Source of the DNA: an uncultured virus (IMG/VR IMGVR_UViG_3300021090_000018)
Taxonomy: Duplodnaviria > Heunggongvirae > Uroviricota > Caudoviricetes
Direction: 5' to 3' (one strand)
IMG/VR virus record: IMGVR_UViG_3300021090_000018
DNA length: 20,000 bases
Part shown: positions 1 to 20,000 of the stretch, piece after piece
Layout of the letters: each line of letters starts with the position of its first letter
How positions within the stretch are numbered: position 1 is the stretch's first letter
The notes under the pieces: generated by a model
The model's database searches: none
What the model was told of the DNA's origin: nothing
The model's input: only the letters and a program-made list of their open reading frames with translations
Program-made: the position numbers and the translations under genes

Positions 1-47
1 ATAGCGGAGGCGATGCGGTTGCATTCAAACAGAAAGATTGCCGACTA

Positions 48-485
48 ATGACCCAGACACAGCTCAACGATCTTAGCAGGTTTAATAAGTTCACTGCCTA
101 TACTGGCGATTGCATCGTCTGGACAGGGAAGGCCACGAGTGCTGGCTATCCATGTTTTTGGTTTAGCGGAAAGACCGTGCTCGCGCACCGATGGATCTAC
201 CAAGCGCGTGGAGGAGCTATTCTTCCAGGTCAAGAAATCGACCACATTTGCAAAAATCCAGTGTGCGTGAACGTCAATCATCTCCGCGTTGGAACGCACA
301 GGGACAACATGAAAAACGCGGTCCATGCTCAAAAGCAGTTCTGTAAATACGGACACAGATTTGATGAGCGTAACACCATGTACTGTCAGGGCAAATGGGG
401 CACGGCGAGAATTTGCAAGGAATGCAAGAAGAGGCGTTGGAAGAACTGGAGCGCGAGACGTATGGCAGGGGGCAATATCTCATGA
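48..485 (+). CDS. HNH homing endonuclease (HNH_3-like) with C-terminal Cys/His Zn-binding tail
   Basis: CIVWTG..GYP..HRWIY..EIDHICKNPVCVNVNHL..THRDNM is a typical phage HNH pattern; C-terminal CKYGH..CKEC; TAATG coupling to the upstream gene end. Confidence 0.9.
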   Translation: MTQTQLNDLSRFNKFTAYTGDCIVWTGKATSAGYPCFWFSGKTVLAHRWIYQARGGAILPGQEIDHICKNPVCVNVNHLRVGTHRDNMKNAVHAQKQFCKYGHRFDERNTMYCQGKWGTARICKECKKRRWKNWSARRMAGGNIS

Positions 486-847
486 TTCAGACTTTGTTCG
501 TTCCTGGCCCCTTGCCGGGACTCAACGATGTGGCCGGCAAGAAATCACGCTGGCACTATCGTCAACTCAAAGAGGAGTGGGGGCTGGCCATTGGAATCTT
601 CATCACATTGGCTAAACTCACGCCGATGCAACGAGTATCCATCGTTTTTCATTGGCAGGAGAAAAACCAACGGCGCGACCCAGACAATATCATGTTTGGG
701 CAGAAATTTTGCCTGGATGCGCTCGTGGCCAAAGGGATTCTGCCAGACGATGGATGGGCAGAAATTGCGGGGTTAGCTCATACGTTTGCCGTGGTACCGA
801 TGCGTCCAGGGGTACGCATGGAGATCGTGGAGGTAGTGAATGACTAA
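482..847 (+). CDS. rusA: RusA-like Holliday junction resolvase
   Basis: PGPLPGLN, RRDPDN, KFCLDALV..GILPDD motifs; start placed at ATG 482 (ATGA overlap with the HNH stop) rather than 395. Confidence 0.8.
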   Translation: MIQTLFVPGPLPGLNDVAGKKSRWHYRQLKEEWGLAIGIFITLAKLTPMQRVSIVFHWQEKNQRRDPDNIMFGQKFCLDALVAKGILPDDGWAEIAGLAHTFAVVPMRPGVRMEIVEVVND

Positions 848-899
848 CCGCGTGACGGTGACGAAACCCGTCCCCACGTTGCCCTATAAGGACGCCTGA
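840..899 (+). CDS. 19-aa minigene MTNRVTVTKPVPTLPYKDA
   Basis: GGAGGT at 829-834, ATG 840, stop TGA 897-899 overlapping the next ATG (TGATG). Confidence 0.45.
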   Translation: MTNRVTVTKPVPTLPYKDA

Positions 900-1111
900 T
901 GGATTGGATTGTGGGCGGCATGACCTTACTCGCGATGGAACTGATTGCCCGGAAGAAGTGGCAGGGCTGGGCGGTGGGCCTGGTCAACCAAGCCCTCTGG
1001 TTCTACTTGATCGTCTATCAACAGCAGCTCTGGGGGCTGGCGTTGCTCACGGCGGTCCTGACATGGCGCTACAGCGTGGCGCTGATGAAGTGGAGGCGCA
1101 ATGCTGCCTAA
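899..1111 (+). CDS. Small 3-TM membrane protein, PnuC/nicotinamide riboside transporter-like half unit
   Basis: Three hydrophobic segments; RKKWQGWAVGLVNQALW and terminal xxxW resemble a Pnu repeat. Confidence 0.65.
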   Translation: MDWIVGGMTLLAMELIARKKWQGWAVGLVNQALWFYLIVYQQQLWGLALLTAVLTWRYSVALMKWRRNAA

Positions 1112-1835
1112 GCCCTACTACGACGAGGACGGGATTACGATATTTTGTGCCGACGCACTCGAGATATTGCCAGCGCTGTCATTCCACGTTGTTGTCACTG
1201 ATCCTCCCTATGGTCTGAATTTGTCTAGCGGCATGAATGGGCGTCATGGAAAATGTGCCGTCTCTGGCGACCACGATACGTCGTTGCGAGATCGGCTCCT
1301 GTCCAATATCGGTGATAGACCAACTATTTTATTTGGCTCACCCAAAATCTCCAGACCACCATGCAGGGCTGTGCTGGTATGGGATAAGGGGGAGCATGTC
1401 GGCATGGGCGATTTAGCATTGCCGTGGAAGCCGAACTGGGAAGAAATTTACGTAATAGGCAGCGGGTTTACTGGACCAAGGACAGGCTCAGTCTTGAGGC
1501 ATTTGGCTATTGCTGGCTGCGTGGGTACGCGAACATGGCGGCATCATCCAACCGAGAAACCAGAAAGCTTAATGCGTGCTCTGATCCGTAAGTGTCCATC
1601 TGGCACCATCCTCGACCCCTTCATGGGCAGCGGCACCACACTCAGAGCCGCCAAGGATCTCGGTCGCAAATGTATCGGAGTGGAGATCGAAGAACGCTAC
1701 TGTGAAATAGCAGCTAGGAGACTTGAGCAGGAATGCTTGCCGTTGTCCATTGAATCAAGTTCAAAAGCGGCATCTTCTGGCGGAACATCTTCTCTGCCTT
1801 GGGATGGCAGTGCTCACACAGAACTACAAGATTAG
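1101..1835 (+). CDS. DNA N6-adenine/N4-cytosine methyltransferase, beta class
   Basis: VTDPPY (motif IV), HPTEKP, LDPFMGSGTT (motif I), IGVEIEERYCEIA; DPPY precedes FxGxG. Confidence 0.95.
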   Translation: MLPKPYYDEDGITIFCADALEILPALSFHVVVTDPPYGLNLSSGMNGRHGKCAVSGDHDTSLRDRLLSNIGDRPTILFGSPKISRPPCRAVLVWDKGEHVGMGDLALPWKPNWEEIYVIGSGFTGPRTGSVLRHLAIAGCVGTRTWRHHPTEKPESLMRALIRKCPSGTILDPFMGSGTTLRAAKDLGRKCIGVEIEERYCEIAARRLEQECLPLSIESSSKAASSGGTSSLPWDGSAHTELQD

Positions 1836-2295
1836 CTTGAACGTGGGCTTCGGCAGGAGTGGGGAAACATCTAACCGGAATCTTATGATGAACTTCCTTG
1901 GCTGGCTTCCGGCACATTTTGCATTTACCACCAGAAAGTTCACGCGCCGTTGTTCGTGCGGCTTTCCATCCACATCCGCGAGCCTGTCCATGCCCACCAG
2001 TCCAGCGCGGATGAGCTTCACGACGCTGATGCTTCGATTGCCATTCCGCCATGCAGAGATAATTGCAAAAGACTTTGCGAGAGTGGAAGTTGCTTGCGGG
2101 ACGGATCACCGGAGAGCCACACCACGCACATTTCTTTGTGGCTTTATTAGTTGGTTTGCAGTGCTTGTTTCCGCCTTGATGATAGCAGCTAAACGAACAG
2201 TACAGTTTATTCTGACTCTGAAATGTACCGAAAGATTTGCCGCACGTTGGACAATGTTTCTGAATCGTTCTTACTTCTCCCTTAAATCTTGGCAT
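1714..2295 (-). CDS. HNH endonuclease with N-terminal CxxC..YCSxxC Zn-finger repeats, antisense to the operon
   Basis: CPTCG..YCSFSC, CAWCG..FCNYLC, HPRWTGG, CKMC..EVHHKIP..NLVVLCEHCH; start placed at ATG 2295 just downstream of an extended -10. Confidence 0.9.
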   Translation of the reverse strand: MPRFKGEVRTIQKHCPTCGKSFGTFQSQNKLYCSFSCYHQGGNKHCKPTNKATKKCAWCGSPVIRPASNFHSRKVFCNYLCMAEWQSKHQRREAHPRWTGGHGQARGCGWKAARTTARELSGGKCKMCRKPAKEVHHKIPVRCFPTPAEAHVQANLVVLCEHCHPKAEKMFRQKMPLLNLIQWTTASIPAQVS

Positions 2296-2301
2296 GAACG
2301 C

Positions 2302-2310
2302 ATTATACCA
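2302..2310 (-). promoter_or_regulatory. Extended -10 promoter (TGGTATAAT) for a leaderless HNH mRNA
   Basis: Perfect TGnTATAAT on the minus strand, 6 nt upstream of ATG 2295; no SD in between. Confidence 0.7.
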
Positions 2311-2313
2311 TAC

Positions 2314-2382
2314 ATTGAGATTGAGGAGAAGTATTGCGAAATCGCCGTGCGCAGGCTGGCGCAGGAAGTGCTGCCGCTGTGA
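2314..2382 (+). pseudogene. Displaced duplicate 3' end of the methyltransferase gene (IEIEEKYCEIAVRRLAQEVLPL*)
   Basis: 17 of 22 aa identical to 1680-1745 (VEIEERYCEIAARRLEQECLPL), with many synonymous differences. Confidence 0.85.
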
Positions 2383-2391
2383 GCACGGTTC

Positions 2392-2517
2392 GCGCCTGAT
2401 CCGTTGAAAGGCGCCGGTGGTAGGGAACGATTCGCTGTCGTCCTCCCTCGCTGCACACACGAGTCGGGGCCTGGTGGGGTTGCTGATGTCCTCACGCTCG
2501 GCCAGGTCCCACTTGTG
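2392..2517 (+). other. Intergenic structured element (three stem-loops), possible ncRNA or processing site
   Basis: GCGCCT/AGGCGC; AGGGA-ACGA/TCGT-TCCCT; CACGAGT-GGGGCCTGG/CCAGGTCCC-ACTTGTG with G-U pairs on the + strand. Confidence 0.45.
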
Positions 2518-2528
2518 AGAAGGATGCG

Positions 2529-2846
2529 ATGATTCAACTCACCCTCGCTGCCGTGACTGTGACTGGCGCCGCGCTCAAAGAGGCGGGCCAGTCGGCCATG
2601 GAGCAGACGGATCGGGAGTTCGTCACCCGGATGCGAGCGGCGGCGAGGGAGATCTCCTTGGCAAGCGGATTTGTAACGGTTGAGAATCTGCGCCTGATTG
2701 CCGCCTCGATGTGCCTCGAACCGATTCATTGCAATTCGTGGGGGAGCGTGTTCAGGGGTCCGCAGTGGAAGATCGTGGGCCGAAAACGGAGTGCGATGCC
2801 GACGGCGCACGCGAGGGAAATCAAAATTTGGCAGTGGGTACCATGA
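2529..2846 (+). CDS. Hypothetical phage protein
   Basis: SD-like GAAGGA upstream; ATGA coupling to the next gene; high-GC3 codons. Confidence 0.8.
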   Translation: MIQLTLAAVTVTGAALKEAGQSAMEQTDREFVTRMRAAAREISLASGFVTVENLRLIAASMCLEPIHCNSWGSVFRGPQWKIVGRKRSAMPTAHAREIKIWQWVP

Positions 2847-3118
2847 GTGATGAGACATGGACACAATGGAAACGCGATCAGCAGGAACGCCGAGCGAAGC
2901 GGCTCCCGATCCGTACCGAGGAGATTCTCCATCTCAAGGTCCAAGGCTATGACGTGGAACAGAAAAGCGACTACCACTTTCGGATCAACGGCATCCTGGA
3001 TCTGTGGCCGATCCACAACCGCTGGCACCTATTATCGACGGGCGAGCGTGGTGGCGCACAAAACCTAGCTGATTTTGTGAAATCAAGGATTCATCCGAAT
3101 GAGCGCAAGAGCGGTTGA
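2843..3118 (+). CDS. Hypothetical phage protein (MSDETW...)
   Basis: ATG 2843 overlaps the previous stop (ATGA); protein-like composition. Confidence 0.75.
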   Translation: MSDETWTQWKRDQQERRAKRLPIRTEEILHLKVQGYDVEQKSDYHFRINGILDLWPIHNRWHLLSTGERGGAQNLADFVKSRIHPNERKSG

Positions 3119-3647
3119 TATGACCGGCGTGGTCAGTGGGCGGTGGACCGTCCTGTCCTATGCCGGAACAAAAGGCAGTGGCGGGATGGCAGTGTGGTTG
3201 TGCCAATGCGAGTGCGGCGAGATACGGGAAATATTCGGGGTTGTTCTCAGAAATGGGAAAAGCCTGTCGTGTGGCTGTTGGCAAAAGGAAGGCATTGCCG
3301 CACGCAATAGAAAACATGGTCTCTTCGGAAGCCGGACCTATGTGACGTGGCGCTGCATGCTTCAGCGTTGCTATAACCCAGACAGTCCGAGTTTTAAGAA
3401 TTATGGCGGACGAGGCATTTCTGTTTGTAAGCTGTGGAGGCAAGATTTCCGAGAATTTCTTCACGACATGGGCGAGCGTCCTGATGGGAAAACGTTGGAC
3501 AGGATTGATAACGATGGTGGTTATTCCACAAATAATTGTCGTTGGGCTACACCGATCGAGCAAGCGAACAATAAGCGGGGCGGAGCCAAGAACTTGGCGC
3601 TCTTTGTGAAGGAACGGATTCGACCCACGGAAGGAATGAATCAATGA
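3099..3647 (+). CDS. HNH endonuclease (CxCxCG / SCGC / YGGRGI family)
   Basis: WLCQCECG, SCGC, M.QRCYNP, YGGRGISVC, TLDRIDNDGGYS..NCRWAT. Confidence 0.9.
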   Translation: MSARAVDMTGVVSGRWTVLSYAGTKGSGGMAVWLCQCECGEIREIFGVVLRNGKSLSCGCWQKEGIAARNRKHGLFGSRTYVTWRCMLQRCYNPDSPSFKNYGGRGISVCKLWRQDFREFLHDMGERPDGKTLDRIDNDGGYSTNNCRWATPIEQANNKRGGAKNLALFVKERIRPTEGMNQ

Positions 3648-4138
3648 CCAATTTTTCGTACCAGTCCGGTGATAGATATGGTCGATATACACTTGTTGAG
3701 CAGTATCCTACTGACACGCGGCGTCAGGCTCGCTGGCTATGTCGATGCGACTGCGGCAACGAGAAGGTCGTCCGGCTTGCGCATCTCCGCCACGGAGTTA
3801 TTGTTTCATGTGGATGTTTCGGGCACGCCGGAAGGCCGAAGCACGGATGTTCACATAACGCAAACGTTCCTGAATACCTCGTCTGGAAGCAGATGAAGGA
3901 ACGCTGCTCAAATCCTGCAAATAAGAGCTATCCGAACTATGGCGGACGCGGCATTATGGTCTGTGAACGCTGGAAGGAAGACTTTGCCGCATTCTATGCC
4001 GACATGGGTCCTCGTCCGACTCTTAAGCATTCGATCGACCGAAAGAATAATGACTGGAACTATGAGCCAGACAACTGCCGATGGGCGACGAGTACTGAGC
4101 AACGCCACAATCGACGTGATGCGGAGAGGATAGCATGA
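3644..4138 (+). CDS. HNH endonuclease (same family as 3099-3647, tandem homolog)
   Basis: WLCRCDCG, SCGC, MKERCSNP, YGGRGIMVC, SIDRKNNDWNYEPDNCRWAT. Confidence 0.9.
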   Translation: MTNFSYQSGDRYGRYTLVEQYPTDTRRQARWLCRCDCGNEKVVRLAHLRHGVIVSCGCFGHAGRPKHGCSHNANVPEYLVWKQMKERCSNPANKSYPNYGGRGIMVCERWKEDFAAFYADMGPRPTLKHSIDRKNNDWNYEPDNCRWATSTEQRHNRRDAERIA

Positions 4139-4791
4139 CGAGATTTCCATTATATTGGCCCGCTGGCTGGAAGCGCACCAAGCCTGAGCTGCGGAAGTCC
4201 GCCAAGTTTTCCAAGCGCGTGCATTCATCGAGCGGATCGGGTGATACGTACCGTTCCTGGTCGAATCACAGTGAGGTGACAATTGCTGAAGGGACCAAGC
4301 GCGTTCTCGAACAACTGAGAGCCCTGGGTGTTCGTGAAGGCGATGCGATCATTTCCACCGACCTCAAACTGCGGTTGGATGGATTGCCGTACTCAGGCCA
4401 GCGTGAGCCAGAGAACCCCGGCGTGGCCGTCTATTGGAAGCGCGGCAAGGAGACACAGCACAAGGCGATGGCGATCGATCAGTACACCCGCATTGCCGAT
4501 AACCTGGCGGCGATTGCGGCCACGTTGGACGCCATCCGGGCCATCGAGCGACACGGCGGCGCAATCATCATGGAAAAAGCGTTTCTGGGCTTCCAGCTTC
4601 TTTGTGAGCCAAATAATTGGCGGGCGGTGCTGGGATTCACAGAGGATTGCGCTCCGACGTTGGATCAGGTGAAGCGAGAATATCGGATGCACTCCATGGG
4701 CGCGCACCCCGATCACGTCGGCGGCTCGGATGTGAAACAGAAAGAACTGAACTGGGCGATGGATGAGGCGAGCAAGGAATTGCAGCCATGA
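4135..4791 (+). CDS. Phage J-domain (DnaJ-like) protein
   Basis: N-terminal FPLYWPAGWKRT, PGVAVYW, C-terminal VLG..VKREYR..HPD..GGS..ELN J-domain with HPD motif. Confidence 0.85.
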   Translation: MTRFPLYWPAGWKRTKPELRKSAKFSKRVHSSSGSGDTYRSWSNHSEVTIAEGTKRVLEQLRALGVREGDAIISTDLKLRLDGLPYSGQREPENPGVAVYWKRGKETQHKAMAIDQYTRIADNLAAIAATLDAIRAIERHGGAIIMEKAFLGFQLLCEPNNWRAVLGFTEDCAPTLDQVKREYRMHSMGAHPDHVGGSDVKQKELNWAMDEASKELQP

Positions 4792-4955
4792 CCCGTGACG
4801 CATTGATTCGCTATGGGTGTGATAGCTGCAAGGTGCAGAATATCGGCACGTTTGTCTTTCTGCATGACGGGACAGACCCCGTGAAAATCTGGATCTGCGA
4901 GACCTGCCTGCGGCAGTTACGAGACTGGCCAGGGGACGAAGAGGTGTCCCCATGA
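4788..4955 (+). CDS. 55-aa Zn-ribbon-like protein (CDSC...CETC), absent from the ORF track
   Basis: ATGA overlaps at both ends; AAGGA SD; two CxxC motifs. Confidence 0.7.
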   Translation: MTRDALIRYGCDSCKVQNIGTFVFLHDGTDPVKIWICETCLRQLRDWPGDEEVSP

Positions 4956-5194
4956 CCACGCCGGCGCGGCTCGTGAGATATGAGGAAAGTGATTGCCCTC
5001 GCTGCAGGATCCCGGTCCCGCTCGATGAATGCAAGACTGGGGTGTTCGTCAAAGCCGCCGACGTGGAGGCGCTACTGAATGATATGAGACGGCTGTTGGA
5101 GCATGTGCCAGGGCATACCGACTGCGCAGACTGTCGCGCTGAGGCGAAGGCCCTCCTCGCCGCCCTGGCCACACACAAGGCGGGTGGACGATGA
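4952..5194 (+). CDS. Hypothetical phage protein
   Basis: GAGGT SD, ATGA coupling, CxxC motifs. Confidence 0.75.
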   Translation: MTTPARLVRYEESDCPRCRIPVPLDECKTGVFVKAADVEALLNDMRRLLEHVPGHTDCADCRAEAKALLAALATHKAGGR

Positions 5195-5373
5195 GACAAT
5201 TGACTCGGGTTGAGCGTGCCGCGATGTGGTTCTACCATAATGAGTACGCGGCACAATCGTTGAGCGCCATCGATTTCTATCAGCAGTTGCCTTACGACAA
5301 ACAGGCGCTCATGCAACAGATGGTGGATGAGATTCTAGGAGTCAAAACCATAACCCCCAGGAGGCGAGGATGA
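5191..5373 (+). CDS. Hypothetical phage protein
   Basis: ATGA coupling at both ends. Confidence 0.7.
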   Translation: MRQLTRVERAAMWFYHNEYAAQSLSAIDFYQQLPYDKQALMQQMVDEILGVKTITPRRRG

Positions 5374-5726
5374 GCAAGAAGACGTATGTGTTCTTCGGAC
5401 GCTATTCGAGCCCAGAGCCCGTGCTGGAGCTGATGATCGAACCATTGCCGTGCATCGCGTGGCCAGTGGCGCACCTGGAATTTACCAAGCTGCGTCGCAT
5501 GGAAATTCTTGCCGAGATGTTCAGTCAACGCCAGATGTGCGTCCCGCGCTGTGATCGAGGTGCTGACGTGATGCAATGGTTCAGCCGTTCGTGGATCGCC
5601 TCTTTGCCATTCATGACACGGTCGTCGATGGCCACGAAGCCGAAGAAACCGTTTGTGTATTCCGGTATCCATCCGCTCGATGCGTGGACGGACAGGACGC
5701 CATGCCCCCCAGGAGGCGAGGATGAG
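5354..5726 (+). repeat. Exact 21-bp direct repeat CCCCCAGGAGGCGAGGATGAG at 5354-5374 and 5706-5726
   Basis: Both copies contain SD + ATG and bracket the ORF 5370-5729. Confidence 0.9.
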
Positions 5727-5729
5727 TAA
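5370..5729 (+). CDS. Hypothetical protein
   Basis: AGGAGG SD and ATGA coupling. Confidence 0.65.
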   Translation: MSKKTYVFFGRYSSPEPVLELMIEPLPCIAWPVAHLEFTKLRRMEILAEMFSQRQMCVPRCDRGADVMQWFSRSWIASLPFMTRSSMATKPKKPFVYSGIHPLDAWTDRTPCPPGGEDE

Positions 5730-5916
5730 CAAGCATTTACAGCTAACGCCTCACGCGATTCGCGGCACCGTGACGGCCTGGTGGTACGAAGAAGAAAAGG
5801 GAATATCCGTCGTGCAGGAATTTCGAGACAAGAACGGCATGCTGCATATAACTGAATCAATACTGCTCCCCTGGACATCTATCCGTGGGGCCTTAAAGCG
5901 CAAGGATAAGCCATGA
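5722..5916 (+). CDS. Hypothetical protein (MSNKHLQL...)
   Basis: AGGAGG SD before ATG 5722; ATGA coupling downstream. Confidence 0.75.
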   Translation: MSNKHLQLTPHAIRGTVTAWWYEEEKGISVVQEFRDKNGMLHITESILLPWTSIRGALKRKDKP

Positions 5917-6260
5917 GTGACGCCCCCAACGCCCGCCCCCCTGAGGGCCGCGGCCTGCGGTGCGGGGAGTGGCCGAGGAAAGGAGCGAGGATGAATAAGC
6001 TAATAGCGTATGTGCCACGGCTCTTGCGTGATGAGGGAATGATCCCACTCTCAGACGTTTCTCATTATGACCATGTAGCGAAGTTGAAGACGTACTATCT
6101 GGCTGCTGACGTATACACGGCCCTCGCCGAGGCGCGTGCTCGTGGGCTGGAGGAGATGGCGGACGTCTTTCATGAGACGGGGTGGACGCGCATGTTGTCG
6201 TATGAAGATGCCGCTATTCGATGCCGTGAGCACGCCGCGAAAGTGAGGACGGGAGGATGA
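5913..6260 (+). CDS. Hypothetical protein (alternative start 5991)
   Basis: ATGA coupling at 5913; stronger AAGGAG SD before the in-frame ATG 5991. Confidence 0.7.
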   Translation: MSDAPNARPPEGRGLRCGEWPRKGARMNKLIAYVPRLLRDEGMIPLSDVSHYDHVAKLKTYYLAADVYTALAEARARGLEEMADVFHETGWTRMLSYEDAAIRCREHAAKVRTGG

Positions 6261-6661
6261 GCGAGCAGCTGATACGAAAGCCATGCCCGCGATGTGGCAC
6301 GACGCAATGCTTTGGTGTGGATGACAAAAGCTGTAGTGATTTCTGTATTACTCGACACCAACAAGAAAATGCCACCCTCCGCGCCGAACTGGCCCAGGTG
6401 ACGGAACGAGCGCGGCAGCTCGCGTTCGATAACAATTTGCTGAACCAAACGAATGAATTTCTCGCGCAACAGCTCGCCGAGGCGACGACGGAGCGGGATA
6501 CCTTAGACAAACTGACCTCGATGCAAAGTGGGAGTTTCACCATGTTGCACCAGCAGATCGCTGAGCGTGATGCTCAGATCACCTATCTCCAAGCCGTGAG
6601 CACACAGCAGGTGGAGAAGATTCGGGCACTGGAGCACGACCTGGAAGAGTGGAGCGGATAG
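6257..6661 (+). CDS. Hypothetical protein, Cys-rich N-terminus plus coiled coil
   Basis: GGAGG SD; CPRC..C..C..C followed by a heptad-like Q/E/L-rich helix. Confidence 0.75.
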   Translation: MSEQLIRKPCPRCGTTQCFGVDDKSCSDFCITRHQQENATLRAELAQVTERARQLAFDNNLLNQTNEFLAQQLAEATTERDTLDKLTSMQSGSFTMLHQQIAERDAQITYLQAVSTQQVEKIRALEHDLEEWSG

Positions 6662-6705
6662 GTGAACGCGAATGCCTGGCCTTGGTGCCAGGGAGTGCCA
6701 AAGCC

Positions 6706-6996
6706 ATGAGTTTCCGAAGCCCTAAACTCCTGAATGCGGCGAGAGATCAACCCTGCATGTTGTGCGGGTCCACCGGCATGACGGTCGCTGCCCATGCGAA
6801 CAGCGTGGCCCTCGGTAAAGGCACCGGCATCAAGGCCCCTGACCATCGAGTGGCGTTTGTCTGTGGGTACCATCACGACCTGATCGATGGTCGGGCCGGA
6901 CGTCTCAACAAAGAAGAGAAGCACGAGCTATGGATGCAAGCGTACCTCAAAACAATCGCGCTCTGGTTCGAGCGTGACATCGTGAGGGTGAAATGA
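6706..6996 (+). CDS. DUF1364/YbcO-like putative His-Me nuclease
   Basis: RSPKLLNAARDQPC..C..TVAAHAN..GKGTGIKAPD..AFVC..HHDLIDGR. Confidence 0.75.
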   Translation: MSFRSPKLLNAARDQPCMLCGSTGMTVAAHANSVALGKGTGIKAPDHRVAFVCGYHHDLIDGRAGRLNKEEKHELWMQAYLKTIALWFERDIVRVK

Positions 6997-7280
6997 GACA
7001 CCGAATGCCAGCACGTCCCATCACGCCGGACGCACTCCGACGTAGAGCCATTGCGCTCACACGCAATATTGTCCGGCAGGAACATCGTGAAGTGAGAGAC
7101 TGGAGGCCGACGTATGCCGACGTGAAGAAGTGGGCAAGTAGAACGGGGATCTGTCTTCTCTTTAATGATGCGGGCAGCCATCGAGCGTTCATCAGTATGG
7201 GCGTTGTAAAGGTCGATCCTGTGGACGAGAACGGGATACCGATGGCTGATTGGAACACCGAGGCGATGGCGAAGCTGTGA
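6993..7280 (+). CDS. Hypothetical protein
   Basis: GAGG SD, ATGA coupling. Confidence 0.65.
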   Translation: MRHRMPARPITPDALRRRAIALTRNIVRQEHREVRDWRPTYADVKKWASRTGICLLFNDAGSHRAFISMGVVKVDPVDENGIPMADWNTEAMAKL

Positions 7281-7316
7281 CCTGGCTTCAGCTGAAGAAG
7301 GAGAGGGAGCACCCGC

Positions 7317-7979
7317 ATGCAGATTAAGAACTGGCCAAAGTTTCAACATTTCACGAATCGCCGTCCTCCGTGGATCAAGCTCTATCGTGATCTCCTGGAC
7401 GACGACGAGTGGTTTCACCTGTCACCGGCGAGTACTAAAGTGCTCATCGGCCTCTGGTTGCTCGCATCCGAGGACGAAACCAAGCAAGGACTGCTCCCGA
7501 CGCTCAAGAAAATCACCTTTCGGCTACGTATATCAGAAAAGGCTTTATTATCAAGCGTTTCAGAGCTCTCACATTGGGTGTTACACGATGATATCACCTT
7601 GATATCACCACGACATCAACTTGTACCCTCAGAGACAGAGACAGAGACAGAGACAGAGACAGAGACAGAGACAGAGACAGAGACAGAGACAGAGTTCACT
7701 CGCGTGTGGAAGGTGTATCCAAAAAAGGTTGGGAAACAAGCCGCGGAAAAAGCGTGGGGAAAACTCAACGGATCACGCCCATCGATCGAGACCCTCCTCG
7801 CCGCGATTGAGTCACAGAAACAGACGGAGCAATGGAAAAAAGATGAAGGGAAATTCATTCCATACTTCTCGACCTGGCTGAACGGGAAACGCTGGGAAGA
7901 TGAAGTGGTGGTGCAGGAATCGCTGGAAGTGCGCCTGACACGCTGGGCGGAGAAGGAGGATGCACATGACGAAAAATGA
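7317..7979 (+). CDS. Phage replication initiator / replisome organizer (lambda O-like architecture)
   Basis: N-terminal IKNW.KFQH..PPWIKLYR.LLDD; (ET)n linker; C-terminal F..W..YPKKVGK.AA.KAW..KFIPY.STWLN..RWEDE. Confidence 0.85.
   Translation: MQIKNWPKFQHFTNRRPPWIKLYRDLLDDDEWFHLSPASTKVLIGLWLLASEDETKQGLLPTLKKITFRLRISEKALLSSVSELSHWVLHDDITLISPRHQLVPSETETETETETETETETETETEFTRVWKVYPKKVGKQAAEKAWGKLNGSRPSIETLLAAIESQKQTEQWKKDEGKFIPYFSTWLNGKRWEDEVVVQESLEVRLTRWAEKEDAHDEK
7589..7694 (+). repeat. Putative replication origin: three 11-bp iteron-like repeats followed by (AGAGAC)10
   Basis: TGATATCACCT/TGATATCACCA/CGACATCAACT at 7589-7621; perfect AGAGAC x10 at 7631-7690 plus AGAG. Confidence 0.75.
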
Positions 7980-8499
7980 ATTCAACGGCCAGTTTCTTCG
8001 CCTCTGTCGCGGGTTCAAATTCGAGGCCACCGACGAACAAGCCGAGGCGTGGTTCCGTCGCGTCGGCCATGTCGCGCTCAGTGTCTGGGCGGAATCGGTG
8101 ACGAATCTGCTCTGCGCCGATCGCTTCCCGCGTGATCTGGATCGGGTGCTGACCGTCGTGGAGATCCAAGCGCAGGCCGCTCGGGCGAAGGCGGTGCAGC
8201 GTGATAAACCGATCGCGGCACGAGCGGCTGAGCAGATCGAACAGGGCGAGTACGGCGCACAGTCGCAACTGTTCCAGGTCATCAAAGCCTTCGCGGGCCG
8301 CGAACAGGTGCGGCGGTATCAAGCCCTCGTCACGAAGAACGAGGACATGCCGGCCACGACGAAACGGCTGGAATTAGTCCGGTTGCGCACGGAAGAGGCG
8401 CGACTGGAGGCGGTAATTCGTGACGGGTTACCCGCAATCACGAACGAGGAGGCGCTCCAGCTAATGCGACGGTACGAACCGGTGGAGGTATCGGTTTGA
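7966..8499 (+). CDS. Putative helicase loader/inhibitor partner of the initiator
   Basis: Directly downstream of the initiator; MTKNEF..F..L...W N-terminus resembles loader-like proteins; GGAGG SD favours ATG 7966; function inferred from position. Confidence 0.6.
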   Translation: MTKNEFNGQFLRLCRGFKFEATDEQAEAWFRRVGHVALSVWAESVTNLLCADRFPRDLDRVLTVVEIQAQAARAKAVQRDKPIAARAAEQIEQGEYGAQSQLFQVIKAFAGREQVRRYQALVTKNEDMPATTKRLELVRLRTEEARLEAVIRDGLPAITNEEALQLMRRYEPVEVSV

Positions 8500-8588
8500 T
8501 GCCAAGTGATTCGTCAATACGCACAAATGGCAGGCAAGAGGCGGTCAGAATTGGCCCTGGCGAAGAGATCAGGTTAAAACTGATGTAG
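8499..8588 (+). CDS. 29-aa minigene MPSDSSIRTNGRQEAVRIGPGEEIRLKLM
   Basis: GGAGGT 8484-8489 and TGATG overlap with the upstream stop. Confidence 0.35.
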   Translation: MPSDSSIRTNGRQEAVRIGPGEEIRLKLM

Positions 8589-8639
8589 GGGGTTGAGAAG
8601 TTTCAGTGTTGATCCTGGGGCAACGTTGGAGGTTTTACG

Positions 8640-9101
8640 ATGGTTCCGTGTACCTACTGCGGAGTGGTCGCTGATTCTATGGACCATATTCCACCGATGT
8701 GCATGCGTAACGTATTGAATGATCTTGGTAATTATATTGGAGTGTGGCGAGAAGTCCCATCGTGTCGATGGTGTAACTCGACGTTAGGGTCTCTCGCGCT
8801 TCTCACGGTTCATGATCGGCGAGCGCATATCAAGAGCGTGTTACGACGGAAATACAAGCGGTTGCTAGCCTCACCGATCTGGACCGAGCAGGAGTTATCC
8901 GAAGTCAGTGAGAATCTCCGGGCGTATATTGTCGAAAGCATGAAGCGAGCGAGCTTGGTGCGGGCCATGGTGGCGTGGGATGGACAATCTCGTGAGGCGC
9001 GAATGCCAACGGCATCGTTAGGACGGGTGTGGGAGCCAGGCGATGGAAATTGGGCGAATCGACCGAAACGCGAATGGCCTCCGTGGGCGACCCGTGGATA
9101 G
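8640..9101 (+). CDS. HNH-family endonuclease-like protein (CxYC..DH..P..CxxCN)
   Basis: CTYCG..SMDHIPP..VPSCRWCNSTLG; GGAGGT SD. Confidence 0.8.
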   Translation: MVPCTYCGVVADSMDHIPPMCMRNVLNDLGNYIGVWREVPSCRWCNSTLGSLALLTVHDRRAHIKSVLRRKYKRLLASPIWTEQELSEVSENLRAYIVESMKRASLVRAMVAWDGQSREARMPTASLGRVWEPGDGNWANRPKREWPPWATRG

Positions 9102-9191
9102 GGACAATGCTTTGTTGTCCACAGACGGATATTCCATGGGAAGAGGGAGAAGAGAGCACGAACAGGCCAGTTATACACAGGACATGGCACC

Positions 9192-9380
9192 ATGATCTGT
9201 CTCCGGTGTCTCAAAGCGCTCAAAGGTCGAGGGAAGTCACGATATTGCCGTCGCTGCTCGATGGTCGTGCGACTGAAATCCACGCTCCACCGTGTCGGCA
9301 AAGCAGGCGGATTGCGGCAGTCGAGTAACCGGTGGGCGAAGAAGGGGTTGGACCATCTTTTTTCAAGGGAGGATGTATGA
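9192..9380 (+). CDS. Small basic Zn-finger-like protein
   Basis: CLRC...YCRRC; ATGA coupling to the next gene. Confidence 0.6.
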   Translation: MICLRCLKALKGRGKSRYCRRCSMVVRLKSTLHRVGKAGGLRQSSNRWAKKGLDHLFSREDV

Positions 9381-10054
9381 ACAGACAAGGCTTCCTGGTG
9401 GGATTGGCGTTCGGTGTCCTGATCGTGGTGATGGTGGGCACGCTCACGATGGCGAGGGCGGAAGGACCGGGAGCGCGTGTCGATCGTTCTGGTGTCTGGC
9501 TATTGCTCGATGATTGTGCGCTCCAGGATGCGCGATCGGTGGAATGTCACGAGGTGGACAACCTTCGCAGTGTCAGGGAGGGGCGACAGGGGCCTGTGGT
9601 GATGGATTCAGGAGTGGCGCCACAAACTGGACTGGCCTATATGCCAGCGGGTGTGAAACCGGATGGTGATGTGGCTACTATATTGATGAACGCCCAAGCC
9701 AGTGTCTACGCCACGCTCGACGAGCCAACGCTCGGGAAGCTGATTGTGCTGTTATCGCTGATGGACCAGTCGCGGTGGTCCCTGGAGTTGGGGAAGCAAG
9801 AAGATACGGGCATTGTGCATCTTGGTGTGTCGTCTGAAGTCCTTTGTTCTGAGAACGGGTTCCCCGTCACCTGTTTGCACGGCGATTCGATTCCATTAGA
9901 GCCCTGCCTCGCCAAGATGGAAGCGGCCATGCGAGCGATGGATGCGTTTATTGATCCAAGCGAAGACGGCAGCGTTTCGACGGTGCAGGATGTATTCAAC
10001 GGTCATGCCCTGTGGCAACAGGTCAAGGCATCTTGCTGGAGGGATGGTAAATGA
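9377..10054 (+). CDS. Hypothetical membrane-anchored or secreted protein
   Basis: GGAGG SD before ATG 9377; hydrophobic N-terminus ending ARA (signal peptide-like). Confidence 0.75.
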   Translation: MNRQGFLVGLAFGVLIVVMVGTLTMARAEGPGARVDRSGVWLLLDDCALQDARSVECHEVDNLRSVREGRQGPVVMDSGVAPQTGLAYMPAGVKPDGDVATILMNAQASVYATLDEPTLGKLIVLLSLMDQSRWSLELGKQEDTGIVHLGVSSEVLCSENGFPVTCLHGDSIPLEPCLAKMEAAMRAMDAFIDPSEDGSVSTVQDVFNGHALWQQVKASCWRDGK

Positions 10055-10419
10055 GGCAAGCCAACGGACCATACAAACAATGAGGAGAAAAAGGAAAACG
10101 CGAGCACGTCCTTATCGCCGAGAAAGCTCTCGGTAGGTGTCTGCCTGAAGGGGTGGAAGTTCACCACGCGAATGAAATCAAGAAGGACAATAGGAACTGT
10201 AACCTTGTGATTTGCCAGGACCGTAGCTATCACCTACTGCTTCATACGAGGAAACGTGCGGTCGATGCTGGGCATCCTGCGACATGGCTATCGTGTCCGT
10301 TCTGTAAGAAGTTTGCTCATCCTGAAGTGTTCGGAGTGTTTAAGCCACACCAACAAAGGCACAGAGAATGCGGCGCTGAGTATTCTCGCAGAAAACGTGC
10401 TACACGGAGGCAGCCATGA
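10051..10419 (+). pseudogene. HNH endonuclease gene interrupted by in-frame TGA at codon 11
   Basis: MRQANGPYKQ*GEKGKREHVLIAEKALGRCLPEGVEVHHANEIKKDNRNCNLVIC; SD GGAGG and ATGA coupling at 10051; TGA at 10081-10083. Confidence 0.8.
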
Positions 10420-10715
10420 ACCGCTACGTCCAACATATCAGTGGGCAAGGGGACAAGTGGGAAGTCTATGACGAGACCGCATTGCGGTGGCACGCCGGGC
10501 CAGATAACAATAGCGCCTTCTTCTCACTGCCAAAATCAGAATACCGCCTCTGTGATCCTCCTGATCTCTGGAGAATCATCACGCCAAACGTCTACATCGG
10601 AGACAATGAGAAAGAACTCTGGTACCACGGAACCTGTATCGCCGCACTGGATCCTGGCTACCGGTTTGGACGTGAGTTGAACCTACTCACGATCGCCACA
10701 AAGGAGTCTCAGTGA
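10416..10715 (+). CDS. Hypothetical protein
   Basis: GGAGG SD, ATGA coupling. Confidence 0.75.
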   Translation: MNRYVQHISGQGDKWEVYDETALRWHAGPDNNSAFFSLPKSEYRLCDPPDLWRIITPNVYIGDNEKELWYHGTCIAALDPGYRFGRELNLLTIATKESQ

Positions 10716-10906
10716 CGCCGATCGTCTTCCACGCGAGCGTCAAGGGCTTCACCTCGGATGAGATTGGGCAATCCAAGCTGTCGTTTATCGTGCCAGATTG
10801 CGATAAAGACGCAGCGCATGAGGTAGGAAAATTGACCGGGTGTGTCCTCATGGTCACCGTGATGCTGGAGAAAGATATTAAGGCTGGAAGGAGAGGACGG
10901 ACATGA
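10712..10906 (+). CDS. Hypothetical protein
   Basis: AAGGAG SD, GTGA coupling. Confidence 0.7.
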   Translation: MTPIVFHASVKGFTSDEIGQSKLSFIVPDCDKDAAHEVGKLTGCVLMVTVMLEKDIKAGRRGRT

Positions 10907-11460
10907 AACTCTGTGAATGTGGATGCGGATCGCCAGCACCAATTGCCAGACAGTCAGGATCGCTAAGAGGCTACGTAAAGGGTCAACCAACCAGATTTGT
11001 CTTAGGGCACGCGAATCGGGGACACATAAGGGAACGAAGCGCGAATTGGCGAGGTGGACGAAAAAGATCAGATGGTGGGTATATCGAAATACGCAAGCCT
11101 GAACATCCACGAGCTGGTCCAGCAGGTTATGTCAAGGAGCACATCCTCGTGATGGAGGACATGATAGGGCGATTTGTGGTTTCGCCAGAAGAGGTCCATC
11201 ATATTGATCGTGACCGAGCCAACAATATCCCCGAGAACCTTTCTCTCTGCAAGAACAACTTTGAGCATAAATTGCTGCATCGGTGGATGGAAGCTCGGGA
11301 AGCGTGCGGACATGATGATTGGCGCAAGTGCGTATACTGCAAACAGTGGGGTGCGCCAGAAACTGTGCGACCACATAATTCCAAGAAATCCTATCAGGCC
11401 ACGGGTACGCACCCGTCATGCAAACGACAAGATTCTCAACAAAGGAGGGCAAAATCATGA
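10903..11460 (+). CDS. HNH homing endonuclease (HNH_3-like) with N-terminal CxCGCG module
   Basis: LCECGCG..RFVLGH, NWRGG..GY..HPRA..GYVKEHILVME..EEVHHIDRDRANNIPENL. Confidence 0.9.
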   Translation: MKLCECGCGSPAPIARQSGSLRGYVKGQPTRFVLGHANRGHIRERSANWRGGRKRSDGGYIEIRKPEHPRAGPAGYVKEHILVMEDMIGRFVVSPEEVHHIDRDRANNIPENLSLCKNNFEHKLLHRWMEAREACGHDDWRKCVYCKQWGAPETVRPHNSKKSYQATGTHPSCKRQDSQQRRAKS

Positions 11461-11840
11461 AACCGAAACTGGCTCTTATTGGCATCCTAGCGGTGTTGGC
11501 GGGACTGTTCGCGCTGCCGGCACAGGCGCAGATCATCTGCTCACAATTCGGCAACTTCACCTATTGCGATCCCGGCACTGGGCAGGGGAGTATTCAAGCC
11601 GACCTGGGGCACGGTCGCGGGGTGATTCTCGATAGCACGAACGGCACGACAACCCCCTACACGATTCTTCAACCGCAATCTCAGAGACACACGGCGCCGG
11701 TGTTTATTCCTCGCTCCACGCCACGAGCGCGTTCGTACTCAGAGCCGGACTACGAGCCTTCGTACTCCGCTGCGCCATCAGCTCCGTTAGGCTATCTGCC
11801 TCCGCCGCCCTCTGGCTATCTACCTCCGCCGTATCCGTAG
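11457..11840 (+). CDS. Secreted protein with signal peptide and Pro/Tyr-rich tail
   Basis: MKPK + hydrophobic core + AQA; CSQFGNFTYC; repeated GYLPPP; AAGGAGG SD before ATG 11457. Confidence 0.75.
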   Translation: MKPKLALIGILAVLAGLFALPAQAQIICSQFGNFTYCDPGTGQGSIQADLGHGRGVILDSTNGTTTPYTILQPQSQRHTAPVFIPRSTPRARSYSEPDYEPSYSAAPSAPLGYLPPPPSGYLPPPYP

Positions 11841-11851
11841 GGGGTGGGACA

Positions 11852-12127
11852 ATGAACATCGAGCGAGAGATGCTGAAGCAACAGCGCGACAGGAGGAAAT
11901 TGATGAGCGAGATGGAGAAAGCAATCGACACGACCACCTACATAGCCCGTGTGCATGTCCTCCTCTCGCACTCATCACTCATCGACTTGAGGGGACTCCT
12001 CACCGGAGCCAAACGCACACGGTTGAAAACGGTCAACTTCACCCTCAACGGATCGGCCTCTCTGATACCCAGGAAGATGGCGGTCCAACTAATCGAGTCC
12101 CATATCAAGCTGAAGGGTGGGCAATGA
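11852..12127 (+). CDS. Hypothetical protein
   Basis: G-rich SD-like sequence upstream, ATGA coupling downstream. Confidence 0.65.
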   Translation: MNIEREMLKQQRDRRKLMSEMEKAIDTTTYIARVHVLLSHSSLIDLRGLLTGAKRTRLKTVNFTLNGSASLIPRKMAVQLIESHIKLKGGQ

Positions 12128-12321
12128 CCGATAATGAAATCATCGCGAGACAGGTGAGGCAAATCGTGGAGCTAAACGATGAACTAGTGAAGCTCAAAGA
12201 CGGCATCAGGAAAGCCATCATGCACATGGTCTGCGTAGGTGGGCCGCTGAACGACAACAAACTGAAATTCACGCCGGAGCAGCAGAAGGTGTTTCAGACC
12301 ATTTTGGACGAGCTAGAGTGA
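12124..12321 (+). CDS. Hypothetical phage protein (CVGGPLNDN motif)
   Basis: ATGA coupling; protein-like composition. Confidence 0.7.
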   Translation: MTDNEIIARQVRQIVELNDELVKLKDGIRKAIMHMVCVGGPLNDNKLKFTPEQQKVFQTILDELE

Positions 12322-12522
12322 CCCCACCCTCCAAGCGTCCCCCCTCGAAGCTCCACCCGTTGGTGCAGTTGGATGAGAAATTGAGACAGCAGGCGGAAGA
12401 ACTATGAATCCTACCACCACCCGTTCTCCTCTGAGAAGACGCATGGCCACCGCCTCGCGCTTGGCCGCGTTCGAGCGACACGTCGGCCCTACAGAAGAAA
12501 TCTAATGAGCTAATGGTCAGGC

Positions 12523-15500
12523 TCAATGCCGCAAAGCAAGCTGTCGGTCGGATACCATCTTTGCTAGTCGATTCTTCTGCTCTCGCAACCGGTCAATCTG
12601 CACCCGTTTCTGTTCACCGGAGAGCACCCGAGACTGTTCAACCATCTTTATTCTAGTATTTATCGAGGACTCCTCGCGCTTCACCCGCTCAATCATCGGA
12701 TAGAGCGCGAGCTTCTCCCGTTCCTGCTCACGAATCGTCCGTGCACCTTCGAGATCACCACGTTTCAGCGCATCACGGTAACTGCCAAATGCTTGTTCAA
12801 CCTCAAGCGCCTGGTCATAAAACTGTGTGAGGTACTTGCTCGATCCACTCGGCAACGTCTCCACGAAATTCCCGGCGAGGAACACGTCCTTCAGTGCCAG
12901 GTTCGGCCTAGTCCCACGATCCACCATCGGGCGAATGCCATAATCCAGGACGGTCGTCCCCATCGTGCCCAGCCAACTAAAATACCCGCGTACCAATGCG
13001 TCCACCTGCACAGGCGAGAGACTGTCCCAGCGCCCCATTGCGAGCTGCGTTGGATCGGGGAGACCGAGCTGCCCCAGCATTCTGGCGATCTCACTCGTCC
13101 GCTCGGTGTAACGGTCCTGCTTCCGTAACCGTTCCATGCCTGGACGTTCGATCGGTTGGCCCGTAAACGCATCTTTATTCGCGTAGAGATCCATCAGCGG
13201 TTTCAGCAGTTGCGGCGTTGGGTTCATGCTCAATTGATTCGAGACGACGGCCGCCAGCCGCTCACCAAAGAATTTGCCCGTCATTTCTTGATCGATCAGA
13301 TATTCCACGCTCCGTTCAGCGATGGTGCCAATCGCGCCGATTTCAAACGGCTTGGGAATGCGGAATGCCACCCCCGCCACCTTAAACCACCAGTTATTTT
13401 CTCTGTCATACGGTTGCCGCTTTTTCCAATCATCATCGTCTTTATAGGCCAGCATCAAGGCAATCGACGCGAGCGCGACCGTCGCCAAGGTGGTACCCAT
13501 TCGACGGTAATCTTCCTTCGTGGCCCTGCCGAGCTTATAGAGGCCTTGCAATCTGGCTCCTGTGAACGGGACCACTTGCGTCAGAATCCTGACAGCGGCC
13601 CACTTGCCAGACAAACTAAAGTCCATGAGATCGCGGGCCCAGAACGTCGCCTCCTGGTGACTCATGCCTTTACTCAGCAGACGCTGATAGAGTGCCGCAC
13701 GGTTCACCTGTTCCCCGCGATCGCCAAACTCCTGATAGGCCTCGAAGGCCGGTTGAATCCGCTGCTTCCAGAACTTCGTGATGGCGCCGGCATCGCTGAG
13801 AATCGAGTCAGGATCAACCCCTTGTTCGATGAGTCGCCTGGTGCGGTCGGCATTGTTCCCGTCCAACATGGTCCCGAAACGCATCATGCCCCCACCAGCG
13901 AGGAGCTGTGCACGGGTTTCGGATTCGAGTCTCGTCCCCTTGATGCCTTCGCGGATATTCTCAAGAGGGTTATAGGAGAGGTCAGCGGTCCCGATCGCCT
14001 GAATGGAATCGCGGATCAAGTTGCGAATCTTGTAGGCCGGGTTCACCGTCACGGCAAAGGAAAAGTAGCGCTTCATCGCTTGGAACGGCTTCGCAATCGC
14101 GCCAAGCCCAGCATAGTGGAGGGCGGCGATGGCATCCAGGAGGGCGGGATCGGTGACACGGAAGGTGACCGGCTTCCCCTGATCCATATAATGAACCAGA
14201 TCCTTCTCCGTGGAACCGGACGGCACTTCCTGCGCCACGCCGGCCATGACGGCCGCATTCAGCGTTTCCTTCGCCGCTCGATTCTTCGCTGAGGCGGTGA
14301 TGAGATGCGACCAGTTCTGCAGGAGATTAGCCAGGAGATCATCGTTCAGATGTTCCGTGCCCCCTTCGAGCTTCTTCCAGGCATATTGATTGACGAGGCC
14401 CGGCTTGATGCCAAACCCCGGCGCGACCCCTTCCTCATGCAACCGATAGAACGGCACGTAAGGCTGGTTCTTGTAGAGATCACGCACCTCCGGGCTAATC
14501 AACCCAGAGTCCACGCCGATCTTCACCATCGCATCGTTCCAACTATTCAGCTCTCGGAGTGCGGTCAGATATGCCGCTTCCCGTGAGGCACCATTCTTCA
14601 TGGTCCCGCGGTTCAGGGTCTTGAGCGCGGCAATGTCCTGCTCGCGGTAGAGGTTTTCGAGTCCGATCGCCTTGAGACGGTCTGCGCGTTGCGCCGCCAC
14701 CCATTCCATGAAACGGTCTTGCTCGCCATGGAGAGCGGAGAGCACTTTCGAGAACCCATTCATGCCATCCGCTTCTCGATAATCGACGCGGTAGGCCCCA
14801 TCGGAATCGACGTAGGGCTTGCCGTACAGCAACAGGGCTTCCAGGGTTCCGTCACCCGCCTTCGTCATGCGTGAGAGAATGTAGGCCTTTTTGCTGTAGT
14901 CCAAGATCGGCGCATACTGATCGAAGAGGCCTTGCTGCAGCGTCTGCTTCCAGGTCTGTTTGAACGAGTCCAGCTTTTCATGCCAGGTCTTTGGCGTGCC
15001 GTGCACGTGTTGCAATGCGGTCTGCTGTGTTTCAGTCAGTGCACCGAGATGCGCGTGTCGAGCCGAATAGGGGGCAGGCGTCTTGTTCTGGATACCGGGG
15101 AACTCGGGCGAGCGGAGTTCGTTGTAGGTCAGGCCGGCTTGACGTCGTCGCTCAAACACTGGCCCGCCCGGCTGCGGGCCGGAATCGTCAGGGTTTTCGC
15201 CTTCATTCTTCAGGAAGTCTCCAAATTGATCTTCTCCTGATGGGTGATATCCCATAAATCTCGCCCATTTCTCGTTCTTCTTAAATGTATACTCCACTGC
15301 CCGCCACATGGTTTTAGCCCCGTCACGAAACCACGCCTTCTCACTGACAACAGGTCTCATGTCACCATTCGATACGATCATCCAGTGAGGCCTAGAAGGG
15401 TCTTTTGCTACCTCCCAATAGCTGTCTCTCAGGTGAATAGATAGCCGTGTAGCATCGAAAACACGTGCAGCGTCTTCGCGTTTGCGCTCTTGGTGGATAG

Positions 15501-18500
15501 GATGCCGATTGATCGACCAGGCCTTGAATCGCTCGAGTGCATCTAGAAGGTTCGCGCTGAACTCATCAATGGTAGACGCTTCAAAATTTTCGGCGTGTGA
15601 CCTATCGTCTGATATCCTTAGACGAAGAGGACCATTCAGGACTGGATCGTGAAGAATTGTTGGCGTGTATGTTTCAGGAATAGAAGGCGAGTAGTCGTCG
15701 CGCCCAGGCTCAGGGGGTACTTGCGCGTCATCTGAAGAGCCTGGCCCCTGGTTGGTGGCCATGGAGGGGAGTGTAGCCGATTTGGGTTCTACTTGTGAAG
15801 GGCTGGTGCCACGTCGCTGTACGGCGGCGCGGTCGTCCAGTGCGGGGGACGGCACTCGACTGCGGCCTCGTAGATTCGCTGGGGGTCCAGTCCCTTTTCC
15901 TCGGCCTCCGTCAGCCACATTTTGACGGTCGAAGGATGGACCGGATTCTGCATCGCGGCTAAAATTCTTGTCAGATAATCCATCTCCGCCGAGCCAAAAC
16001 GGGCGTTGGGCGTCGAGGTCTCTGGCGAGGTCGTCGATTGATCGGGCATGAGGACCTCCGTCTAGCGCCTCCATGAGACGCCGTTGCAGTCGCTGTAATG
16101 TGGCCAGCCCCACGATAGCATAATTCTGATCCAGTTGGCGAGCAAAGTGTTCGGCGCGTTCATCCTTGTGCGACGTGATCACCTGTTGATGGGTCAGTTC
16201 GTGCATGAGCGTTTTGAGCGCCGCAGCGGCCGTGTGTTCAGCCAGCTCCTCCTCGGTAATACGTCCGCGTTCGACGGCTTGCTGCATGGACCACAGCAGC
16301 CCCCAGGGATTCAGAATGACCTGATCGGACCCGCGCAGATTCACCCCATGATAGTAATCATCAGGGCTTAAGCCCACGAAGGTCGGGGAGCCGAAGTCTG
16401 TATCGGAGGCGGACAGGGTATCGGCGAGTTCTTCGAAGACCTCCCTGAGTCGCTCGCTGACCCGCTTCACATAGGGCTTCGAGGCCAAGTCCCTCATCAT
16501 TTCTTCTGGGAATTGCTGGGAGGAATCGATGACTTTTTGGCCTGTGTCTCCGATAGGAGAACCAGCCTCAATCCCCTGTTCAAACTGCGCCATGGTGGGC
16601 TCGCGGTCGGAGTTGCCACGTCGTTCGAACAGCGCCGTCCCTTGATCGGTCTCTTTGGTCTGCATGGTGTCAAAGAGCGCGTCGAATGCCGTGTTGATCG
16701 CCTTCCGTTCTTCCCCTGCTGGGTATGGCTGCTTCCAGCCCCACGGAGTAGGAACTCTTGAATGCGTCCCGTAGGCGATGAAATCGTTGTGCTGCCCCTT
16801 GGCCGCAAGGGTGTCCTCCACGTAGGCGGCAAAGGCGCGAGCGGCCATCTCATGCGGGGTGAGCCAGTAGGACTCGACCCGGCCCTGATCGATGCTCTTC
16901 GCTTCACGGGCGTACTCGGTCGGAATCCGCTTGATCTTCTCAGTACCAGATTGTGCATCAGACAGCATCTTCAGTCGCTCACTGTAGCGGTTCATGTAGC
17001 CACGGAGATCGTCGAAGACCCCTCGCACGTCGCCAGACCCAAAACCGCTCCGACCGCGCACGGTCTTCTGGATCGCACTCAACTTCTCTAGGGCCTCATT
17101 CGTCCAGCGACCGGACGCGAGATAGCGGCGTGTTTTGTTTTTCGCATCACTCACCTTGAACTCCGTCGACAGGAATTCACCCGCAAGAATCTTCGCGGCA
17201 ATCCCGTCGAACTCGGCCAACTGTTCCGCTGTGGCTGGCGCGGCCTTGCGCTTGTAGTATTGCTCGTCAAGTTGCCGTGACAGCCCACCATAGGGACCGT
17301 TACGGATCTCGTTCAGTTTACTCTCAACATCGTTCCGTGCTTCCCCAACGAACCGCTCCACCTTCTGCGCGTCTTCGGTATATTGCTCCGCTCGCGTGAA
17401 CATGGTGTCGATGAGCGTCGTGTAGGCCGCACGGACCTCTTCACGAACCCCTGAATCTTTCCGCGAGAACCCGTGACTCACATAATCGGTCGAGGGCGCG
17501 TTCGCGTCGTAGACCAGATCCCCACGGTCATTGCGGATCTTCGCGCTCTTAGCCTTCTTGTCTTGCCGACCGAAATAGTGATCCGTGCTGTGAAACCATT
17601 CGTGCGCAAGATGGCCGGCTCCCTCCATCTTCGTGAGATTGATCACCCCGTACTCACGTTCATAATGCGCGGCGGCTCCTGTGAGACCGTGTCCTCTGGC
17701 CCCAAACGCGAGAGCCAGTTCACCATTCAGTCCGATCGCTTTCGGTGGAATATGAAGAATTCCAGCCAGGTCGAGAAGTCCATCGTAAGCATGGTTCATC
17801 ACCGCTTGACGGTCATCTTGGTTCTGCCAATTCCCGAATTCGACCGCTCTGAAATTAAAGGTGTCCTTGAAGTCGTTCGCCTCGACATTCTTCCCGTTGC
17901 GCCGATCCTCTCCGGTACGTGTGACGGTCTCAGGTCGTGGAAGAATCTCCTCGCCAAAGTTGGTCTTGGTCTCAATGATCGATTCGGCGTGCTGAATCAT
18001 GTACCGCTGCGCGTCTTCCTCAGTGGGGAACGACTGTTCGACCACCTGCACAATCTTGCGGTCCCCGATCTTGCGATAGATTTCCCATTGCTCGCCTTTC
18101 GCTTTATAGACACGATGGTTGCGGGAAACCGCCGCGAGCGGAATGGCCGCTTCCGCTTCCTCCTTGGTGTCAAATAGCGTGCGCACAGCTCGCTCTGGTC
18201 GACCTGCAAAATCGGTCTTTTTCGTGTCCAGCAGCGACCATTTGCCTTCTTCGCCCGGACGTGCGCTTTTCAGAATCTGTGACGCGACGTAGCGCTTCCG
18301 CCAGGTGGGGATGTCATCTTTCGGCCTGGCCACCTTGGGTCCAGTCGGACCAGTCTTTTCTGCCAAGTCTTTGCGACTTCCGCCAATGTGTTCTCCTACG
18401 TCAGAAATCTTGGACTTCACGCCTTCGATCTGATCCGCTGCACTCCTGAGCGCCTCAGCGAGAATGGCGGTGGGGGCTTTGGGTCCAGCCGCATACGGCT

Positions 18501-20000
18501 TGCCTATCTTAGCGATCGCAGCATCTCCGACTGTCCATTGGCCTGACTCTGGTGCTGCGGCTTCTGGGAGTGTCGTCTGTTTAGGCTCCGGTATCTGTGC
18601 CGCCCTCGAGAATAAGGGGGCTTCGTCTGGTTGCGCTTCTCGCCCAATAATTGGTCGTTCCCCAATGGTCGGCGCCGGCACGTCGAAGCCCAATTGCTCC
18701 GGCCCCTTCGCTTTCGGCGGCTTGATCGTTTGGGCTTTCAGGGTGAACGTGTCCGCATCGGAGGCTTTCGGTTCCTCGGCAGGGGCCGTGGTTTCAGCGG
18801 GGATGGATGCAGCGACAGGCGCCGCGTTCGCCTTCGAAAAATACTCCTCCACTGCCGCATTCGTGGCCGCCAGTCCTTTCGGCAGCGTGATCCCTGATCG
18901 TCGTTCGAACTCTCCACGGAGCGTCTTATTCGAGAGATATAGCCATTCGCGCAGCGTTCTGATAGAAGCCCTATCTCCTTGTTCTGCCCCGGTCCAGGCG
19001 GATTCGAATGTCTCGCGTGTCTTGGCGGGGAGGGCCGCGTAGGCGGGGGATTGTGGGGCGGTTGCTTTCTTCCGTGGTGTTGGTATAGTGGGCGGTACGG
19101 AAGCCGTTGAAGCAGCCTCCGTACCTAGCTTAACGTCACTGGAAGGAGTTACGTCTTGCCTGCCTTTACTTGTATCAGATGCAGCGCGGTTTTCACTAGA
19201 CGCACTAGAAGCTGTAGGCCTAACCTCTTTTGCGGCAAGTTCTGCCACGACACGCACCGCCGCGTTGGCCGCGTCAATGCGAACGGATACAGGGAGATTA
19301 GAGTCAACGGAAAACTCCTGAAGGAACATCGCTTTGTCATGGAACAGCATCTCGGGCGTACGTTGCTCTCGTCGGAGTGCATCCACCATATCAACGGGGA
19401 GAGAACGGATAATCGCATCTCGAACCTTCAGATCCTTGGCCGATCCGAACACCAGAGCCATCACTTGCCTTTGACGTGGGACATCGAGACTGCTAAGGCC
19501 TTGAGAGCGAAAGGACTCAGTTTTTACAAGATCCAGAAGATTATCGGTGCTAACCACGGGGGCATCTGGAGAGCCTTCAGGGACAGAGGACTCCTGTAAT
19601 GGCCCGTGCGTAGCCTCAGCTATCAGAGCTTTCCAGTCCGCATCTGTTTTAGGCGCGAACGGTGATTTCCTGAACTCTCTATCGAGCAATAGCAGTTCTT
19701 TTATGCGGGCGACATCTTTCCCTACGTCTCTTCCGCGATCCTTGATTATCTTTTCTACGGCAACTTCCACACGCTTTCTAGACAACGCCGCCTGTCCGCT
19801 GGTTGCCTCCCGATACCACTGCGCCGTCGCACTCCTGAGACCCGTAATCTCCTGATCCGATCCCTTCCCCTGCGTCTCGTTGAAGTAGCGCCCCCCCCGT
19901 TCACTGCCGGCAATCTCCAGATCAGCCTGTGCTTTTTCCGCCCTGGCGAGGAGTTCAGCATTCTGTTCTGGAATGAGCGTTCCACGTGGAACTTGTGCGG
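12523..20000 (-). CDS. Giant polyvalent (probably virion-packaged/ejected) protein, 5' truncated by the window; LPD5-like, zincin/LPD1-like, second HExxH domain, LPD38-like C-terminus
   Basis: Frame read by hand stays open from 19785 to the window end (>2490 aa). DVGEHIGGSRKD; VEFGNW..AFGARG..AHYE..INLTK..AHEWFH (17590-17604); YWLTPHEMAARAF; MHELTH (16189-16203); FRIPKPFEIG..P.LLKPL.DLYANKDAFTGQPI. Confidence 0.9.
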   Translation of the reverse strand, partial: AQVPRGTLIPEQNAELLARAEKAQADLEIAGSERGGRYFNETQGKGSDQEITGLRSATAQWYREATSGQAALSRKRVEVAVEKIIKDRGRDVGKDVARIKELLLLDREFRKSPFAPKTDADWKALIAEATHGPLQESSVPEGSPDAPVVSTDNLLDLVKTESFRSQGLSSLDVPRQRQVMALVFGSAKDLKVRDAIIRSLPVDMVDALRREQRTPEMLFHDKAMFLQEFSVDSNLPVSVRIDAANAAVRVVAELAAKEVRPTASSASSENRAASDTSKGRQDVTPSSDVKLGTEAASTASVPPTIPTPRKKATAPQSPAYAALPAKTRETFESAWTGAEQGDRASIRTLREWLYLSNKTLRGEFERRSGITLPKGLAATNAAVEEYFSKANAAPVAASIPAETTAPAEEPKASDADTFTLKAQTIKPPKAKGPEQLGFDVPAPTIGERPIIGREAQPDEAPLFSRAAQIPEPKQTTLPEAAAPESGQWTVGDAAIAKIGKPYAAGPKAPTAILAEALRSAADQIEGVKSKISDVGEHIGGSRKDLAEKTGPTGPKVARPKDDIPTWRKRYVASQILKSARPGEEGKWSLLDTKKTDFAGRPERAVRTLFDTKEEAEAAIPLAAVSRNHRVYKAKGEQWEIYRKIGDRKIVQVVEQSFPTEEDAQRYMIQHAESIIETKTNFGEEILPRPETVTRTGEDRRNGKNVEANDFKDTFNFRAVEFGNWQNQDDRQAVMNHAYDGLLDLAGILHIPPKAIGLNGELALAFGARGHGLTGAAAHYEREYGVINLTKMEGAGHLAHEWFHSTDHYFGRQDKKAKSAKIRNDRGDLVYDANAPSTDYVSHGFSRKDSGVREEVRAAYTTLIDTMFTRAEQYTEDAQKVERFVGEARNDVESKLNEIRNGPYGGLSRQLDEQYYKRKAAPATAEQLAEFDGIAAKILAGEFLSTEFKVSDAKNKTRRYLASGRWTNEALEKLSAIQKTVRGRSGFGSGDVRGVFDDLRGYMNRYSERLKMLSDAQSGTEKIKRIPTEYAREAKSIDQGRVESYWLTPHEMAARAFAAYVEDTLAAKGQHNDFIAYGTHSRVPTPWGWKQPYPAGEERKAINTAFDALFDTMQTKETDQGTALFERRGNSDREPTMAQFEQGIEAGSPIGDTGQKVIDSSQQFPEEMMRDLASKPYVKRVSERLREVFEELADTLSASDTDFGSPTFVGLSPDDYYHGVNLRGSDQVILNPWGLLWSMQQAVERGRITEEELAEHTAAAALKTLMHELTHQQVITSHKDERAEHFARQLDQNYAIVGLATLQRLQRRLMEALDGGPHARSIDDLARDLDAQRPFWLGGDGLSDKNFSRDAESGPSFDRQNVADGGRGKGTGPPANLRGRSRVPSPALDDRAAVQRRGTSPSQVEPKSATLPSMATNQGPGSSDDAQVPPEPGRDDYSPSIPETYTPTILHDPVLNGPLRLRISDDRSHAENFEASTIDEFSANLLDALERFKAWSINRHPIHQERKREDAARVFDATRLSIHLRDSYWEVAKDPSRPHWMIVSNGDMRPVVSEKAWFRDGAKTMWRAVEYTFKKNEKWARFMGYHPSGEDQFGDFLKNEGENPDDSGPQPGGPVFERRRQAGLTYNELRSPEFPGIQNKTPAPYSARHAHLGALTETQQTALQHVHGTPKTWHEKLDSFKQTWKQTLQQGLFDQYAPILDYSKKAYILSRMTKAGDGTLEALLLYGKPYVDSDGAYRVDYREADGMNGFSKVLSALHGEQDRFMEWVAAQRADRLKAIGLENLYREQDIAALKTLNRGTMKNGASREAAYLTALRELNSWNDAMVKIGVDSGLISPEVRDLYKNQPYVPFYRLHEEGVAPGFGIKPGLVNQYAWKKLEGGTEHLNDDLLANLLQNWSHLITASAKNRAAKETLNAAVMAGVAQEVPSGSTEKDLVHYMDQGKPVTFRVTDPALLDAIAALHYAGLGAIAKPFQAMKRYFSFAVTVNPAYKIRNLIRDSIQAIGTADLSYNPLENIREGIKGTRLESETRAQLLAGGGMMRFGTMLDGNNADRTRRLIEQGVDPDSILSDAGAITKFWKQRIQPAFEAYQEFGDRGEQVNRAALYQRLLSKGMSHQEATFWARDLMDFSLSGKWAAVRILTQVVPFTGARLQGLYKLGRATKEDYRRMGTTLATVALASIALMLAYKDDDDWKKRQPYDRENNWWFKVAGVAFRIPKPFEIGAIGTIAERSVEYLIDQEMTGKFFGERLAAVVSNQLSMNPTPQLLKPLMDLYANKDAFTGQPIERPGMERLRKQDRYTERTSEIARMLGQLGLPDPTQLAMGRWDSLSPVQVDALVRGYFSWLGTMGTTVLDYGIRPMVDRGTRPNLALKDVFLAGNFVETLPSGSSKYLTQFYDQALEVEQAFGSYRDALKRGDLEGARTIREQEREKLALYPMIERVKREESSINTRIKMVEQSRVLSGEQKRVQIDRLREQKNRLAKMVSDRQLALRH
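15770..15799 (-). promoter_or_regulatory. Putative internal sigma70 promoter TTCACA-N18-TACACT
   Basis: -35 at 15799-15794, -10 at 15775-15770, 7 nt before an ATG (15762) in frame with the giant ORF. Confidence 0.45.
15789..16049 (-). CDS. Nested out-of-frame 86-aa gene inside the giant ORF (same strand)
   Basis: CGGAGGTCCTC-ATG ribosome-binding site; mostly G/C-ending codons in this frame; the giant frame over the same DNA is low-complexity G/R/D/P text. Confidence 0.65.
   Translation of the reverse strand: MPDQSTTSPETSTPNARFGSAEMDYLTRILAAMQNPVHPSTVKMWLTEAEEKGLDPQRIYEAAVECRPPHWTTAPPYSDVAPALHK
19062..19089 (+). promoter_or_regulatory. Sigma70-type promoter for the nested antisense HNH: TTGCTT-N16-TATAGT with extended TG
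   Basis: TTGCTT 19062-19067, TGG 19081-19083, TATAGT 19084-19089. Confidence 0.6.
19156..19599 (+). CDS. HNH homing endonuclease with C-terminal HTH, nested antisense within the giant ORF
   Basis: CIRC..FCGKFC, NGYREIRVNGK..EHRFVMEQHLGRTL..ECIHHINGERTDNRISNLQIL..EH..HH, HTH-like ALRAKGLSFYKIQKIIG; SD GGAAGGAG 19141-19148 before TTG. Confidence 0.9.
   Translation: MPAFTCIRCSAVFTRRTRSCRPNLFCGKFCHDTHRRVGRVNANGYREIRVNGKLLKEHRFVMEQHLGRTLLSSECIHHINGERTDNRISNLQILGRSEHQSHHLPLTWDIETAKALRAKGLSFYKIQKIIGANHGGIWRAFRDRGLL

Follow-up and report, generated by a model that had tools for sequence, protein, structure and literature searches.

The window, i.e., the whole 20,000-nt stretch of phage DNA analysed in this study, contains a DNA methyltransferase (MTase) gene whose last 22 codons are present twice, with an HNH endonuclease gene lying on the minus strand between the two copies. 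We found this duplicated-tail layout in 8 distinct loci, attached to MTases of very different sequence. Judging from sequence, we consider it likely (probability of about 0.8) that the HNH gene and the first copy of the MTase end constitute a homing cassette, that is, a nuclease linked to a resistant MTase 3' end and organised like the WHO elements and the mORF gene hybrids of fungi.

Anatomy of the insertion

The features of the locus are the following.

1101 to 1835, plus strand: putatively chimeric MTase gene, 244 aa, comprising its own body, a replacement tail and an extension.
1605 to 1679, plus strand: motif I region, ILDPFMGSGTTLRAAKDLGRKCIG, the left end of the DNA block common to the loci and proposed left homology arm.
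1680 to 1745, plus strand: tail A, the proposed replacement tail, 22 codons of the EERYC type, VEIEERYCEIAARRLEQECLPL.
1746 to 1835, plus strand: MTase extension, 29 codons plus stop, read antisense to the HNH 3' end.
1711 to 2382, plus strand: stop-free frame of 224 codons, codon-aligned antisense to the HNH gene and in frame with tail B, with candidate starts ATG ATG at 1885 to 1890.
1714 to 2295, minus strand: HNH endonuclease gene, 193 aa, with N-terminal Cys-rich zinc-ribbon-like modules and a C-terminal HNH core.
2296 to 2313, minus strand: linker containing an extended -10 box, TGGTATAAT, at 2310 to 2302, separated by 6 nt from the ATG of the HNH gene.
2314 to 2382, plus strand: tail B, the proposed displaced tail, 22 codons plus stop of the EEKYC type, IEIEEKYCEIAVRRLAQEVLPL; putative remnant of the pre-insertion 3' end and proposed right homology arm.

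The MTase ORF (1101-1835) matches the Pfam family PF01555 (N6_N4_Mtase) with an E value of 1.5e-23 and is assigned to PHROG 67, DNA methyltransferase. It carries TDPPYG, with the DPPY catalytic motif, and DPFMGSGTT, with the FxGxG SAM-binding motif, as N6/N4 DNA methyltransferases do. The ORF stays intact through tail A, and its frame reaches a stop at 1833-1835. A sequence-only reading made beforehand had described the MTase end as occurring twice, at 1680-1745 and 2314-2382, with 17 of 22 residues identical and many synonymous codon changes, and had placed between the copies a minus-strand HNH gene that overlaps the new MTase tail and extends the protein by about 29 aa. Sequence and ORF translations bear out all of these points: the tails share 17 of 22 residues, and by hand count 12 of these 17 are encoded by different synonymous codons, with 24 mismatches in 66 nt; the genes overlap by 122 nt and the extension measures 29 codons. 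The codon contrast drawn in the same reading is weakly supported. Tail B does resemble the flanking ORFs, with a GC3 of 0.77 versus 0.55 in tail A, but the MTase body itself stands at 0.52, and samples of 22 codons each are too small for composition to indicate which tail is native.

The HNH gene starts at the ATG at 2295 (MPRFK), as in all homologues; the ORF list had given 1714-2460, from a GTG. Its stop codon (1714-1716) sits in codon 12 of tail A. The protein matches PF01844 (E 5e-5, with 23.7 bits where the cut-off is 21.4) and PHROG 1271 (E 3e-22), and in the alignment of homologues H136, H137, N155 and H164, which form the HH...N...H motif, are invariant, as are C125, C128, C160 and C163, in keeping with the beta-beta-alpha-metal core and Cys pairs of HNH endonucleases. 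The predicted core superposes on 5h0m and Cap5 with an rmsd of 2.6-2.7 over 71-84 columns (Foldseek E 0.03-0.05), the model being of moderate quality (pLDDT 70.9, pTM 0.38). Nothing in the PDB was found at E ≤ 0.001 by Foldseek with this model, nor at E ≤ 1 by sequence search. The family is rare, with 17 proteins among 5.8 billion clusters. By tblastn against phages, the only matches were HNH genes of haloarchaeal viruses and Bacillus phages, at 27-34% identity and none of them in an evidently comparable arrangement, and among 50,697 phage records no mycobacteriophage was hit at E ≤ 1e-5.

Upstream of the HNH gene, a -10-like hexamer was read by hand 6 nt before the ATG in all four linker types (18, 39, 42 and 51 nt). 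We propose that this box is the gene's own promoter and may yield a leaderless mRNA; a consensus promoter and terminator scan did not call a promoter for the HNH gene, for want of a -35 match, and found no terminator. A group I or group II intron, or an intein, was rejected as an explanation of the insertion: a search of 1000-2700 against Rfam gave nothing at E ≤ 1, the nuclease is antisense and the MTase frame stops at 1833-1835.

Recurrence and boundaries of the shared block

The 8 distinct loci are the window (L009), L004, L010, L011, the L012 type (which includes L005, L013 and L016), L014, L015 and L019; three distant HNH matches (L006-L008) lie outside this set. The recurrence of one layout in 8 loci indicates that the anatomy of the window is more than chance. 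In every locus the HNH stop falls inside the new tail, the endonuclease gene is physically joined to a substitute MTase 3' end and the host ORF is kept intact, with overlaps of 122-195 nt. The HNH proteins of the other loci are 52-75% identical to that of the window. Upstream of motif I, the MTase bodies show 16-48% identity across all 28 pairs. By contrast, a DNA match in the cassette was found in 26 of the 28 pairs, the majority of these matches, not all, beginning at motif I, and the shared block ends by the stop codon of the displaced tail. In L004 and L019 it spans 799 nt at 83% DNA identity and ends exactly at that stop, while the bodies and the downstream genes differ. These pairwise identities suggest an incongruence of cassette and body, and hence a spread of the cassette among different MTases. 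Moreover, copies of the window's cassette, 95-97% identical and covering the cassette only (1620-2345), were present in two runs of another study, and one contig with a 97%-identical copy diverges sharply past 2345, inside tail B. The distribution is patchy: the cassette occurs on divergent host alleles, and uninterrupted alleles are common. No close relative of the phage itself was recovered, since BLASTN of 800-2900 against GenBank phages gave no match and an IMG/VR scan with the MTase gave 3 loci, the best at 55% identity. Likewise, no contig joining 1679 to 2314 was found among the contigs of 4 runs, which cannot show absence, and no empty-site allele of this same phage turned up in those contigs, in IMG/VR or in GenBank phages.

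The left boundary of the shared block lies at 1605-1609 in 5 of 7 BLASTN comparisons, at 1647 with L012 and at 2001 with L015, and mean pairwise identity rises at about 1607 from roughly 0.3-0.4 to 0.6-0.77. Unrelated metagenome contigs also match at this point, at 85% identity or more and exclusively within 1602-1669. Thus, the left edge can be placed only between motif I (about 1605) and about 1680, and is inseparable there from plain conservation of motif I. On the other side of the nuclease gene, the displaced remnants begin at the same codons, (IG)IEIE followed by (E/Q)KYC, in 8/8 loci.

Comparison of the two MTase ends

We fetched 79 MTase homologues and parsed the tails of 76 uninterrupted ones. 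Most of the 79 are 213-225 aa long and none has the 29-aa extension; extensions of 29-45 aa are present in 8/8 cassette loci, whereas none of the 76 parsed homologues extends beyond 18 aa and 23 of them stop exactly at the stop position of tail B. The closest uninterrupted homologue, P0002 (71% identical), has the same stop as tail B and agrees with it at 20 of 22 positions, versus 18 of 22 for tail A. The comparison of both tails with related MTases, suggested in the sequence-only reading as a check, therefore points to tail B as the original end where the nearest relative is concerned, but over all 76 homologues the mean similarities are almost equal (14.9 versus 15.3 of 22), with 35 closer to B, 16 closer to A and 25 tied. 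It is the nearest homologue and the stop position alone that tell the two tails apart.

A systematic difference between the tails concerns a single codon of the EEKYC motif. All displaced tails (8/8) encode Lys at this position, within EEKYC or EQKYC, and none of the 8 new tails does, which have Arg (5) or Asp (3) instead. In the window, tail A has the Arg codon CGC where every displaced tail has AAG or AAA. The putative target sequence thus differs between the element's own copy and the displaced copy in every locus. Among the 76 uninterrupted homologues, which sample the MTase lineage of the window, Lys occupies this position in 13, and EERYC is the commonest natural variant (28/76), so the new tail looks like a natural allele rather than an obviously engineered recoding.

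The best-surviving alternative reverses the polarity of the exchange. In this scenario, tail A, to about its last third, would be the phage's own MTase end, and the mobile unit would consist of the HNH gene and the tail fragment behind it; the fragment would be a passenger from an earlier host, and the insertion at the extreme 3' end would have destroyed the stop codon. The frequency of EERYC among natural alleles agrees with such a scenario, and so do three further observations. First, the displaced tails of L004 and L019 are alike over their whole length, diverging to the same degree as the remaining cassette sequence, which means that the displaced tail is not always the recipient's own. 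Second, the proximal part of tail B can move with the cassette, as its first 32 nt accompany the near-identical copy in run X4. Third, the rare Cys in GRKCIG is common to the window and its closest uninterrupted homologue, indicating that the window's own sequence reaches at least about 1677. However, this nearest homologue has EEKYC and ends like tail B, and the strict partition of Lys would be unexpected if the new tails were each host's own. In addition, a distal motif of the new tails, Q(E/N/G)C..(L/F)S, is common to the cassettes and absent from the uninterrupted homologues read, and L004 and L005 are 80-93% identical in DNA from motif I onward, on unrelated MTase bodies. We therefore regard a reversed polarity as unlikely.

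It could also be considered that the HNH and the MTase form a functional pair of convergent genes, either restriction-modification-like or anti-defence, and that the duplicated tail is an incidental scar of MTase recombination with no relation to homing. Nuclease and methylase genes that converge and overlap are frequent in restriction-modification systems, and the HNH family adjoined an MTase in every locus that could be examined. Nevertheless, one nuclease block is found on 8 MTase bodies that are divergent enough to differ, in all likelihood, in specificity, the scar has an identical junction each time, a promoter-like box of its own precedes the nuclease gene, and the nuclease carries zinc-ribbon modules of the kind present in free-standing phage HNH genes, all of which make a functional pair very improbable. 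Least probable of all is a pair of tandem MTases in which a deletion spared only the last 22 codons of the second gene and the HNH is an unrelated insertion between them, an origin that the sequence-only reading had named beforehand as refuting its own: tail B does read in frame as a complete MTase end, stop included, but the starting point of the remnant is the same codon across 8 loci whose MTases differ, no further MTase-derived sequence lies between the tails, and the displaced tail's stop overlaps the ATG of the next gene (ATGA), as for an original gene end, in 4 of the 7 distinct downstream contexts that could be read (L004, L011, the L012 type and L014; L015 is truncated and L019 lay outside this comparison).

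A stop-free frame across the HNH gene

A plus-strand frame antisense to the HNH gene is open and in frame with the displaced tail in 7/7 distinct loci tested. Relative to the MTase frame, it is the +1 frame in 6 of 7 loci compared, and also in L019. The linkers mentioned above are all multiples of three. In each of the 7 loci, the part of the HNH gene that reaches from the MTase stop to the HNH start, 138-153 codons long, has no TTA, CTA or TCA codon; the chance of such a stop-free stretch is 0.02-0.27 per locus, with a product of 1.5e-7. All 10 TTA, CTA or TCA codons of these HNH genes are located C-terminally, within the overlap with the MTase extension. As a control, 96 of 978 windows of 145 codons were free of these codons, a crude figure in that it was drawn from the longest ORFs, genes or not, and that 2 of the 9 ORFs with stop-free windows were the cassette itself. 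Just past the MTase stop, opposite the catalytic His-His codons, the plus strand has a conserved ATG ATG with a G-rich stretch in front of it. We tentatively suggest, at rather less than even odds, that selection keeps this frame free of stops, and that translation restarts at ATG ATG and runs to the stop of the displaced tail. With such a restart, translational coupling in the host operon might be re-established, or polarity prevented, which would make the insert less costly.

Proposed mechanism and significance

The sequence-only reading held that an element entered the conserved EIEE-YCE region, supplied a recoded tail and displaced the original one. The shared block in 8 loci, the fixed (IG)IEIE junction, the Lys versus Arg/Asp contrast and the ending of P0002, which is like that of tail B, all argue for this view. 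In the homing model that we favour, the cassette would span some 700-800 bp, at most positions 1605-2382 of the window, and comprise the minus-strand HNH gene and a substitute MTase 3' end that overlaps the HNH 3' end. The nuclease would be expressed from its own promoter. Upon co-infection, or when a prophage is encountered, it would cut cassette-free MTase alleles at the conserved coding sequence of ...IG|IEIEEKYCEIA..., just past the SAM-binding motif I. The break would then be repaired from the cassette-bearing allele, with the motif I coding region as left homology and the tail copy behind the nuclease gene as right homology. The outcome would be a fusion of the recipient's MTase body with the cassette tail, the recipient's original tail being stranded downstream. 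The cassette tail would presumably escape cleavage by virtue of Arg or Asp in place of Lys at the EEKYC codon and many synonymous changes. Because the substitute tail overlaps the nuclease gene, nuclease and immunity would be inseparable, and the cost to the MTase would be the C-terminal extension.

If this model is correct, homing by replacement of gene ends extends beyond yeast nuclei and fungal mitochondria to phages, and to a different nuclease class. Two short conserved coding stretches flanking the cut, motif I on one side and the strand and helix after it on the other, would serve as universal homology arms and let one cassette move between methylases with as little residue identity as that reported above. 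The Lys versus Arg/Asp codon represents a concrete candidate for a target and immunity pair, and an antisense frame free of stops may offer a selfish insert a novel means of sparing its host operon. With regard to annotation, such cassettes would account for unusual C-terminal extensions of methylases, for "orphan" fragments of gene ends and for long antisense ORFs in the genomes of phages.

Comparison with known systems

Free-standing homing endonucleases of T4-type phages, such as Seg and Mob, spread by 'intronless homing', in which a break is repaired from the resistant allele with co-conversion of the flanks. They resemble the phage cassette in that a phage nuclease gene adjoins its target gene and spreads by such repair. 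Seg and Mob genes sit between genes and are not known to carry a duplicated gene end. In the accessible part of a paper on T4-type free-standing endonucleases (PMC10448857), we found no duplications, remnants or methyltransferases of this kind, and our literature searches found no phage description of a homing cassette that replaces a 3' end.

Another phage parallel is the ShiLan domain, an HNH hidden in a mycobacteriophage DNA methylase (Arsenault, Gosselin and Gogarten, 2025, PMC11855218). According to the available portion of that paper, it shares with the cassette a phage DNA methylase as host of a zinc-finger HNH some 195 aa long, an insert that is stop-free in a frame running on into the methylase codons downstream, a resemblance of a short stretch at the insert start to the residues after the insertion site, a patchy distribution and a proposed leaderless expression. 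However, the ShiLan HNH is encoded on the methylase strand in a different frame, the insert is internal and presumed to be translated as a portion of the methylase, and the text describes no stop or replacement tail. We rejected a hidden insertion of the ShiLan type for the window: its HNH gene is antisense, the open frame is +1 to that of the MTase and no mycobacteriophage was hit by tblastn at E ≤ 1e-5.

The replacement of 3' ends, cited in the sequence-only reading as known from fungal mitochondrial genes, corresponds to the mORF 'gene hybrids' of Allomyces macrogynus atp6 and of Glomus atp6, atp9, cox2 and nad3 (Beaudet et al., 2013, PMC3630166). In the accessible text of that work, as in the phage cassette, a foreign C-terminal piece enters with an endonuclease ORF, the native piece remains behind and the two pieces show strong nucleotide divergence. 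Unlike the phage HNH, which is on the opposite strand, mORFs are of the LAGLIDADG or GIY-YIG class and share the strand of their host gene, in many cases also its reading phase (PMC3630166).

The WHO elements of Torulaspora yeasts combine an endonuclease gene with an alternative 3' part of the host gene; as described in the available part of the preprint by Osborne, Monnin and Wolfe (bioRxiv 10.64898/2026.08.13.744650), homing replaces the host's 3' part by a version that the element's own nuclease does not cut, and the old fragment, starting from the cleavage site, is left downstream. The accessible text of an earlier study of WHO elements (Coughlan et al., 2020, PMC7282813) yielded no mention of phages, of free-standing or intronless homing, or of the mitochondrial or Allomyces cases. 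WHO elements and the phage cassette are alike in the pairing of a nuclease with an alternative 3' end, in the old 3' fragment downstream and in a target that differs between occupied and sensitive alleles. They differ in several respects. The WHO nuclease is a LAGLIDADG plus zinc-finger protein, and its gene lies downstream without overlap. Half of a nuclear eukaryotic gene, FBA1, is replaced by WHO elements, whereas the phage cassette would replace 22 codons (at most about 47) in MTases of very different sequence. Furthermore, WHO elements form clusters of several, while the phage cassette occurs once per locus, and cleavage has been demonstrated for WHO elements and is predicted for the cassette. 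The phage cassette stands apart from both WHO elements and mORFs in that its nuclease is an HNH, that the nuclease gene runs antisense and overlaps the new tail, and that the hosts are phage MTases.

Results

The methyltransferase (MTase) gene of the window probably carries a homing cassette that has replaced its tail, a reading to which we give a probability of about 0.8. The proposed cassette, an HNH gene together with a substitute MTase 3' end, spans at most window 1605-2382. The features are as follows.

1101-1835, plus strand: N6/N4-type DNA MTase gene, 244 aa (Pfam PF01555, E 1.5e-23; TDPPYG and DPFMGSGTT motifs)
1680-1745, plus strand: tail A, the replacement tail and last part of the MTase before its extension, reading ...GRKCIG-VEIEERYCEIAARRLEQECLPL
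Beyond tail A to the stop at 1833-1835, plus strand: MTase extension, 29 codons (ORF)
ATG at 2295 to stop at 1714-1716, minus strand: HNH gene, 193 aa (Pfam PF01844, E 5e-5; PHROG 1271, E 3e-22)
2310-2302, minus strand: -10-like hexamer TGGTATAAT (hand reading)
2314-2382, plus strand: tail B, the displaced tail, IEIEEKYCEIAVRRLAQEVLPL and its stop, after an 18-nt linker behind the HNH start

The HNH start was set at MPRFK, the start of every homologue; the ORF finder had extended the gene to a GTG at 2460. The ORF map and a count on the sequence bear out the coordinates and counts of the sequence-only reading: two tails around an antisense HNH gene, with 17/22 residues identical and synonymous codon differences. 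The MTase extension of about 29 aa that it placed over the HNH 3' end is indeed 29 codons long. By hand count, the tails differ at 24 of 66 nt, and at 12 of the 17 conserved residues the codons are not the same. Divergence of this extent marks the copies as old alleles and not as a fresh duplication.

We searched IMG/VR, JGI metagenome contigs and GTDB genomes with the HNH protein. Once redundant loci were merged (L009 with the window, L017 with L004, L018 with L005, and L005, L013 and L016 as the L012 type), eight distinct loci remained: the window, L004, L010, L011, L012, L014, L015 and L019. The last is a 3.4-kb contig from a metagenome bin labelled Methanomicrobiales archaeon, a label given no weight. 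In all eight, the HNH stop lies inside the last 22 "normal" MTase codons (codon 4-20), and the two genes overlap by 122-195 nt, the MTase gaining 29-45 codons by reading on antisense to the HNH 3' end. A second tail beginning (IG)IEIE(E/Q)KYC follows behind the HNH start in 8/8 loci, the L015 copy being cut by the contig end.

The HNH protein of the window is 52-75% identical to those of the other loci, and MTase bodies upstream of motif I share 16-48% identity in 28/28 locus pairs. BLASTN matched the cassette in 26 of these 28 pairs, starting in most at the ILDPF codons of motif I (window 1605-1609), in some further in (1647 for the window and L012, ~2001 for L015 pairs), and ending at the HNH start or the displaced tail. 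In a seven-way alignment, mean pairwise identity rises from 0.29-0.42 to 0.56-0.78 at ~1607 and drops after ~2377. L004 and L019 are 83% identical over a 799-nt block ending exactly at the displaced-tail stop; the MTase bodies of the two share 35% identity, and the genes that follow are unrelated. Between L004 and L005, DNA identity jumps from ~50% to 80-93% at the LDPF codons. Moreover, contigs from two runs of a different study are 95-97% identical to the window over 1620-2345 only. One of them departs abruptly after 2345, inside tail B; its next 30 letters are ~60% alike by hand comparison and still encode ...AARRLQQEVLP. Recombination seems to have joined two sequences within the displaced tail here; its proximal part would thus travel with the cassette, and its distal part would be the recipient's. 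Several unrelated contigs of the two runs that contain the whole window match it at ≥85% over 1602-1669 only, so motif I is conserved enough in DNA sequence to act as a homology arm. Altogether, recurrence, block mobility and junctions support an HNH invasion that supplied a substitute tail and displaced the original.

Uninterrupted MTase homologues (79 fetched, P0002-P0080, 198-256 aa; 76 parsed) bear on whether the downstream tail is the original one, as first proposed. The nearest (P0002, 71% identical, 218 aa, C-terminus IEIEEKYCEIAARRLGQEVLPL) favours tail B, matching it at 20/22 positions against 18/22 for tail A. Over all 76, however, mean similarity is nearly equal for the two tails (14.9 versus 15.3 of 22), with 35 homologues closer to tail B, 16 closer to tail A and 25 tied. 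GC3 does not discriminate the native tail (tail A 0.55, tail B 0.77, MTase body 0.52, motif I 0.72). Exactly at the tail B stop position, 23/76 homologues stop, and a C-terminal extension of more than 18 residues was found in none of the 76. The rare Cys of GR(Q/K)CIG is common to P0002 and the window, which suggests that the window's own sequence extends at least to ~1677.

Tail codon 6 is Lys (AAG or AAA) in all eight displaced copies; in the replacement copies it is Arg (CGC or CGT) at five loci and Asp (GAT) at three. Uninterrupted homologues have Lys there in 13/76 cases and IEEKYC itself in 8/76, EERYC being the commonest natural variant (28/76). On the simplest reading, the nuclease would recognise the sequence coding for ...IG|IEIEEKYC..., insertion of the cassette would split this site, and the replacement tail would carry a variant that escapes recognition.

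The feature most worth following up is an open antisense frame. At every locus (n=7), a plus-strand frame codon-aligned antisense to the HNH gene stays open from a point ahead of the MTase stop up to the stop of the displaced tail: 224 codons in the window (1711-2382) and 189, 226, 209, 193, 193 and at least 156 elsewhere. In the HNH gene, a stop in this frame would read as a TTA, CTA or TCA codon. The seven HNH genes tested hold 10 such codons in total, and none lies between MTase stop and HNH start (138-153 codons) at the seven loci. From local codon usage, the chance of this is 0.02-0.27 per locus; the product, 1.5e-7, treats the loci as independent, which they are not entirely, and true significance is lower. 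As a crude control, 978 windows of 145 codons were taken from 45 long ORFs, and 96 had none of these codons. The linkers from HNH start to tail (18, 39, 42 and 51 nt) are all multiples of three with no stop inside. In 7/7 loci, the MTase stop is followed at a distance of 1-53 nt by an in-frame ATG ATG (GTG ATG in L010), which lies opposite the catalytic His-His codons. In L015, the most divergent cassette, MTase extension and open frame share one frame and are parted by a single TAA, with GGGGAG before it and ATG ATG directly after it (reverse complement, 887-895). The displaced-tail stop overlaps the ATG of the next gene in four of seven distinct readable downstream contexts (L004, L011, L012 type, L014). 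Given the open frame, stop-codon avoidance, linker lengths, ATG ATG and stop/ATG overlaps, it is possible, as a tentative reading, that ribosomes travel through the insert, restoring coupling or avoiding polarity.

The HNH family is rare, with 17 proteins at E≤1e-5 among 5.8 billion clusters. In the alignment, two to three Cys-rich modules precede an HNH core in which HH, N and H are invariant, with two CxxC pairs; a sub-branch (P0129, P0130, P0132, P0134, P0136; 220-240 aa) has an extra N-terminal Cys-rich module. A PDB sequence search gave no match. The core of a moderate-quality AlphaFold model (pLDDT 70.9) superposes on phage GVE2 HNH and Cap5, at Foldseek E of only 0.03-0.05. In all four linker types, a -10-like hexamer read by hand ends 6 nt ahead of the HNH ATG, which suggests that the gene has its own promoter and a leaderless mRNA; a consensus promoter scan did not report this hexamer.

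Elsewhere in the window, the frame of tail B stays open for 50 more codons straight after its TGA (2383-2532), to an ATGA overlap with the ORF starting at 2529; 1711-2532 is thus open except for that TGA. A second gene end is also duplicated: the end of small ORF 2843-3118, ERGGAQNLADFVKSRIHPNE, recurs as the C-terminus (KRGGAKNLALFVKERIRPTE; 14/20 identical, E 1e-6) of the next gene, the PHROG-374 HNH endonuclease at 3099-3647. The region 2843-3647 resembles a same-strand cassette in which the nuclease frame continues into a displaced tail. This gene and 3644-4138 are tandem HNH-type paralogues with overlapping stop and start (PHROG 374, E 1e-60 and 2e-56). HNH_3 ORFs also lie at 48-485 and 10903-11460, which brings the HNH-type genes in the 20 kb to at least five. 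ORF 12523-19998 (minus strand; >2,491 aa) runs off the window and carries the large-polyvalent-protein domains LPD38, LPD1 and LPD5.

Discussion

Neither the literature searched, where subscription journals were little covered, nor a term search of PMC10448857 turned up a phage cassette that replaces a 3' end. The published phage-methylase case closest to this one is the ShiLan domain, where an insert with no stops in the methylase frame hides an HNH read from the same strand (PMC11855218); no homology of the window HNH to this domain was detected. Two eukaryotic systems are organised like the window cassette. WHO elements of Torulaspora combine a nuclease gene with an alternative 3' part of FBA1, the old 3' fragment lying downstream (bioRxiv 10.64898/2026.08.13.744650). 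In mitochondrial mORF gene hybrids, a foreign C-terminus and an endonuclease ORF stand ahead of the native C-terminus (PMC3630166); the sequence-only reading had already pointed to 3'-end replacement by homing endonucleases in fungal mitochondrial genes. The window cassette is set apart from both by its nuclease class, by strand and overlap, and by its host.

Follow-up and report, generated by a model that had tools for sequence, protein, structure and literature searches.

The window, by which we mean the whole 20,000-nucleotide stretch of viral DNA analysed here, contains an HNH endonuclease gene that lies backwards and in register within the continuous frame of a giant phage gene. This gene and its leader are probably a mobile, splicing-free HNH cassette that is read through during translation of a large polyvalent protein. 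From the sequence we infer DNA cleavage, homing, promoter use, read-through of the insert by the ribosome and what becomes of the extra peptide. The original prediction had described a splicing-free, antisense, read-through homing element and had named three findings that would speak against it: a giant gene starting downstream of 19060, splicing of the segment from RNA or protein, and a lack of insertion-less homologs. None of the three was found, and the prediction is supported to that extent.

The host gene (12523..19998, - strand) encodes more than 2491 residues; its frame is open to the end of the window and its 5′ end lies beyond it. It carries LPD38 (E 1e-33), LPD1 (E 3e-20) and LPD5 (E 3e-6) domains, and the window also has RusA, methyltransferase and replication initiator genes, a phage-like context. 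The giant size, the multiple modules, the LPD-type domains and this context identify a large polyvalent protein, and 53 homologs of 1423-4060 aa were found. At the DNA level no phage record matched the window, and one plasmid record matched it over 110 nt of the LPD1 region only. In the host frame the cassette is directly preceded by a module that we call flank A (19600..19998, - strand, host residues 1-133), which is 84% identical to residues 793-926 of the closest host homolog, P0003, and shares 45-78% identity with many further giant proteins. These 133 residues align at 45-84% with the interior (about residues 550-1250) of 40 or more homologous giant proteins, which means that the start of the giant gene is not downstream of 19060. 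The cassette is directly followed by module B (18829..19059, - strand, host residues 314 to about 390), which is 66% identical to P0003 residues 983-1090 and is conserved in P0009. ORF coordinates confirm that the HNH ORF lies wholly inside the minus-strand ORF of over 2490 aa with no host stop across it, as had been claimed, and coordinate arithmetic places the two frames in codon alignment; the host frame reads the HNH start TTG as Gln and the stop TAA as Leu. Other long antisense ORFs in the giant gene (13156-14292, 17473-18177 and 18464-19042) match no family and are probable non-genes.

The HNH gene itself (19156..19599, + strand) encodes 147 aa from a TTG start to a TAA stop. The HMM search that had been proposed for it gave a match to Pfam HNH_3 above the cut-off (E 6.9e-10), and PHROG HNH families also match the ORF. 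The protein consists of a zinc ribbon (C6, C9, C26, C30), an HNH_3 core (H77, H78, N86, N90, H99) and a C-terminal three-helix HTH. In an alignment of 13 nested homologs, the residues of the zinc ribbon, an N-terminal CxxC...CxxxC, and those of the core are invariant, and the core has the beta-beta-alpha-metal HNH motif with its catalytic His and Asn/His residues. The AlphaFold model (pLDDT 87.7) shows three C-terminal helices at 110-143, as expected of a separate DNA-binding module, and this part matches HTH families in relatives, for example HTH_23 with an E of 9e-7 in locus L007. The top match in a fold search with the model was I-HmuI (1u3e; probability 0.99, E 9e-3, 135 columns), and the HNH alignment profile matched only HTH or zinc-finger fragments among PDB sequences. 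The ORF is an intact zinc-ribbon/HNH_3/HTH endonuclease gene with predicted activity, and the earlier description of it as an intact HNH ORF stands.

The nested layout recurs. Related loci were searched for with HNH peptides alone as queries, and the searches were therefore blind to the host frame. Nested viral loci made up 15 of 80 (L011-L021, L023, L044, L045 and L078; L044 and L045 are identical), nested loci from bacterial MAGs 7 of 80, and L007 is also nested. This gives 22 further non-redundant, codon-aligned nested loci beyond the window (GC 0.33-0.69), in every one of which the HNH gene lies wholly within an open antisense frame that is codon-aligned and 1120 to more than 2816 aa long. 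Their host frames carry polyvalent-protein domains, and the modules found in hosts of related cassettes include ART-PolyVal, InPase, LPD22/23, RadC and SNF2/Sno. We did not count as nested L022 and L037, which are full-length relatives but free-standing, or L106, where the antisense ORF is bounded by stops and has just 229 aa. In a tree, 13 of 16 nested HNH proteins, including the window's, form a group with nested members only (SH-aLRT 94), and members of this clade are 35-48% identical to one another. A tblastn search of plasmids with the HNH protein found nothing at E ≤ 1e-10, and none of 35 cultured-phage records held a relative covering at least 80% of it.

For the window alone, the probability of finding no TTA, CTA or TCA, the codons that are stops in antisense, among 147 codons is 0.10-0.14 with the codon usage of the giant gene and 0.029 with that of the other + strand genes, and one of these 12 controls also lacks such codons. 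The absence of stops in the window alone (P 0.03-0.14) is thus suggestive only, and it would fit an ordinary HNH gene lying between or across minus-strand genes, with an antisense frame open by luck in moderately GC-rich DNA. Codon-aligned antisense ORFs are common in the giant gene, such as the 378-aa one at 13156-14292 without a family match. However, both flanks belong to one protein in homologs, and the 22 further loci with the same layout include AT-rich ones (GC 0.33-0.44) with P of 2e-6 to 5e-4 each, so we regard such luck as extremely improbable. Over 16 loci including the window, there are 0 antisense stops where about 77 are expected (sum of log10 P -39, which overstates independence because the loci are related), and the 7 MAG loci have 0 against 16.5 expected. 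All 23 nested genes together have no TTA, CTA or TCA in 4000 codons (about 94 expected), whereas 57 free-standing relatives have 245 in 8303 codons, and only 6 of the 57 have none. This comparison with free-standing HNH genes had been proposed as a test of the original prediction, and its outcome is strongly positive. The counts clearly point to avoidance of antisense stops across the relatives beyond chance.

Among relatives, the HNH codon positions 1, 2 and 3 differ at fractions of 0.52, 0.39 and 0.62. This is a pattern of purifying selection in the HNH frame, where amino-acid identity is 0.39 compared with 0.265 in the host frame. The substitutions track the HNH frame, and therefore the host-frame peptide appears to be mostly a passenger. 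A profile of this peptide matched 2605 representative proteins (protein clusters) at E ≤ 1e-3; 128 of the best 150 matches have at least 1000 aa, and polyvalent domains were present in 12 of 17 matches checked. AlphaFold, given a 13-sequence alignment, predicted a helical bundle for it with pLDDT 85-90 over about residues 20-100. These confident helices suggest that the passenger peptide may not be mere junk. Pushed further, they could mean true dual coding, in which the host-frame translation of the cassette is a functional, folded helical module and both strands are selected for amino acids. The occurrence of the segment in 2605 clusters would agree with this, as would third-position variability, which overlaps between nested and free-standing HNH pairs and is, by eye only, slightly lower in nested pairs of similar identity. 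We nevertheless consider dual coding improbable: host-frame identity is the lower of the two, the predicted fold matches no solved structure in a Foldseek search (best E 1.5), 44 of 53 host homologs do not have the segment, and the helices may reflect the mirrored periodicity and covariation of the antisense of a real protein.

The cassette spans 19060..19599 (+ strand), 540 nt or 180 host codons, and comprises a promoter-like box, a 5′ leader, a Shine-Dalgarno (SD) sequence and the HNH ORF. Its right end is the HNH stop codon, which adjoins the point where conservation with insert-less homologs stops (..ATHGP|L). Two observations support the left end: homology to P0003 restarts there (..AT|APQSP), and a co-occurring variant allele departs at 19059/19060. 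Target-site duplications and terminal inverted repeats were sought at 19060 and 19599, and none was found. The SD-like GGAAGGAG (19141..19148, + strand) lies 7 nt before the TTG, and a putative promoter, TTGCTT-N16-TATAGT, lies at 19062..19089 (+ strand; TTGCTT at 19062-19067 and TATAGT at 19084-19089), with a TG two bases upstream of TATAGT that gives the extended -10 form TGGTATAGT. Both signals that had been claimed are therefore present as sequences; a stricter sigma-70 consensus promoter scan and a terminator scan reported 0 and 0 sites. An SD-like 4-mer at -18..-5 is present in 10 of 23 nested HNH genes versus 6% of control positions (P 3.5e-7), and 5 of 23 nested loci have an extended -10-like motif in the 130 nt upstream, versus 1.9% of controls (P 7e-5). 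AAGGAGT[AT]ACGTC followed by the start codon is common to the window, L011 and L015.

No sign of splicing was found, in agreement with the earlier claim that the host frame has no intein signature and that there is no spare room for a ribozyme core. At none of the 23 loci did the host frame show a Hint or intein family (E ≤ 1) up to 150 aa from the cassette. The junction residues in the window are P|L and T|A (GP|LQ and AT|AP) rather than C/S...HN|C/S/T, and inspection by eye of the 23 loci showed no conserved motif where the cassette meets the host frame. The window's cassette is thus not an intein as defined by Hint blocks, an N-terminal Cys/Ser and a C-terminal His-Asn followed by Cys/Ser/Thr. 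Similarly, an Rfam search of 18000-20000 at E ≤ 1 found no intron, the single match being noise (16.5 bits versus a gathering score of 55.2), and no group I or group II ribozyme core was detected by covariance model. The cassette may hold an undescribed ribozyme, but RNA splicing would need no open frame.

An open host frame would be needed equally by an insert that is spliced or proteolytically removed, so the peptide may, but need not, be retained in the mature protein. It could be translated and then cut out by unrecognised protein splicing or, more plausibly, by polyprotein proteolysis, and the open frame fits this as well as it fits retention. Removal would be consistent with the position of the window's cassette between modules and with autoproteolytic release of modules, which was proposed for polyvalent proteins by Iyer et al. 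(2017, PMC5512222). At L114, the cassette splits an InPase domain, and a harmless linker insert is therefore hard to reconcile with this locus; such an in-domain insert would be easier to tolerate if it were excised and the halves rejoined. The earlier notion of an insert in a flexible linker accordingly fits the window, where the cassette lies between modules, and does not fit L114. However, the two halves of a split InPase domain would stay apart after simple proteolysis, and the Hint, intein and junction results above give no indication of protein splicing. We consider removal unlikely, and the preferred reading remains a cassette that is read through without splicing.

Seven host homologs (P0003, P0004, P0006, P0013, P0019, P0030 and P0036) have no insert at the window's site, so insertion-less homologs do exist. 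P0003 has a cassette about 470 residues further on, and P0005 and P0009 have one at the window's site, with one flank each. The proposed search for alleles lacking exactly this segment thus yielded insert-less homologs but no exact insert-less allele at the DNA level; in P0003 the site is occupied by a different linker, about 55-75 aa long. The passenger segment is strong in 8 of the 53 host homologs and weak in 1, at differing positions, and two cassette copies are present in 4 of 148 representative proteins. Moreover, DNA runs X1 and X2, which may both be the source sample, contain a 922-nt contig that shares 19030-19059 and 19850-19903 with the window and differs in between. In this co-occurring allele, 19060..19849 is replaced by 838 other letters, a length difference of 48 nt, which is a multiple of 3. 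Its depth is 7.7 (X1) and 12.9 (X2), compared with 33.3 and 28.9 for the window's form. A metagenome scan with the N-terminal 600 aa of the host gave 9 loci, 8 of which match only the antisense-HNH core (about residues 190-226) and one only flank A residues 78-130; the window's contig and the variant allele are absent among these 9. When the flanks of 16 nested loci were compared, there was no shared target, and the 11 weak pairwise matches included some on opposite sides of the cassette. The flanks being mostly unrelated, no single homing site is evident. In RNA run X3, three short contigs cover parts of the window, including 19204-19371; they are strandless and may be DNA carry-over.

The patchy homologs, the variant allele and the two-copy proteins are indirect evidence of homing-type mobility. 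They bear on the idea that the HNH protein is a domesticated, non-mobile resident on the spare strand, with a role such as packaging, host DNA degradation or competitor exclusion. Phage HNH proteins have non-homing roles, as the discussion of PMC11855218 notes, the nested clade is old and diverse (35-48% identity between members), and the window's phage has five more HNH genes. This idea, however, is at odds with the patchiness among close host homologs at differing sites, with the double copies, with replacement of the cassette region within one sample and with the homing enzyme I-HmuI as top fold match, and we give it little credence. A mobile cassette remains the preferred reading.

We propose that an HNH cassette entered a polyvalent protein gene between two of its modules, where it lies backwards and codon-aligned. 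Only the HNH codons TTA, CTA and TCA would then threaten the host ORF, and selection would exclude them. The host ribosome would read on through the 180 added codons, which would form a passenger segment, and neither RNA nor protein would be spliced; the HNH protein would be made separately from the opposite strand. The extra peptide might persist as a loop or linker, or be removed during polyprotein processing, and the cassette would be a homing-type mobile element specialised in polyvalent protein genes. Such a system would mean that a selfish nuclease gene can colonise a long, essential-looking ORF without splicing machinery, by lying backwards and in register with three codons purged. The layout is common, with 23 loci verified at the DNA level and the 2605 protein clusters that match the passenger peptide. 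It also matters for annotation: gene callers give one giant protein and miss the HNH gene, and what looks like a 150-aa 'domain' of a giant protein may be the antisense shadow of a nuclease gene. These loci offer a natural setting in which to study how selection acts on antisense overlapping genes, and possibly a handle on module exchange among polyvalent proteins. A far broader view, which we hold to be quite unlikely, is that homing endonucleases have, in addition to introns and inteins, a general third lifestyle in antisense codon-aligned nesting. A single HNH lineage would have become a specialist of polyvalent genes, with cassettes marking module joints and sometimes catalytic motifs (InPase, the ART-PolyVal N-terminus); breaks and gene conversion would drive module shuffling, and the helical passenger would be discarded or reused in processing.

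In the window's HNH protein, as in I-HmuI of phage SPO1 (PDB 1u3e), a helical DNA-binding part lies C-terminal to the HNH core, but the TM-score is just 0.38 and the identity 16%. I-HmuI is encoded in a self-splicing group I intron, whereas Rfam found no intron family in the region of the cassette. Free-standing homing endonuclease genes can also split a host gene, as mobE does in nrdA of Aeromonas phage. Such genes, like the window's homing-type cassette, enter coding sequences with no intron or intein around them, but the mobE type breaks its host gene into two ORFs while the host ORF in the window is continuous; L106 may be a split form of the mobE type. The window's host gene, with LPD38, LPD1 and LPD5, resembles the large polyvalent proteins of phages and conjugative elements described by Iyer et al. 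(2017, PMC5512222), whose main text does not mention homing, antisense or intein, and nested nuclease genes fall outside its description. A further parallel is offered by inteins with an antisense-encoded homing endonuclease, LAGLIDADG or VSR-like (bioRxiv 10.1101/2025.01.02.630785, in the parts considered here), in which the endonuclease ORF also lies antisense in an uninterrupted host ORF and antisense stops must be avoided. Those elements are Hint-flanked and removed by protein splicing, whereas the nuclease here is an HNH enzyme, the Hint search was negative, and the 180-codon cassette has no room for Hint blocks and no intein-type junctions.

The closest known system is the ShiLan 'hidden HNH' of actinophage DNA methylases (Arsenault, Gosselin and Gogarten 2025, Genes 16:178, PMC11855218), a splicing-free same-strand version. 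The premise of the original prediction, that homing endonucleases in coding sequences rely on introns or inteins or sit between genes, is therefore outdated. As reported in the sections of that paper considered here, a complete HNH ORF lies in a stop-free host ORF with no intein or intron detected, its distribution is patchy and homing-like, and its stop codon is at the very end of the insert, all as in the window. The hidden HNH of ShiLan gp65 is a homolog of the window's protein (38% identity, residues 5-112, E 3e-11). The host is a methylase there and a polyvalent protein here, and no RBS was found for the ShiLan HNH, compared with an SD in at least 10 of the 23 nested loci. The same sections do not mention antisense, reverse, opposite strand, complement or polyvalent. 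Both systems have an open host frame kept by selection and no intein or intron signature; the ShiLan HNH gene is on the same strand as gp65 (both +) in a shifted frame, whereas the window's is on the opposite strand and codon-aligned. Relative to the published hidden HNH of ShiLan, the cassette represents an antisense variant and occupies a new host gene.

The HNH endonuclease gene occupies 19156-19599 on the + strand of the window and encodes 147 residues from a TTG start. The intact ORF and its own SD sequence, both predicted earlier from the sequence, are borne out: the protein matches Pfam HNH_3 (E value 6.9e-10) and several PHROG HNH families, and an SD-like GGAAGGAG lies 7 nt ahead of the start. 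The predicted promoter-like TTGCTT-N16-TATAGT is also present ~70 nt upstream, with a TG two bases before the -10 box, and it is missing from the output of a stricter consensus scan. Between this -10-like box and the SD, an 11-nt inverted repeat with a 10-nt loop (19094-19125, 91% complementary) could form a leader hairpin. Among 23 nested HNH genes, that is, genes lying wholly inside a codon-aligned antisense open host frame, an SD-like 4-mer precedes 10 starts, compared with 6% of control positions, and an extended -10-like box is found upstream in five, compared with 1.9% of controls. The zinc-ribbon cysteines and HNH residues are invariant across 13 nested homologs. The AlphaFold model of the HNH protein is confident (pLDDT 87.7), and the closest solved structure is that of the homing enzyme I-HmuI (probability 0.99, E value 9e-3, TM 0.38).

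On the minus strand, an open frame of 2491 aa extends from 12523 to the window end and contains LPD38, LPD1, and LPD5, and therefore encodes a large polyvalent protein. As predicted, the HNH frame is codon-aligned with this frame, which stays open across it. Upstream of the HNH gene, 133 host residues align at 45-84% identity with internal stretches of over 40 of 53 homologous giant proteins, so a start of the giant gene downstream of the insert is excluded; as originally predicted, its frame runs on through the HNH gene. The insertion-less homologs implied by that prediction do exist. P0003, the closest homolog of the host protein, aligns with host residues 1-134 (P0003 793-926, 84% identity) and 307-413 (P0003 983-1090, 66% identity), and between these blocks it has another linker without the HNH-antisense segment. 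Homology to P0003 ends exactly at the host codon antisense to the HNH stop (..ATHGP/L, the slash marking the break) and restarts at ..AT/APQSP, which delimits a + strand cassette of 540 nt, or 180 codons, at 19060-19599.

An Rfam search gave no match. Even with the threshold relaxed to E ≤ 1, none of 23 loci showed a Hint or intein family in the host frame up to 150 aa from the cassette. The junction residues are also wrong for an intein, in agreement with the absence of an intein signature noted from the sequence. Since the 180 codons comprise the HNH antisense and its leader, there is no room for splicing blocks. No flanking repeats were found at the cassette. Instead of being retained in the mature protein, the insert may be removed after translation, which also fits, as such removal would likewise require an open host frame. 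The reading that fits best is that the cassette is a mobile read-through HNH element.

For the window HNH gene alone, the probability of containing no antisense-stop codon (TTA, CTA, or TCA, read as stops in the host frame) is 0.10-0.14 from the codon usage of the giant gene and 0.029 from that of the other + strand genes, 1 of 12 of which also lacks such codons. The open frame in the window is by itself hardly more than chance, and the comparison with relatives is decisive. Searches for relatives were seeded solely with HNH-frame peptide patterns. Nested genes were found at 15 of 80 loci on viral contigs, and L007 is nested too; L044 and L045 are identical, and L014, L015, and L020 are the contigs L001, L005, and L002. 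One-per-species genomes gave 7 nested loci out of 80, and the nested MAG loci are labelled Pseudomonadota, Sphingomonas, Janthinobacterium, Herminiimonas, Opitutia, Prosthecobacter, and Phycisphaerales. The non-redundant nested cases number 23 counting the window (GC 0.33-0.69), and in all nested loci an antisense open frame, codon-aligned and 1120 to >2816 aa long, encloses the entire HNH gene.

Across 16 loci including the window, ~77 antisense stops are expected, summed over per-locus expectations derived from how the respective host gene uses Leu and Ser codons, and none is observed (sum log10 P = -39, a combined value that is overstated as the loci are related). The seven MAG loci likewise have none, where 16.5 are expected, and individual AT-rich loci give P values of 2e-6 to 5e-4. 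The depletion anticipated relative to free-standing HNH genes is complete: antisense-stop codons make up 0 of 4000 codons in the 23 nested genes and 245 of 8303 in 57 free-standing relatives, six of which have none. Amino-acid identities of 35-48% indicate many rounds of turnover in codon choice. The arrangement is real, selected dual-strand coding. We note that the nested HNH genes of L012 and L014 (contig GC 0.33 and 0.40) have a GC3 of ~0.40, while free-standing relatives on AT-rich contigs have 0.15-0.25; the higher values fit recoding away from TTA and TCA.

Differences among 16 nested genes at HNH codon positions 1, 2, and 3 are 0.52, 0.39, and 0.62, and the HNH-frame peptides are more alike (amino-acid identity 0.39) than the host-frame ones (0.265). 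Purifying selection therefore acts on the HNH. Stop avoidance aside, the host-frame peptide mainly follows the HNH along. This passenger peptide (19156-19599, minus strand) is modelled by AlphaFold with alignment A3 as a helical bundle (pLDDT 85-90 over approximately residues 20-100), for which no solved-structure match was found. The predicted helices may represent a genuine fold, or they may mirror the covariation of the HNH.

Among the 53 host homologs, the passenger-peptide profile gave eight strong matches and one weak match, at differing positions. P0003 has such a segment ~470 residues beyond the window's site, where the window has none. The window shares its upstream junction with P0005 and its downstream junction with P0009, both giant proteins. 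Two near-full-length passenger copies occur in 4 of 148 representative giant proteins (P0058, P0059, P0060, and P0061), whose genes probably carry two nested cassettes each. In X1 and X2, two sequencing runs that contain window DNA and may be its source, a second contig of 922 nt has 19030-19059 and 19850-19903, but 838 other letters replace the 790 between them; its depth is a quarter to half of that of the window form, and the two forms differ in length by a multiple of three. In the HNH tree, a single group without free-standing members (SH-aLRT 94) comprises 13 of 16 nested genes, the window's among them, and the other three are placed with free-standing genes. At least 4 changes between the two states are needed, compared with a mean of 14.7 in shuffles. 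No single target site is apparent, because the flanks of nested loci are mostly unrelated. At the protein level, the passenger profile matched 2605 representative proteins with a cut-off of E ≤ 1e-3; 454 of them remain at ≤ 1e-10 and 104 at ≤ 1e-30. Among the best 150 of the 2605, 128 are at least 1000 aa long (median near 2400), and polyvalent-protein domains are present in 12 of 17 matches examined.

The proposed insertion into a flexible linker fits the window cassette, at whose site P0003 has a different linker, but not that of L114 from a Prosthecobacter MAG. There, the cassette (4001-4735) splits a catalytic InPase domain: the upstream flank (3101-4000) ends at Pfam InPase position 53 and the downstream flank (4736-5635) restarts at 56. 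The cassette is therefore not confined to linkers. In the host frame of five loci, the ART-PolyVal N-terminal motif (W-F-G-D-S-K..V-D..G.P.V-V) or a whole ART domain adjoins the cassette. L021 and L023 have it downstream, and L011, L014 (= L001), and L102 have it upstream; the copies in L014 and L102 are partial, N-terminal only. Such neighbours may mark a favoured insertion target, or a flank that was co-converted. In L106, from a Methylococcaceae MAG, the nested HNHs have a full-length relative (1164-1823) that lies between other minus-strand ORFs and antisense to an ORF of 219 aa delimited by stops; this may be a split 'genes-in-pieces' form.

The remaining window genes are phage-like, including RusA, a DNA methyltransferase, and a replication initiator. 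Five further free-standing HNH genes (48-485, 3099-3647, 3644-4138, 6649-6996, and 10903-11460, all +; PHROG E values 1e-20 to 1e-60) are spread over 12 kb of early-type + strand genes, and the nested HNH gene is oriented like them, convergent to the giant gene. A second codon-aligned antisense ORF within the giant gene (13156-14292, +, 378 aa) has no Pfam match and is probably a side effect of the GC-rich coding sequence.

A related arrangement was reported in 2025 for the actinophage ShiLan, where an HNH gene lies out of frame inside the open methylase ORF (gp65) without splicing; that paper does not use the words antisense, reverse, opposite strand, complement, or polyvalent (PMC11855218). 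The ShiLan and window HNHs are homologous, but the former is on the same strand as gp65, whereas the latter is opposite its host gene. Antisense-encoded endonucleases within inteins are described in a preprint (bioRxiv 10.1101/2025.01.02.630785), and the main text of a paper on polyvalent proteins mentions neither homing, antisense, nor inteins (PMC5512222). In open-access papers and preprints on HNH genes nested in phage ORFs or lying opposite them, we found no description of this layout. This kind of element was first published with ShiLan, and what is new here is the antisense orientation, the polyvalent host, the separate clade, and the very wide distribution.
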